This document shows, in pieces, positions 1-53,950 of a stretch of DNA of 53,950 bases. This DNA comes from a virus (lineage: Duplodnaviria; Caudoviricetes). The stretch covers positions 1-53,950 of the IMG/VR virus record IMGVR_UViG_3300047586_000088; one strand, 5' to 3'. The notes under the pieces are model-generated. The model saw nothing but the letters and a program-made list of their open reading frames with translations, did no database searches and was not told where the DNA came from. The stretch's first letter is position 1. The number at the start of each line of letters is the position of its first letter. A program made the translations under genes and the position numbers.

Positions 1-127
1 GTCGGCGCCGCAGCGCGGGCAGAGGCCGGCCTGGTGGTACTTGGCGGATACCCGCTCCGACCGGGGAAACACCGCCTTGCAGGCCATGCAGCCAATATCG
101 GTGGGGCCGATGCGCCGGGCGAGGATG
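1..127. repeat. Terminal direct repeat copy 1 (circular assembly overlap)
   Basis: 1-127 is identical to 53824-53950; 127 nt matches a common assembler k-mer; an ORF continues across the join. Confidence 0.97.
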
Positions 128-213
128 CAGAGCGGCGAGTTGTCGTCGTCATCTCGGTCGTCGATCAAGCGGAGTAGCCGCTCGTGTAGGCGTTGCTGAG
201 CCTCGATAGTCAC
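1..213 (-). CDS. 5' part of a junction-spanning zinc-ribbon protein (MTIEAQQRL...), continuing at 53823 downwards
   Basis: AGGAGG RBS then GTG at 213; reads in frame into ORF 53479..53910 with CMAC...CPRC motifs. Confidence 0.7.
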   Translation of the reverse strand, partial: MTIEAQQRLHERLLRLIDDRDDDDNSPLCILARRIGPTDIGCMACKAVFPRSERVSAKYHQAGLCPRCGAD

Positions 214-260
214 TGGCTGGCCTCCTGGCGCTGGCTGAACTCGACTGCTCGCCGGGGACG

Positions 261-292
261 GAAAGGCCCCTCGCGTGGGTGCCACGAGGGGC
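261..292 (-). terminator. Putative hairpin terminator/attenuator after the RHH gene
   Basis: GCCCCTCG...CGAGGGGC stem followed by a short CTTTC on the minus strand. Confidence 0.4.
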
Positions 293-293
293 G

Positions 294-503
294 CTAGGCT
301 GCTGAGTCGGAGGTGTTCGCTTGGGCGTCGCCAGCCGTCGCCGTGACGTCACTGTCAGTCACTTTTCGGTGCAAAAAGTAGAGCTTCAGGGCCCGCCGGA
401 TGATCGAAGAGACCGAGGAGGCCTCGTAGTCGGCCAGCCTGGTAAGCTCGTCGTCCATCTCCGGCGGGATCGAGACTGTGGTGACTCGGCTTCGCCTGCT
501 CAC
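294..503 (-). CDS. Ribbon-helix-helix (CopG/Arc-like) regulator, in the Cro position
   Basis: TTVSIPPEMDDELTRLA...SVSSIIRRAL fits the RHH pattern; GGAGGTG RBS; divergent from the repressor. Confidence 0.85.
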   Translation of the reverse strand: MSRRSRVTTVSIPPEMDDELTRLADYEASSVSSIIRRALKLYFLHRKVTDSDVTATAGDAQANTSDSAA

Positions 504-525
504 GCCTCACCTCCTGATGTCACTG

Positions 526-554
526 ATGGTAACACCATTGTGGATACTTGTCAA
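526..554 (-). promoter_or_regulatory. Sigma70-type early promoter
   Basis: TTGACA-17 nt-TACCAT with an extended TG. Confidence 0.8.
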
Positions 555-608
555 TACACTTCAGGGTCAACATTTGTTAATCTGAGTCACGGCCTGAGGG
601 GGATCGCC

Positions 609-854
609 GTGACTCTTGGTAGCAGGATCAGGGAGCTGCGTAAAGGGCTCCACATGACTCAGGAAGAGCTTGCTGAGAAGGTCGGCCTGGACCGCTCCTA
701 CATCAGTCAGATCGAGACAGCTAAGAAGGATGCCCCCTCCCTAGATGTAGTGGCGTCCCTTGCCCGCGCGCTCGAGACGACCCCGGAAGACCTGTTTAGG
801 GCCATGGTCGGGACCTCGGAGCGTCAAGCTGACGACGACTCGACGCCAGGCTAG
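609..854 (+). CDS. XRE-family HTH repressor (HTH only, probably C-terminally truncated)
   Basis: LGSRIRELRKGLHMTQEELAEKVGLDRSYISQIE is a classic HTH_3 motif; GTG start at 609. Confidence 0.9.
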   Translation: MTLGSRIRELRKGLHMTQEELAEKVGLDRSYISQIETAKKDAPSLDVVASLARALETTPEDLFRAMVGTSERQADDDSTPG

Positions 855-1387
855 CCCGGATCCGCAACCTCTACGGCTGGGGCGACCTCGGCGAGCGGGA
901 GTACCTGACGGAGCGAGAGGACATCCAGCGCCGCCTCGGAGCGTTGCAGCCGCCGGCGGTGCAGCGGCGCAACCTCGAGACGCTGGCTCAGCTCGCGCGG
1001 TCGGCTCACGTGGTCTGGACGAGCGCGCCCACGGAGCGACATAAGCTGCTCGTGCAACTCGTCGAGCGGATCGTCGTGAGAGACGGAAAGGCCGTGGCTG
1101 TTACGCCACGGCCCCTCCTCCACGACTTGCTTCCCGGCTGGGAAGCCTCGTCATGGTGCTGCGGAAGCGACGGGGATCGGTGCCCCACGGCCATGATTCG
1201 CCGAGGGAATCCGCCTGAGGCGGACACGGCCCCGCGCTATTCGGTGCCTCACAACCTCCTACCCGAGCACGAGCTCCGCGCGATCGCCGAGAGCGCACGG
1301 CGGGGGAGCATCTCGGGAGCGGCGAGGGAGCATCGGGTGGCCCGGCAGACGGTGAGGCGGGCACTGGCACTATTCGGTGCCAAATGA
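833..1387 (+). pseudogene. Orphan C-terminal fragment of a large serine recombinase (integrase)
   Basis: Open frame after TGA 830-832 reads RRLDARLARIRNLYGWGDLGEREYLTERE...LLVQLVERIVVRDG...GSDGDR, typical of an LSR coiled-coil tail; no catalytic N-terminus seen. Confidence 0.7.
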
Positions 1388-1420
1388 AAGAGGCCGACTC
1401 TTTCTCAAGGAGTCGGCCTC
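1388..1420. terminator. Hairpin terminator between convergent genes
   Basis: GAGGCCGACTC/GAGTCGGCCTC 11-bp perfect stem; T-run on the minus strand. Confidence 0.75.
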
Positions 1421-1438
1421 GGGACGGAAGGGGAAGGG

Positions 1439-1642
1439 CTAGGCCTGCTTGTACAGGAACCGCAAACTGACCACACGGCGCACCCGCCCGCCGAACTGGT
1501 TGACGTATTCAACGTTGGCCTTGTCACCCCTTACGCCCCGCACGGTTGCCTGGACCTGGTAACTTTGGCCGTAGCCCGCCATGCTTCGGCAATCGTAGGT
1601 CAGCACGTCCCCCTCGTGGACCTCGCCGTCGATGATCTGCAT
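1439..1642 (-). CDS. Small hypothetical protein (beta-rich)
   Basis: RBS GGAGGGAG upstream; operon position. Confidence 0.7.
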   Translation of the reverse strand: MQIIDGEVHEGDVLTYDCRSMAGYGQSYQVQATVRGVRGDKANVEYVNQFGGRVRRVVSLRFLYKQA

Positions 1643-1654
1643 TGCTCTCCCTCC

Positions 1655-1897
1655 TCATGCGACCAGGCCCAACTCGCGGGCGGTCCTCAAGATGTAGGCA
1701 GGGATCGGCCAGTCGTGCGACCCGTTGAGATATTGACCGACGTTGCTGGCGGAGCACCCGCATTCGCGGGCAAAGGCGGCGTAACTGAGTCCGTGCGCCT
1801 TGAGTGCCAGTCGGAGCGCGACCCGCTGACAGGTCCACTCGGTCACGGCCCGAATCCAGTCGGCTCGCTGCTCGGCTTCTGTCTGTGAGCGGATCAT
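1655..1897 (-). CDS. Cro/C1-type HTH protein
   Basis: GLSYAAFARECGCSASNVGQYLNG HTH motif; ATG at 1897. Confidence 0.75.
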   Translation of the reverse strand: MIRSQTEAEQRADWIRAVTEWTCQRVALRLALKAHGLSYAAFARECGCSASNVGQYLNGSHDWPIPAYILRTARELGLVA

Positions 1898-1898
1898 C

Positions 1899-2096
1899 TC
1901 AGCACCCCCACGAGAGGCTGGCGAGCTCGGCGGTGAGCATCTGCAACTCACGCTCGCAGAGTTCGACCTCTGCGGTGTCGTGCTCCCGCTCCGCCCTGTC
2001 GAGGTCCTCGGCGACCATCTGGGCGGTGTCGAGGATGACGAGCCGCTTGGCGGCGTTCGACAGGGGCTTGACGGCGATTCTCTGCTCGGCGATCAT
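1899..2096 (-). CDS. Small acidic helical hypothetical protein
   Basis: AGGAGG RBS before MIAEQRI. Confidence 0.65.
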   Translation of the reverse strand: MIAEQRIAVKPLSNAAKRLVILDTAQMVAEDLDRAEREHDTAEVELCERELQMLTAELASLSWGC

Positions 2097-2171
2097 CTGT
2101 GTGGCCCTCCTGGGGCTGTGCGGCCCGCTCTCGTTTTGCTGGCGTGGGGCGGGCCGCTCCTCTATGCCCAT

Positions 2172-2326
2172 ATACTAACCCTGCATATGCAGCGTGTCAA
2201 GAGGTTTGGTATGATGATCCTTGATACTGCATAGGCAGTTTGCCCCTAAACGGGCCCCCTGCATTGGCAGTTATCAGGGATCATCATAGGTCGGCTCTTG
2301 ACTAGAGACTGCGTATGCAGTAGTCT
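2172..2326. promoter_or_regulatory. Divergent promoters with four palindromic operators (CTGCATATGCAG-like)
   Basis: Minus: TTGACA(2200-2195)-17-TAGTAT. Plus: TTGACT(2298)-17-TAGTCT. Operators at 2181, 2227, 2259 and 2309. Confidence 0.8.
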
Positions 2327-2358
2327 AGGGGTGTCAGAGAGAGCCAGGAGAAAACGAG

Positions 2359-2607
2359 ATGGTACGGATCGAGAACGGCAGGCCAGTCACAGAGGGAATG
2401 AGTTTCACCAAGTGCGCGGTCCGGGGCAGCATCGCATTCGGTCAGCGAACGGTTTACCTCGGCGACGGGATGATCTGCAAGGTTCTCGACGATGAGCCCC
2501 TGCTCGGCGGTCCGAAGTTCGCCTGGGCTGATCTCGACGAGTCGGCCTATGCCACGCTGGTGCGGCAGAACCTCACGACGATTGGCGTCCGAATCGAGTA
2601 TCAATAG
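2359..2607 (+). CDS. Small hypothetical protein
   Basis: AGGAG RBS; first gene after the plus-strand promoter. Confidence 0.75.
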   Translation: MVRIENGRPVTEGMSFTKCAVRGSIAFGQRTVYLGDGMICKVLDDEPLLGGPKFAWADLDESAYATLVRQNLTTIGVRIEYQ

Positions 2608-2641
2608 TAACCCCGAGACCTAGAACAGAGAGGGAGAGCAG

Positions 2642-2965
2642 ATGGAAACCACAATCGAGCGCGTGATCATCATCACTGTCCGCGTCACGGAGACCAGTCT
2701 CGGCGATGAGGTGGCTACCGATCCAAACCGCGACGCGATGTACGAGGCATACTGTGACGAGTACGCGAGCGATCTCCAGACTGAGTATCCTGAGGCCAGC
2801 GTGGTCGTGGTCGTCGCTCCTCACGGTCAACTCCAGGAGGTCATTGAGGTCGCGGTCGATCCCTACGATGGCAGTCACGAGGCTTACACCCGCTGGGAGC
2901 AGGTGAGGGTTCGCGTGCAGGGCATCGGCGAACAGGTATTCGAGCGCGGCAGTTGGGTACGCTAG
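2642..2965 (+). CDS. Small highly acidic hypothetical protein
   Basis: GAGGGAG RBS; D/E-rich. Confidence 0.8.
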   Translation: METTIERVIIITVRVTETSLGDEVATDPNRDAMYEAYCDEYASDLQTEYPEASVVVVVAPHGQLQEVIEVAVDPYDGSHEAYTRWEQVRVRVQGIGEQVFERGSWVR

Positions 2966-3171
2966 TGCCTGACACGATCCCCGAGCACAAGCGCTGGATT
3001 CGCAAGCGGCCCAACGTGGTCCTGACCCTCGCCCCCAGCACGAGCAAACTGCTGGGGGCCATCGCCGTGCGTCTCGGCGTCAAGCGGTCTCACGTGGTTG
3101 AGCGTCTAGTCATTGACGAGGCCCGCCGCCTCGGCCTCGCCCAGGCGCCCCAGGAGGAGGCAGCACCATGA
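2965..3171 (+). CDS. RHH-like small DNA-binding protein
   Basis: VVLTLAPSTSKLL...LGVKRSHVVERLV; GTG overlaps the upstream stop. Confidence 0.6.
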   Translation: MPDTIPEHKRWIRKRPNVVLTLAPSTSKLLGAIAVRLGVKRSHVVERLVIDEARRLGLAQAPQEEAAP

Positions 3172-3401
3172 TCGTCGATCGACCAGTCAGCGATTACCCT
3201 GACCTGCACCGCGACTTCGGCTGGGCGCTCGGGATCCACCGCGCTCCCGCCGGCTACCAGCACCACTGGCTTGTGGTAACGAGGGGCGCCACGTTCGGGG
3301 CGTGGACACGGGCAGAGGCTCGCTCGATCTGGTGGCACTCTGAGGATTACCAGTGGCCACTCGCGCCCCAGGCGTCCCGAGAGGAGGGACAAGATGGCTA
3401 G
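3168..3401 (+). CDS. Hypothetical protein (Trp-rich)
   Basis: ATGA overlap; GGAGG RBS within/adjacent to the repeat. Confidence 0.7.
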   Translation: MIVDRPVSDYPDLHRDFGWALGIHRAPAGYQHHWLVVTRGATFGAWTRAEARSIWWHSEDYQWPLAPQASREEGQDG

Positions 3402-3798
3402 CTATCGGTTTGCCAGAGAATACCTTGAAGAGGCCAGGCGAGCACTGCATCTCGCCGCCTCAGAGTTGCTGGCGTTGGAGCAATTCGAGAGCGCCATTCG
3501 GCTCACACAGGCGAGCCAGAACATTGCCGAGATGCGCAATCAGTATGCTAGGGCCGCCAAGGACGAAGGCCCAGAGAAGCCGAACTCTGAGGAGCTAAAC
3601 CTCGGCGACCGCGGCCCCGACGACTCCGGCCAGGCGCCACAGGAGGGCCGCGACTCCTCGGCACGGGCGACGCTCGAGCGAGTGCCCACGCTCATCGATC
3701 CCCTGATCCACCGAGTGGTTGAGGAGATCGACTACTACAGCACGTCTGACGAGGCCCAGGCGCCCCAGGAGAAAGAGAGCGATGCAGCGAACGGTTGA
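3394..3798 (+). CDS. Hypothetical protein with an internal repeat-bounded module shared with gene 35909..36319
   Basis: RBS; ATLERVPTLIDPLIHRVVEEIDYYST module. Confidence 0.75.
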   Translation: MASYRFAREYLEEARRALHLAASELLALEQFESAIRLTQASQNIAEMRNQYARAAKDEGPEKPNSEELNLGDRGPDDSGQAPQEGRDSSARATLERVPTLIDPLIHRVVEEIDYYSTSDEAQAPQEKESDAANG

Positions 3799-3994
3799 CG
3801 ACGCACGTCGCGAATGCATGGAGGAACTCCGAAGGCGAGCCATCCTGCACGAGCGCCAGGGCTGGTTTCATGCGGGCGACGTGCTGGCGAAGGCCAAGGC
3901 CGAGGCCTACCTGGATGCCGTCGAGGTCGTCCAGACGTGCTTCGCTGGCCTCGATCAGGCACCCCAGGAGGGAAGCGATGGCCTCGGGAGTTAA
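3782..3994 (+). CDS. Hypothetical protein
   Basis: ATG 3782 follows a repeat copy; ends near QAPQE. Confidence 0.65.
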   Translation: MQRTVDDARRECMEELRRRAILHERQGWFHAGDVLAKAKAEAYLDAVEVVQTCFAGLDQAPQEGSDGLGS

Positions 3995-4184
3995 CCGTCG
4001 CCCTGTTGTCAAGCGCCCCCCAGTCGTGCTCGTCTGCGAGGCCTGCGGACACGAGGGATGCAAGGCGGACCTGATCGACGATCCCGATTGGTGGGCGATC
4101 ATCACCTGCCCAGCCTGCGGGCACGTCAGGATGATCGGGGCCAAGACCGAGTGGGCGAGAGAGCGGCTGGCGGAAACGCCCTAA
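3978..4184 (+). CDS. Small zinc-ribbon protein
   Basis: CEAC...CPAC; ATG follows the repeat RBS. Confidence 0.7.
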   Translation: MASGVNRRPVVKRPPVVLVCEACGHEGCKADLIDDPDWWAIITCPACGHVRMIGAKTEWARERLAETP

Positions 4185-4194
4185 TGCAAGAGAA

Positions 4195-4225
4195 GCCCGG
4201 CCCGTGCGCCGCACACGAGCCGGGC
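4195..4225. terminator. Hairpin terminator between convergent operons
   Basis: GCCCGGCCCGTG/CACGAGCCGGGC stem; TTCTCTT on the minus strand. Confidence 0.65.
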
Positions 4226-4291
4226 CCCCGAGGAGTACGCAGAGGCTGGGAGGTGGCAGCCCTGCGTCTTGCCGCTCTCCAGCCGCCTGCC

Positions 4292-5755
4292 CTAATACGA
4301 TTCTCGCCAATGCAGTGCGACGATCACGAGGTCCTGGCTGTCGATCACCCCGTCCTGGTTGACATCGGCCCGGATCCAGCCAGGCGGCCCCGTCTCCAGC
4401 CAGTGCGCGTCGACGGCCTCCACGTCGGCCACATCCACGCGGTAGTCGCCGTTCACGTCCCAGGCGGGCGGCGTCGGCGTGGGACTCGGGGTGACTGTTG
4501 GAGTCAGCGTCGGCGTGTTGGTCGGTGTGGGACTCGGAGTATCGGTCGCGGTAGCCGTCGCCGTTGGAGTCGCCGTGTAGGTCGCGGTCGGGCTCGGTGT
4601 CGCGGTCAGCGTCGGCGTGAACGTAGGCGTTGGCGGCGTGGGCACGGTCGTCGGAGCGGGCGTGCTCGTCACCGTGCGGGTCGGGGTCGGAGTAGTCGCC
4701 ACTCGCCAGGTCACGGTGAGCCGAGGGGCGTTGGCCGCTGAGCCCTCGTAACTCGTGACGAACTTGCGTGCCCAGGTACCGCCCGAACCCTTGAGGACGA
4801 GCGAGAGGGCGTTGCCACTCTGCCAGTCGGCGCGGTTGACGACCTCCTGCACGACCGCTGGCATCTCACCCAAACTGTGCCAGGTGCCCGCGAGCCACTG
4901 GGAACCGTCGCTGAACGTCAGGCTCATCGTGCCGAGCGTCCGCTGTGACGGCTTGCTGGTCGTCGAGAACGCAGCACTGTTGCCCGATGCCTCAGCTCGG
5001 AGCACGAGCGATGTCGAGATCCAGCTCGCGGCGGGCTGGTAGACGTCGAGGTGCGCCGAGGTGATGACCGCACCCCGTGGGACTATGACGCCCTGGAACC
5101 TGACGCCCGTGTAGCCTGCCGTCGTCGACGATGCATTGCCAATCCAGACGGTCGAGCCGCCAGCGGTGAACGTCGTACCGTCCTCGTTCACGTCGTCCGC
5201 GCCCGAGGCAACCTGGAACGTGCCGAGCAGATCGCTGCCAGAGGGGGTCGGAGTGGCCGTCGGTAACACGGTCCGTGTCGGCGTGGGCGTCGAGGTGCGG
5301 GTCGCCGTCGGCAGGACGATCGGCGTCGGGGTGAGCGTCGGTATTCGAGCATCCGGGTAGTCGTAGCCGATCACTGAGGCCGTAAACTGCTGGTCCGCTG
5401 AGACGACGACGGTGCCGCTGAACGGACTCGGGATCTGCGCCATGTCGGCGACGTGGTACTGGTTGTTCGAGTTGGGTGGCAGCGAGTCCTCGAACTGGTA
5501 AACGGGATTGCCGCCGGCGTCCTTGAACGTGTGCAGCACGGCCAGCGCCGTCGTGTTGCCGTTGTAGACCGAGTACACGGTCTCCGCCCCAGAACCCGGC
5601 GTCGGCACGGCGTCGATCGCCGCCACGGGCACCACCTGAAAGGCGCGGTCTGGCTGGAACGTTGCCCCCGCGAGGCTCGGTCGGAGCAACAGCGCGAGGG
5701 CAATCAGCAGCGCCACAATCACCAAGGCGAGGACGTGATAGCGGCGGAGGGTCAT
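4292..5755 (-). CDS. Secreted/membrane-anchored protein with Thr-Pro linkers and a C-terminal dockerin-like domain
   Basis: N-terminal hydrophobic signal; PT repeats; [12 protein letters not shown]...[12 protein letters not shown] duplicated EF-hand-like dockerin motif. Confidence 0.85.
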
Positions 5756-6183
5756 AATGGAGGCTCCTGCCCCAGGATTTGATTCGCCTCTTGGACGGCA
5801 TCAGAGACTGTCAGCCGTGCCTCGGGTTCCTCTGGTAGGTTCGTCTCCACCCGACCGTATCGCTGGCGCAGATCCTGAATCTCCGCGTCGAGCGTCAGAG
5901 CCGGTTGCTCCGGGTGCTGCGCCTGAAGCTGCTTCGCCGCGTTGTAGACGAACCGAAGCATATCTGGCGCCTTGTCCGGTGTGGAGCCGCCACTGTTACA
6001 GTGACCCGCCCAGCGCTCAGCCCAAATGACCAGCGCACGAAGGGTCTGCCAGTTGACTCGGACGGCTACATTGTCCTGGATTCGGACGGGAGGGTATCTC
6101 GTTCCACAGTTCGGGCAGGTGCTCAGGCCGTCGAAACTAGCCACCTCGTGATTACAGATCACGCAACGTCCCACGTTAACCAC
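5752..6183 (-). CDS. Hypothetical protein with N-terminal zinc ribbon
   Basis: CVIC...CPNC; GGAGG RBS. Confidence 0.7.
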
Positions 6184-6194
6184 GACCGGCCTCC

Positions 6195-6539
6195 TCAGCC
6201 CTGAGGCGGCGGAGGCATCGGCGCTACCTGCACCTTCGCTGCTGCGGCCGCTTGCATCGGCTCGACGACAGCGTTCCGAGCTCCCGACCAGATCCCGCTG
6301 GCGGCGAAGCCAGAGAGCAGCCCGTAGAGGATAATCGTCGCGGGCCGGGCGTCCGCCGCTTGCAGGAACGCGAGCAGCAGCCAGTTCCAGCCGATCCCGC
6401 AGATGAGCGCGATCACGGGACGCACCCGCTTGTCGAGTGCGTCTGGTAGTGCGAGCGCGTTGCAGAGTACGAAGACGAGCGCCACGGTGGCACCAGCTCC
6501 ACCTAGCCCGATAAGCCCTGAAAGCTGGGTCGGGTCCAT
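6195..6539 (-). CDS. Holin
   Basis: Three hydrophobic segments, GLLSGFAASGIW motif, near the endolysin. Confidence 0.8.
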   Translation of the reverse strand: MDPTQLSGLIGLGGAGATVALVFVLCNALALPDALDKRVRPVIALICGIGWNWLLLAFLQAADARPATIILYGLLSGFAASGIWSGARNAVVEPMQAAAAAKVQVAPMPPPPQG

Positions 6540-6721
6540 GTCAGCTCCTCCTCTTGGATCATTTCGTGGTCCGGATCCTCGATCGTGATTGGCTCACCGC
6601 AGCCGTAGCAGCGCACGAGGTCGCCCGAGCTGGCCTCCAGGTAGAGCGCTTCCCTGCAATGAGGGCAGGTGAGGGACCGCCACTCGAGAATCAGTCCTGT
6701 TGGCTCGTCATCCCCGCTCAT
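6503..6721 (-). CDS. Small zinc-finger protein
   Basis: CPHC...CYGC; ATGA overlap with the endolysin. Confidence 0.6.
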   Translation of the reverse strand: MSGDDEPTGLILEWRSLTCPHCREALYLEASSGDLVRCYGCGEPITIEDPDHEMIQEEELTWTRPSFQGLSG

Positions 6722-7536
6722 GGCAACCCGTGGAGCTGCCGCGGAAACGCGACCCCGTTGTTCCAGATCGTGTTCTTGGCCGCCTGAAGCACAGCGATCT
6801 GCGTATGTACCGCCTTCGCGCTCGCGGCAATCGTCGGGTCCGCCGGGTTCTTTGCCACCGCCGCGTCGAGCAGCGCCGCTGAACTGGTCAACCAGTCGAG
6901 GACGGTCTGAATCCTGTTCTCGGCGGCCTCAACCTGGCCGGTCAACTGCGCCATCTTTGCCTGCCCTGGGCAGGTCGTCGTCACTGGCGGCACGGTCAGC
7001 TCCTTAATCCTGGCATCCACCAGGCCCATGAAGTATGCCCAGTTCCACATCGGCCCCGGATCACTCTTGCCCCTCGACCAACCCGAGTAGGCGTCTTCGT
7101 GGCCGAGGATGCCTCGCCGTCGCACGATTGACGTGTATTGCTTGCCGAGGTAGACGGCGGGAAACTCGTACTTGATCGACCACCTGGCACAGATATCCGC
7201 TGTCGCCTGGTACTGGAAGTCGACGTAGCGTGTCATGTAAGTCGGCTGAGCGACCTCGACACCGCAGAACAGCGGGTTGTCGACTGTCTGGTTGTAGCAC
7301 TCGTCATCGTCGTGGATCATCCGAGTGACAGAGGTAGGCCCGACGACGAAGTGAGGCCCCTCGCCCGTCGGGTTCTGGTGACTGGCGAAGTTGACCGTGG
7401 CCTCGTAGTCGGCCTGGAGCGACGAGGTGCCGCCGCGAGTGCTGTGGATGAACACGCCGAAGGTCGCCCTCCGCGGTCCTCCGTGGTTAGGACTCGGGGT
7501 CCAGACGTGAGGCGCACTCGGAACGATATCTGGCAT
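6718..7536 (-). CDS. Endolysin, N-acetylmuramoyl-L-alanine amidase (Amidase_2)
   Basis: IHST, HFVV, GVE, GHED and KSDPG Zn-amidase motifs. Confidence 0.9.
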   Translation of the reverse strand: MPDIVPSAPHVWTPSPNHGGPRRATFGVFIHSTRGGTSSLQADYEATVNFASHQNPTGEGPHFVVGPTSVTRMIHDDDECYNQTVDNPLFCGVEVAQPTYMTRYVDFQYQATADICARWSIKYEFPAVYLGKQYTSIVRRRGILGHEDAYSGWSRGKSDPGPMWNWAYFMGLVDARIKELTVPPVTTTCPGQAKMAQLTGQVEAAENRIQTVLDWLTSSAALLDAAVAKNPADPTIAASAKAVHTQIAVLQAAKNTIWNNGVAFPRQLHGLP

Positions 7537-7548
7537 CTCTCCCTCCTC

Positions 7549-8007
7549 CTACTCCCGCCCGGCAATCTCCCTAGCCGGCGCCGGCGTCACGTCGGGGTCA
7601 TGCAGCTGCACGAGCCGCGGGCACGGCAGCGTGCGCCATACCTTGCAGTTGGCCTTGATGAGCGCCCGCTCCTGATCCTCGGAAAGCTGGATCACCGACC
7701 GATAGTGCTCGACCTCGCCCTCGAGCTTGACGACGCGCTTCCGCACCTCGTCGAGGTCGCTTCGGAGCCGCCGATTCTCCGCCCAGAGCGCGTTGACGTC
7801 GTCGCGATCGTCGTCGCGCTCCGAGGCTCGCTTCGTCGCCGCGACCGTCTGGGCCTCGACGACTGTCTTTTGCGACTCCGCCTTGGCCTCGGCGACTGCC
7901 TTCTGAGCCTCAGTCCTGATCTCCTCGAGCTTGCCGCGGAACGTGAGGTAGGCGACTGTGAACGTGGCGAGTGCTGTGATGATGGCTGCTACGATTACTG
8001 GCTCCAC
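7549..8007 (-). CDS. Membrane-anchored coiled-coil protein (lysis cassette)
   Basis: N-terminal TM followed by a long coiled coil. Confidence 0.75.
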   Translation of the reverse strand: MEPVIVAAIITALATFTVAYLTFRGKLEEIRTEAQKAVAEAKAESQKTVVEAQTVAATKRASERDDDRDDVNALWAENRRLRSDLDEVRKRVVKLEGEVEHYRSVIQLSEDQERALIKANCKVWRTLPCPRLVQLHDPDVTPAPAREIAGRE

Positions 8008-8055
8008 AGTGGTCTTCCCCTGGCGTGATGTGAGCTGCTATTCGGCGCCGAATCT

Positions 8056-9285
8056 CTAACCGATGATGACTGCCTGTGAGCGCCCCACGGCGACGACCTC
8101 GACCTGGTTGACCCCGACGATGTTGCAGAATCTGGCCGTCGTGTCCGCCCCGAAGATGCTCGACATGTTGCCGTCGCGCACCGTGTACGTATCGCTGGCG
8201 ACGCTGTAACTCGCGATCCACGGCGCTCCCCAGGGCCCGAGGATGGTCGGCGGGGCCATCGTCACCAACAGCAACGTGGAGTCGATCCACTTGGCCGCGC
8301 GAACGCTGTTGGGCGCGGCGGAGAGAGTCGTCCAGGTCGATCCTCCGTTCGTGGAGGTGTAGAGGCTGCCGTATCCGGCGGCGTCGAAGCTACAGAGCGT
8401 CGTGGTCGCGTCCGGTGCACCCGTCAGCGCCCCGCCGTAATCCGTGTAGGGTGGTGTCAGGGACGAGAGGCTCGAGCCGCCATTAGTGGTTTTGCGCTGA
8501 CCGCCGTACCGGAGGGTGCTCGTGCCCCAGTAGACGGTCTGAAGTGTGCTACTCTGTAGCGGCGCGAACTGGGTCTGGATCTGCGAGCTGCCGTCGTATG
8601 CCGACGAGAGGGTGTGCCCGCCGTTCGAGGACCTGACCCAGGCGAGCACATCGCCGCTGTGGGAGTTGTAGGATGCGTGAATGGTCGCGCCGTCAGTCGA
8701 TATGGCCAGGCCGACCCAGCCATTGAATGCCCAACCGTAGAACGTGTTGAACGAGACAGCCGTCCATGTGCCCCCCTGGTCGTGGCTGTGGACCAGGTAC
8801 TGCGTCGTGCCGCCGGGCCGTGTCGTGGAGACGCCCGCCGCGACGATGCCGCTGGCCGTGCCTACCGCTCCGACCGTGATCGCCGTGATCGTGCTGTCGG
8901 CGACCAGGGTTTTGAAGGCGGCCAGCCCCAGGCAGTTAGTCCAGGCACCGCTATGTCGAATGTCGTCGCACCGCCAGAGCGCGTAACTGTCGCCGCTCGC
9001 GCCGTCGTACAGCGCCCCGTATACCCTGTCCAGCGGAGCGTCGATATCCAGCGCCCAGGTGGAGAGCGCGTCGTTGCCAGGGATGGGGCGATCGGGCAGT
9101 CCGCTGACGTTGTTCGTCCAGGTGGGGGATGCCGCCAGCACGTCAGGAGTCCAGATCATGTACGGGTGAGTGTCGGAGTGGCCTGCCGCGAAGCAGAACA
9201 GCCCGGTCGGAGGCGGCGGCGGGGTAGTGGTCAGCGCCTTGCCGCTACTCGTGAGCAGGTGTCCGCTCGAGCCGAGGATCGCCAT
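8056..9285 (-). CDS. Tail-associated beta-propeller protein with Asp-box/BNR repeats
   Basis: SHDQGGTW, SSNGGHT, STNGGSTW. Confidence 0.75.
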   Translation of the reverse strand: MAILGSSGHLLTSSGKALTTTPPPPPTGLFCFAAGHSDTHPYMIWTPDVLAASPTWTNNVSGLPDRPIPGNDALSTWALDIDAPLDRVYGALYDGASGDSYALWRCDDIRHSGAWTNCLGLAAFKTLVADSTITAITVGAVGTASGIVAAGVSTTRPGGTTQYLVHSHDQGGTWTAVSFNTFYGWAFNGWVGLAISTDGATIHASYNSHSGDVLAWVRSSNGGHTLSSAYDGSSQIQTQFAPLQSSTLQTVYWGTSTLRYGGQRKTTNGGSSLSSLTPPYTDYGGALTGAPDATTTLCSFDAAGYGSLYTSTNGGSTWTTLSAAPNSVRAAKWIDSTLLLVTMAPPTILGPWGAPWIASYSVASDTYTVRDGNMSSIFGADTTARFCNIVGVNQVEVVAVGRSQAVIIG

Positions 9286-10665
9286 CTACGTCACCGCCCA
9301 GGACAGGAAGGTCGCACCGCACGGATAGGTCCCGTTGTTGCTCTCGACGTAGACGCCTATGTGTGTTGGGGTGATGTAGTCGGTCCTGGTCTGCTGGTCG
9401 AACTGAATGAAGTGCTGCCCATCTACCGACCAGTAGAAGGTACGGTTGGTGTTGTTGTCGTTGATGCGCAGCCAGACCATCTGCTGGCTGAAGCAGGCGA
9501 CGGACGTGTAACCTCCACTCCAAGAAGTAGCCGAGCTGTACTTTTCATCTCCCAGGGCCGGCGTCGGCGTTCCGCCATAGTGGAATACCACGAGCTTCCC
9601 GTCGTCCTGCTGTAGCACGATGCCTGCAGCGTTGTACTGGACAGAATGTCCGTGGAACAGCATAGCGATCGTGAACGTGTAGGGGGCAGCCGGGGCGGCG
9701 ATCATCAGACCCTTGACGTTGTTGCCGGCAGCAGCGGGCGCGTACAGGTAGAACCCGCCATTGGTCTCGTCGACCGTGGCGGAGCCCTGGTTGAGCCAGG
9801 TCAGCGTCGATACCGCGGGCGGCGGGGTCAGCGGGAAGATCGGTCCCCATGGCGCCTGAGCCGCCCCGCTGTACCTATACAGGCTCGATCCGTTGTTCGG
9901 CAGCCAGAGGTCGCCTGTGGCGGGAGTGCTCGGCGGACTCGCGTAGGCGGAAGTCGTGGTCGCGTTGCCGCCGGCGCCCCCGGCGGGCGTGTAGCGCGCG
10001 ACTCCCGAACCCTGGTCGGAGAGCGTGCCGTTCGGCAGCTCGAGCACGGTCGCCGTCACGGACGGGGAGGCGTCCACCTCGCGGATCGTGATCGCGCCGC
10101 CGCCCACGGGCGCCGCCCAGATGAGATGGTGCGTCGTGGGATCGACGGTCAGCACCTGGCCGTCAGAGCCCTTGGCGAGATGCGATGGCGCGCCCGACGC
10201 TCCCCCGACGATCAAATCATCCTCAGCCGTCATCGGGTTGTCGACGAGGAGGATCGCGGCGCCGCCAGCGGCCCGCTTGTAGACCTTGCCGCTCTTTGTG
10301 TAGATGTCTGTGTGACCCGTCGCGGGCGCGGTCGGGTCCGAACCCTGGTCCTCGAAGTTGACAGCCTGGACAAGCGCATCGTCGGAGGCGATGTCGACCG
10401 TCTCTAGCGACCCACCCGCCGGCGCCGAGGCAACCCACTTGCCCGACGCCGCGTCCCAGGTGACTACCTCGCCGTCACCTGGTGTGTCAGTCGAGTCGAC
10501 GTCGGTATGCTTCGCGCCCCAGAATGCATGCGCGGCGAGGCTCGACACGGGCACCGCGCCTCGGACGTTCGCGCCGTTGATGACCAGCCCGTCGAGCCGC
10601 TCGTTGATCCGCTCGTCGATGTGCCGGATCAGGGCGGCCAGTGGGTTCGGTCCCTGTCCTGCCAT
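9286..10665 (-). CDS. Tail fibre/receptor-binding protein
   Basis: Fibre-like G/T-rich segments; C-terminal lectin/GH-like beta-sandwich (YWSVDGQHF). Confidence 0.7.
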   Translation of the reverse strand: MAGQGPNPLAALIRHIDERINERLDGLVINGANVRGAVPVSSLAAHAFWGAKHTDVDSTDTPGDGEVVTWDAASGKWVASAPAGGSLETVDIASDDALVQAVNFEDQGSDPTAPATGHTDIYTKSGKVYKRAAGGAAILLVDNPMTAEDDLIVGGASGAPSHLAKGSDGQVLTVDPTTHHLIWAAPVGGGAITIREVDASPSVTATVLELPNGTLSDQGSGVARYTPAGGAGGNATTTSAYASPPSTPATGDLWLPNNGSSLYRYSGAAQAPWGPIFPLTPPPAVSTLTWLNQGSATVDETNGGFYLYAPAAAGNNVKGLMIAAPAAPYTFTIAMLFHGHSVQYNAAGIVLQQDDGKLVVFHYGGTPTPALGDEKYSSATSWSGGYTSVACFSQQMVWLRINDNNTNRTFYWSVDGQHFIQFDQQTRTDYITPTHIGVYVESNNGTYPCGATFLSWAVT

Positions 10666-10666
10666 C

Positions 10667-13600
10667 TCAGCCCCTCGGGTCCACGGCCAGGCCGTAGAGG
10701 TCGACGTTCGTTCCCCAGGTGGGATCGCCCACACTCGTCAGGTTGACCAGGTCGGCGCTGTACCAGGCCGCCGCCCCGTTGCCCGCACTGTTGCTGCCCG
10801 CGCCGTAGTACCTGGGCATGTCGGAGGATGCCGGCTGCCAGATCGCCGTCGCGTGAGCGCCCCGGGGCGTGCTGCCCGCCGCGACCCAGGTCGCGCCCCC
10901 GTCGGTCGTGATCTTGTAACTGCCCGCCAGCTCGACGGCGAAGCGGAGGTTGTCCTTCGGCGCGCCCCAGAGCGCGACGGCGCCCAGGATCGGCGTCGAG
11001 TTGCCGAACGCAGTCATCGCCCCGCTGACTACGTGGTAGAGAGAGCCCGCGCCGCCGTAGTAGGCGGGCACGTAGAGTCCGCTGGGCGAGGCTCCCGAGG
11101 GCGCGGTCCGCGCGAGCGCGAGCAGTGGCGTGTAGGTGCCCGCGACGACCGGCGAGCCCCAGGTCGCGCCGGAGTCCACGCTCTTGTAGAGGTACACCGC
11201 CCCAGTCCCCCAGGTATCGGAGGTGATGTACCAGAGAACGGCTGCCGAGAGCGGGTCGCAGGTGAGGCCGATGCGCGAGACGGACGTGGGAGTGAGCATC
11301 AGTGCGTCGTCGTCTTCTACCTTGCCCTGAATCGTCCAGGTGCTGCCCTGATTCGTGGATCGTGCCGCCCAGAACGTGTGGTGAACGTAGAGGCCGAAGA
11401 CGCCGAGCGAGACGGCGTGGATGTAGGCGTAGACGGCCCCGCCCGCGGCCACGTCGTAGGCGTCGACCGTCACGGCGGAGATGTCGCCGTCGGGGATGCC
11501 CTGAGCCACCACGAGCGCCCTTGCCTGGGCGACGGAGAGCACCGAGGTCCACGACCCCGCCGTCTGCCAGTCGGAGGCGTAGTAGATCGCGCTGTCCACC
11601 CGCACGTAGGCGCGGCCGTTGCTGGTCGGATCGAGTCTGACGTCGTAGGCCGTGCCCGATCCTGGCAGCCCTGTCGAGATGGCCGTCCAGCTCGGGGTCG
11701 GCGCGAAGACGTCGCCGCACCACCAGACGGCGGGCGCCGTGCCGACGAGACCAGAGGCCAGCACCCGCGCGCCCGTCGCCGGCGCCACTACCCAAGACGC
11801 CGCACTCTGACCGACCATCTTGGAGTGGAGCGCGCCGCTCGCCGCTCGGAACTGTAGCCAGCGATCGCCCGAGTCGGGCGACTTCCAGAGCCCGGTCGCC
11901 TCGTCGCAGGCGAGGAGCAGCCCGGTCAGCGTGTCGTCGTTCATGCTGTAGTTGATGGTCGTCGATCCGGGCACCGACGTCGCCGCGATCGCCGCCTGGC
12001 GGCTCGTCGTGTAGTCGCTACGATAGACCCTGCCATCGCGCACGATCATGTGGATCCGGGGCCGGCCCGCGTCCTGGGTGATCGCCCGGACGTCGGCCAC
12101 GTCGCTGGCCAGGCCGGGCATCTCGGGAGGATAGTGACTACCGCCCGTCAGTCCCTCCTGGCGGACCGCAATGTCGTCGGTGCCGATGCCGCAGACCCAG
12201 TGGTCGGGCGCGTACTCGTTGCCCCTGACCATCGCGTCGCCGATCGCCACGCGCATCGCCTGGGTTTGGAACGAGGTCAGCACTATCCAGGTCGTGTACG
12301 GCGGGCGCGCGATGTACTCGTTCTGGCCGGCGCAATACCTGACGAGGCCATCCCAGCCGCGATGGATGTCGGTAATGGCAGCCGCGTCGTCGTGGACGAG
12401 AGTCCAGTCGGTGCCGCCGTTCAGGGTCCGCCAGAGGTTGCCGTTGGCGAGCCCGACCCACCATTCACTCTGGCTGCCGTAGTAGACCCAGATGCAGTTG
12501 ATGGCCGCCGCGAATGTATGCACCAGCGTCGGCGCGGTTCTGAGGTAGTCGCTCGTGCTGACGAGGCGACCGTCTGAGAGGCCGAAGAGCCCAGTGCCCT
12601 GTGCTGGGTGCCGTGGTGTCGAGATGACGGTCGCGCCCGCCGGTGTCCACGTCTGCCACGTGAGCCCGCCGTCGTCGGAGGCCTCCGCCCGGCCCGCGAA
12701 GGCGTGGTAGTAGTCGCGGATCACCTGCGTCGTCGTCGAGGTGATCGCCTTGCTGACGTGGTCCTCGTTGGCCGCGGGGTCGGTCACGCTGAGCGTGATC
12801 GTCTGCCCCGCCGCGAGCTCCGAGGCGGTGAACCACGTCACGTAGCGAGTCTCGCTGCCCACGTCGGCGTTGGCGCTGTTGCTCCAGGCGAGCGTGAGCG
12901 TGTCGGGTGCGTCGTCGTAGTCGCGGGCAGCGCTGACGCAGAAGGCGAAGTAGAGCGTGCCCTCGCCGGGGAATGACTCGCGCTCGAGCGTCAGCGTGAA
13001 GTCGGCAATGGGCGGGGAGCCCGTGCTGTAGCCCGCGTCGCCGACGCCGCCCTCGACCTGGACGTCGGTCATGTAGCCGCTGGCGTTGACCTTGTGGCTG
13101 ACCGAGGTCACGAAGTAGTTGGTGGCCACGTCGATCCCGAAGCCGGGCGCGAGGATGCTATCCGTCTGCCCTGGCACGACGTAGGGGTTGCCGAGGAGGT
13201 CGAACGACTGCTTCTCGACCCTCCTGTTGAGCTCGAGCATCCAGAGGCGGGCGACCTCGTCGGCCATCGCGTCGGTGTCGACGAGTGCCGAACTCGTCTT
13301 GTACTGAACGTAGCCCGAGACGTAGGGGCTCGGCGCCTGGCGGCTCCTGAGCACGCTGGCGTCGGGGTGTCCCTCGACGACGACGCGGTTGCGGATGCCC
13401 GAGATGGTGCGGTCCCTGCTGGGATCGCCGAAGAGGTCGACGCCCTCGACGAAGGCGAACGCCGCGCTCGCCGAGGGCACCTTGTTCATCTGGACGCGGT
13501 ATACCCTGCCGCCTGGCCCGTCGCAGGTGTAGCAGCGCTCGACGTCGTCGATGTCGTTGATGAGGCTCGCGTAACTCTTGCCCTCGGCGAGCACCACGTC

Positions 13601-14053
13601 CTCGACGGTCCCGAAAGTGGCCCAGCCGGCCGAGAGGTCGTAGTCCGTGATACCCGCGGCAGTCAGGCAGTCGCCGATGATCGTCTTGCCCTCGGTGACT
13701 GACCAGGCAAGCCCGCCGACGCCTGGCGCCTGCTCAGCGCGCGCCATCGGCCCCTGGGCGGAGAGCGTCCAGACTCCGTTCTCGAGCCTGGCGCCGTCGT
13801 CGAGCACCTGGCCCTTGAAGATGCACTCGACCTCGCCGTTCCACCCCGCCCATATCTCGAGGTCCTCGCCGCCCGCGTACCAGTCGGGTAGTTGCGTGAG
13901 CGTTACGCTCCCCGAACTGACCATCTGGGAGACGGCGTAAGAGCACGACGCCTCCAGCACCCACGAGGCGTCGACCGTGCGATGCCCGAGGACCACCTGG
14001 AGGGCGGGCACTCTGCCGTGCGGGTTGGCGCGGATCGTGTCGATGAGGGCCAA
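10667..14053 (-). CDS. Tail tip/baseplate hub protein with C-terminal Asp-box propellers
   Basis: 1128 aa downstream of TMP/Dit; hub-like N-terminus; SDDGGLTW, TLNGGTDW, SVDSGATW, TTDGGATW. Confidence 0.8.
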   Translation of the reverse strand: MALIDTIRANPHGRVPALQVVLGHRTVDASWVLEASCSYAVSQMVSSGSVTLTQLPDWYAGGEDLEIWAGWNGEVECIFKGQVLDDGARLENGVWTLSAQGPMARAEQAPGVGGLAWSVTEGKTIIGDCLTAAGITDYDLSAGWATFGTVEDVVLAEGKSYASLINDIDDVERCYTCDGPGGRVYRVQMNKVPSASAAFAFVEGVDLFGDPSRDRTISGIRNRVVVEGHPDASVLRSRQAPSPYVSGYVQYKTSSALVDTDAMADEVARLWMLELNRRVEKQSFDLLGNPYVVPGQTDSILAPGFGIDVATNYFVTSVSHKVNASGYMTDVQVEGGVGDAGYSTGSPPIADFTLTLERESFPGEGTLYFAFCVSAARDYDDAPDTLTLAWSNSANADVGSETRYVTWFTASELAAGQTITLSVTDPAANEDHVSKAITSTTTQVIRDYYHAFAGRAEASDDGGLTWQTWTPAGATVISTPRHPAQGTGLFGLSDGRLVSTSDYLRTAPTLVHTFAAAINCIWVYYGSQSEWWVGLANGNLWRTLNGGTDWTLVHDDAAAITDIHRGWDGLVRYCAGQNEYIARPPYTTWIVLTSFQTQAMRVAIGDAMVRGNEYAPDHWVCGIGTDDIAVRQEGLTGGSHYPPEMPGLASDVADVRAITQDAGRPRIHMIVRDGRVYRSDYTTSRQAAIAATSVPGSTTINYSMNDDTLTGLLLACDEATGLWKSPDSGDRWLQFRAASGALHSKMVGQSAASWVVAPATGARVLASGLVGTAPAVWWCGDVFAPTPSWTAISTGLPGSGTAYDVRLDPTSNGRAYVRVDSAIYYASDWQTAGSWTSVLSVAQARALVVAQGIPDGDISAVTVDAYDVAAGGAVYAYIHAVSLGVFGLYVHHTFWAARSTNQGSTWTIQGKVEDDDALMLTPTSVSRIGLTCDPLSAAVLWYITSDTWGTGAVYLYKSVDSGATWGSPVVAGTYTPLLALARTAPSGASPSGLYVPAYYGGAGSLYHVVSGAMTAFGNSTPILGAVALWGAPKDNLRFAVELAGSYKITTDGGATWVAAGSTPRGAHATAIWQPASSDMPRYYGAGSNSAGNGAAAWYSADLVNLTSVGDPTWGTNVDLYGLAVDPRG

Positions 14054-14055
14054 GA

Positions 14056-14400
14056 TTAACTCTCCCGGCTGAACTGGAGGTCGAGCTGCCAGAAGTCCAG
14101 GATCGGGTGTCGACGCTTCCCCGTCGCCTGGTCGAGGCAGGCCGCGGGGAACGTGACGCCGTCGCGGACGAGCTCGCGCGGCGTGACGCTCACGGCGGCC
14201 GTCAGAGTGTCGACGTCGGCCTCCGTGAGCCTCGAGGCTGTTACGGCAAGGGTGTAGTCGCCTGAGCCCGTGTCGATCTTGTAGTCGAAGGAACCGTTGA
14301 CCGGAGAGAGCCGAACGATCCTCCGCTCCCGATTCCAGTCGGGCACGAGGTCGCCCGACCAGAACTCCTCGAACGTGACGCCGGCGTAGGTCGTGGCCAT
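14056..14400 (-). CDS. Putative distal tail protein
   Basis: Position immediately after the TMP. Confidence 0.55.
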   Translation of the reverse strand: MATTYAGVTFEEFWSGDLVPDWNRERRIVRLSPVNGSFDYKIDTGSGDYTLAVTASRLTEADVDTLTAAVSVTPRELVRDGVTFPAACLDQATGKRRHPILDFWQLDLQFSRES

Positions 14401-14408
14401 GATCCCTC

Positions 14409-17400
14409 CTAGCCCGTGACCGAGCCGAGCGGTCGGCGGCTGCGGCTGCTGATCTGCCCCTGGACGAGCTCGCCGAGCACCTTCGAGATCCTCTCGGCGA
14501 GGCGATCCTCGTCGGCCTCGTTCTGGACCGTCACATTGGCGATGAGCGGCCCGTTGATCACCAGACCCCGAGGCTCCGCGCCGACCGTGCTCGACGGCAC
14601 GAGCGTCCTCTCGAGTCGGTCATTCGGGACGATCAAGCCCGGCATCCTCGGCACGAACACCTCGGGACCGCGCTCGCCGACGACGTAGGGAGAACCCGCC
14701 TGCACGGGACCGCCCGTCTGTCTCGGCGGTAGGGATAACTGCACCTCGGACAGCATCTCCGGCATGGTCCTCAGTGCGTCGGCGACACGGTTGAGCGCGA
14801 CCTCGATGCCCGCGGGGAATGCAACGCCGATACTCCGGGCGGAAGTCGCGATGTCTGGGGCGCCCCGCGCGTCGCTCAGCATCCGTCTGGACTCGGGAGC
14901 CGTAAACACCTGAGCGCCCTTCGGCACGTAGGCGGTCGTCGGCCTCGGCACGTAGACGATCTCGCCCCCTCGCTCGGCGAGATCGGCGATCCCGCCGGGA
15001 GCGGAGCTGGTGCCCGATGCGAAGCCCAGCCGCCTCTCAGCGTCGGCGATCTTCTGGAGGTTCAGGTTGTCGATGTGGGAGCGGAGTGCCGCGAGCTTTG
15101 CCTCGGCCTTTGAGAGACCCGCCGCCAGACCCGCCGAGATGCGCTGGCCAATCGTCAGGCCGTCAGAGTAGGCGAAGCTGGAGGCCACCGCCGTCGCCTT
15201 GTTGACCATCGCGGCGGCCGCACTATTCACGCTCCCCTGCTTGCTGGGGATGCCTGACGCCGCACCAGCCCCCCAGGCCATGCCCGACGAGGATCCGGCC
15301 GCCCTGGCCGTGGCATCGACGGTTACGGGCATCTGGTTCAGTGCCGAGAGGGCCGCGCTGTTGAGGGTCAGCTGGCCGGCGGTGACTCCGCCCGCCGCGC
15401 CAGTGCTCCAGGCCGCTCCCGTCGAGGTTCCGTGCAGCTCGGCGTTCGGGAGCATGGACGTCGTCGCACCGCCGACAGTGGTGCTCATGTCCAGACCGAG
15501 GGCCGCCTGCTGGCTCTTGATGTCGGCGCCGAGGGAGTTTGCCCAGGCCTGCGCGGCGTCGCCGAGTCCGAGCGGCGCCCCCTTCAGGGCGTTGGCGAGC
15601 GGCTGGGCGATGTTGTCGAGGACCCACTGCTCTGCATTGAAGCTAATCTTGGGCATCTGGATCCCAGAGAGCCCTGCAAACAGGGAGTCGACGGCCCCCT
15701 TGGCCGTGCCGAAGGCCCCCGTGATCGCATCTCGGATGCCGTTGACCGTGTCGGTGATCGGCTTGGTCAGCCCATTCCAGGCTGCCTGAATCGCGGCTAT
15801 CGTGTCAGGGACGATGGACTTGCCGACCAGGAGGTCGTAGATCGACTGGAAGCCGCCGACGATCAGGTCGACCAGTTGCTTGACCGGCTTCGGGATGACG
15901 TTGTCGACGAAGTTTTGCCAGTCACTCTTGATCGCGTCGAGGGTCGGCTGGAAGTCGATGGTCGGCAGGGTAATGGCCGGGAAGGCGAGGGTCGGGAGAG
16001 TCGGGAGAGTGATAGTCGGCAGATTTAGCCCCTTGATCCCCTCGTCCCAGTCCTTCTTGAGACCGTCCCAGAGGCCCTTCAGGTAAGGGGCCAGGGCTTT
16101 GCCGTCTAGCCAGTCACCGAGCATTGTCGAGAAGTCGACGGCCTTCTTCCAGGCGCCACCGATCCATCCGCCGATGCTCGCGAAGCCATCGGAGATAGTC
16201 GACTTCCAAAGCTCGATCTGGGTGGAGATGGTGGAACCTACGGATGCCACAGACTGCCCGACACTCGACACCGCAGCACCGATCGGTCCAGTGATCCCGC
16301 TCAAATCGATTGGCGTGTTCAGGGCCTTCCAGACCGTGCTCAACGTGCCTCCGAGCGCGGCGAACTGAGGGCCGATAAAACCTCCAACGTCAGAAGCGAC
16401 CTTACCCAGGGTACTTCCCAGATCGCCTACGGCGGTTCGGAACCCTTCCGACGAGTTGTATGCGTAGATGAACCCACCGACGAGGGCAGCGATGGCCACT
16501 CCGGCGATGACAAACGGTGAGGCTACAATACCCGCCGCGGCAGCAAGGGCGGCGAGTGCGATTTCCAAGCCCGTCGTGGCAATGGCCGCCGCCGAAACCG
16601 CCACCGTATACACTGCGAGTTCTACGGCTATCGTCCCGAAGAATCCCATTACCGCCTTGCCGGAAGGCGACCCGAGCCAGTCGCCAAGAGACTTGAGAGA
16701 ACTCATGAGGCCGTCGATAGCCGTAGTCACGTCGGCGGCCCCGATATCGGCCGCGCTCATCTTGACCTGGCCCCAGACGTCAGCCCACTTGATGCTTACC
16801 CAGACAGACTTCAGCCACTCAAGCACCGTGTTGGCGATGGGCGGGATGCCCGCGATGAGGCCTGAGCCAATGGAAGATGCTTCCGCCCAGACGTCAGCCC
16901 ACTTCACGCTCTGCCACTGAGCCCCCAGCCAGGTCGTTACGTCGGAGACGATGCTGCCCAGAGCAGTCCCGATATCCGTCGCGACGCCAGTCACCTTCGA
17001 CCAGACGTCGGCCCACTTGACGCCAGCGAACTGGTTGCCCAGCCAGGTGGTCACGCTCGACACGATGCCCGGCAGCTTCGACGCCAGATCGCCGCCAGTC
17101 ACCTTGACCTTGGCCCAGACGGACGCCCAGTTGATCCCCGCGAACTGGGTTCCGAGCCAGGTCGTCACGGTGCCGGCGATACCCTTGGCAGTGGACCAGA
17201 TGCCCGACCAATCGATCCCCCCGATGGCTCCCTGGACTTTGGTCAGCAGCCCCTCGCCGAGCCCCTTGAGCGTTCCCCAGACGTTTGCCCAGTCGATGCC
17301 CGAGAATATCCTCTTGATTTCCTCGGCCACCCCGGCGAAGTTGCCCGTCTGGAAGGCATTCTTGAGGATCTTGCCGAACTGGCCGATCTCCTCGACGACC

Positions 17401-18773
17401 ATCTTGACCTTGTAGGCCATGTCGGGGCCGAAGATGTCCTGGAATGACAGATACAGATTGGTCCAACCCGCGCCCGACACGACATCGGCGACCCCGCCGA
17501 GCACCTTGCCGACCGTCTCGATCAGCGGCGTGATCTTCTCCAGCGCCCCTGGCAGAGCATCGCCGAACTTGGAGATCAGCGTCGCCACGGTCGGCAGCAG
17601 GGCGTTGCCGATCGTGTCCTTGACGTTCTGGAAGGCAGCCGCGATCTTCTTCTGACTCTGCTCGATTCCCGTGCCGTTCTTGGCCAGGTAGTCCTGCGCC
17701 TTGGCGGTGCCCTTCAGGATGAGTGAGAGACGAGCCTGGGCCATCGCGTTGTCCGAGACCGACTTTGTGCTCTTTGCCAGTCCGAGTCTGACGGCCTCTT
17801 GCTTGATCTGGGCCGTGGTAAGGACGATCCCATAGTCCTTCAGGCCCTTCGTCGCGCCCGTCACGCCCTTGTAGATGGCCTCGTATGCGTCCGCGATGGG
17901 GATGCCCTTCACCAGAGCCTCGGCGGAGGCGATCTTGAGGATCTGCTCCGCCATGGTCGCCGCTTTCGGCGCTCCGATGCCCAGGTTCTCGAGCATCAGG
18001 GCCGACTTTTCATTGAACCCGAGTGCCTCGCTCTCCGCGATGCCAAGGGACTGCGCGACCGTCTTGGACCAGTTGATGACTCCAGCGGCGCTCTTGCCAA
18101 AGACGGCGTTGGTCAGGGCGATCTGCTTGTTGAGGTTGACGGCCGCATTGACTGGCCCCATGATCGCGCTGGCCATTCCCCCGACGGCGATAATCATCGC
18201 CTTGATACCGATGGCCGCGAGTCCGATCTTGCCGAGGACCGACGTCAGCCCACCGATCGCACGGATGGGTGCCGTGAACGCGGACCCCAGCCCGCCGGCG
18301 GCCGTCCGAAGCGCGTTTATGGGCACCGCGGTGATTCGGCCCACGGCGGACGCGAGGGTCCCGACAGCGCGGATCGGCGCCGTGAGCACGGAGCCCAGGC
18401 CGCTGACGGCTCCTCGGAGCACGTTCACGGAAGCCGAGCTGATTCCGCCCACGACGGATGCGAGAGAGCTGGCTGCCCTCGCCGGAAGCGAGAACGCCGA
18501 ACCGAGGCCGTTCACCGAGGAGGTGACGGCGCCCAACGAGAGACGGCCGAGCGCCTGGAGCGGTGATGCCAGCTTCGACGACAGGCTCGCGCCGACCGAG
18601 GCCATCTGCTGATTGACACCTGATAACTTCTGGCCCAGGCCGGCGAAACTCGACTCGATCTTCTTGGCCGCCGCGTCGGCTTTGGCCTTGGCCTCAGAGA
18701 GGTCCCGATCGAGCTGGTCGAGGGTCGCCCGGATCGGAACGACGGCTGTCCCGAGGATCGTCTCTCCTGCCAC
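14409..18773 (-). CDS. Tape measure protein
   Basis: 1454 aa A/G-rich helical protein with Trp-spaced repeats and C-terminal VGERGPEVFVP motif. Confidence 0.95.
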   Translation of the reverse strand: MAGETILGTAVVPIRATLDQLDRDLSEAKAKADAAAKKIESSFAGLGQKLSGVNQQMASVGASLSSKLASPLQALGRLSLGAVTSSVNGLGSAFSLPARAASSLASVVGGISSASVNVLRGAVSGLGSVLTAPIRAVGTLASAVGRITAVPINALRTAAGGLGSAFTAPIRAIGGLTSVLGKIGLAAIGIKAMIIAVGGMASAIMGPVNAAVNLNKQIALTNAVFGKSAAGVINWSKTVAQSLGIAESEALGFNEKSALMLENLGIGAPKAATMAEQILKIASAEALVKGIPIADAYEAIYKGVTGATKGLKDYGIVLTTAQIKQEAVRLGLAKSTKSVSDNAMAQARLSLILKGTAKAQDYLAKNGTGIEQSQKKIAAAFQNVKDTIGNALLPTVATLISKFGDALPGALEKITPLIETVGKVLGGVADVVSGAGWTNLYLSFQDIFGPDMAYKVKMVVEEIGQFGKILKNAFQTGNFAGVAEEIKRIFSGIDWANVWGTLKGLGEGLLTKVQGAIGGIDWSGIWSTAKGIAGTVTTWLGTQFAGINWASVWAKVKVTGGDLASKLPGIVSSVTTWLGNQFAGVKWADVWSKVTGVATDIGTALGSIVSDVTTWLGAQWQSVKWADVWAEASSIGSGLIAGIPPIANTVLEWLKSVWVSIKWADVWGQVKMSAADIGAADVTTAIDGLMSSLKSLGDWLGSPSGKAVMGFFGTIAVELAVYTVAVSAAAIATTGLEIALAALAAAAGIVASPFVIAGVAIAALVGGFIYAYNSSEGFRTAVGDLGSTLGKVASDVGGFIGPQFAALGGTLSTVWKALNTPIDLSGITGPIGAAVSSVGQSVASVGSTISTQIELWKSTISDGFASIGGWIGGAWKKAVDFSTMLGDWLDGKALAPYLKGLWDGLKKDWDEGIKGLNLPTITLPTLPTLAFPAITLPTIDFQPTLDAIKSDWQNFVDNVIPKPVKQLVDLIVGGFQSIYDLLVGKSIVPDTIAAIQAAWNGLTKPITDTVNGIRDAITGAFGTAKGAVDSLFAGLSGIQMPKISFNAEQWVLDNIAQPLANALKGAPLGLGDAAQAWANSLGADIKSQQAALGLDMSTTVGGATTSMLPNAELHGTSTGAAWSTGAAGGVTAGQLTLNSAALSALNQMPVTVDATARAAGSSSGMAWGAGAASGIPSKQGSVNSAAAAMVNKATAVASSFAYSDGLTIGQRISAGLAAGLSKAEAKLAALRSHIDNLNLQKIADAERRLGFASGTSSAPGGIADLAERGGEIVYVPRPTTAYVPKGAQVFTAPESRRMLSDARGAPDIATSARSIGVAFPAGIEVALNRVADALRTMPEMLSEVQLSLPPRQTGGPVQAGSPYVVGERGPEVFVPRMPGLIVPNDRLERTLVPSSTVGAEPRGLVINGPLIANVTVQNEADEDRLAERISKVLGELVQGQISSRSRRPLGSVTG

Positions 18774-19132
18774 GGGTCCCTCCCTTCTGTGCGATCAAGT
18801 TGGCCGACAGCTGCTCGAAGTCACGCTTGCTCTTTGCCTGCTCCTCAGCGGTCAACTGCCGTGGCTTGTCTCCCCCGAGGAGCTTGTTGAGACTTGGCAG
18901 CCGCTTGCTCCGAGCGAGCGCGGCGGAGAGCCAGGCGAGGCGGATGTCGCGGGCTTGCGCTTGCTCCTCACGCCAGGCGTGGGCCTCGAAGACCGCGAAC
19001 GTCTCTCGGGGCGTGAGTGACCAGAACTGTTCTACCGAGAGCCCCGCCCTCAGTCCGTCAGCCAGGAGACGGTCCCAATCCCAGGTGCCTGAGGCACCCT
19101 CAGGACTCAGCCCCTGGCCTACGCCGGGGGGG
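18694..19132 (-). CDS. Tail assembly chaperone frameshift extension (gpT-like)
   Basis: -1 frame WDWDRLLADGLRAGLSVEQFWSLTPRE; no own start; C7 slippery run at 19126-19132. Confidence 0.75.
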
Positions 19133-19502
19133 CGGGCTCATCCCCCTCAGCATCCTCCTCGACTTCCTTCTGCGGGCTGTAGCCGAGGACGTCGCCGATG
19201 GCGCTGAGCACGACCGGCAGCACGGCGGTGAAGCCGAGAGCGTCCATGACGTCGTAGGCGTCGCCGACCGTATAGGGTGCCTTCCTGCTCTTGGTATCCC
19301 GCCGTGCGTGCTCGAGCCCGATCGCGAGTAGCTGGACCGTGTCGCCCATCCCGAGGGCGTTGTTGTTCATCGCGTTGACGAACTGGAGCACGCTCTTTCC
19401 TGTCGCCCCCTCGGCCTCGACGAGCGCCCTGTTAGTGAAGAGGACGGCGAGCCTCTCGCCGTCCACCTCGAGAAAGCCCTCTCCTCTGGCCCCCTTCGGC
19501 AT
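19119..19502 (-). CDS. Tail assembly chaperone (gpG-like)
   Basis: LFTNRALVEAE motif; located between tail tube and TMP. Confidence 0.85.
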   Translation of the reverse strand: MPKGARGEGFLEVDGERLAVLFTNRALVEAEGATGKSVLQFVNAMNNNALGMGDTVQLLAIGLEHARRDTKSRKAPYTVGDAYDVMDALGFTAVLPVVLSAIGDVLGYSPQKEVEEDAEGDEPAPPA

Positions 19503-19561
19503 GACTCCTCCTCCTTCGGCGCTAGACTATGGGACCTTCACTAGAGAGGCCCCGTCTAGCA

Positions 19562-19993
19562 TCAACTTAGAAGCTCATCCCAATCTCCATCGATCGACAG
19601 GCCGACCGAGACGGTCGACACATCCATGTCCGGGTGCGCCTCGCTCAGATCGGTGATGATGGCGCGCGCCTCTCTGGTTGGGACGCCATTGACGGACTGC
19701 TGCACCATGATGAAGTCGCGAGCCTTCTGCGCCGCGTCGAGCGCCTGGTAGGCGGCGTCCGACGGGATGTAGAGGGCATCGCAGGTGATCGTCACCGTGA
19801 CACGGCCGGGCAGCACGCGGTGCGCCGCCGAGTCCTTCGACGAGGCGTCGATCTCGTCGCCTTTGCGACCGACCGTCGCGCCTCGCTGGCCGCCGAGGAC
19901 GGTGTAGCTCGGGGACGACTCGGAGCCAGTGTTAACATACAAAAGTACGTCCGTTCCGCTGGTTGCTACCACGGCGGGGAGAGGCATGTTCAA
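19562..19993 (-). CDS. Major tail tube protein (TP901-1/Phage_tube-like)
   Basis: GTDVLLYV...GGQRGAT...IDASSKDS motifs. Confidence 0.9.
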   Translation of the reverse strand: MNMPLPAVVATSGTDVLLYVNTGSESSPSYTVLGGQRGATVGRKGDEIDASSKDSAAHRVLPGRVTVTITCDALYIPSDAAYQALDAAQKARDFIMVQQSVNGVPTREARAIITDLSEAHPDMDVSTVSVGLSIDGDWDELLS

Positions 19994-20084
19994 TCTCCTT
20001 TTGTGACTTGAGCATAACTAGAGCGTCCACCCTGGGGCGGACGCTCGGCAACGCTTTCGACAGGTTAGTCGGCAGTTGGGATGG

Positions 20085-20867
20085 TCAGGGCGGAGCTATA
20101 CGTGCTAGCCCTGCGAGTACAGCTTCCCTGGCGTCGGCTCGAATTGCCTTTTCGCTCAGACGTAGCACGCGATATCCCCTCTCGCCAAACCAGGCATCTC
20201 GGTTATGGTCCCGATCCCTCATTCCAGGTAGCGAGTGCCAATAGAGACCGTCACATTCGACATCGAGTTGAAGATGCGGCACGAAGATGTCGCAGATGAA
20301 CCTACCGACAACCTTCTGTTGCTCGAAGTCGACCCCGAGTGCTGTAAGGGCTTCTGCTACAGCGACCTCGATCGAGGTTGGTTTCTGGATGTCTCTGAGA
20401 TAGGCGATCCCCTTCGCCCGAAAGTCAGGGTCTTCCCACCTCCCTTTGCGCTCCACGATCATCTGCTCTCGATACTCGGGATTCTGCCAATGCCTCTTGG
20501 ATGCCTCGCCGATCTTCCTGATAGCCTCTGGACTCTGCCTGTCCGCCTTGGTCCAAGCTCGCTTTTCAGGGGAAATGGACTTGCCTTTCGTCGAGCTTGG
20601 GCGTCCGGTGATGGCCTTCAGCAGTGCGGCTCTGTGTGATTCCGAGATGGGGCCGCGCTTTGTGCTTTTGCGACCCTCGGCGATCGCCTGTCTGATGGCT
20701 TCCCCGATATGTTGCCGATGTTCGCCAGAGAGTGGAATTCCCGACTTGTGCCCCGCCTTTGCCTTGTCGGTATCGCCGTGGGCTCGCCAGCGTTTCCAGT
20801 GCATCGAGCACCAGCCGCGAGCCTTAGCTGGCCGGTCGCAGCCCTCGACTGAACACAACGGCTTCAT
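20085..20867 (-). CDS. Free-standing endonuclease: Zn-finger plus NUMOD3-like repeats plus DUF559/Vsr-like nuclease
   Basis: CSVEGCDRP...GWCSMHW; KPTSIE...CDIF...VECDGLYWH...RD...GYRVLRL. Confidence 0.85.
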   Translation of the reverse strand: MKPLCSVEGCDRPAKARGWCSMHWKRWRAHGDTDKAKAGHKSGIPLSGEHRQHIGEAIRQAIAEGRKSTKRGPISESHRAALLKAITGRPSSTKGKSISPEKRAWTKADRQSPEAIRKIGEASKRHWQNPEYREQMIVERKGRWEDPDFRAKGIAYLRDIQKPTSIEVAVAEALTALGVDFEQQKVVGRFICDIFVPHLQLDVECDGLYWHSLPGMRDRDHNRDAWFGERGYRVLRLSEKAIRADAREAVLAGLARIAPP

Positions 20868-21037
20868 TCGGCTGTCTCCGGTGGAGCCTTTGGCGCGTCT
20901 GCGATTCCCTCCTGACGTGCTCTCTCTCTGACCAGTAACTCGATGGTGCTGGCCTGGCTCAAACCCAGTCGGCCTGACAGTAGCAGGAGCAAGCGACGGC
21001 ACTCGTCTGACAGGGTGTAACTCGTCTTGCGCTTCAT
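20864..21037 (-). CDS. 57-aa RHH-like regulator (MKRKTSYTLSDECRRLL...), below the ORF-track cutoff
   Basis: Manual translation; ATGA overlap with the endonuclease; leaderless start 6 nt after the -10. Confidence 0.75.
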   Translation of the reverse strand: MKRKTSYTLSDECRRLLLLLSGRLGLSQASTIELLVRERARQEGIADAPKAPPETAE

Positions 21038-21072
21038 ACCGTAATACTACCGCGCTATACGGTATGCGTCAA
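21035..21072 (-). promoter_or_regulatory. Internal promoter with inverted-repeat operator
   Basis: TTGACG-17-TAGTAT; CATACCGTA/TACGGTATG inverted repeat. Confidence 0.75.
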
Positions 21073-21082
21073 GGTTAGCTCG

Positions 21083-21496
21083 TTAGCTTGTTTCCATCAT
21101 CGTGTAGCGAACGCTCACGATTCTTCCATAGGCTTCGGGCTCGTCGGCCTGGGTCGGACCTTGAGCCACCGCGACGAGGACCTGGAACCCGTCTACCTCC
21201 AAGCGATAGCGATGAAGCAGCGCGCGGACCCGCTCGGCAATCTGCTCGACGACGATGGCCGAGCCACCGGCGGGCGCGTAGCAGCGCGCGTCGCGGGTGA
21301 GCCGCCGGCCCCGCGTCGTCTTCGAGTCGAAGGGCTCGTAGGTCACTTCGCCGACCGCGACGACGTAGGGCAGTTCGGCGTCTTCGGGCACGTCAGCCGT
21401 GAAGACGGCAGGCGCGCCTCGGTAGGTCGCCAGAAGAGAAGCGAGGCTGGCGTCGCCGCTCAGCCTCGCGTGGATCGACTCAGTCAGGTTACCCAT
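21083..21496 (-). CDS. Tail completion/terminator protein (DUF3168-like)
   Basis: IHARLSGDASL...PYVV...IAERVRALLH; neck position. Confidence 0.85.
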   Translation of the reverse strand: MGNLTESIHARLSGDASLASLLATYRGAPAVFTADVPEDAELPYVVAVGEVTYEPFDSKTTRGRRLTRDARCYAPAGGSAIVVEQIAERVRALLHRYRLEVDGFQVLVAVAQGPTQADEPEAYGRIVSVRYTMMETS

Positions 21497-21500
21497 AGGC

Positions 21501-21836
21501 TTACCCCTGCGCGATCAGGCGGACGATTTCGGAGGCGTTGCCGAACACGGCCGGGCGAAGGTAGGGGTGCGCAGGCACTCCGCGACTGGTCCCCATTTCC
21601 TGATAGATTCCGTAGAAAGCCGGCCCCGCCTTCACGCCGACCCGTCCGACGATCGCGCTCGGCTCGGCCTCGACCTCGTGAGCGATCTCGCTTCGGAGCA
21701 GACCAGTCCGTACTGGCGCCTTCGCCTTGGCCTGGCCCTCCGCGAACTCGCACGCCTTGCCGATCCCGCTGGTTATTCGGCGACGAATGGCGACGAGGAG
21801 CTTCTCCTGATCCCAGTTGACGACGTACTCGCTCAC
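21501..21836 (-). CDS. HK97 gp10-like neck protein
   Basis: APVRTGLLRSEI...YQEMGT...AHPYLRPA. Confidence 0.9.
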   Translation of the reverse strand: MSEYVVNWDQEKLLVAIRRRITSGIGKACEFAEGQAKAKAPVRTGLLRSEIAHEVEAEPSAIVGRVGVKAGPAFYGIYQEMGTSRGVPAHPYLRPAVFGNASEIVRLIAQG

Positions 21837-22180
21837 GACCCCAACTCCTCGACCGTCGGCTTCTGCACCTGGTAGGCGTCGATTTCCAGGTGATGCCCGC
21901 TGTAACTCGGCTCTCTGACGGCGACTACCTCGACGACGACACCCCCCAGCGTCAGCAGGTCCTCCCGCTGGACGTCCTCGTCGGCGGCGCAGTAGAGGAC
22001 GTGGGAGACGTACGCCTGCTGCTGAGCCGCGACCGTCCGCTCGTAGGCGCTGGCGGGTCGGAGTCGTCCCGTGAGCGCGCCTCGATCCTCGTAGCCGACC
22101 GCCCAGCCGCCCTGGCCGTCGGAGGTCCTGGTCGGGCGGAAGTGGCGGAGTTCGTGGATGTAGAGCGAGCGGATCGACAC
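21833..22180 (-). CDS. Head-tail adaptor/head closure protein
   Basis: DGQGGW motif; position. Confidence 0.85.
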   Translation of the reverse strand: MSIRSLYIHELRHFRPTRTSDGQGGWAVGYEDRGALTGRLRPASAYERTVAAQQQAYVSHVLYCAADEDVQREDLLTLGGVVVEVVAVREPSYSGHHLEIDAYQVQKPTVEELGS

Positions 22181-23002
22181 CTAGCGCCTCCTCGCCGCGG
22201 CGGCAAACTGCTGGCGGTAGAAGTCCGCTTCCTCCGGCCGACAGCAGACGGTCCGTCCGGGCGCGATCTGGACGTGGATCAGGCGGTTGTCCCCCGAGAT
22301 GCGGTGCGCGTTGCTCGGGCTCGTCCGCGCCGTCTTGGTTCCGAAGCGATGGTGCAGCAGCGTCGTCTTGACCCCTTCTCGGCAGTTCCAGGTGTAGGGC
22401 ACCGTCAGGTAGAGCGCGTCTGACCGCAGGAGCGCCCGGAGGAGCGCGACCTGCTCGTCCCAACCCTGGAACCGCAGCCATTCCTCGGCCCAGAGGTCGA
22501 ACAGCCGCTCGACCGCCGGAGAGCGTCGCCAGAACAGCATCCCGCTGTTGTGGTAGAGCAGCAGGGGCGTGCCGAGCCACTCGGACGTCCAGGCGCGCTC
22601 GTGGTGCTCGCCGATCGAGCTCCCGATGGTCCGCGTCTCGGTCTCGGCGACGACGAAGTCCCATCGATCTAGCAGGTCGAAGGCCCGCTCGGGCGAGACT
22701 CGGAAATCCGAGTCGGCGTCCACGTAGAGCGACTGATCGAAGGACGAGAGTCGGTAGAGGAGCGGCTTGACCCGACCGGCACGGAACTGAAAGCCGATCG
22801 GCTGTGAGCGATCGAAGGGATCGACCTCGATCTGCGTGAACCGCACGCCCTCCCGTGCCTGGTAGTGCTGCCCGGCCACGGCGTCGCCGACGACGAGGAC
22901 CGGCATACCGGGTGCGACTTTCCAGAGCGACCGCATGCTCTCGTCGGCGTCCGTGATCGCCCGCTCGCCCCAGGCCATGTAGACCACGCCGCGAGTCGTC
23001 AC
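22181..23002 (-). CDS. GT-A fold glycosyltransferase (nucleotide-diphospho-sugar transferase)
   Basis: GVVYMAWG, LYVDADS (DxD), NSGMLFW, DEQVAL. Confidence 0.85.
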   Translation of the reverse strand: MTTRGVVYMAWGERAITDADESMRSLWKVAPGMPVLVVGDAVAGQHYQAREGVRFTQIEVDPFDRSQPIGFQFRAGRVKPLLYRLSSFDQSLYVDADSDFRVSPERAFDLLDRWDFVVAETETRTIGSSIGEHHERAWTSEWLGTPLLLYHNSGMLFWRRSPAVERLFDLWAEEWLRFQGWDEQVALLRALLRSDALYLTVPYTWNCREGVKTTLLHHRFGTKTARTSPSNAHRISGDNRLIHVQIAPGRTVCCRPEEADFYRQQFAAAARRR

Positions 23003-23622
23003 TTCACCCCTCCTGAGGCGGGCTTCGGCGACGGCCTCAGCCTCCGAAACGCGATCGTGTAGTCCCTGAGTCCGACGAACTCCCAGCGTGGCTCCGTCAC
23101 GTCGTCCCGCTCACTTGCCCACCACTCCGAGACGGCCTGGCAGACGCCCGGCACCGAGGGATAGAACATGTCGTGGAGCGCGACCACGCCGCCGACCTTG
23201 ACTCGCGGTGTCCAGGCCTCGAGGTCCCGCGCGACCGCCTCACGCGAGTGGTCGGCGTCGACGAACAGGAGCGCGATCTCGTCCTGGTGATGGTCGAGCG
23301 CCTCGTCGGAGGTCATCTCGAGGAGCGCCGGCGGGTTCAGCCCGACACCCTCGAGGTTTCGGCGCCACCGGGCCGCCGATGACTGCGTCTTCTGGGTTGG
23401 GATCGAGACGAACGGATCGACGGTCGTGAGCGTCGCGCCCCAGATCGCACCCGCCTGAAGCAGGATGCTGGTCGTTCGGCCCATCCAGCAGCCGAGCTCG
23501 ACGAAGCGCCCCCTCCGCCGTGCCAGGCGGTAGAGGAAGCGCGCCTCCCCTTTGCGGTAGAGGCCGGGTATCCGCCAAGCCGTCTTGATCGCCGCGTCGA
23601 CCTCCTCGTCGGCTATCCTCAC
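22999..23622 (-). CDS. Class I SAM-dependent methyltransferase (Methyltransf_24-like)
   Basis: VELGCWMGRTT; LLFVDADHS; KVGGVVALHD. Confidence 0.88.
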   Translation of the reverse strand: MRIADEEVDAAIKTAWRIPGLYRKGEARFLYRLARRRGRFVELGCWMGRTTSILLQAGAIWGATLTTVDPFVSIPTQKTQSSAARWRRNLEGVGLNPPALLEMTSDEALDHHQDEIALLFVDADHSREAVARDLEAWTPRVKVGGVVALHDMFYPSVPGVCQAVSEWWASERDDVTEPRWEFVGLRDYTIAFRRLRPSPKPASGGVK

Positions 23623-24821
23623 GCCGGCGCCCCCTCTCGCCTGGCCGCGCGGTGGTTGTGCCAGACGAACTGAGCGAGCGGTCGGTGGTGGGTGTTCCAG
23701 CACTCCCGCACCGCGACGACTCGGACGGGATTCTGTGCGAGCGCCCGAAGCAGCGCCATCTGGTCGTGTCGCTGGAAGCGGAGCCACTCGCGATGCCACG
23801 CCTGGAAGAGCGACCGCGCCCGCTCGGACCGGCGGAAGAAGATTACGCCGCTGTTCCAGTAGAGCAACTCGTCGGTCGGCAGCTCGGCCCGCGTCGCCGC
23901 GACCTCGGCGGGGTCCAGGTGAGGCCAGTGGTTCTGGCTGAAGATCCGGGTCGGGTCCTGCGACAGCACGACGTCGCCGTAGTCGAGGAGTCCAAAGCCC
24001 GGCTCGGGGCTCGCCAGCACCTGGGTGTCGGCATCGAGGAAGAGCGTCCTGCGAAAGGGCGAGAGGCTGTACATCCTGGTCTTCTGCGCCCGCGCGCCGC
24101 GGTCGACCTCGACGTGAACGATCGAGTGGTCGGCCCCAGGGAAGGGCGTGTCCGAGACGACGGCGACGGGGAGGGTCGGCATCTGGGCTCGCAGGCTGGC
24201 GATGCTGGTCTTTGCCTGCTCGCGCGCCTTGTCGCCGTAGGCACAGTAGAGCGCGCCCCTGTCGGCGATGATGTGGCGGAACGCGATCATGGTGCCGGCT
24301 TGCTCGACTTCGGCCCAGGAATCGCTCCGCCACTCGTCGACGGCGGTCTGGACTTCCGGCCGGTCGAGCGTCGCCTTCCGCGCCTTGCCGTAGTCGTGGA
24401 CGCAGATGGCCCCGCCGGGCTTTACCTTCGGCGCCCAGTTCGCCAGGTCGTCGCGGCACTCCTCGTAGGAGTGGCCGGCGTCGACGTGGAGCAGGTCGAC
24501 GGTCTCGCCGAACCCGTCGGCGGCCTCCGTCGTCGTCGCGTTGACGATCGTCGGCGAGAGGCCGAGCCTCTGGAAGTTGGCCCGCGTTTCGGCCTCAGTC
24601 GAGCCCTGGTAGCCACGATGGCTCATGTCGCCGAACGAGTCGACGGCCCAGGCGCGCGCCTTCGAGCTCGTCAGCATCATAGCGGCGAGACTTCGGCCCT
24701 TGAATGTGCCCAACTCGACGATCGACCCGGCTGACCGCGCCATCCGACAGAGGAGCGCGAGCTCGTCAGTAGTCATCAGCCCAGGGATCGCCTTCGCGGC
24801 CTCGGGTATCTCAGCTATCAT
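23619..24821 (-). CDS. Methyltransferase-glycosyltransferase fusion
   Basis: N-terminal VELGTFKGRS...HVDAGHSYE...HDY; C-terminal FLDADT, NSGVIFF, DQMAL. Confidence 0.88.
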   Translation of the reverse strand: MIAEIPEAAKAIPGLMTTDELALLCRMARSAGSIVELGTFKGRSLAAMMLTSSKARAWAVDSFGDMSHRGYQGSTEAETRANFQRLGLSPTIVNATTTEAADGFGETVDLLHVDAGHSYEECRDDLANWAPKVKPGGAICVHDYGKARKATLDRPEVQTAVDEWRSDSWAEVEQAGTMIAFRHIIADRGALYCAYGDKAREQAKTSIASLRAQMPTLPVAVVSDTPFPGADHSIVHVEVDRGARAQKTRMYSLSPFRRTLFLDADTQVLASPEPGFGLLDYGDVVLSQDPTRIFSQNHWPHLDPAEVAATRAELPTDELLYWNSGVIFFRRSERARSLFQAWHREWLRFQRHDQMALLRALAQNPVRVVAVRECWNTHHRPLAQFVWHNHRAARREGAPA

Positions 24822-25378
24822 CCCCCGCCGTTCCTGAGCGCTTCATTGATGAGGCGCTGACGGTAGCTGAAGTCGTCAACCACAAGCTCGGCGACGGCCC
24901 AGTTCGCGCCATCCGCGCCGACGCCAGTGCTCACCTGCTCTCTGAGCGAGGCCGCGTGTTTGCGGAGACTGTCCGCGACCCGCGACCCGTCGATCTGGTA
25001 GTCGCCAAGCCTGATCGATCCTTCTACGATGGCCCGTTGATCCGCAATGCTGTCCAGCGCGTCGGCCGCCGCCAGGCGATCATCGCCCTCCAGCGTGAGG
25101 AACGTCGTGAGGTCGGTGTCGGAAATGAGCGTGTGCTGGTAGGCGACGACGATCTGAGTGCCCGGCGCGGGCGCCGCCACGAACGTCACGAGCCCGAGGT
25201 CTGCGTCCACCGTGTAGGCGGCCGCCAGTTGCAGCACGCCCGACAAGTACACCTTGACGGTGGCGGCGATGAGCGGCGGATTCTTCACCTGGAGGTCGAG
25301 CTCGCCACTCGCGACGAACGTATCGCGCGCGAGCTGCGCACGATCAGGGATCAGGGCGCGGATGGTTGCGATGGTCAA
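24818..25378 (-). CDS. Head-tail connector protein
   Basis: Follows the capsid gene; IRALIPD...AAADALDSIA. Confidence 0.7.
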   Translation of the reverse strand: MTIATIRALIPDRAQLARDTFVASGELDLQVKNPPLIAATVKVYLSGVLQLAAAYTVDADLGLVTFVAAPAPGTQIVVAYQHTLISDTDLTTFLTLEGDDRLAAADALDSIADQRAIVEGSIRLGDYQIDGSRVADSLRKHAASLREQVSTGVGADGANWAVAELVVDDFSYRQRLINEALRNGGG

Positions 25379-25452
25379 GCAGCACCTCCAGGGGCGGGAA
25401 TGAGACTGCCCCCGCCTCGCGACAGGGGCAGCGGGTCAGATTAGCAACCTAC

Positions 25453-26583
25453 CTACGTAGCGGCGACCTGTGCGTAAGTTGCGCGTGGATCCAACCTGGC
25501 AGCCGAGCAGATGTGCCGGACCCGATACATGATGTTGTCGCTGGCGAAGTCACCCGAGTAGGGCGACATCAGAGCACCGCCGGTCGTCGCCTTGTCGGAC
25601 GCCTTCATCACGACTTCAGGAGACTCCTGGCCCCGGAGGAAGTCGACCTGCACGGCCGCCCGGACGTTCGGATCGGCGAACAGATACCAGGTGAAGTCGT
25701 GGTTGCCCGAGGTGTCGACGATGGGCAGCAGCGGGTTGACGCAGAGCTGGAGGTTGAGTTGCGAGATCACATTCGCCTGCGGCAGCGGCACGTTCGCCGT
25801 CGTCGTGACCATCTGGTACGCCGAGTTCAGGATCTGGAGCGCCCGGATCTTCAGTCTGGGCGGGACCATCAGGACAGCACCCTCGAGCCCGAGCGGTCGA
25901 CCGAGGGAGTCCTGCTGAGCCGACATCAGCCCGATCGTGGTCTCGAGGTTCGTGATCGAGAGCGGCAACGCGCCGAGGTTGGTCACGTTCTGGGCATCGG
26001 CAGCGTCCGCGATGGGCGCGCCGTACAGCAGCGCGTTCGGGCCAGCGGCTTGCGCGACTGCCATCGTCGCCAGGTAGGCCTCGGTGTAGAGCGCAGCATC
26101 CGCGAACCGCTGCGGGATGTCGCTGAATGCGCCGAGGACGTCGTTGACGATGGCCTCGAAGCTGACGTCGAACGCGCCGCCCCACTTGGCGAGCTGGCGG
26201 TGGTAGTGGCCGTTCGAGGTCGTCATCAGCGGGTAAGGCGCCTTCTCGGCGACTTGGGCCAGCAGACCGTCGTTGCCCTGGACCTTGTGGGCCTCGGCGA
26301 TGTTGAAGTTCGGCAGCGTGCCGCGCTTCGCGAACATCCGCCAGTTCGGAGTCGCGAGCGAGTAGCGGGCCAGCAGGTCGCGCTCGATGATGAACCCGAA
26401 GAGGTTGGGGAAGTCGGCCGTCGTGATGGCCTCACGGAGCAGGTACTCCTGCTTCCACGAGGGCAGTCGCTGGCTGTTGCCCATCAGGTCGATGAGACGT
26501 CCCACCGCGGCCTCGTTGATCCGCGTGGTGGTGACGGGGTTGAACCCGTCCCAGGACTCCATCAGCTGGAGGAGCTCAGGCAC
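25453..26583 (-). CDS. Major capsid protein (Mu gpT-like)
   Basis: EAITTADFPNL, EAIVND, LMVPPRL, WYLFADP, FLRGQESP; AGGAG RBS before GTG 26583. Confidence 0.9.
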   Translation of the reverse strand: MPELLQLMESWDGFNPVTTTRINEAAVGRLIDLMGNSQRLPSWKQEYLLREAITTADFPNLFGFIIERDLLARYSLATPNWRMFAKRGTLPNFNIAEAHKVQGNDGLLAQVAEKAPYPLMTTSNGHYHRQLAKWGGAFDVSFEAIVNDVLGAFSDIPQRFADAALYTEAYLATMAVAQAAGPNALLYGAPIADAADAQNVTNLGALPLSITNLETTIGLMSAQQDSLGRPLGLEGAVLMVPPRLKIRALQILNSAYQMVTTTANVPLPQANVISQLNLQLCVNPLLPIVDTSGNHDFTWYLFADPNVRAAVQVDFLRGQESPEVVMKASDKATTGGALMSPYSGDFASDNIMYRVRHICSAARLDPRATYAQVAAT

Positions 26584-26689
26584 TGTGATTCTCCTATCCG
26601 CCACGCAGATCGGGCGGTTGTTTCTCTGAGGATGCGAAAGGGGCCGAGTGTCTACTCAGCCCCCTGCCAGGATCGGATGGACGCTTGGG

Positions 26690-27712
26690 TTACGCGACGA
26701 CGAGAGCCTGAACGAAGACGGTGCAGCCGATCTGGCCGGCACCGCTCGCGCGGACTCGAGTGATGCGGAGGGTGCCGCCGGCGGCGATCTCCCAGTTCGC
26801 GTCGTCGATCGTGCTGGCCCGGATGATGGTCTTGTCGGGGGTGTTGTTCATCGCCATCACGTCGGTGATCGCGCTCGCGGCGTTCTTGATCGTGATGCTG
26901 TTGGCCTCGGCGCTGGCCTGGTTCGCGGTCTTGACCAGCCAGACGTTGACGACCCGGACCTTGTGGAGGGCGCTGACCACGACGTCCTGATCACCCGACG
27001 CGGCGTCGGCGCTGGCGATCTGGAACATGATGGGGATGCCGCCGATGGTGTTGGCGTCGGCGACGGTCTTGACGACGGTGCCATCGAGAGAGGCTGGCGC
27101 GAGCTTGGCCTGAGTCCAGATGGCGTCGGCGAACAGCGCGCGGGTCGGAGCATCGGCAGCGAACGCGCCGTCGGCGATGAGCTGAAGCAGCGCGGCGTTG
27201 GCGATGCTATCGGTCGCGAACTTGGCGAGGACCGTCGCGACGTTGAAGAAGTTGGCAGCGAAGAGCGCCCGTCCCGTGGCGTCCGCCGAGATCGCCCCAG
27301 CGGCGATGTTGGCCGAGTTGATCGTGCCCGCGCCGATGGTGCCACTGCCCGGCGAGGGAACGTGGAGGACGCGGATGCTGGCCGTCGCGCCGACGCCGAC
27401 GGTCGCGCATGCGAAGCCGAAGAAGCGACCAGCCGGGTTGTTGCTGATCGTGCCGGGCGCGCCGTCAACATAGAAGAGCGCGTCGCCGAGTGCGATGCTG
27501 CCGCCGACGGTGTCGGTGACGGTGAGGGTCCAGACGCGATGACCGAAGTCGACCGTCGCCTCCAGGGCGGTGTTGCCGCCGCCCCCGGCGACAGTCAGAG
27601 CGACGCCCGTGGCGACGCCGTAGCGGCAGGGTCCGCCGGCGGCCGGGGCGACCGGGTTGGTGACGACGACCGACAGCCGGTCGGCGTACTCGAAGACCTC
27701 GTTGGTGGGCAT
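26690..27712 (-). CDS. Capsid decoration protein (DUF2190-like N-terminus) with extended repeats
   Basis: GVATGVALT...IALGDALFY...FFGFA; between protease and capsid. Confidence 0.7.
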   Translation of the reverse strand: MPTNEVFEYADRLSVVVTNPVAPAAGGPCRYGVATGVALTVAGGGGNTALEATVDFGHRVWTLTVTDTVGGSIALGDALFYVDGAPGTISNNPAGRFFGFACATVGVGATASIRVLHVPSPGSGTIGAGTINSANIAAGAISADATGRALFAANFFNVATVLAKFATDSIANAALLQLIADGAFAADAPTRALFADAIWTQAKLAPASLDGTVVKTVADANTIGGIPIMFQIASADAASGDQDVVVSALHKVRVVNVWLVKTANQASAEANSITIKNAASAITDVMAMNNTPDKTIIRASTIDDANWEIAAGGTLRITRVRASGAGQIGCTVFVQALVVA

Positions 27713-27769
27713 TTCTGGATCACCCTTTCAGCCGGCTTGCCGGCTACGTTCCTTTGGCTGTGCCAGGGA

Positions 27770-29584
27770 TCAGGCGCCAGCGGCGAGTTCCGCCATCTTC
27801 TCGGCGTCGGCCAGTGACTTACCCTGGCGGAGGTAGATCTGCTTCCAGGATTCCTTGAGGTTGATCGCCGGCGGGGTAGCGCTCGTCGTGCCGAGCCCCT
27901 TGATCGGATTGCCGCCGGTCAGCGCCGCGACGTAGTCGGCCTCGACTCGGATAGCCTCGGCGATCGCGGTCCCGAAGGCTTCGACGTCGAGCGCGCCGTC
28001 AGCGACGATGGGAGCAGCCACCAGCGACACGGCGAGCCGAGCTCGGGTGATCTCTGGCAGCTTCGACTCGGCGAGCTTCTGACTCACCAACTCGCGGGCC
28101 GCCCCGAGCGCGATGGCCTCCTTGAGCCTGGCGACGTCGGCAAGCAGCGTCGCGTTCGCCTCGCGAAGGGCCTGGGCTTCCTGTTCCGTCACGTTCTGCT
28201 CCTTTGGGGCGAGCGGCCCCTCGTTGTCGCCCGACACGGCGCTTTCGCGCTGCTGAGCGGGCGTATTCCTGCCCCTGGCACTCTCGAAGAGCTGGACGGC
28301 CTGGCCGCCAGCGCCGGGGACCGTTACCCAGTCGGTCGAGAACGCCTGAGTGATGCCCTCGATGATCTTGCCCTTCCGACCAGCAACCTCGCCGTCCTTG
28401 CCCATACCGGACGCTCGAATGCTGACCCCGATGTGCGGGGCAAGCTCGGAGACCGTCGCCCGGTACGGCTCGAACACCTTGGCGCTCGCGTAGAGGCCGG
28501 GACCGACCGGGCCGGCCTCCTCCCACTGAGCAGGTGATGTGAGCACGCCGGCGAGGTCGCGGAGGCTCCGCTCCGGTCGGTCACGCTCCTCGGACTTCGA
28601 CGGATGGTCCCAGTACATGTGGAGCCCTTCGGCGAACTGCTTCGGGCCGTCCCGCTTGAGGAGTTCGGGAGAGTAGTAACCGCTCGATCCCCAGCCGGGT
28701 GCGATCAGGCGGAGCTTCGCCGAGCCATCGGCGCTAACCGCCTTGGCCTCCACGAGGGGGATCACGTCACCGCGCAGTTCGATTACCTCCGACTCGGAAG
28801 AGATCGATTCCTTGATCCCCTCCGGCATGTCGGCAGCGGACTTGTCGGGGTTCGCCTTCTTCCAGGCAGCACGGACCTTCGCCTTCGCGGCTGCCACGTC
28901 GGCCACCGGCAGATCAACCTGCTGGCCACGGTTGCCGCCGGGAGAGAAGGCCGCGGCAGCCGCCCCGACGATCGCGGGGTCTGGATCGCCACCTGGCGTC
29001 GAGGTCAATCGGAGCTTCCAGGAACCCGGCGCGTCCGATGGCGTGTAAGCCCAGTCGGACTTCGGATAATGCTTGCCGTCGACGGTCTTGGTCGGCGCGC
29101 CGGCCTCGGAGATATTCGGCGACGAATCTCCGTCCGCCTCGCTTGCCCCCGCGGCCACTGGCACGTAACTCGTGACCCTCTCGACCTCAACGGGCGTTCC
29201 GAGCGTCACCTGACCATCCAAGAGCGTGTAGCTGACCTGGTAGGTCTTGCTCGAATAGGAGGCCGCCATCTCCAGCTCGACCGAGTAGATAGCGGAGTCG
29301 GGGTAGGTGGCGATCAGCCAAACGTAGGTGTTCTGCCCGCCCCCGATCTTGGCTTTGATAGCGTCTCGGATGAGCGACTCCTGCTCGTCGTAGGAGAGCG
29401 CCTCCTCGAGGGCGAGGCATGCAGCAGCCTGCTGCTCGGCAGATATTGCGCTCTCCGACAGCGAGGCCAGCACGGCTTGGAGCGCGGCAAGCGCATTTCG
29501 GATCTTGGCTTCGTTTGCCGCCGAGAGGACGCGACCCGCCTCGGCGAGGAATGCCAGTCGTCCTATCAGAGTCTTCGGGTCCAT
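27770..29584 (-). CDS. Prohead protease/scaffold protein
   Basis: LIAPGWGSSGYYS...YWDHP...RSLRDLAG...GVSIRA...DWVTVPGAGG; C-terminal helical scaffold. Confidence 0.85.
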   Translation of the reverse strand: MDPKTLIGRLAFLAEAGRVLSAANEAKIRNALAALQAVLASLSESAISAEQQAAACLALEEALSYDEQESLIRDAIKAKIGGGQNTYVWLIATYPDSAIYSVELEMAASYSSKTYQVSYTLLDGQVTLGTPVEVERVTSYVPVAAGASEADGDSSPNISEAGAPTKTVDGKHYPKSDWAYTPSDAPGSWKLRLTSTPGGDPDPAIVGAAAAAFSPGGNRGQQVDLPVADVAAAKAKVRAAWKKANPDKSAADMPEGIKESISSESEVIELRGDVIPLVEAKAVSADGSAKLRLIAPGWGSSGYYSPELLKRDGPKQFAEGLHMYWDHPSKSEERDRPERSLRDLAGVLTSPAQWEEAGPVGPGLYASAKVFEPYRATVSELAPHIGVSIRASGMGKDGEVAGRKGKIIEGITQAFSTDWVTVPGAGGQAVQLFESARGRNTPAQQRESAVSGDNEGPLAPKEQNVTEQEAQALREANATLLADVARLKEAIALGAARELVSQKLAESKLPEITRARLAVSLVAAPIVADGALDVEAFGTAIAEAIRVEADYVAALTGGNPIKGLGTTSATPPAINLKESWKQIYLRQGKSLADAEKMAELAAGA

Positions 29585-29587
29585 CGT

Positions 29588-30181
29588 CTACTCCTCAGCC
29601 GCATCGAGCGAGCATAAACAGTTCGACCTACAGTCCGTTCCATGAGCTGGCCAGACGCCGCCCGCCTGCCACTCGGCCGCCGTCTTCGTCTGTCCGTCGT
29701 TCATCAAGCAGGTGTCACAACTATCGGTCGCGTGGCGTACCCAGGTCAGCCGCTCCTCAGGCGCATCGCCGAGCGAGGCTGCCCCGAAGGCGTCGCGCAT
29801 CCCGCCGCCGTAGAGCGCCGCCCGAGCGATGACGAACATCGTCAGAGCCTTGCCAACCGCGATCCTCGCTTTCACGGCGTCTCTGAACTTGGCAAGGTAG
29901 CCGTACTGGGCGATGATCTGGGCATTGGCCGCCTTGCGCTCGTCAGCCGTGAGCCTGACCTGATTCGGCGCCACACCCCGAGACTTCGCCAGTCCCAACC
30001 GATAGCCGTCTAGCACGTGGTCCTGCACGACGACCTGACTGCGGTAGTACCACTGATCGACCGTGATGGCGCCCGAGCGCATCTCGGCGGCGAGCTCGCG
30101 CATCTTGCCCTGGAAGACGGCCTGCTGATCGGCCAACTTGGCGGCGTAGTCATAGGCGCGGGCCTCGAGGAGGTCGGCCAT
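29588..30181 (-). CDS. Minor head/MuF-like protein
   Basis: CDTC...CRSNCLC C-terminus, following the portal. Confidence 0.75.
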   Translation of the reverse strand: MADLLEARAYDYAAKLADQQAVFQGKMRELAAEMRSGAITVDQWYYRSQVVVQDHVLDGYRLGLAKSRGVAPNQVRLTADERKAANAQIIAQYGYLAKFRDAVKARIAVGKALTMFVIARAALYGGGMRDAFGAASLGDAPEERLTWVRHATDSCDTCLMNDGQTKTAAEWQAGGVWPAHGTDCRSNCLCSLDAAEE

Positions 30182-31926
30182 CAGTCAGTCAGCCTGGCGT
30201 CCGACTCGGCCTCGAGCGCCGCCCAGGCCGCATCGTCGTCAGGGTCGGGCAGCTGCACTTCGGACGGCTCGACGGCCTTGGCAGCCTCCTGCGCGGGCTG
30301 AGCCTGTGCGGGAGTCGCGGGCAGATTCTCGGGTGATGCCTGCTGTCCTGGTTGCTGCACCTGTCCGCCTCCCTGCTGTGCTGTTTGTTGCTGTGCCAGC
30401 GCATCAGCCTGCTGCTTCGCCTGGGCTGCTGCCCTGTCCTGCGCTGCTTGGGCGTCAGCCTCAGCCTTCGCTTTCGCCGCGTCGTGGGCGACGACGAGCC
30501 TCTTCATCACCTCGTCGATGTCGTTGACCCCGAGGCTCGACAGGATCAGGTAGATATAAGTCTCATAGTCAAGTGTGTCGGCCCACGGCTGGCCATTCAG
30601 CGTCGAGGCCGAAATGATCGACCCGATCCGCTTCTCGGGGTCGTGCTCGACGAGTGGTGGGAACGACACGGTAACGTGCTTGTCCGCGTCCTCTGCCAGG
30701 TTCGCCTGCTGGTCGAGCACGTACCTGAGGATGCGCGTGATCACACTGGCCCAGAGTTTCTGACGATCGCCGAACTTCAGTTCTGTCGGGCGGTCGAGGC
30801 TCTGTGCCGTGGCGAGAGACCCGACACTGGCATCGCCAAAGAACGTCTCCGGGAGTCCAAAGCCCGCGAATGCCATCAGGGCGAGTCGCCGACTCTCGTC
30901 GGGGTTGATGGTCGCCCCGCTAGTGCGGACGGGATCGAGCGAGGCGCCTGTGGGCGTGACGGCCATCGAGCCCGTGACAGGCGAGGGGTTCGTCTCCCCT
31001 GATGTCGAGCCGACCGTGGTCGAGAACTTGGTCGCAACTCCCTGAACCGCCTTCGTCCCGCCGGGCGTCTTGGCGATCCAAGCGAACCGGGAGAGTGCGC
31101 GGGCAACCGTCGCTCGATCCTTCTGGAACTGGGCGTAAGCCTTCGTCCAGGGGATCGACTGATACGTCTCAGGCAAGCCGTAGAGCGAGTCGCCGAGGCC
31201 ACCCACCTTGACGTGGAAGACGGTCGTTTCCTGGACTTGGCCGCCGAGAAGGTCTCCGGGCTCTTGCGCCGTGTCGGGCTTGCCGATGTCCGGATAGAGC
31301 GCGGTCCGCTGCTCAATCTTGCCGTCGAGGCCCTTCTGAGACCACGCTCGCCTGTACCACCAGACCTCGAAGGCATCCTCGGGGTTCGTGATGATGTCGG
31401 TAATCTCGCCCGGCGGCAGCCTCCGCAACTTGACGGTGCCTGTGGTCGCATCGGCGAAGAAAGCCCAGTAGAGGTCGCCGTGGATCTGGAGATCGATCTC
31501 GGCTTGCAGCATCCCCTGGTGCGAGTAGAGGATGGCCTGATTGCTCGGCTCATCCATGTGCTGTTGGACGATCTCGTTGACCGCTTTGTCGGGTGCCCCG
31601 ATGCTGACGCCCTGGCCGAACACGTAGCTTGCCTGGATGTTGACGGCCCTGTTGGTCAGAGGGTCGTTCAGATAGGCGAGCCGAGAGAGTGTGCGGGCGC
31701 GCTTCCGATCCTCGGCCGTGAGGTCGCCATCCTGGGAGGCCCCGAGTCCGATCCAGCCCACGTCCTCGCCGGCGAGCGACAGCAGGTGACTGTCCAAGAT
31801 CGATTCTCGCAGCTCGTCGCGGTAGAGGTCGGCGTTGGCATGGGCCGTCCGCAACTCCTCGCGCAGGGCAGACTCAGCGGGCTGAACCACGAGTGCTTGC
31901 CCTTGCTGCCGCCGTCGCTTGCTCAC
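30181..31926 (-). CDS. Portal protein
   Basis: 581 aa after terminase; YVFGQG, EIITNPED-like motif, GLPETFFGD. Confidence 0.85.
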   Translation of the reverse strand: MSKRRRQQGQALVVQPAESALREELRTAHANADLYRDELRESILDSHLLSLAGEDVGWIGLGASQDGDLTAEDRKRARTLSRLAYLNDPLTNRAVNIQASYVFGQGVSIGAPDKAVNEIVQQHMDEPSNQAILYSHQGMLQAEIDLQIHGDLYWAFFADATTGTVKLRRLPPGEITDIITNPEDAFEVWWYRRAWSQKGLDGKIEQRTALYPDIGKPDTAQEPGDLLGGQVQETTVFHVKVGGLGDSLYGLPETYQSIPWTKAYAQFQKDRATVARALSRFAWIAKTPGGTKAVQGVATKFSTTVGSTSGETNPSPVTGSMAVTPTGASLDPVRTSGATINPDESRRLALMAFAGFGLPETFFGDASVGSLATAQSLDRPTELKFGDRQKLWASVITRILRYVLDQQANLAEDADKHVTVSFPPLVEHDPEKRIGSIISASTLNGQPWADTLDYETYIYLILSSLGVNDIDEVMKRLVVAHDAAKAKAEADAQAAQDRAAAQAKQQADALAQQQTAQQGGGQVQQPGQQASPENLPATPAQAQPAQEAAKAVEPSEVQLPDPDDDAAWAALEAESDARLTD

Positions 31927-31936
31927 CTGCTACCTC

Positions 31937-32653
31937 TTACCAGGAGCCGATCTTGACCTGCGTCTGACCGTTTGCCCAGGCCGTGAAGGCCGCAGCCTCG
32001 AGGTCGGCGCGCGCTTGCTCGAAGGTCTCCAGGATCGCCCGCTCACCAACCCAGCAGGCCAGGCAGAGCGCGAGCAGGAGGTCGTCGTGCTGACCCGATC
32101 GCGCTTCCAGCGTCTCGTAGCCCGACTCGGAGAGCTTGCCGTCGAACACCTCGAGCTCGTGGACGAGCGTCTCGGCCTCCGGAAGGGCCTTCGCGATTCG
32201 CAGGCGCTCGGCCTGGAGCGCCACCTGGACGGCGCCCACGAGCTCCCGCTTCGGCACCGTGAAGCCCAGATCGGTCGCGTTGGGCTGGCGCCCGGCCGTG
32301 ATCGTCACCCCGACGTGAGGAAGCCCGGCCAGCGTGAACAGGTTGCCGACCGCGATGCCGACGCCGCCGAGGTCGATCCCGAGGATGGGCGGAGGCGAGA
32401 GTCGTCGGGCAAGTTGGCCGACGTCGGCGACGATCCGGGGATAACTGGTCCCGAGCGGCCACCGCTGGAGATGCCGGCAGCGGAAAGACACCGGCGGGCC
32501 GATCAGGACGTGCTCGATCGGACGGGCGACGTGATACTCGGGGTCCTCGCCCTGAGTCGTCAGCCGCACCTCCGTGCCATTACACTCGACCGCCGCGAGC
32601 GCGCTGTAGTCGGAGCGCTGGCCGAGGTCGAGTCCGAGCGTCGTTAGCGTCAC
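31937..32653 (-). CDS. Terminase large subunit, nuclease (RNase H-like) half
   Basis: GLDLGQRSDYSA, IDLGGVG, HDDLLLALCLA. Confidence 0.85.
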   Translation of the reverse strand: MTLTTLGLDLGQRSDYSALAAVECNGTEVRLTTQGEDPEYHVARPIEHVLIGPPVSFRCRHLQRWPLGTSYPRIVADVGQLARRLSPPPILGIDLGGVGIAVGNLFTLAGLPHVGVTITAGRQPNATDLGFTVPKRELVGAVQVALQAERLRIAKALPEAETLVHELEVFDGKLSESGYETLEARSGQHDDLLLALCLACWVGERAILETFEQARADLEAAAFTAWANGQTQVKIGSW

Positions 32654-33453
32654 ATCCCCACCTCGGCAAACAGCGGCTCGTCGTCGACGAGCGCTCTACC
32701 TGCCACGAGCCCTGGGAACAGCGGCGCCAGGTCCTCGTCAAGCGCTCGCGCTATCTGCTCGAAGTTGAACACCGAGAACGCGGAATCCTCAAAACTGCAC
32801 TGGTACTCCTGGTTGTACAGCCGCTCGCCCAAACTCTTCCGCTCCTCGGCGAGAAAGGCGGCGGGAATCCGGGGGCAGGTCTCCGCCTTCACCTCGAACC
32901 GTCGCCAGCTCTCTTCTGATATCCACGCCTTGTGCCACCAGCCACGCTTGCCCGCTGGCGTCGAGAGGGCGATCAGCCGTCCCCCGCTGACCGCGAGCAT
33001 CGGCCGGACCGCGGCGATCAGCTCGTCGGGCACGCGCGACGCCTCGTCGACGACGATCAGCCGCACGCCGCTGAATCCTCGAATCGTCGCCTCGCTGCTC
33101 GGTAGGCTGATGATCCGCGAGCCGTTCTGTAGCTCGAGCGTCAGTTTCGTCTCGGCTTCCGGCGGTACGGGCCGATCGGCGAGACGGTAGGCATCCAGGC
33201 ACTTTCTGAAGAGCTCGCCACTCTGGCGGAGGCTGGGCGACAACAGGATGATCGGCGACTTAGGGACGAAAAGCGCCGTGTGAACTGCCAGAATCCCGGT
33301 CGTCGTCGACTTCCCGCATTGGCGGCTCGCGTTGACGAGCACCCGAGGGTCGCTACTACGCAGCAGGTCCGCTTGCCACGGATCGGGCTCCGTTCCAATC
33401 GCCCGAGCAAAGGCAGCGGCATCGATCGCGAGCGCCAAGTCACTTCCGAACAC
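32650..33453 (-). CDS. Terminase large subunit, ATPase half
   Basis: PWQ, SRQCGKS (Walker A), IVVDEA (Walker B), STPAG, QEYQCSF. Confidence 0.9.
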   Translation of the reverse strand: MFGSDLALAIDAAAFARAIGTEPDPWQADLLRSSDPRVLVNASRQCGKSTTTGILAVHTALFVPKSPIILLSPSLRQSGELFRKCLDAYRLADRPVPPEAETKLTLELQNGSRIISLPSSEATIRGFSGVRLIVVDEASRVPDELIAAVRPMLAVSGGRLIALSTPAGKRGWWHKAWISEESWRRFEVKAETCPRIPAAFLAEERKSLGERLYNQEYQCSFEDSAFSVFNFEQIARALDEDLAPLFPGLVAGRALVDDEPLFAEVGM

Positions 33454-34132
33454 GGGACCCGTCCTGACTTGGCGCCTCCAGGGTGAGGAGCGACGTCGAC
33501 ACGCTCGCCCGCGCCTCCGGGTAGGGTTGGAGAGCCAGCAGCATGGCCGTTCGGACGACGAGCCACTCAGGCGCCAGCAACACGTTCACCTGGGGTCGCT
33601 TATCGAGCTCGCCAATGAGCTCGGCGAGGAGCTCGATCTGCTGGCCGAGCTGGGCGACCACCTTGACGGTCAACTCCCGAATGTCGGCGTGCTTGGTCTC
33701 CCAGTGCTCGACCTCGAGCCCCTTGTCCTCGAAGCGCTCGATGAGCGCCGACGCCGGTACCTTCTTTCGGCGCTTCACCCCGTCGGGGTCCCACTCCCAG
33801 TAGACAACCTCGACCTCCTCGGCCCTGGGCTCGAGCGTGTAGCGGCTCGAGTCAGCCGGGTCGGTCAGCCAGACGTCGCAGGCCCCCCGAAGCTTGTGGA
33901 GCGTCTCGAAGACCTGGCGGAGCTCCTCCATCACGTCGAGTGCGCGCGCTTCGTCGGCCGCCTGCTTCGCCTCGACGACACCGGCGGCCAGGTGGTCGGC
34001 CTTGTGACGCTGCACCGCCGTCGGACTGAGCCGATACCGTGCCGCTATGTGCCGTATCGACTCACCGCCGACGATCGCCAACTCAATCGCCGAGCGCTCC
34101 GGGTGAGCGCAGATCGTGCAGGTTCTCGGCAC
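33440..34132 (-). CDS. Terminase small subunit
   Basis: CTICAHP...HTH SIRHIAARY...RH; immediately upstream of the large terminase. Confidence 0.75.
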   Translation of the reverse strand: MPRTCTICAHPERSAIELAIVGGESIRHIAARYRLSPTAVQRHKADHLAAGVVEAKQAADEARALDVMEELRQVFETLHKLRGACDVWLTDPADSSRYTLEPRAEEVEVVYWEWDPDGVKRRKKVPASALIERFEDKGLEVEHWETKHADIRELTVKVVAQLGQQIELLAELIGELDKRPQVNVLLAPEWLVVRTAMLLALQPYPEARASVSTSLLTLEAPSQDGSRVRK

Positions 34133-34152
34133 GATTCCTCCTCACCAAGCGC

Positions 34153-34344
34153 CTAGTCCGTCCGCTTCCGTCTCGGCGTCCTCTGCTTCGGCGGCCAGTC
34201 CCAGTCGGGCAGACGGTTGCCGCGGTCGACTCGGTCCTGCTGGTGGATGGTGCGGTAGTAGAGCAGGTGCGCCCGCTGATCGAGCATCATCTCAGCGAAG
34301 GCGTCGAGGCGCCGTTTGATCGACTGGTACTGACTCGGCGTCAC
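34153..34344 (-). CDS. Hypothetical protein
   Basis: GTGA overlap; RBS. Confidence 0.55.
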   Translation of the reverse strand: MTPSQYQSIKRRLDAFAEMMLDQRAHLLYYRTIHQQDRVDRGNRLPDWDWPPKQRTPRRKRTD

Positions 34345-34433
34345 TGCCGCCTCCCTGTTGCCATCAGGCAGAGTGAGAGGATGAACACCAACAGCATCAG
34401 GATCACCAAGGCCGGCATCAAGAATGGCAGCAT
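34341..34433 (-). CDS. 30-aa single-TM peptide
   Basis: MLPFLMPALVILMLLVFILSLCLMATGRRQ. Confidence 0.55.
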   Translation of the reverse strand: MLPFLMPALVILMLLVFILSLCLMATGRRQ

Positions 34434-34654
34434 ACCCGCCCCCAGTTGGCGTCTACCCAGGCGCGAATCCACTGCTCGTCTGCAAGGTCGCCTCGAAACA
34501 TTGAGCCTCCCAAGGGCGACTCGCCGATGCAGAGAGAGATCAAGTGCAGGTACTGCGGCAGGTTGGCGTCGCGCGCGATGGCCACGGAGAGGACGCGGTG
34601 GTGTAGGCGAGTGAGTTCGTCGGCGATGATATCGATGGCGGGCGCGAATAGCAT
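34418..34654 (-). CDS. Hypothetical protein
   Basis: GAGG RBS before MLFAPAID. Confidence 0.55.
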   Translation of the reverse strand: MLFAPAIDIIADELTRLHHRVLSVAIARDANLPQYLHLISLCIGESPLGGSMFRGDLADEQWIRAWVDANWGRVCCHS

Positions 34655-34685
34655 CGGCCTCGCCTCTATCGTGCGCTCTGGGGCA

Positions 34686-34860
34686 AAGAGAAACGCCCGA
34701 CCAGGAGATCGGGCGTCGGGCCAGGGTTGTTCGCCCTGGAGGAGTTCGGGAGAGACCAAGAGGACACAACAAAGCCGCCGAGTAGACGGCTGGTCACATT
34801 CTCTCAGACTACACTTTACCATAGGTCCGAAGCGGTTTGTGCGGCTTTTGCGGCTTTCGC
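34686..34860 (-). promoter_or_regulatory. Putative late promoter region with direct repeats and terminator-like hairpins
   Basis: AAAGCCGC-like x3; TGGTAAAGT; hairpin ACGCCCGA...TCGGGCGT followed by TTCTCTTT. Confidence 0.5.
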
Positions 34861-34865
34861 GGCAA

Positions 34866-35366
34866 CTAGTTTTTCCAGGCACCCAACTTGCCCGCGATCA
34901 GGTCAAACCCCCGATCCATTCGCTTTCCGATGGTTTCGCGGTACAGGTGAAACATCTCCCCAAGTTGATCATCGGTCAAGTCGCCATCGAGATGTTCGGA
35001 GATGATCCGATGCAGGTCAGGATACTCGACCTCAAGTGCCTTCCACGCGAGAGCCAGGGGCGATCGGGTATGCTCCTTGTCGAGGTAGGTAATGAATGCG
35101 TTAGCGAGTGCCAGACCTCGCACGGCGACAGGATAGCCCCCAGCCTCGACGACGACTCCCCCCACGTCCTGATGACTGTTGATCAGGCCAGTGTACTCAG
35201 TCTCCTTAAACTTGTCGTAGAGGATGTGGAGGTCGCCATGGATGGCGTCCCGAATACCCTGCCGCCGCTCCGCACGTCGCTCCTCGGGCGTCTTCTCCAC
35301 GGGCACGGGGCGTGGGAAGACCTGCGTCGGTAGTTGAGTGCGATTGTGCTTCGACACTGCGATCAT
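34866..35366 (-). CDS. Putative late transcription regulator (sigma region-4/RinA-like C-terminal HTH)
   Basis: LTDDQLGEMFHLYRETIGKR HTH; last gene before the packaging region. Confidence 0.55.
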   Translation of the reverse strand: MIAVSKHNRTQLPTQVFPRPVPVEKTPEERRAERRQGIRDAIHGDLHILYDKFKETEYTGLINSHQDVGGVVVEAGGYPVAVRGLALANAFITYLDKEHTRSPLALAWKALEVEYPDLHRIISEHLDGDLTDDQLGEMFHLYRETIGKRMDRGFDLIAGKLGAWKN

Positions 35367-35384
35367 CTCCTGTCCCCTCTCTGC

Positions 35385-35702
35385 CTAGACGCTGATCCAA
35401 TTCCGATGGATGCACACGGCCATAGCTGACGTGCGGTCGGGCACTCCGAGTTTCCGATAGATGTTAGTCAAGTGGTTCTTGACCGTCTGGTCGCTGATGC
35501 CCAACTCGCGAGCGATCAGTTTGTTTGTGCAGCCGACAGCAACCTTGGCCATCACCTCCAACTCCCGCGAGCTCATCAAGCAGTCACTCAAGTCTGTTGC
35601 GATGACCCGAACGGGCAAGGGCATGCCGGCAGCAACGAACCGACCAGGGCAATCCAAACATTCGGAGAACCGCAGTATGACCGGCATGTCAAGCTTTGTC
35701 AT
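35385..35702 (-). CDS. LuxR/GerE-type HTH regulator
   Basis: SSRELEVM...GCTNKLIARELGISDQTVKNHLTNIYRKLGV. Confidence 0.92.
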   Translation of the reverse strand: MTKLDMPVILRFSECLDCPGRFVAAGMPLPVRVIATDLSDCLMSSRELEVMAKVAVGCTNKLIARELGISDQTVKNHLTNIYRKLGVPDRTSAMAVCIHRNWISV

Positions 35703-35735
35703 CTCGTCTCCTTGCCCACTCGTTCACTCTGAGAA

Positions 35736-35912
35736 TCAGTCAGACTCTGGATTCTCAGGTTTAAGTCTCCGCGTCTGCCAGAGAAGGTCGATGGACTGGG
35801 TAAGCACGATGAATCCCCAGAATATCGAGCCTAGCCACGCCTCATGGATGACGTTCGCGCCGAGGAGGAAGGCCCCAATGGTGAGCACCATCAGATTGAT
35901 CTTGACGCTCAC
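35736..35912 (-). CDS. 58-aa two-TM membrane protein
   Basis: Manual translation MSVKINLMVLTIGAFLLG...; GTGA overlap. Confidence 0.6.
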   Translation of the reverse strand: MSVKINLMVLTIGAFLLGANVIHEAWLGSIFWGFIVLTQSIDLLWQTRRLKPENPESD

Positions 35913-36319
35913 TCCTTGGCCTCCTTGCCCTGGTCTCCCTCGTCAGGATCGCCCGTCGAGTAATACTCGACGTCCTCCATGACCTCATGGATGGCGGGGT
36001 CGGTCAGCACGGGCACCCGTGCGAGGGTTGCAGTTGCCGAGGCCTCCTTGCCGTCGAGGGCGGCGAGGGCGGCGTCGAAAACTTCCTGTGCCTCGAACAC
36101 GTGTGAGTCGAGTCGTGCGACTGTTTCCGCCCATTGCGCGTAGGATTGGGCAGACACGTCGTACTCGGGCAACTGGGCTAACTCCCTTTGCGCTCGCTTC
36201 ATATTCCTCGCCGCCACAGCCACCGCTTCGAGGAGTCGCATGCGCTCTCTATCCTGCTTGGCCTTCGCCTCGAAGTCGCGTATCACGTCGCGGAAGGACG
36301 CCGTTTGCCACTCACTCAC
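35909..36319 (-). CDS. Hypothetical coiled-coil protein with repeat-flanked C-terminal module
   Basis: LLEAVAVAAR...ALAALDG; module shared with 3394..3798. Confidence 0.75.
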   Translation of the reverse strand: MSEWQTASFRDVIRDFEAKAKQDRERMRLLEAVAVAARNMKRAQRELAQLPEYDVSAQSYAQWAETVARLDSHVFEAQEVFDAALAALDGKEASATATLARVPVLTDPAIHEVMEDVEYYSTGDPDEGDQGKEAKE

Positions 36320-36801
36320 GGTTGTGCCTCTGTCACTGCGAGATAGACCTGACGGTCTAACTTAACCTTGCCGCTCTTTCGGAACGACCTGCGACGCGCC
36401 GAATCCTGACGATGGCACTCTCTACATCGTCGCCTACCCTTGTTATAGGTCACATTCGAGCCTGACAGTAGATGTCCTTTCGGACAGTGAATATGGAGGC
36501 TTTGCTGATGGCTGATGCTGTTCTCGTGAAGCAAGTAATGCTCAGTTGCCCTTACCAACATAAGGTGATCGGGATTGACGCAGCGGCGATTTTCACAAAA
36601 GTGATGCAGACTATAGCTATCAGGAACCGGCCCGTTAACCCATTCCCAGGCAAGACGGTGAGCATACACGCGCTTCGTGCTGGGGGCATCCGCCTTAATC
36701 TGACCATAGCCATCTGATAATGCGCCAGTCCAAGGCCAACAACCCTCGACCTTGTCCACGTATCGCCAGAACCGTTCCGTCAGAGGTATCACTCTCACCA
36801 T
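36316..36801 (-). CDS. HNH homing endonuclease (HNH_3-like)
   Basis: RFWRYVDK...CWPWTG...AHRLAW...HHFCENRRCVNPDHL; lower GC. Confidence 0.92.
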   Translation of the reverse strand: MVRVIPLTERFWRYVDKVEGCWPWTGALSDGYGQIKADAPSTKRVYAHRLAWEWVNGPVPDSYSLHHFCENRRCVNPDHLMLVRATEHYLLHENSISHQQSLHIHCPKGHLLSGSNVTYNKGRRRCRECHRQDSARRRSFRKSGKVKLDRQVYLAVTEAQP

Positions 36802-37373
36802 TAGGGCTGCGCCTCCTCTCGATATCGCTCGACCATCGCCGTCAGGCGGGCGACCTCGGCACGGAGTGCCTCTGTTTCTGCACAGCGAACACATGCCGTT
36901 GGGCCGCCCGCTACCGGCGTTCCGCAATGGCGACATCGGCGCACGGTCCAACCGTCGTAGAACGTCTCCTCCTGTTCACCGAGTGCAGTCAGCATTTCCT
37001 CCCGCCCCGGCTCCCGCCGTCTCAGGCGGGCGACCTCGGCCTCGGCACGATCGGCACGGGCGCGGGTAGAGTCGCGTTCTGCCCTGAGCGATTCATACCG
37101 TTGTCCCAGGTCGTCGTAACCTCCAATGCAACGATAGAGGCTCGATTGAGTAGGAACGAGCAACCTCCTCGCCTCGTCTCTCTCCCCCTCGACCCTCCTG
37201 AGCGATGCGAGCGCCTGGTCTGCACGCCAGTTGGCGTCGTCTCGCTCTGACTCGACACCACGGAGATCGCCAATCAGACGGAGCGTATCTCTCGCCCCTA
37301 GCAAACAGCCCTTGTGGGCGGCATGCTCGATGATCTCGACCTCCTCGGGCGTCAGAATGCGCGGCTCAGACAT
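36801..37373 (-). CDS. Mosaic coiled-coil protein with zinc ribbon
   Basis: ERDEAR repeats; CRHC...CVRC between 19-bp direct repeats. Confidence 0.7.
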   Translation of the reverse strand: MSEPRILTPEEVEIIEHAAHKGCLLGARDTLRLIGDLRGVESERDDANWRADQALASLRRVEGERDEARRLLVPTQSSLYRCIGGYDDLGQRYESLRAERDSTRARADRAEAEVARLRRREPGREEMLTALGEQEETFYDGWTVRRCRHCGTPVAGGPTACVRCAETEALRAEVARLTAMVERYREEAQP

Positions 37374-37638
37374 GGACAGCCTCCATCGCCATCTCCGCTG
37401 GTCGCTCCACGCCCACAGGCCACCCGACCATATCGTAGAAGGCGCACGCGAACTCATACCCGCCCCTCGCGTTAGCCGCGACGAGCTGGTACACTCGCTC
37501 GGCGTCGGCCTGGTTGTAGCGCTCGCTGATTGCCCAGGTGGCGAGCGCCCGGATCTGGTCCAGCGCCTCCTCTGGCTCGGCGGCCTCGGGCCACCAGTCG
37601 ATAGCCTCGACGATGCGTCTCACGATTCCGATCCTCAC
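37366..37638 (-). CDS. Hypothetical protein
   Basis: Overlapping start and stop in the operon. Confidence 0.65.
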   Translation of the reverse strand: MRIGIVRRIVEAIDWWPEAAEPEEALDQIRALATWAISERYNQADAERVYQLVAANARGGYEFACAFYDMVGWPVGVERPAEMAMEAVHV

Positions 37639-37718
37639 TTCCGCCGCGGCGCGGCATACCGAACCATCAGAACCAGCAGCCCGAAAAGCACCAGGTAGGC
37701 GACTACCTCTCGGACCAT
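37635..37718 (-). CDS. 27-aa single-TM peptide
   Basis: GGAGGGAG RBS; MVREVVAYLVLFGLLVLMVRYAAPRRK. Confidence 0.55.
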   Translation of the reverse strand: MVREVVAYLVLFGLLVLMVRYAAPRRK

Positions 37719-37746
37719 CTCTCCCTCCTCATCCGCCTAAGGCGGA

Positions 37747-37962
37747 TCAGCAGCCAGGCGAGCCCGACGCCCCCATCCTCTTGGCTCTCCTGAGATGCCC
37801 TCGCGCGCGCTCGATCACGATCTCGGGCGGGTCGCCGCGGACGTAGCGGAGCACCCGGACGCCCTTTGCCCGATCGGTCCCCCGAAGGCCCTCGGGCGTG
37901 GACTTCCACTCGACCTCCGGATAGCGATCCCGAGCGATCCGTAACAGCTCGTGGCCGTTCAC
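37747..37962 (-). CDS. Hypothetical protein
   Basis: GTGA overlap with the ASCH gene. Confidence 0.55.
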   Translation of the reverse strand: MNGHELLRIARDRYPEVEWKSTPEGLRGTDRAKGVRVLRYVRGDPPEIVIERARGHLRRAKRMGASGSPGC

Positions 37963-38486
37963 AGTTCCATCCCCTGATCACGGATCCGCTCGACGACATC
38001 ATCGGGCACCACCCAGAGCCCCCGTGCGCCGCTGCGGGGGATCGGCTTCGGCAGTCGCTGGACGTTTTCGAGGAGCCACGCCCATCGGCCTGGGCTGTAA
38101 TCGCCGAAAGCGAAGTCGGCTTGGGGGATCGCGTAGTAACCGCCCTGGTTCCAGCCGTAGGTTGCCAGCTTGGCGTTCAGGTGCGGACAGACGTTGCGGG
38201 TGGGCATGCAGTCGACGAGTTGAGCCACGGCGACGATCGCGCCGAGTGGCAGTTTCGAGTAGTCGGGGTAGAGTGGCGCGAGCGCCTCGCGCATCAACGG
38301 CCCGACCTGTGGATCGTAGTATGTAGCGCTCCCGGAGAACTCGAAGGTCTTGGTCGCGTGGATTGCCAGCAGTCCCCGATAGCCGATCTGCCAGGACCGA
38401 GTCTCAATGCGCTTGGCGCCCACAGCGATCAGGGATGCCCATGGTTGCCACAAACTGATGCCCTTGAGCAAGCAATCGCTTGACAA
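37959..38486 (-). CDS. ASCH domain protein
   Basis: ISLWQPWASLIAVGAKRIETRSW...RGLLAIHA...GARGLW. Confidence 0.92.
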   Translation of the reverse strand: MSSDCLLKGISLWQPWASLIAVGAKRIETRSWQIGYRGLLAIHATKTFEFSGSATYYDPQVGPLMREALAPLYPDYSKLPLGAIVAVAQLVDCMPTRNVCPHLNAKLATYGWNQGGYYAIPQADFAFGDYSPGRWAWLLENVQRLPKPIPRSGARGLWVVPDDVVERIRDQGMEL

Positions 38487-38508
38487 TCCAGCTGCCTCCG
38501 TCTACAAT
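38480..38508 (+). promoter_or_regulatory. Promoter of the LAGLIDADG gene
   Basis: TTGACA-17-TACAAT, near-consensus. Confidence 0.85.
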
Positions 38509-38549
38509 GCGTGTAGTAACGCTGTACCAAGCGCCGAGGATGTACGCCG

Positions 38550-39353
38550 ATGACCGCCGAGCTTGCTTACCTGACTGGGGTTCTCCAAGGTGATGGCTTC
38601 TGCTCCCAGTCTCTCGGACTTCGAGTGAAGGATCGTGACTTCGCCGAAGCATTCGCGGCTGCCGTTACCGCCGCCTTTGGCGTGTCGGCGAAACTTCATC
38701 TGGAAGACGGCCGGTACTGGAAGGTGCGCTCGGGCAACGGGACCGGCCGCTACAACTTCCTTCGGACCTACGAGCCCTCCGAGATCGAGTATGGTGACTG
38801 GCTCCGCGGCTACTTCGACAGCGAGGGAAACGCCCAGCTCCTCCGCCTGCCCCGCGTCTCTGAGAACGCCTACCATCGCCGAGTCGCCTTCTACTCGACC
38901 AATCAGACTACTCTTTGCCAGGCTCAGGGCTACCTTACCGCGCTGGGTATCACGGCCTCGATCGCCCGGCAGACGCTCAGCAGAGGCCACTACGGCAGTC
39001 GGCCTGTCTTCGAGCTCAAGCTGTCTTGCGGCCGGGCCAACTTCGCGCGCTTCGCCGAGGTCGTGGGCACAAGCATCGAGCGCAAGCGGATCGCTCTCGC
39101 AGCCATAGTCGGAACCTACCGCCCTGACGTGGCGGCGCACTGCCGAGCTGCCCAGCTCAAGGGCGCCGCCGCTAAGAACCGGAAGCGGGAAGAGGTGATG
39201 GTCCCCCAGGTCCTCCAGAGCATTCGCGACCTGGTCGCTCGGGGAGTCAAGCCGACAATGGCAAACTGTGCCACCATTCCTCACTACCAATCGATCCGAG
39301 GCACCTACTACCGGCACAGCGACCTGGTCAGGATGGCCAGCGGTCAGTCCTAG
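38550..39353 (+). CDS. Free-standing double-motif LAGLIDADG homing endonuclease, antisense to the operon
   Basis: LAYLTGVLQGDG and WLRGYFDSEG motifs. Confidence 0.92.
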   Translation: MTAELAYLTGVLQGDGFCSQSLGLRVKDRDFAEAFAAAVTAAFGVSAKLHLEDGRYWKVRSGNGTGRYNFLRTYEPSEIEYGDWLRGYFDSEGNAQLLRLPRVSENAYHRRVAFYSTNQTTLCQAQGYLTALGITASIARQTLSRGHYGSRPVFELKLSCGRANFARFAEVVGTSIERKRIALAAIVGTYRPDVAAHCRAAQLKGAAAKNRKREEVMVPQVLQSIRDLVARGVKPTMANCATIPHYQSIRGTYYRHSDLVRMASGQS

Positions 39354-39359
39354 CTCGCT

Positions 39360-39389
39360 CGGCTGCCACAGAGAAAGGCCTCGCAGCAC
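39360..39389 (-). pseudogene. Orphaned original ASCH N-terminus (VLRGLSLWQP)
   Basis: GTG CTG CGA GGC CTT TCT CTG TGG CAG CCG directly after the ParB stop; matches LLKGISLWQP at 38442-38471. Confidence 0.75.
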
Positions 39390-39397
39390 TCGACCGC

Positions 39398-40897
39398 TTA
39401 CAACTTCGGTATCCCGGCGGGCTCGCGGCCGGCCGCCGCCAGAATCTCGGGCGCCCATTCGGCCACCTTCCTCTCGGCCTCGGTCGGAGGCTCTCCCAGA
39501 TACCACTCGCCCGCTCTGAGGTTGACCCTGCCGCTGACGTAGTTGCCAGAGTCGAGCTCCTGATGGCACTCGCCCTGGACGAGTGCCTCGACGACCGCGA
39601 GCAGCAGGTCGCGCGGGTCCAGCTTGGCGTACTCTTCGAGGAGCTTCGTGTTCGTCGTGTAGGTCTCGGGCTTCTTCCACACGTTCTCCGGGATGCCTCT
39701 CGCCTTCAGCGCCGGCGCGATCGCCGAGGCATCGGCGCACGAGAGCGCGTAGCACGCCACGATCGCGGCCTCGCGCGGGCCGATCTCCGTGAGGGGCTTC
39801 GTCGCCGCGGCGAGCGCCTTCGCCATGGCCTGGATAGCCAGCTTCCGTGCCTTGTTCTCAGCCTTGGTCTGCGCCGTCTTCAGCCGCTTGAAGCACTTCG
39901 GGTCCATGCAGAGGGTCGCGGGCCGGCCGTGGAAGAGCACGTGGCTGTAGTTGGGACACGCGGTCAGTTTGCAGCCAGCGGGCGCTCCCCGACTGCTGAG
40001 GTCCTCGTAGGTGCCGTACTCGAGCCTGTCGACGACGGGGAGCGACTCGCCTGAGGCCGAAGTCGACCTCGACTCCGCGATCACCGCGGCGTGGCGCTCG
40101 GCTTCCTCCGCCGCCTTCAGATCGTCGAAGTGGGCGGGTTTCAGGCAGCGGCCCCAATAACCGTCGTGGCCCTGGTTGCTGTAGGCCTGGAAGGGACACT
40201 GCTTGCAGTGCGTCTGCCTGAAGGCATAGCGGCTGTCCACCGTGCGGATCAGCCCTTTCTGCTCCAGGATGTAGGAATACGGGATCTCTTCTGAGTCGAT
40301 TCCCTTCGACGTCAGGTTACTTCTGACCGCCTGCTCGGCGATCGCCGAGCACACCTCGGGGAACTTTGCGAACCGCGCGAGCGAGACCCCGTGCGCCGTC
40401 GAGAGCTCGCCCCGCCGGATCCGCTCCTGGACATCGGCGGGGAGATTCAGCAGCCGGAGCGTGTTGGCGACCAGTGGCTGACTCTTGCCGACGCGGCGCC
40501 CGATCTCCGCCTGCTTCACGCCGAGGTCGGCGAGCTTCTGGAAGGCAAGCGCGACCTCGATAGCGTCGAGGTCCTCGCGGACCAGGTTCTCGACGAGGCC
40601 GAGTTCTTGGGCGGTCCGATCGTCGACGTCGACCACGCGGACGGGCACGGTCGGGAGATTCGCCTGGTAGGCCGCCTTCAGGCGGCGCTCGCCGGCGATG
40701 AGTTGATAGCACGAGCCACCGAGCTTGCGGCGGACGACGAGCGGCTCGAGGATGCCGTGCTCGCGGATCGAGTTCGCGAGCTGGATCAGGGCCTCGAAGT
40801 CCCAGTTGGTGCGCGGGTTGAACCCGGCCACTTCGACGTCGTCGATCGGGACCTCGAGGAGCGTCGCGGTATTCGGCGCCGAATCGACGTCGATCAC
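39398..40897 (-). CDS. parB: ParB/Spo0J-like protein with Cys-rich C-terminus
   Basis: NPR, LANSIREHGILEPLVVR, IAGERRLKA, LVENLVREDL, HTH. Confidence 0.9.
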   Translation of the reverse strand: MIDVDSAPNTATLLEVPIDDVEVAGFNPRTNWDFEALIQLANSIREHGILEPLVVRRKLGGSCYQLIAGERRLKAAYQANLPTVPVRVVDVDDRTAQELGLVENLVREDLDAIEVALAFQKLADLGVKQAEIGRRVGKSQPLVANTLRLLNLPADVQERIRRGELSTAHGVSLARFAKFPEVCSAIAEQAVRSNLTSKGIDSEEIPYSYILEQKGLIRTVDSRYAFRQTHCKQCPFQAYSNQGHDGYWGRCLKPAHFDDLKAAEEAERHAAVIAESRSTSASGESLPVVDRLEYGTYEDLSSRGAPAGCKLTACPNYSHVLFHGRPATLCMDPKCFKRLKTAQTKAENKARKLAIQAMAKALAAATKPLTEIGPREAAIVACYALSCADASAIAPALKARGIPENVWKKPETYTTNTKLLEEYAKLDPRDLLLAVVEALVQGECHQELDSGNYVSGRVNLRAGEWYLGEPPTEAERKVAEWAPEILAAAGREPAGIPKL

Positions 40898-41547
40898 GCT
40901 GTCACCTCCGAGGCCTCGACGACCACGCTGCCCTGGCCGTTCGGATGCTCGCGGTGCCAGCGACGCATCGCGGCATGTCGGCAGTCGTCGGAGCAGTAGA
41001 AGTGCTTGACCCGGAGCGGCTGGAACGTCGTCCCACAGACCTTGCAAGCACGCTCGGGGAGCGTCGCCGCCGCTCGGACCTTCACCCGCTGGCTGAACGG
41101 CTTCGGCTCGCCCGTCGGGGTCAGCAGAGAGAGCTCGTGGTCGAGCTGCGCCCGCGCGTCGCCCATCTGCTGCTTTGCCGTCGCGACCGTGCCCTCGAGA
41201 GCAGTGGCCCTCTCTTGGGCCTCTCGGATCCTCGCGTCGGCGTCGCGGAGCTTCTCGCTCGCCTCCAGGTAGCGGGTCGTCGTGGCGTGGTACGTCTCGA
41301 GCGCCTTCGCCGCCGAACTATCGGGCTTGGGCGTAGCTATGGGTCGCGTAGCTCTCAGATCGCCGTTGACTGACGTCTTGGTGTCGTTCACCTTTCCCTC
41401 CTCTATGACAGGACTAGTCTTATGCGGTGCCGGCTGCACTCGCCTGCACTGAAAGCAGATGGCAACGTATCGCCGGAGGTCGTCGTCCCATTCGAGGACG
41501 GTGTTGTGGCCGCAGTGGTAGCAGGCACCGACGATCGCCGCGACCAT
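40894..41547 (-). CDS. Zinc-finger/coiled-coil hypothetical protein
   Basis: CYHC...CFQC; CKVC...YCSDDC. Confidence 0.7.
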   Translation of the reverse strand: MVAAIVGACYHCGHNTVLEWDDDLRRYVAICFQCRRVQPAPHKTSPVIEEGKVNDTKTSVNGDLRATRPIATPKPDSSAAKALETYHATTTRYLEASEKLRDADARIREAQERATALEGTVATAKQQMGDARAQLDHELSLLTPTGEPKPFSQRVKVRAAATLPERACKVCGTTFQPLRVKHFYCSDDCRHAAMRRWHREHPNGQGSVVVEASEVTA

Positions 41548-41548
41548 G

Positions 41549-41743
41549 TCAGACTCCCGCCCGCTTACATGCCAGGTGATGCGCCTCGGCCTTGACCGTC
41601 AGCTTGCCGCCTTGCTCGGCGGTGAGATACACGATCTTGTACCGCTGCCCCTCGGTGATCTGCTTCTGGCAGACGCTGCACGTCAGCGGCGAGCGCCCCG
41701 GGCGGCGGGTGTAGACGACGTCGCTGACAGGCAGTTCGGTCAT
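41549..41743 (-). CDS. Small zinc-binding protein
   Basis: CSVC...HLAC. Confidence 0.65.
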   Translation of the reverse strand: MTELPVSDVVYTRRPGRSPLTCSVCQKQITEGQRYKIVYLTAEQGGKLTVKAEAHHLACKRAGV

Positions 41744-41952
41744 GCCGTTGCCTCCCAGATCGGTCGGCAGTCATCCCACCGATGGCCTTCGACCGAGTAG
41801 CGGTGGTGCTCAAGCCCAATGCACTCGGCAAACACGTGGACGCCGACGTGGCCGTCGCCGTACTCGTCAGGCTCCTCGCCAAAGGCGAGTGGCTTGCCGC
41901 ACTCGGGACAGTGGCCGTCGTCGAGGATGTCCTGCGCTTCTTCATCCGTCAC
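41740..41952 (-). CDS. Small zinc-ribbon acidic protein
   Basis: CPEC; overlapping start and stop. Confidence 0.65.
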   Translation of the reverse strand: MTDEEAQDILDDGHCPECGKPLAFGEEPDEYGDGHVGVHVFAECIGLEHHRYSVEGHRWDDCRPIWEATA

Positions 41953-42218
41953 GCCTCTACCTCCTCTCGCGCCACCGCCCTGAGCGGCGCGGAGTAGATT
42001 CGAAAGTCCGCTGGCGTCGGGGCAAGCTCGCCTGGGAGCCCGACGATTCGTCGGAGCACTCGGTCCGCCGTTGCTCCGAGCAATCTGGAGTTAGCTGGCT
42101 CCGTCGTGCGCTTCGCCACCCGCCAGCCGAACAGCACGGCGGGCACCTCCCACCATGCGCCCCGTCCGTCGAACGCCACCAGGTGCTCGCCGCTCAGCCT
42201 CAGTCGGAGCATGCTCAT
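41949..42218 (-). CDS. Hypothetical protein
   Basis: ATGA overlap. Confidence 0.6.
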   Translation of the reverse strand: MSMLRLRLSGEHLVAFDGRGAWWEVPAVLFGWRVAKRTTEPANSRLLGATADRVLRRIVGLPGELAPTPADFRIYSAPLRAVAREEVEA

Positions 42219-42433
42219 GCCCTCACCGTCCTGGCCTTCGTCCGTGCCTCGCGCATCCTCGAGCGCCGCTTCCTCGCGTCGGCGATCTTCTGGGCATCGG
42301 GCTTGTCGTGCTGCTCGTGACGAGCCGCCCAGAAGATCCGCTTCGCCTCTTGCTTCCCGGCCTGTCGAGCGCGTCCCTGGCGCGACACGTTGATTCCCTG
42401 GCGCCGGAGTGCCTCGTAGGTTTCTCGATTCAC
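42215..42433 (-). CDS. Small basic hypothetical protein
   Basis: GTGA overlap. Confidence 0.6.
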   Translation of the reverse strand: MNRETYEALRRQGINVSRQGRARQAGKQEAKRIFWAARHEQHDKPDAQKIADARKRRSRMREARTKARTVRA

Positions 42434-42603
42434 TTCGCCGCCTCTTCGCGCTCCATCTGCTCGACTCTCTCGGCCAGAGCTCGATACTCGGCCGTGGTCT
42501 CGAGTAGCTTGTCGATCGCCTCGACCACTTCCCGGGGCACCTTGACCAGATACGCCTTGCCCTTGAGTACTTGCTTCCAGGCGAAGTACTGGATGATGTC
42601 CAT
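42430..42603 (-). CDS. Hypothetical protein
   Basis: GGAGGGAGAGAGG RBS; MDIIQYFAW. Confidence 0.6.
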   Translation of the reverse strand: MDIIQYFAWKQVLKGKAYLVKVPREVVEAIDKLLETTAEYRALAERVEQMEREEAAK

Positions 42604-42616
42604 GCCTCTCTCCCTC

Positions 42617-43195
42617 CTAGATATCTCGCCAGACCTTTCGGCGAAGGATCCTCCAGACCCCAGCTTGACTAAGGCCAAACCTCTTGGCGAGGGCCTTCTG
42701 AGTCACCCCGGGCATGTGAGCCTGGGCACGCATCTCCCTAACCTGATCTACCGTCACCTTATGCCCGGGGTGAGCCTCTCCCCTGGGTAATCGTTCTGGA
42801 TGAGTACGCGAGCCGTTTGCATCCCCCTTGCAGCGACTCTCGGGATGCGTGTATGCCCCGGACCGCGTTCCATATGGCCAGTTAGCCCGCCCCTTAGCGA
42901 TCTTGTCGCGCATGTTGTCCAGATCGGTTCCAAGGGACAGATGAGCGGGGTTACAGCAAGGCGGGTTGTCGCACGAGTGCAGTACGCGAAGCCCCTCCGG
43001 GATAGGGCCGACGGCGACTTCGTAGGCAAAGCGGTGCGCCGGCACGCGGCGGCCAGCAAGCGCGAACCGCCCATAGTCGTCGGAGCCTGTTGCTGTTTGC
43101 GGCATCCGGACCCCGAGCCATGGCCAGCAGGCGTTCGGCCCTCCGGACTTGTCCACCTTGGGCCAGAAGTCGGCGGGTGTGTGCTTGCGTGTCAT
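42617..43195 (-). CDS. HNH homing endonuclease with C-terminal HTH
   Basis: FWPKVDK...CWPW...AHRFAY...HSCDNPPCCNPAHLSLGT..DN. Confidence 0.92.
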   Translation of the reverse strand: MTRKHTPADFWPKVDKSGGPNACWPWLGVRMPQTATGSDDYGRFALAGRRVPAHRFAYEVAVGPIPEGLRVLHSCDNPPCCNPAHLSLGTDLDNMRDKIAKGRANWPYGTRSGAYTHPESRCKGDANGSRTHPERLPRGEAHPGHKVTVDQVREMRAQAHMPGVTQKALAKRFGLSQAGVWRILRRKVWRDI

Positions 43196-43593
43196 CGATC
43201 GTTCCCCGTGCGGATTAGTCGAAACTCGACTTCGCGGTGTTTGTAGAGGAAGAGACGGATTCGCAGCGCTGCGGCCGTGTCCATGAATCCCTTGATTTCC
43301 TCGACGATTACTTTGCCGCTATCTCTCTCGACATACAGGAAGTCTCCGTGGTAGCGAATCGCCGACTGCCGGCGGCCCTTGTTGTCGACGAAGGCGGGCT
43401 GAAGCTCGAAGGCGGGTTGGAGCCGGAGGTCCGTGATCGCTCCCGTCCGCTCGAGGATCACGAGCTCGGCGAAGCGCCTGGCCTCGGCCTTGCTCGCGAA
43501 GCGGACGCCGTCGACGACCTGGGGCTCGGCGCCGTACTTGTTGCCGCCGGCCCGGGTCCTCAACTCGGCGAGGTCCGTCAGCCCAACGGCCAT
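43192..43593 (-). CDS. DUF1064-family PD-(D/E)xK nuclease
   Basis: NKYGA...DGVRFASKAEARR...LQPAFEL...YHGDF...EEIKG. Confidence 0.88.
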   Translation of the reverse strand: MAVGLTDLAELRTRAGGNKYGAEPQVVDGVRFASKAEARRFAELVILERTGAITDLRLQPAFELQPAFVDNKGRRQSAIRYHGDFLYVERDSGKVIVEEIKGFMDTAAALRIRLFLYKHREVEFRLIRTGNDR

Positions 43594-43778
43594 CAGCGCG
43601 CCACCTCCGCCAGCCCGGGCAGCGGGGTCGCCCCGAGCCTTCGGAGCACCAGGTCGACGGGGAGCCGCTCCTTCCGCTTGCAGCCGGGGCGAGTGCAAAT
43701 CAGGTACTCACCCCACCCGTTCGCCCGGATCTCCAGGATCGCGCCGCAAGCTGGGCACCCCTTCGTGATGTTGCTCAT
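43593..43778 (-). CDS. Topoisomerase C4 zinc-finger-like small protein
   Basis: CPACG...YLICTRPGC. Confidence 0.65.
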   Translation of the reverse strand: MSNITKGCPACGAILEIRANGWGEYLICTRPGCKRKERLPVDLVLRRLGATPLPGLAEVAR

Positions 43779-44365
43779 GCGCTCACCTTCTCCCGCCAGG
43801 TCATACCCTGGACGACGAACTGGATAGCGCGCTTCGAGACACCGTAGAGGCCGGCCAGGGCCATCAGGGTCTCGCCTTCTCGCCGACGCTCCCGGATCTC
43901 GCGGACCTTCGCCCAGGTCAGCTTCGCCCAGCCGTTCAGCTCACCACGCCTGCGCTGCTCGGGGTGCGTGTAGGCGCCGTTCAGTTCGCCCCAGGCGGCT
44001 TTTTCCGGATGGAGGTGCGGCCAAGCCTGATCGCCTCTCGGCAGGCGCCCCTTGGCGATGCAGTCCCGCATGTTGTCCAGGCCAGTGCCAAGGAAAAGGT
44101 GAGCAGGGTTGACGCAGCGACGGTAGGAGATATCGCCCACTGAGTAGCTCGCGTCACAGTTGTGGCAGACCATCATGCCCTCTGGGATCGGGCCAACGAA
44201 CAGCTCATAGGCAAGGCGATGCGCCAGCACCCCACCGCCTGGCCCTTTGTGCAGGTGCATCCGGCAGTAGCCGTTGGGGTAGGGCTTGCCGCGCCAGAGC
44301 CAACAGGAATCGGTCTTGTCGACGCGAGCCAGGAATCGCTCGGTCAGGGTTAGATCTCGGGACAT
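43775..44365 (-). CDS. HNH homing endonuclease with C-terminal HTH
   Basis: RFLARVDKTDSCWLW...AHRLAY...CHNCD...CVNPAHLFLGT..DN. Confidence 0.92.
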   Translation of the reverse strand: MSRDLTLTERFLARVDKTDSCWLWRGKPYPNGYCRMHLHKGPGGGVLAHRLAYELFVGPIPEGMMVCHNCDASYSVGDISYRRCVNPAHLFLGTGLDNMRDCIAKGRLPRGDQAWPHLHPEKAAWGELNGAYTHPEQRRRGELNGWAKLTWAKVREIRERRREGETLMALAGLYGVSKRAIQFVVQGMTWREKVSA

Positions 44366-44401
44366 AGCAGAAACCCCCGCATCGAATCCGTTGCCAGCAC
44401 C

Positions 44402-44533
44402 GCCTACCACAGCAGAGCGGGATACGGAACGACGCGAAGGTTCTGCACACTCCCCAAAGGGAGCGTCCATAGGGCGCGTGTGCTGGCATTCTGCCCTAGA
44501 AATGCAGAATCCCGCTAGACTGCCGTGGTAGGC
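44402..44533 (-). ncRNA. Predicted multibranch structured RNA leader upstream of the HNH gene
   Basis: GCCTACCACGGCAG..AGCGGGAT pairs with ATCCCGCT.CTGCTGTGGTAGGC; internal hairpins; starts just after a promoter. Confidence 0.55.
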
Positions 44534-44539
44534 ACCCTT

Positions 44540-44568
44540 AGAGTAGCACTCTGACAGGCGGGTGTCAA
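44540..44568 (-). promoter_or_regulatory. Internal promoter for the RNA/HNH cassette
   Basis: TTGACA-17-TACTCT with an extended TG. Confidence 0.75.
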
Positions 44569-46362
44569 TCATCTCAGCACCATCTGGGCGATGTGGTGTG
44601 TCGTGACTTGAGCTGCCTGCCCCTTGGTCATGCCGTCCCGCCAGATGCCCCAGCGGGCGAGGAGCCTTCGCTGCTTGTCGGTCGCCGGCTCGCGCCGCCA
44701 GCCGCGCTTGCGTTGTGCCAGCACGCCGTCCGCGTGCTCGTCCGCCCACTCCTCGGCGACCTCGGAGGCCTGCTCCCAGGTCGGAGCGAGGCCAAGCAGC
44801 GCTCCCTCGTGCTCCTCGACGACGTAGACTCGGAAGCTCCTCACTTCCTGGTAGGTCCGCTCCCAGCGGGGCTCCCAGCGGCCCGAGGCCCGCAGCGCGT
44901 CCGCCTTCGCGACACGCTCCGCGTCGGGGAGTCGGACCGCGAGGATATGGCGCTCGCCCGCCGAGGCCGAGGCGAGCTTGCCGTCGAACGTCCAGGCGAG
45001 CCGGTGATTCGAGAGGTAGTCGAGGACCGCGAGCTGGACCGCGTCCGGGTCGGCGTCGATCCCTGAGCCGTCGGAGCGGATCCCGAAGGAGTCCAGCACC
45101 ACGCCGGCGGCCTTCGCCCGCTCCTCCGCCTTGCGCTGCTTCCGCGGCTTGCCGAGGAGGTCGCCGGCCATCCGGAGGTCCCGGGCGTCCTCGGGGACCA
45201 TGTCCATCAGCAGCAGCTCGGTCTTCCCGGGGTAGAGCCGGAGGCCTCGGCCGGCCATCTGCACGTAGACCAGATCGCTCTTGGTAGGCTTGATCTGGAG
45301 GATGCAGGAGGCCATCGGGAGGTCGAGGCCCTCGGTCCAGAGCTGGGCGTTGGCGATGATCCTGGTCCGACCTTCCCGGAAGCGCTGGAGGATCCCCCGC
45401 CGGTCGTCTCTGTCGGTCTCGCCGTCGGCCGCCTCGGCCGCCACTCCTGCCCGGCGGAAGGCCTCGGCGAGCGAGTAAGCCTGGGCGACGCTCGCCGTGA
45501 AGGCGATGGTCGGCCGGCTCTCGGCGTGCTTCTTCCAGGTCTCGACGATCACCGTCTCGGCGTTGTCGGCTGACAGCACTCGGCCGGCCGACTCGTCCTC
45601 CCAACCGTTCTCGCCGGTCTCGGGGACGCCGGCGAAGCTGACCGGGAGCTGGACGGCAACCGCGACGAACGGGCAGAGCGCTCCAGCCCTGATCGCGTCG
45701 CGGATCGAGATCCGGTAGGCGACCGACTTGAATACCCGCGAGAGCCCGTCGCCGTCGGTCCGCTTGGGCGTCGCCGTGATGCCGAGGAGCCGGAGATCCG
45801 GGTTGTGCGCGCGAAGGCGCTTCGCCAGGTCGAGGTTCGTCCTCGCCGGAAGGTGATGGACTTCGTCCCAGATGACGTGGCTGATCCGGCCGTGGGCGAA
45901 GATCCGGGCGAGCCTGGCCGGGTTGGCGAGCGTCTGGACGGTGGCGGCGATGATCCGAGCGTCGGAGTCGTCGCGACTCGCCTGGACGATCCCGGCGGGC
46001 GCGAGGTCCGGCCAGCTCCGCTCGATCCTCTCGACCGGTTGATCGACGAGCTCAGTTCTGTGTGCCAGCCAGAGGCAGCGCTCCAGCCTTCCGGCCTCGT
46101 GCTCGGCCTGGAGCACGCCGAAGCCGAGCTCCGACTTGCCTGTGCCGGTCGCGGCAGCGACTAGAGTGGCCAGATGTCCGGCCGCCCATTCTCGAAGCAC
46201 CGCGTCTCTGGCCTCGCGCTGGTAGGGGCGGAGAGTGATCCGAGGTTCTGCCGGGTGGTCTTCATGCAGGGCGAAGAGGTTGCCGGATCCGGCTAAGGGT
46301 TGGTTAGCCGGCCCGTTGAGGGGTTGTTCCCGGTCGTGTACATGATTAATCATGATGGTCAC
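44569..46362 (-). CDS. SF2 DEAD/DEAH (ResIII-like) helicase
   Basis: LRPYQ, ATGTGKS, DEVHH, TATP, TEGLDLP, QMAGRGLR. Confidence 0.93.
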   Translation of the reverse strand: MTIMINHVHDREQPLNGPANQPLAGSGNLFALHEDHPAEPRITLRPYQREARDAVLREWAAGHLATLVAAATGTGKSELGFGVLQAEHEAGRLERCLWLAHRTELVDQPVERIERSWPDLAPAGIVQASRDDSDARIIAATVQTLANPARLARIFAHGRISHVIWDEVHHLPARTNLDLAKRLRAHNPDLRLLGITATPKRTDGDGLSRVFKSVAYRISIRDAIRAGALCPFVAVAVQLPVSFAGVPETGENGWEDESAGRVLSADNAETVIVETWKKHAESRPTIAFTASVAQAYSLAEAFRRAGVAAEAADGETDRDDRRGILQRFREGRTRIIANAQLWTEGLDLPMASCILQIKPTKSDLVYVQMAGRGLRLYPGKTELLLMDMVPEDARDLRMAGDLLGKPRKQRKAEERAKAAGVVLDSFGIRSDGSGIDADPDAVQLAVLDYLSNHRLAWTFDGKLASASAGERHILAVRLPDAERVAKADALRASGRWEPRWERTYQEVRSFRVYVVEEHEGALLGLAPTWEQASEVAEEWADEHADGVLAQRKRGWRREPATDKQRRLLARWGIWRDGMTKGQAAQVTTHHIAQMVLR

Positions 46363-48424
46363 CGGGAAAAACCTCCTGACCCTGGGGCACGGCGATCAAC
46401 TTGGGGCGGCCGCCGCTCAAGGTCTCCGGCACTAGTCGGTCAATCCGCCAGCGTGCGTCGAAGCCGACGATCGCCGCGAGCCACTTCTGATCGAGCGCCC
46501 ATCGTTCTGACACTCCCGCCGCACCTGCGACCGCCTGATTCGTGATGCTCTGCCCGGCGGCGAGCTGCTCCTCGAGCCAGGGCTGGAGCTTGAGCCAGGG
46601 CGCCCAGTGGATGCCCTCCGGGCCGAGCGGCGGCTCGTCGAAGAAACCGTCCAGCGGCTCGGACGTCGGGATCGACGTGAGGACCCAGACGTCGCACGGC
46701 CGGATGTTCGGCCGGGCGCGGTGGATAGCCTGGACCAGCTCCTGCTCGCGGAGCTGGTCGTAGACGGCCGTCAGGTCGGGGTCGGTCCAGAAGCCGCCGA
46801 CCGCGCGCCAGGGGACGAGCCCTCCGTGGGCCGCTCGAAGCTCCTCGGAGACCGCGTACTCCCGGAGAGCGGTCGTCCAGACCGGCCGCGCCTTTCCCTT
46901 GTCGTCGATCGCGACGAAGCTCTTCACCCGCTCGTGGGCGAGCGCCGTCGCGGCGTCGACGACGCCCTGGAGGGTCGGCGAGGGACCGCCGGCGACGATC
47001 AGGCAGTCGACGTCCTGGAGGGCGTTCGTCCCTCGGAGCGCGTGGAAGTGGAGCGTGTTGGCCTCGCCGAAGGCAGTCGCGAACAGGGACACGAGCCGCT
47101 TGTGGGTGACGACGGCGGTCCGACCCTGGTAGCGACTGGCGATCGAGCCCGCGATCTGCACGAGCTGGCGGGCGCGCTGCGTCGGCGCCGGTTCTTGGCC
47201 TTCTTCCTGGGCGAGGAGCGACCCGACGCCGTTTAGCCGGTGGACGACCTGGTAGACCCGGCCCGGGCGCTTCACCCTCGGCTCGTAGACCTCGACCTCG
47301 CGGTCGAAGAGGGCTCGGTAGATCGGCGCCTGGCCGGTCGCGTCGAGAACGACGAGCTTCCGGGGCAGCTTCGCCCAGGGCTTCTTTCGATCGAGAAGGT
47401 TCAGCCCCTTGGGGTCGAGCCAGACGCGCTCGGCCCAGCGCGGCCAGCCGTTCCGCCAGGCGTCGTACTCGTTCGACGCCAGCCGGAGGAAGTCGAGGAC
47501 GTAGTAGTAGGGGACCTCTCCCACCATCTCGCTGTTGTAGACCCGGGGGACCTGGGGAAGCATCTCCGGGAGGATCTCGGCCTGGGCGTACACCTCGCGC
47601 AAGGTCGGCCCGATCTGGTCGAAGAGGTCGCGGCCGGCGAGGCGCTTCGGCGCGAGGCCGACGAGCTGGCCGAGCTTCACGACGAGCTCGCCGAGTGGGC
47701 CGGTCGCGCCGACGTCGAGCCCCTTGCTTGGAACGTGCCGCCGTCCGACGAACGCCTGCAGGGGCAGCTCGTCGACGATGCAGGCGCCGAAGTCGTCGAT
47801 CGCGAGGCCCGAGCTGAGGTGGTTGTGCATCGCGAAGACGATCGGCTCCCTCTGTCGCCGCTGCAGTCGGTAGGGGCACTCGGCGATGTGCTTGTCGTTC
47901 ACGCAGAGCTGGCGGCAGAGGTCGAAGGCCGGGTAGCCTTTCTTGAGCCAGGCGAGCTGGGCCGGAGCGAAACGGCAGGTCGTCGGGATCGGGTCGTGCT
48001 CGTCGGCGTGCAGGTGGATCGGGAGCCAGTGATACCAGAGAGAGGGGTTGAAGCCTGGGATGGCCTGGAGATCGGCGAGGAAGTTGTGGCGGGCCGCCGT
48101 GTAGAGGATCCGGCGATCGCTTGCCACGCGCTGGACCGCCTGCACGGCCGCGTGAGTCTTCCCGACGCCGGCGGGGACCCGGATCAGCAGGACCGACTCG
48201 GAGTCGGAGTCGACGTACCGGCCGACCTGCCCGGGGATCAACTCGCGCAAGCTGTCCACCTCGACTACCTCTCCCTCTGGCTGATGCTGTGGCGGCTCGA
48301 AGTGGGGTCGGTACTGGCGATCCTCTTGCAGCCACTCCGGCTCGGGAGGGACTGTCCAGTCGGCTTCCTCCGCCTGCTCGCGGAGACGGCGGAGATCCCG
48401 GAGTACCCTCTCGATCTCATCCAC
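46346..48424 (-). CDS. Putative replication-initiation helicase (divergent SF2/origin-binding type)
   Basis: PAGVGKT, IVDE, LDATG, RGTN, QAIHRAR; adjacent to the primase. Confidence 0.7.
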   Translation of the reverse strand: MDEIERVLRDLRRLREQAEEADWTVPPEPEWLQEDRQYRPHFEPPQHQPEGEVVEVDSLRELIPGQVGRYVDSDSESVLLIRVPAGVGKTHAAVQAVQRVASDRRILYTAARHNFLADLQAIPGFNPSLWYHWLPIHLHADEHDPIPTTCRFAPAQLAWLKKGYPAFDLCRQLCVNDKHIAECPYRLQRRQREPIVFAMHNHLSSGLAIDDFGACIVDELPLQAFVGRRHVPSKGLDVGATGPLGELVVKLGQLVGLAPKRLAGRDLFDQIGPTLREVYAQAEILPEMLPQVPRVYNSEMVGEVPYYYVLDFLRLASNEYDAWRNGWPRWAERVWLDPKGLNLLDRKKPWAKLPRKLVVLDATGQAPIYRALFDREVEVYEPRVKRPGRVYQVVHRLNGVGSLLAQEEGQEPAPTQRARQLVQIAGSIASRYQGRTAVVTHKRLVSLFATAFGEANTLHFHALRGTNALQDVDCLIVAGGPSPTLQGVVDAATALAHERVKSFVAIDDKGKARPVWTTALREYAVSEELRAAHGGLVPWRAVGGFWTDPDLTAVYDQLREQELVQAIHRARPNIRPCDVWVLTSIPTSEPLDGFFDEPPLGPEGIHWAPWLKLQPWLEEQLAAGQSITNQAVAGAAGVSERWALDQKWLAAIVGFDARWRIDRLVPETLSGGRPKLIAVPQGQEVFPGDHHD

Positions 48425-48425
48425 G

Positions 48426-49361
48426 TCATGCGCTAGCCATCTGACTGGCTACGGGGCTAACCCCGCGGATCGTTCGCAGAACGACGTCGGCGAGGTCCTC
48501 CTTGGGCTTGTCCGACCAGACCCAGTGGTGGACGTGGACGGGAACCCGGGCCCTCGCCAGCGCGTTGCCGATCTTCACCGCGGCATTTCGGCCGGCCGCA
48601 TCGTTGTCCAGCCAGACCACGACGTCGGCTGGCCTCGACTCGGCGATCGCCGCCGTCCACTCTTCCTTCCAGCTCGCCGCGCCCGCCGTTCCCGCCACGG
48701 CGGCAAGCTCCGGTCGCTGCTGTCTAAGCAGAACGCAGGACAAGGGCGCCTCGGCGACGAACACCTCGGCCCCCGGGAAGAGAGTTTCGGCGCCGAATAA
48801 CACCGTGTCGCCGCCGGCGGCCTGGAGCCACTTCGGGTGATCGCAGCCCTCGAGGCAGGGGCGGAGTTGTCGGCCGCCCGGGACGACGCGGCCGCGTAGG
48901 TTGACGAGCCGCCCGTCCTGGATGACCGGGAGAATGAGCCGCTCCTGGCCGCAGCGGGAGAGGGGGAGCGCCCCCGAGCCGAAGCAATACTCGTCGAGCG
49001 TCGAGTCCGTGAGGCCTCGCGAGTGGGCGTACTCGAGGGCGGCGGGCGAGAGCGGCTGGAAGCGCCGCCAGAAGTCCCGCTCGTGACGCCAGAAGGCGGA
49101 GCCGTCCGCCTGGCGGCGGCGTGGTCGAGGCCGTGGGCTGGCGACGCTCGCTCCGGGCGGAAGGGGACCTCTGAGCCCGACCAGCTCGGCGAGCTGCCAG
49201 AGAGAGCCTGACTGCCCGCAGGCAAAACAGCAGAAGCCTCTTTCGGAGTAGGAGAACGACCCTGGCCGCGCGTCGTCATGGAGTGGACACAGCGGCCACC
49301 TCTCGTCTCTGACCACCCTGGGCCAGCCGAAATATCTGTCTAGCTCGTCGAGTAGATCCAT
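48426..49361 (-). CDS. DNA primase (CHC2 zinc finger plus Toprim)
   Basis: CPLHDD...CFAC; VAEAP; WLDNDAAG. Confidence 0.88.
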   Translation of the reverse strand: MDLLDELDRYFGWPRVVRDERWPLCPLHDDARPGSFSYSERGFCCFACGQSGSLWQLAELVGLRGPLPPGASVASPRPRPRRRQADGSAFWRHERDFWRRFQPLSPAALEYAHSRGLTDSTLDEYCFGSGALPLSRCGQERLILPVIQDGRLVNLRGRVVPGGRQLRPCLEGCDHPKWLQAAGGDTVLFGAETLFPGAEVFVAEAPLSCVLLRQQRPELAAVAGTAGAASWKEEWTAAIAESRPADVVVWLDNDAAGRNAAVKIGNALARARVPVHVHHWVWSDKPKEDLADVVLRTIRGVSPVASQMASA

Positions 49362-49388
49362 CAACTGACTCCCGCGATCTGCTGTGAC

Positions 49389-49465
49389 TGGTGGAGTCGG
49401 TGGGCCTCGAACCCACGCCCCTCCCGGGCCGCGACCGGGTGCTCGACCATCCGAGCTGCAACTCC
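49389..49465 (-). tRNA. Atypical tRNA/tRNA-like RNA, anticodon GCG (Arg), with encoded CCA
   Basis: Full cloverleaf GGAGTTG/CGACTCC, GCTC/GAGC, CCCGG/CCGGG, GTGGG-TTCGAGG-CCCAC, ACCA; non-canonical C8, G14 and C33. Confidence 0.75.
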
Positions 49466-49539
49466 AAACGCTGGCCTGCTCGCTCACTCACCGAGCAGGC
49501 CAGCTATGGCTCGTTCAAGCCTCCTTTCGGCGTGATCGG

Positions 49540-49875
49540 CTACTCGCCGTCGTGCGGGTAGTCGTCGTCGCGATCGCTGTAGGGTCCGCCGTACTTGGCA
49601 GGCTCCTTTGGCGCGGGCAGCTCCCAGCGATGTACAGGCTCGGGCACGTTCAGCTTGGCGACTTGGCGCGCGACCACCTCGGTCGTCGGGGTGATGCAGT
49701 AGACGGCCGCCGGCGCGTAGAACTGGCTGGCAGCGGGGCCATCCTCGCCCGGCACGTCGATTCGGATGAAAGCGGCGCCGGCGATTTCCTGCTCGCGAAG
49801 GAAGCCGGCCAGGCGACGATGTCCCATGAGCTCGAGGATGGCCCAGCCCTCGAAGGATTCGGTCCGCTCCGTCAA
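49540..49875 (-). CDS. Phage hypothetical protein
   Basis: WAILELMGHRRLAG...IRIDVP; RBS. Confidence 0.75.
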   Translation of the reverse strand: MTERTESFEGWAILELMGHRRLAGFLREQEIAGAAFIRIDVPGEDGPAASQFYAPAAVYCITPTTEVVARQVAKLNVPEPVHRWELPAPKEPAKYGGPYSDRDDDYPHDGE

Positions 49876-51074
49876 GGCGCTCCCTCCTCTCGTCGATCTG
49901 GTCGCTGGGTCGCCTCCTTGTCATTGACTGCCATCGGCATTACGACCACGAGCTGGCTCTCGTCGCCCTGGGGACGGAACACGGCTGGGCGATTCGCCGT
50001 GCTGAGCTGGAGCTTGACGTTCTCGGTCGGGATCGAGGCCAGCGCCTCGGCGAGGTACTTGCCGTTGAGAGCGATCTTGAGTCCGTCGCCCTGGATCCCA
50101 CAGGGCAGCCAGTCCTCAGCTTCGCCGAGCTCGCCCTTCGCCGAGACCGAGAGCTTGCCGAGGCCGTCCTCGCCGTTCCGCTCGATCCCGAGCCGGACGA
50201 TGCCCGTCGCCGTCTCGGCGAAGATCTCGGCTGACCTGACGGAGCGCTGGAAGATCGCGCGGTCGACCGAGAGGGTCGTCGCGATCTGGGTCGGGACGAT
50301 CTGCTGCCAGTTCGGGAACCCGCCCTCGATCAGCCGAGTGACGAGGGCCGTGTCGCCGACCGTGAACACCGCCCGCGAGGGAGCCGTGCCCGCCGAGCCG
50401 CCAAGCCCGAACGTGACGGGCGCGTCGTCGGCGACCGAGCCCAGGATCCGCGCCATCTCGACCAGCGCCGTCCGCGGCAGGATCGTCGAGACGTCGGCCA
50501 GCTCGGGATCTGGGTAGGCCAGTGGCAGCCGCACCCAGGCGAGCCGGAAGCTGTCGGTCGCGACGAGCTCCAGGCCGCCGTCCCTCGTCTCGACGTGGAC
50601 GCCCCCGAGCGTCGGCCGGCCGGCCGCCTTGTCGCCGGTGGCCGCGGCGAAGATCACGCTCGCGATCGCGTCTCGGAGCGCGCCGGCCGTGAGCGCGAGC
50701 GGCGCGCCAGTCGTCGAGAGGTCGACGGCGGGGAAGTCGGCCGCCGTCCATCCCCGGATCTCCGAGCGGCACCGGTCGGCCCGGATCTCGACCTTGTGCT
50801 TGTCGTCCGCCCTGAGCGCGAGCTCGTCGGAGACCGCCGCGGCGACGCACTCGCCGAGCGGCTTGGCGGGTATGGCCTCGACGCCCGGGGCCCTGACTGT
50901 GGCCTTGATCCTGGTCGCGATCGACGTGTCCAGGTTCGTGGCTGCCAGCTCGAGCGACTCGCCCTCCGCCGTGAATCGGACGCCTGCCAGGATGGGCATA
51001 GAGTGGGTCGAGATCGCGCGCGAGACCACGCCCAGCGCCACGTGAAATGCTTTGCGGTCGACTGTGATGTCCAA
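49872..51074 (-). CDS. dnaN: DNA polymerase III beta sliding clamp
   Basis: PILAGV, ATNLD, DFP, ATDSFRL, RLIEGGFPNWQQIVP, NGKYL, VVMPM. Confidence 0.93.
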   Translation of the reverse strand: MDITVDRKAFHVALGVVSRAISTHSMPILAGVRFTAEGESLELAATNLDTSIATRIKATVRAPGVEAIPAKPLGECVAAAVSDELALRADDKHKVEIRADRCRSEIRGWTAADFPAVDLSTTGAPLALTAGALRDAIASVIFAAATGDKAAGRPTLGGVHVETRDGGLELVATDSFRLAWVRLPLAYPDPELADVSTILPRTALVEMARILGSVADDAPVTFGLGGSAGTAPSRAVFTVGDTALVTRLIEGGFPNWQQIVPTQIATTLSVDRAIFQRSVRSAEIFAETATGIVRLGIERNGEDGLGKLSVSAKGELGEAEDWLPCGIQGDGLKIALNGKYLAEALASIPTENVKLQLSTANRPAVFRPQGDESQLVVVMPMAVNDKEATQRPDRREEGAP

Positions 51075-51097
51075 GGGTTTCCTCCTCCTCGGTTGCC

Positions 51098-51607
51098 TCA
51101 GAAGGGCAAGCTGGCGGGATCGAGCTCGCTCTCTATGCCCTTGGCCTCCATCTCGTCCCGGAGCTCGGCGACGAGTCGATCCCCAGCCTCGGCGTCGGCA
51201 GCCGCCTCGAAGTCCGCCTCAGGCTGATCGTCGGCGATCTCTCCGTGGCCGTTCTCTGGGTGGATGCCCCGACCGTCGAGCGCCGCGGCGAGGCGCGCCC
51301 GGATCCCCCACTCGATTTCGCGCCGAATGTCTCGCTCGCCCTCCAGCTCGGCCTCGAGCTGAGTAGCGCCCCTCTCCAGGGCTCGGAGGACGTTGGTCAG
51401 TCGCTGGTAGTCCTCGTCGGCCGCAAGCGCGATCAGGAGCGCCCGCTCGCGCGCTTCGGCGTTGGCCCCGAGCTGCTTCTCGCCGCCGGCCGCCTCGATT
51501 GCCCGGGATTCGCCTTGTGCTTTGACCAGGACGAGGTCTTCCCTGGCTTCCCTCACCCCGATCTGCAGGGCGGCGACCCGCTTCCGAAGGTCGGGTAGCT
51601 TAGTCAT
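51098..51607 (-). CDS. Coiled-coil protein with acidic LPF C-terminus
   Basis: Ends ELDPASLPF, an SSB-like tail; follows ERF. Confidence 0.7.
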   Translation of the reverse strand: MTKLPDLRKRVAALQIGVREAREDLVLVKAQGESRAIEAAGGEKQLGANAEARERALLIALAADEDYQRLTNVLRALERGATQLEAELEGERDIRREIEWGIRARLAAALDGRGIHPENGHGEIADDQPEADFEAAADAEAGDRLVAELRDEMEAKGIESELDPASLPF

Positions 51608-52538
51608 CGGGGCCCTCCCTCGGCGGCTCGTCCTGGCGCTGGGCTGGCGCGGGCGCGACCCTGGGCTTCGGCGGGTTTTGGAGCACCAGCTTCCGCGCGC
51701 TGAAGACCGCCTTGACCTGGACTCGGACCTGCTCGCCGATCGCCGCCGCAGGCTGCTCGCACTCCGACCAGGCCTTGACGAGCTCCGGAAGGCCCCGCGC
51801 GTCCCGGGCCTTCCTGACCCAGCCCTTGTAGGCTTCCAGGTGGGCGGCCGTGAGGTCCTTGAAGGAGTCCGGCACCCGGTACTGCTGGCCGTCGATCAGG
51901 AGCGTCCAGGCGCCGTCGGCGGTCTGGACGAGCCGAGGGGGCGTCGGGGCGCTGGTCGGCAGCGCGGCGACTCCGTTCGAGCTCGCCGCCTGCACGGGCG
52001 CGGCCGGCCCTCGGAGTGGCACGCTTCCGCCTGAGGCGGATGGCGGTCCGCCTGAGGCGGATCGCTGAGCCTGTGCGGATCCGCCTGAGGCGGACTGGGC
52101 AGTTCGCTCGTCCTCGGGGTCGTCGCCGGTGCTGACCAGGAAGGTCTTGAAGCAGAAGTACTTGACCGCGCCCGTGTAGGCTTTGTAGAGCGCTTTGTCG
52201 GCCTTATCCTGGCCTTCGCCATACCAGCGAGTCGTGATCGACTCGCCGCCATCGGCGCAGCCGATCGTGATGTCGAGGCCGACGCGGGCGATGTCGCCCT
52301 GCGTGCCGCCGGCGCGCGTCTCGACGCCGTCGACCGAGATGAACAGCGCGAGACCGTGCTTGGCGAGGATCGGCCTGAGCATGTCCATCAGGTCGGCCTC
52401 GGTCGCGTACTTGTAGTGGAAGAACGAGTTTTCGCCGGACTTCGGCACGCGGTCGACCTCGCCGAGGACCGCGGCCATCGCCTTGAAGAGGCCCGCTCTG
52501 CCTGTGGCGGCGGGTGTCTGGACTTGCTCGGCAACCAT
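51600..52538 (-). CDS. ERF-family ssDNA annealing protein
   Basis: KSGENSFFHYKYATEAD...GEGQDKADKALYKAYTGAVKY...TGDDPE. Confidence 0.9.
   Translation of the reverse strand: MVAEQVQTPAATGRAGLFKAMAAVLGEVDRVPKSGENSFFHYKYATEADLMDMLRPILAKHGLALFISVDGVETRAGGTQGDIARVGLDITIGCADGGESITTRWYGEGQDKADKALYKAYTGAVKYFCFKTFLVSTGDDPEDERTAQSASGGSAQAQRSASGGPPSASGGSVPLRGPAAPVQAASSNGVAALPTSAPTPPRLVQTADGAWTLLIDGQQYRVPDSFKDLTAAHLEAYKGWVRKARDARGLPELVKAWSECEQPAAAIGEQVRVQVKAVFSARKLVLQNPPKPRVAPAPAQRQDEPPREGPDD
52026..52094. repeat. Three copies of the 15-bp palindrome TCCGCCTGAGGCGGA (also at 1210-1224 and, with TAA centre, 37732-37746)
   Basis: Copies at 52026, 52047 and 52080 each encode SASGG in the ERF linker. Confidence 0.9.
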
Positions 52539-52554
52539 CTGTATGCCTCCCGGC

Positions 52555-52635
52555 TTACCAGCCGTTTCGTCTGATGTCGCGGACGCCGTAGATCGCCAGG
52601 ATGAGGATCGCGAGGATACTGATGAGGTCGGTCAC
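52555..52635 (-). CDS. 26-aa single-TM peptide
   Basis: MTDLISILAILILAIYGVRDIRRNGW; GTGA overlap. Confidence 0.5.
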   Translation of the reverse strand: MTDLISILAILILAIYGVRDIRRNGW

Positions 52636-52766
52636 CGGAGCGCGCCCCGCCGCCTTGTGAGCGCGCAGTAGATCACGATGGTGAGGACCACCAGAACGAT
52701 CGCGCCGAGCGTGTCGAGCACCGGCTCGACGAACGGCTGCAACAGGCTAAGTGTCGACGGGTCCAT
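52632..52766 (-). CDS. 44-aa single-TM peptide
   Basis: GGGGAG RBS; LGAIVLVVLTIVIYCAL followed by TRRR. Confidence 0.6.
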   Translation of the reverse strand: MDPSTLSLLQPFVEPVLDTLGAIVLVVLTIVIYCALTRRRGALR

Positions 52767-52771
52767 CTCCC

Positions 52772-52885
52772 CTACCTCTTCCCGAATCCCCGACGCCGAT
52801 CCCGCTTCGTGAGCTGGGCGCCGAGTGCGAGGCCCAAGAGCATCGCCGAGGCGGTGCCGATGAAGGCGAAAGTATCAGCGGTCAC
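52772..52885 (-). CDS. 37-aa single-TM peptide
   Basis: FAFIGTASAMLLGLALGAQL followed by a basic tail; GTGA overlap. Confidence 0.55.
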   Translation of the reverse strand: MTADTFAFIGTASAMLLGLALGAQLTKRDRRRGFGKR

Positions 52886-53148
52886 GAGAGCGCCCCTTCG
52901 TCGACCGTGAGTGTCTCGCCTCTCGCCAGGCTGGCGGTCTCGATCCTGAGACTACCGACGAGCTCCGACACGCTCGCCCAGCGCTCTCGGAGCCAGGCGA
53001 CGCACTCGTGGCTGTCGTGATCCGTGCCGCCGCAGGCCGTGCAGAGACGGGTGTGCTCGTGCAGGTCCGCGAGCGCCTGGTCGAGCGATGCGAGGTCCGA
53101 GAGCGCCAACTCGCGGAGCGAAGAGCCAGATGCGGATAGGGTTGCCAC
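52882..53148 (-). CDS. Hypothetical protein (CxxC)
   Basis: GGAGG RBS before GTG 53148. Confidence 0.6.
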   Translation of the reverse strand: MATLSASGSSLRELALSDLASLDQALADLHEHTRLCTACGGTDHDSHECVAWLRERWASVSELVGSLRIETASLARGETLTVDEGALS

Positions 53149-53308
53149 GGGTTTCCAACCTCCCAATCTGGTAATGCCAGGCTGGGAGTGCTATGATGCA
53201 GATAGGAGCAGTTGACCTGACCAGCCCACTGCTTTACACTCCCAGGGCTCCAGACCCGACCCCCGATGCTCTCCTGCGCCAACAGGAGGGCACCATCGTT
53301 TTCGGCGA

Positions 53309-53482
53309 CTACCATTCGCCGCGTTCCGCTGCCCGTGTCGCCAGCTCGAGCGCCTGGGCCATGATCTGGTTGGCCTCCCGTAGCATCCTCAGCGCCTCGA
53401 CTCGCCGCTCGCGCTCCTCGGCTGACGTCCCGATCGGGACGTCGATCCGCTCAGAAGGTCGCCTCGCAAGCCTCTCGCTCAT
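53309..53482 (-). CDS. 57-aa hypothetical protein
   Basis: Manual translation MSERLARRP...; AGGAG RBS. Confidence 0.55.
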   Translation of the reverse strand: MSERLARRPSERIDVPIGTSAEERERRVEALRMLREANQIMAQALELATRAAERGEW

Positions 53483-53823
53483 CGCTCTGTCTCCTCTGAG
53501 GACTGGCCCCGATCGTGACGGCGGCGAGGAGTCGCTCTAGTCGCTCGCTCTGGCGCCGCATCTTCATGAGCTCGCGGCCCGTCTCGCTGTGCCGGTGGAT
53601 CAGCCACGACATGTGGTCGAGGTGATCGTCGAAGGCGTGCTGTAGTTCGGGTACGTTTACCCGGGGCCTTCCTCCCTGATGTGTAATCGCTCTCAAGGGA
53701 CCTACACTCCTGTCCCGCGCTTTCTGTCGCGGGGTTAATGCGGGCCCTCTCAGGCTCGCTCGATACTGTCAGTGGTCCAAGCTTCGCCAGGTCCTCGCCC
53801 TCTAGCCAGCCCACCGACCACAG
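53479..53823 (-). CDS. 3' part of the junction-spanning zinc-ribbon protein
   Basis: In-frame continuation of 1..213. Confidence 0.6.
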   Translation of the reverse strand: MWSVGWLEGEDLAKLGPLTVSSEPERARINPATESAGQECRSLESDYTSGRKAPGKRTRTTARLRRSPRPHVVADPPAQRDGPRAHEDAAPERATRATPRRRHDRGQSSEETER

Positions 53824-53950
53824 GTCGGCGCCGCAGCGCGGGCAGAGGCCGGCCTGGTGGTACTTGGCGGATACCCGCTCCGACCGGGGAAACACCGCCT
53901 TGCAGGCCATGCAGCCAATATCGGTGGGGCCGATGCGCCGGGCGAGGATG
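53824..53950. repeat. Terminal direct repeat copy 2
   Basis: Identical to 1-127. Confidence 0.97.

Follow-up and report, generated by a model that had tools for sequence, protein, structure and literature searches.

We examined a 53,950-nucleotide stretch of a Caudoviricetes genome (IMG/VR record IMGVR_UViG_3300047586_000088, positions 1 to 53,950; hereafter "the window"), in which a ParB-like gene, an antisense LAGLIDADG endonuclease gene and an ASCH gene lie next to one another, with the start of the ASCH gene present twice. The features of this locus are as follows.

39398..41047, minus strand: ParB-like gene, upstream of the disrupted ASCH start and its native operon partner, with its TAA stop at 39400-39398
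39360..39389, minus strand: remnant of the native ASCH N-terminus (10 codons, VLRGLSLWQP, GTG start), beginning eight bases after the ParB stop
38550..39353, plus strand: free-standing two-motif LAGLIDADG homing endonuclease gene (267 aa), antisense to the operon, its stop six bases from the remnant
38502..39389, minus strand: stop-free "bridging" frame from the remnant GTG through the antisense of the endonuclease to the TAG at 38504-38502, 15 nt before TTG 38486
38507..38536, plus strand: third, decayed ASCH-like N-terminus (MRVVTLYQAP), directly upstream of the endonuclease start and out of frame with it
38480..38508, plus strand: sigma-70-type promoter for the endonuclease (TTGACA, 17 nt, TACAAT), overlapping the new ASCH start region
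38495..38499, minus strand: GGAGG ribosome-binding site for the new ASCH start, inside the spacer of the opposing promoter
38442..38471, minus strand: cassette-borne replacement N-terminus (LLKGISLWQP), continuous with the ASCH body
37959..38486, minus strand: intact ASCH-fold gene (fold predicted), starting at TTG 38486 or TTG 38471

Gene content and predicted folds at the locus

The ParB assignment was supported by Pfam matches to ParB_N (5.9e-24) and HTH_ParB (9.4e-20). The endonuclease matched Pfam LAGLIDADG_3 (1.5e-10, 41.6 bits against a cut-off of 22.5), had no PHROG match, and carried both LAGLIDADG motifs, LAYLTGVLQGDG and WLRGYFDSEGN, with D15 invariant and E92 at least 90% conserved in 26 sequences. 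Structurally, its AlphaFold model (pLDDT 96.2) showed the twice-repeated alpha-beta-beta-alpha-beta-beta-alpha fold, and the top Foldseek matches were the solved monomeric enzymes PI-PfuI (endonuclease domain), I-Tsp061I and I-DmoI (E about 1e-7, probability 1.00; TM normalised to target 0.62-0.69 for I-DmoI and I-Tsp061I). Sequence identity to these intron- or intein-encoded enzymes was only 14-18%, and the family described here has an extra C-terminal helical region (about residues 194-267), which is absent from the short, about 224-aa Streptomyces members. The ASCH gene matched PHROG 3193 (1.1e-36) and had 1308 homologues at E<=1e-10, but its Pfam ASCH (PF04266) hit was just under threshold (20.6 against 21.2 bits); of seven relatives, one scored above the cut-off, four just below, and two had no hit, although some database relatives carry precomputed PF04266 hits and the name "activating signal cointegrator 1". 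The ASCH assignment rests on the predicted fold (model pLDDT 94.8), for which Foldseek returned the TRIP4 ASCH domain (E 7e-11, TM 0.62-0.77) and Zymomonas ASCH (E 6e-5).

The two ASCH starts share 7/10 amino acids but only 18/30 nucleotides, and five of the seven identical residues use different codons, including Ser TCT against AGT. In all six frames of the window, the remnant is the only other 10-mer with at least 7/10 identity to the new start, and none of 200 mononucleotide shuffles gave such a match. The promoter matched 11 of 12 consensus positions and was the only promoter-like site in 37800-39600, against a mean of 0.2 in shuffles. The first-pass annotation had placed the new start at TTG 38471, which is also used by the public gene call (170 aa, P0030); however, the GGAGG lies 8 nt from TTG 38486 and 23 nt from TTG 38471, making 38486 (MSSDCLLKG...) the better-spaced start. 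That annotation had also not included the third ASCH-like start (within ORF 38480..38593), which is probably a fossil of an earlier in-frame remnant-endonuclease fusion.

Recurrence of the cassette in other lineages

To assess whether this arrangement recurs, we collected 50 loci carrying the endonuclease (L-numbers below designate individual loci), of which nine (L043-L051, 25-34% identity) belonged to a different LAGLIDADG family and were set aside as an outgroup. The other 41 loci plus the window fell into 20 lineages by our grouping, and an HMM search found an ASCH gene adjoining the endonuclease (39-52% identity to that of the window) in 16 of the 20. A duplicated ASCH N-terminus was visible in 13, the old copy ending at or just before the boundary between QP and W. 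Five of these 13 are antisense (window, L005, L015, L020, L025), whereas the commoner sense form, in which the old start is fused in frame to the endonuclease, accounts for eight (L008, L032, L038, L035, L036, L033, L037, L040). Of the remainder, three lineages with an adjacent ASCH show no clear remnant (L007, L019, L031), one is only weak (L029/L030), and one has no ASCH at all and a GDG-to-GNG change (L026). The junction between remnant and cassette is not at one fixed base, falling after T (L015, L025), after Q (L020, L033) or after P (most), and the endonuclease tree did not resolve how often orientation changed. By our reading, 18 of 28 non-self database homologues also begin with an in-frame ASCH-like N-terminus. 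The remnants are complete natural N-termini, with QP at offset 7 in 87 of the 120 best ASCH homologues.

In 5 of 11 sense loci, a TGATG stop/start overlap joins the endonuclease to the new ASCH gene, with a GGAGG-like site in the last endonuclease codons. A promoter on the endonuclease strand occurred in 5 of 7 loci scanned, with equivalents of the window promoter in L005, L020, L025 and L007 and none found in L015 or L019. Copies equivalent to the third ASCH-like start lie upstream of the endonuclease in L025 (in frame), L005, L020 and L015.

Evolutionarily, the replacement start is best read as a diverged foreign allele that travels with the cassette, rather than as the "synonymously recoded" start proposed in the first-pass annotation. 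The remnant matches the nearest uninterrupted ASCH homologue (P0031) at 9/10 and the new start matches it at 7/10, although this is one comparison over 10 residues. Over 11 remnant/new-start pairs, 62 of 96 codons keep the residue and 38 of those 62 are recoded, with Ser TCN/AGY switches in three lineages. Codon evidence from Streptomyces agrees: there the remnant uses native-like codons, whereas the cassette copies use Leu CTA, a codon seen in 0 of the 12 endonuclease-free Streptomyces ASCH starts that our pattern found among 13 fetched.

A proposed splicing-free homing strategy

Together, these comparisons support the core of the initial interpretation, namely an intron-free and intein-free endonuclease cassette that enters a conserved ASCH coding motif and supplies a replacement N-terminus, and we hold this reading with good confidence, though enzyme activity, cleavage, immunity and homing are inferred. 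Functionally, we posit that during co-infection the enzyme cuts endonuclease-free ASCH alleles near the conserved boundary ([W/R/T]-Q-P followed by W-A), and that the break is repaired from the endonuclease-carrying genome, with the ASCH body serving as the right homology arm and the upstream gene plus the first about nine codons as the left. The copied cassette would consist of the endonuclease gene plus a diverged, donor-derived ASCH N-terminus with its own start and ribosome-binding site, while the recipient's own first codons stay behind as a remnant and ASCH remains intact without RNA or protein splicing. The occupied allele is presumably immune, since the site is split and the cassette copy differs at synonymous positions; removal of the element's own cut site, as the first-pass annotation suggested, is likewise an inference. 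Family sizes fit a selfish element, with 29 endonuclease clusters at E<=1e-5 against the 1308 ASCH proteins. No endonuclease-free relative of this phage with the same flanks was found, as there was no blastn match in GenBank phages and no ParB relative in viral contigs, and a second peat sample (X2) holds the same occupied allele.

Alternatively, the endonuclease may have been mobile once but now be inactive or domesticated in this phage, with the arrangement simply inherited. The identical occupied allele in two peat samples with no empty allele seen would fit this, as would clear decay in some relatives (an internal stop in L031, GNG in place of GDG in L026, and a truncated remnant in L025). 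However, the ORF in the window is intact, both motifs and their acidic residues are conserved, the model is of high confidence, and a near-consensus promoter is retained, so that we regard this possibility as unlikely. Less likely still is a target-site or slippage duplication that later drifted. The two copies are direct repeats flanking the insert, as target-site duplications are, but the repeats are 24-30 nt long and only 33-75% identical in nucleotides while 62 of 96 residues are kept, which implies that both copies diverged under selection as working ASCH starts. The closer match of the remnant to P0031 and the systematic codon differences in Streptomyces also argue against it, and LAGLIDADG enzymes leave 4-nt overhangs rather than 30-nt staggered cuts.

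A group I intron or intein, with ASCH restored by splicing of the remnant to WASL, is very improbable, even though LAGLIDADG genes are usually borne by such elements and the in-frame remnant of the sense form may recall many mitochondrial intron ORFs. No Rfam family matched at E<=1 in 37500-40000, and none at gathering score in nine related loci; the cassette leaves only 6 nt on one side and about 60 nt on the other, too little for a ribozyme core. The endonuclease of the window is on the opposite strand, a stop separates endonuclease and ASCH in the sense form (these two features, rather than a search for splicing blocks, weighing against an intein), and a complete second N-terminus with a start and ribosome-binding site would be superfluous. 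Finally, although high-GC DNA has long spurious ORFs and the remnant frame is open for 451 codons, the shuffles and the position of the match exactly between the ParB and endonuclease stops argue against chance similarity, which is refuted by recurrence in 12 further lineages, some at 39-47% GC.

Relation to known elements and a possible translational bridge

The strategy is not without precedent. In the mobile-ORF (mORF) gene hybrids of fungal mitochondria, such as Allomyces macrogynus atp6 and Glomus sp. atp6, atp9, cox2 and nad3 (PMC3630166, which cites the 1994 Allomyces work), a LAGLIDADG or GIY-YIG endonuclease ORF sits inside a coding sequence without an intron and carries a diverged foreign copy of the gene terminus, and the native terminus stays behind as an unexpressed duplicate that resembles close relatives more than the inserted copy does. 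Partial C-terminal duplications of cob and atp6 next to endonuclease ORFs have also been described (PMC6279837). There the C-terminus is replaced and no new start signals are needed, whereas here, in phages and prophages, the N-terminus is replaced, so the cassette must supply a start codon, a ribosome-binding site and, in the antisense form, a promoter, and the old start is reused to translate the endonuclease (sense form) or to open a stop-free frame across it (antisense form). Free-standing phage endonucleases such as T4 SegF/SegG and MobE likewise appear to spread without an intron or intein, by double-strand-break repair with co-conversion of flanking markers, but seem to lie between genes and cut a neighbouring gene, without a duplicated gene terminus. 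Where mobE appears to split nrdA in Aeromonas phage Aeh1, function is probably likewise retained without splicing, but through two polypeptides that reassemble, whereas here the short N-terminal piece is discarded and replaced by a carried copy. Carrying a spare gene start would be a third general way, besides introns and inteins, for a homing endonuclease to live inside a conserved coding sequence of a phage, and the target of this small family may be legible directly from the remnants.

What appears to be new is that antisense cassettes keep the complementary frame free of stops. In the window, the bridging frame has 0 stops, against 18 and 10 in the other two antisense frames, and the same arrangement occurs in L005, L015 and L020, which suggests that ribosomes read across the element. 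Tentatively, selection may purge TTA, CTA and TCA codons from the endonuclease gene, such that ribosomes starting at the old ASCH start, still coupled to the upstream gene's stop, could translate across the selfish element and terminate at or next to the new ASCH start. Such a bridge would protect the operon from Rho-type polarity and feed re-initiation, making the insertion phenotypically silent without any splicing, and, if functional, would be a new kind of constraint on a selfish gene, imposed by the host operon's need to stay translated. In practice, such remnants and fused starts will mislead gene callers, as the endonuclease ORFs are annotated with ASCH N-termini and long antisense ORFs appear.

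Anatomy of the cassette and predicted identity of its genes

The virus record is complete, 53,950 bp long with direct terminal repeats and about 66% G+C, and occurs in two peat metagenomes. The region between its ParB-like gene and its ASCH gene, together with two neighboring ORFs with HNH_3 matches, contains the following features.

41047..39398, minus strand: ParB-like gene, ending with TAA.
39389-39360, minus strand: remnant start, eight bases after that stop, with GTG and nine further codons that read VLRGLSLWQP.
38550..39353, plus strand: LAGLIDADG_3 protein of 267 aa, the reverse complement of whose stop lies six bases beyond the remnant.
38507-38536, plus strand: further, decayed ASCH-like N-terminus, out of frame and overlapped by the -10 box.
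38480..38508, plus strand: promoter-like sequence TTGACA-17-TACAAT (11 of 12 matches).
38499-38495, minus strand: GGAGG.
38486..37959, minus strand: 175-aa ORF opened by TTG 38486, eight bases after GGAGG, in which residues 6-15 are LLKGISLWQP, followed by WASLIAVGAK.
36316-36951, minus strand: second homing-endonuclease-like gene about 1 kb downstream of ASCH (Pfam HNH_3 4.2e-14), in a local G+C dip to 0.49-0.54.
43775-45604, minus strand: 609-aa ORF with an HNH_3 domain near its C-terminus (residues 460-513, 1e-8), which may be an endonuclease fused to or inserted in a larger gene.

The two ten-residue stretches share seven residues but only 18 of 30 bases, and five of the seven shared residues use different codons, including a TCT/AGT serine pair. 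In six-frame translation of the whole window no other 10-mer reached 7/10, and none did in 200 shuffles. The duplicated ASCH start reported in the first-pass annotation is therefore confirmed, and its interpretation, a splicing-free element that enters a conserved coding motif and carries a replacement gene start, is supported.

The endonuclease has both LAGLIDADG helices with their acidic residues. A search of PDB with the endonuclease sequence profile gave only a weak hit (2dch, E 0.042), but the AlphaFold model (pLDDT 96.2) best matched the PI-PfuI endonuclease domain, I-Tsp061I and I-DmoI, at E about 1e-7 and probability 1.00. The downstream gene scores just under the Pfam ASCH threshold, but its model (pLDDT 94.8) matches the TRIP4 ASCH domain at E 7e-11, and also bacterial ASCH, and it has 1308 relatives at E<=1e-10. 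In 87 of the 120 best relatives the QP of the motif lies at offset 7, as in M-K-A-L-S-L-[W/T]-Q-P-W-A, and the remnant is therefore a complete natural ASCH N-terminus, start codon included.

Recurrence of the arrangement among related loci

Searching viral, genome and metagenome contigs with the endonuclease returned 50 loci, of which nine (L043-L051, 25-34% identity, with a different N-terminal domain) belong to another LAGLIDADG family and were used only as outgroup. The remaining 41 loci plus the window form 20 lineages by our grouping, in which identical or near-identical endonucleases were merged, although the close relatives L008, L032 and L038 were kept apart. An HMM built from the neighboring ASCH genes found an ASCH gene next to the endonuclease in 16 of the 20; the four without one are L026, which has full flanks, no ASCH, and GNG in place of the first catalytic GDG, and L039, L040 and L041, whose contigs end inside the endonuclease. 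L026 (2495-3286) and L031 (345-1145), whose endonuclease has an internal stop, are decaying family members.

A duplicated ASCH N-terminus is visible in 13 lineages, and takes two forms. In the sense form, found in eight lineages (L008, L032, L038, L035, L036, L033, L037 and L040), the endonuclease lies on the ASCH strand and the old N-terminus is fused in frame to the first LAGLIDADG helix, for example MKALTIRQP followed by HAYLAGV, with a second complete ASCH start following the endonuclease. In 5 of 11 sense loci the stop and start overlap as TGATG, with a GGAGG-like site encoded by the last endonuclease codons, and in three further loci the ASCH ATG lies 10-17 nt before the endonuclease stop. 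In L035 (1465-1500; also L042), endonuclease and ASCH are in the same frame, separated by a single TAA, and no ATG, GTG or TTG lies before the WQPW motif (the sequence reads TAA GCC ATT AAA...), such that ASCH may start at ATT or depend on read-through. The sense form also occurs in Streptomyces chromosomes (L008/L021 and the database homologue P0023), in a contig of Streptomyces sp. MMG1533 and a 7.4-Mb record of Streptomyces sp. NBC_00441, presumably as prophages. In the antisense form, found in five lineages (the window, the L005 group, the L015 group, L020 and L025), the old N-terminus abuts the endonuclease stop codon. No clear remnant was seen in three lineages with an adjacent ASCH (L007, L019 and L031), and L029/L030 show only a weak one. 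Independently, 18 of 28 non-self homologues in the protein database begin, by our reading, with an ASCH-like N-terminus. The endonuclease family is small, at 29 clusters, which is the sporadic distribution expected of a homing element among more than 1300 potential host genes.

We found no endonuclease-free relative of this particular phage in the collections searched: blastn of 37700-39800 against GenBank phages gave no match, ParB against viral contigs gave no relative, and the only ASCH relative in viral contigs (L001, 44% identity) is uninterrupted but is not a relative of this phage. Of two DNA runs of peat metagenomes, one may be the source of the window, and the other contains identical fragments, including one across the remnant/endonuclease junction (39294-39486); no joint that skips the cassette was seen in these runs, which do not bear on empty alleles elsewhere.

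On this evidence the element is very unlikely to be an intron or an intein. No Rfam model matched the window region at E<=1, and none matched nine related loci at gathering score. The non-coding space in the cassette is 6 nt plus about 60 nt, the endonuclease of the window is on the other strand, and a full second N-terminus with its own start signals would be pointless if splicing occurred.

Origin of the second ASCH start and inferred mechanism

Over 11 remnant/new-start pairs, 62 of 96 aligned codons keep the residue, and 38 of those 62 use a different codon, with TCN/AGY serine switches in the window, L020 and L033. Synonymous change is thus near saturation while the protein sequence is retained, which implies that both copies diverged while each served as a working ASCH start, in different genomes. 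Two further observations agree. First, the remnant of the window matches the N-terminus of the closest uninterrupted ASCH homologue (P0031, 65% identity overall) at 9/10, and the cassette copy matches it at 7/10. Second, in Streptomyces, the remnant of L008/L021 uses CTG ACC at codons 4-5, and the cassette copies of L008, L032 and L038 use CTA ACG; among 13 endonuclease-free Streptomyces ASCH genes fetched, 12 starts were located by pattern and none of the 12 uses CTA there. Thus, the new start, described in the first-pass annotation as synonymously recoded, is best read as a donor allele that travels with the endonuclease.

The closest known case shows the same pattern, with mobile endonuclease ORFs of fungal mitochondria carrying a foreign C-terminus of atp6, atp9, cox2 or nad3 and leaving the native one behind (PMC3630166; PMC6279837). 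What differs here is that an endonuclease family specialized on one phage gene uses an N-terminal version of this principle. In the full-text literature searched, which does not extend to subscription journals, no paper was found that combined LAGLIDADG with the ASCH domain, gene hybrids or mobile ORFs together with bacteriophages led only to the two Glomus papers, and the passages on duplication and truncation in PMC10448857 concern endonuclease DNA-binding repeats rather than host gene termini.

From the anatomy, and from what is established for LAGLIDADG homing, we infer that the enzyme cuts uninterrupted ASCH alleles near QP|W, that repair copies the cassette from the occupied genome, with the ASCH body as the right arm and the upstream gene plus the first codons as the left arm, and that the recipient’s own start remains as the remnant. 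The junction is not at one base, falling after T in L015 and L025, after Q in L020 and L033, and after P elsewhere, and the cut site therefore cannot be read off exactly. The divergence between the copies would also make the occupied allele resistant to cutting, and would reduce deletion by recombination between the repeats, although both points are inference.

Stop-free frames and a third ASCH-like N-terminus in antisense cassettes

In the window, the frame opened by the remnant GTG runs without a stop through the whole antisense endonuclease gene to TAG 38504-38502, 15 nt before TTG 38486, although at 63% G+C this alone is weak evidence (expected 2.7 stop-making codons, P about 0.06). The same frame is open in three other antisense lineages, L005 (endonuclease 40% G+C, 307 codons open), L020 (endonuclease 39% G+C, 315 codons open) and L015, in all three of which it ends at a TAA 10 nt inside the new ASCH ORF. 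These endonuclease genes contain no TTA, CTA or TCA codon at all, where 8.9 and 8.4 such codons were expected from flanking genes (P 3e-5 and 4e-5); using the codon usage of the sister genes L025 and L026, which have 12 and 11 such codons at the same G+C, the values are P 2e-6 and 7e-5. The other two antisense frames carry 8-29 stops. By lineage, 4 of 5 antisense cassettes have a stop-free frame, against 1 of 8 sense cassettes (Fisher p = 0.03). The antisense exception, L025, has a truncated, frame-shifted remnant. The sense exception, L007, lies antisense to its surrounding operon, a reclassification that is post hoc: its endonuclease-ASCH module (3253-5845) sits inside a terminase/ParB-like operon, and minus-strand frames stay open across almost the whole module, with one ORF ending at 4907 and the next running 4867..3821 and stopping 8 nt before the small-terminase-like ATG at 3813.

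The remnant start is still coupled to the upstream gene, with an overlap of GTGA in L015 and ATGA in L020, and an 8-nt gap in the window. We posit, tentatively and as a reading about as likely as not, that ribosomes of the operon translate across the element, which avoids polarity and feeds re-initiation at the new start. This would be a possibly new constraint on such elements; nothing on it was found in the partial literature that we could search.

All five antisense cassettes carry a further ASCH-like N-terminus on the endonuclease strand, immediately before the endonuclease start and head-to-head with the new ASCH start. It is clear in L025 (about 236-259, plus strand), where it is in frame, decayed in the window, L005 and L020, and short in L015. 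This suggests that the antisense form descends from the in-frame sense fusion, and is our only argument that the sense fusion came first: the backbone of the endonuclease tree is unresolved and could not show which form is ancestral or how often orientation changed, and neither simple inversion nor inverted capture at the break gave a scheme that yields the internal copy and the new start. In three antisense lineages (L005 3929, L020 2423 and L025 209), the -35 box of the endonuclease promoter begins exactly at the base complementary to the A of the new ASCH ATG, and the ASCH ribosome-binding site lies inside the promoter spacer, giving a very compact divergent control region.
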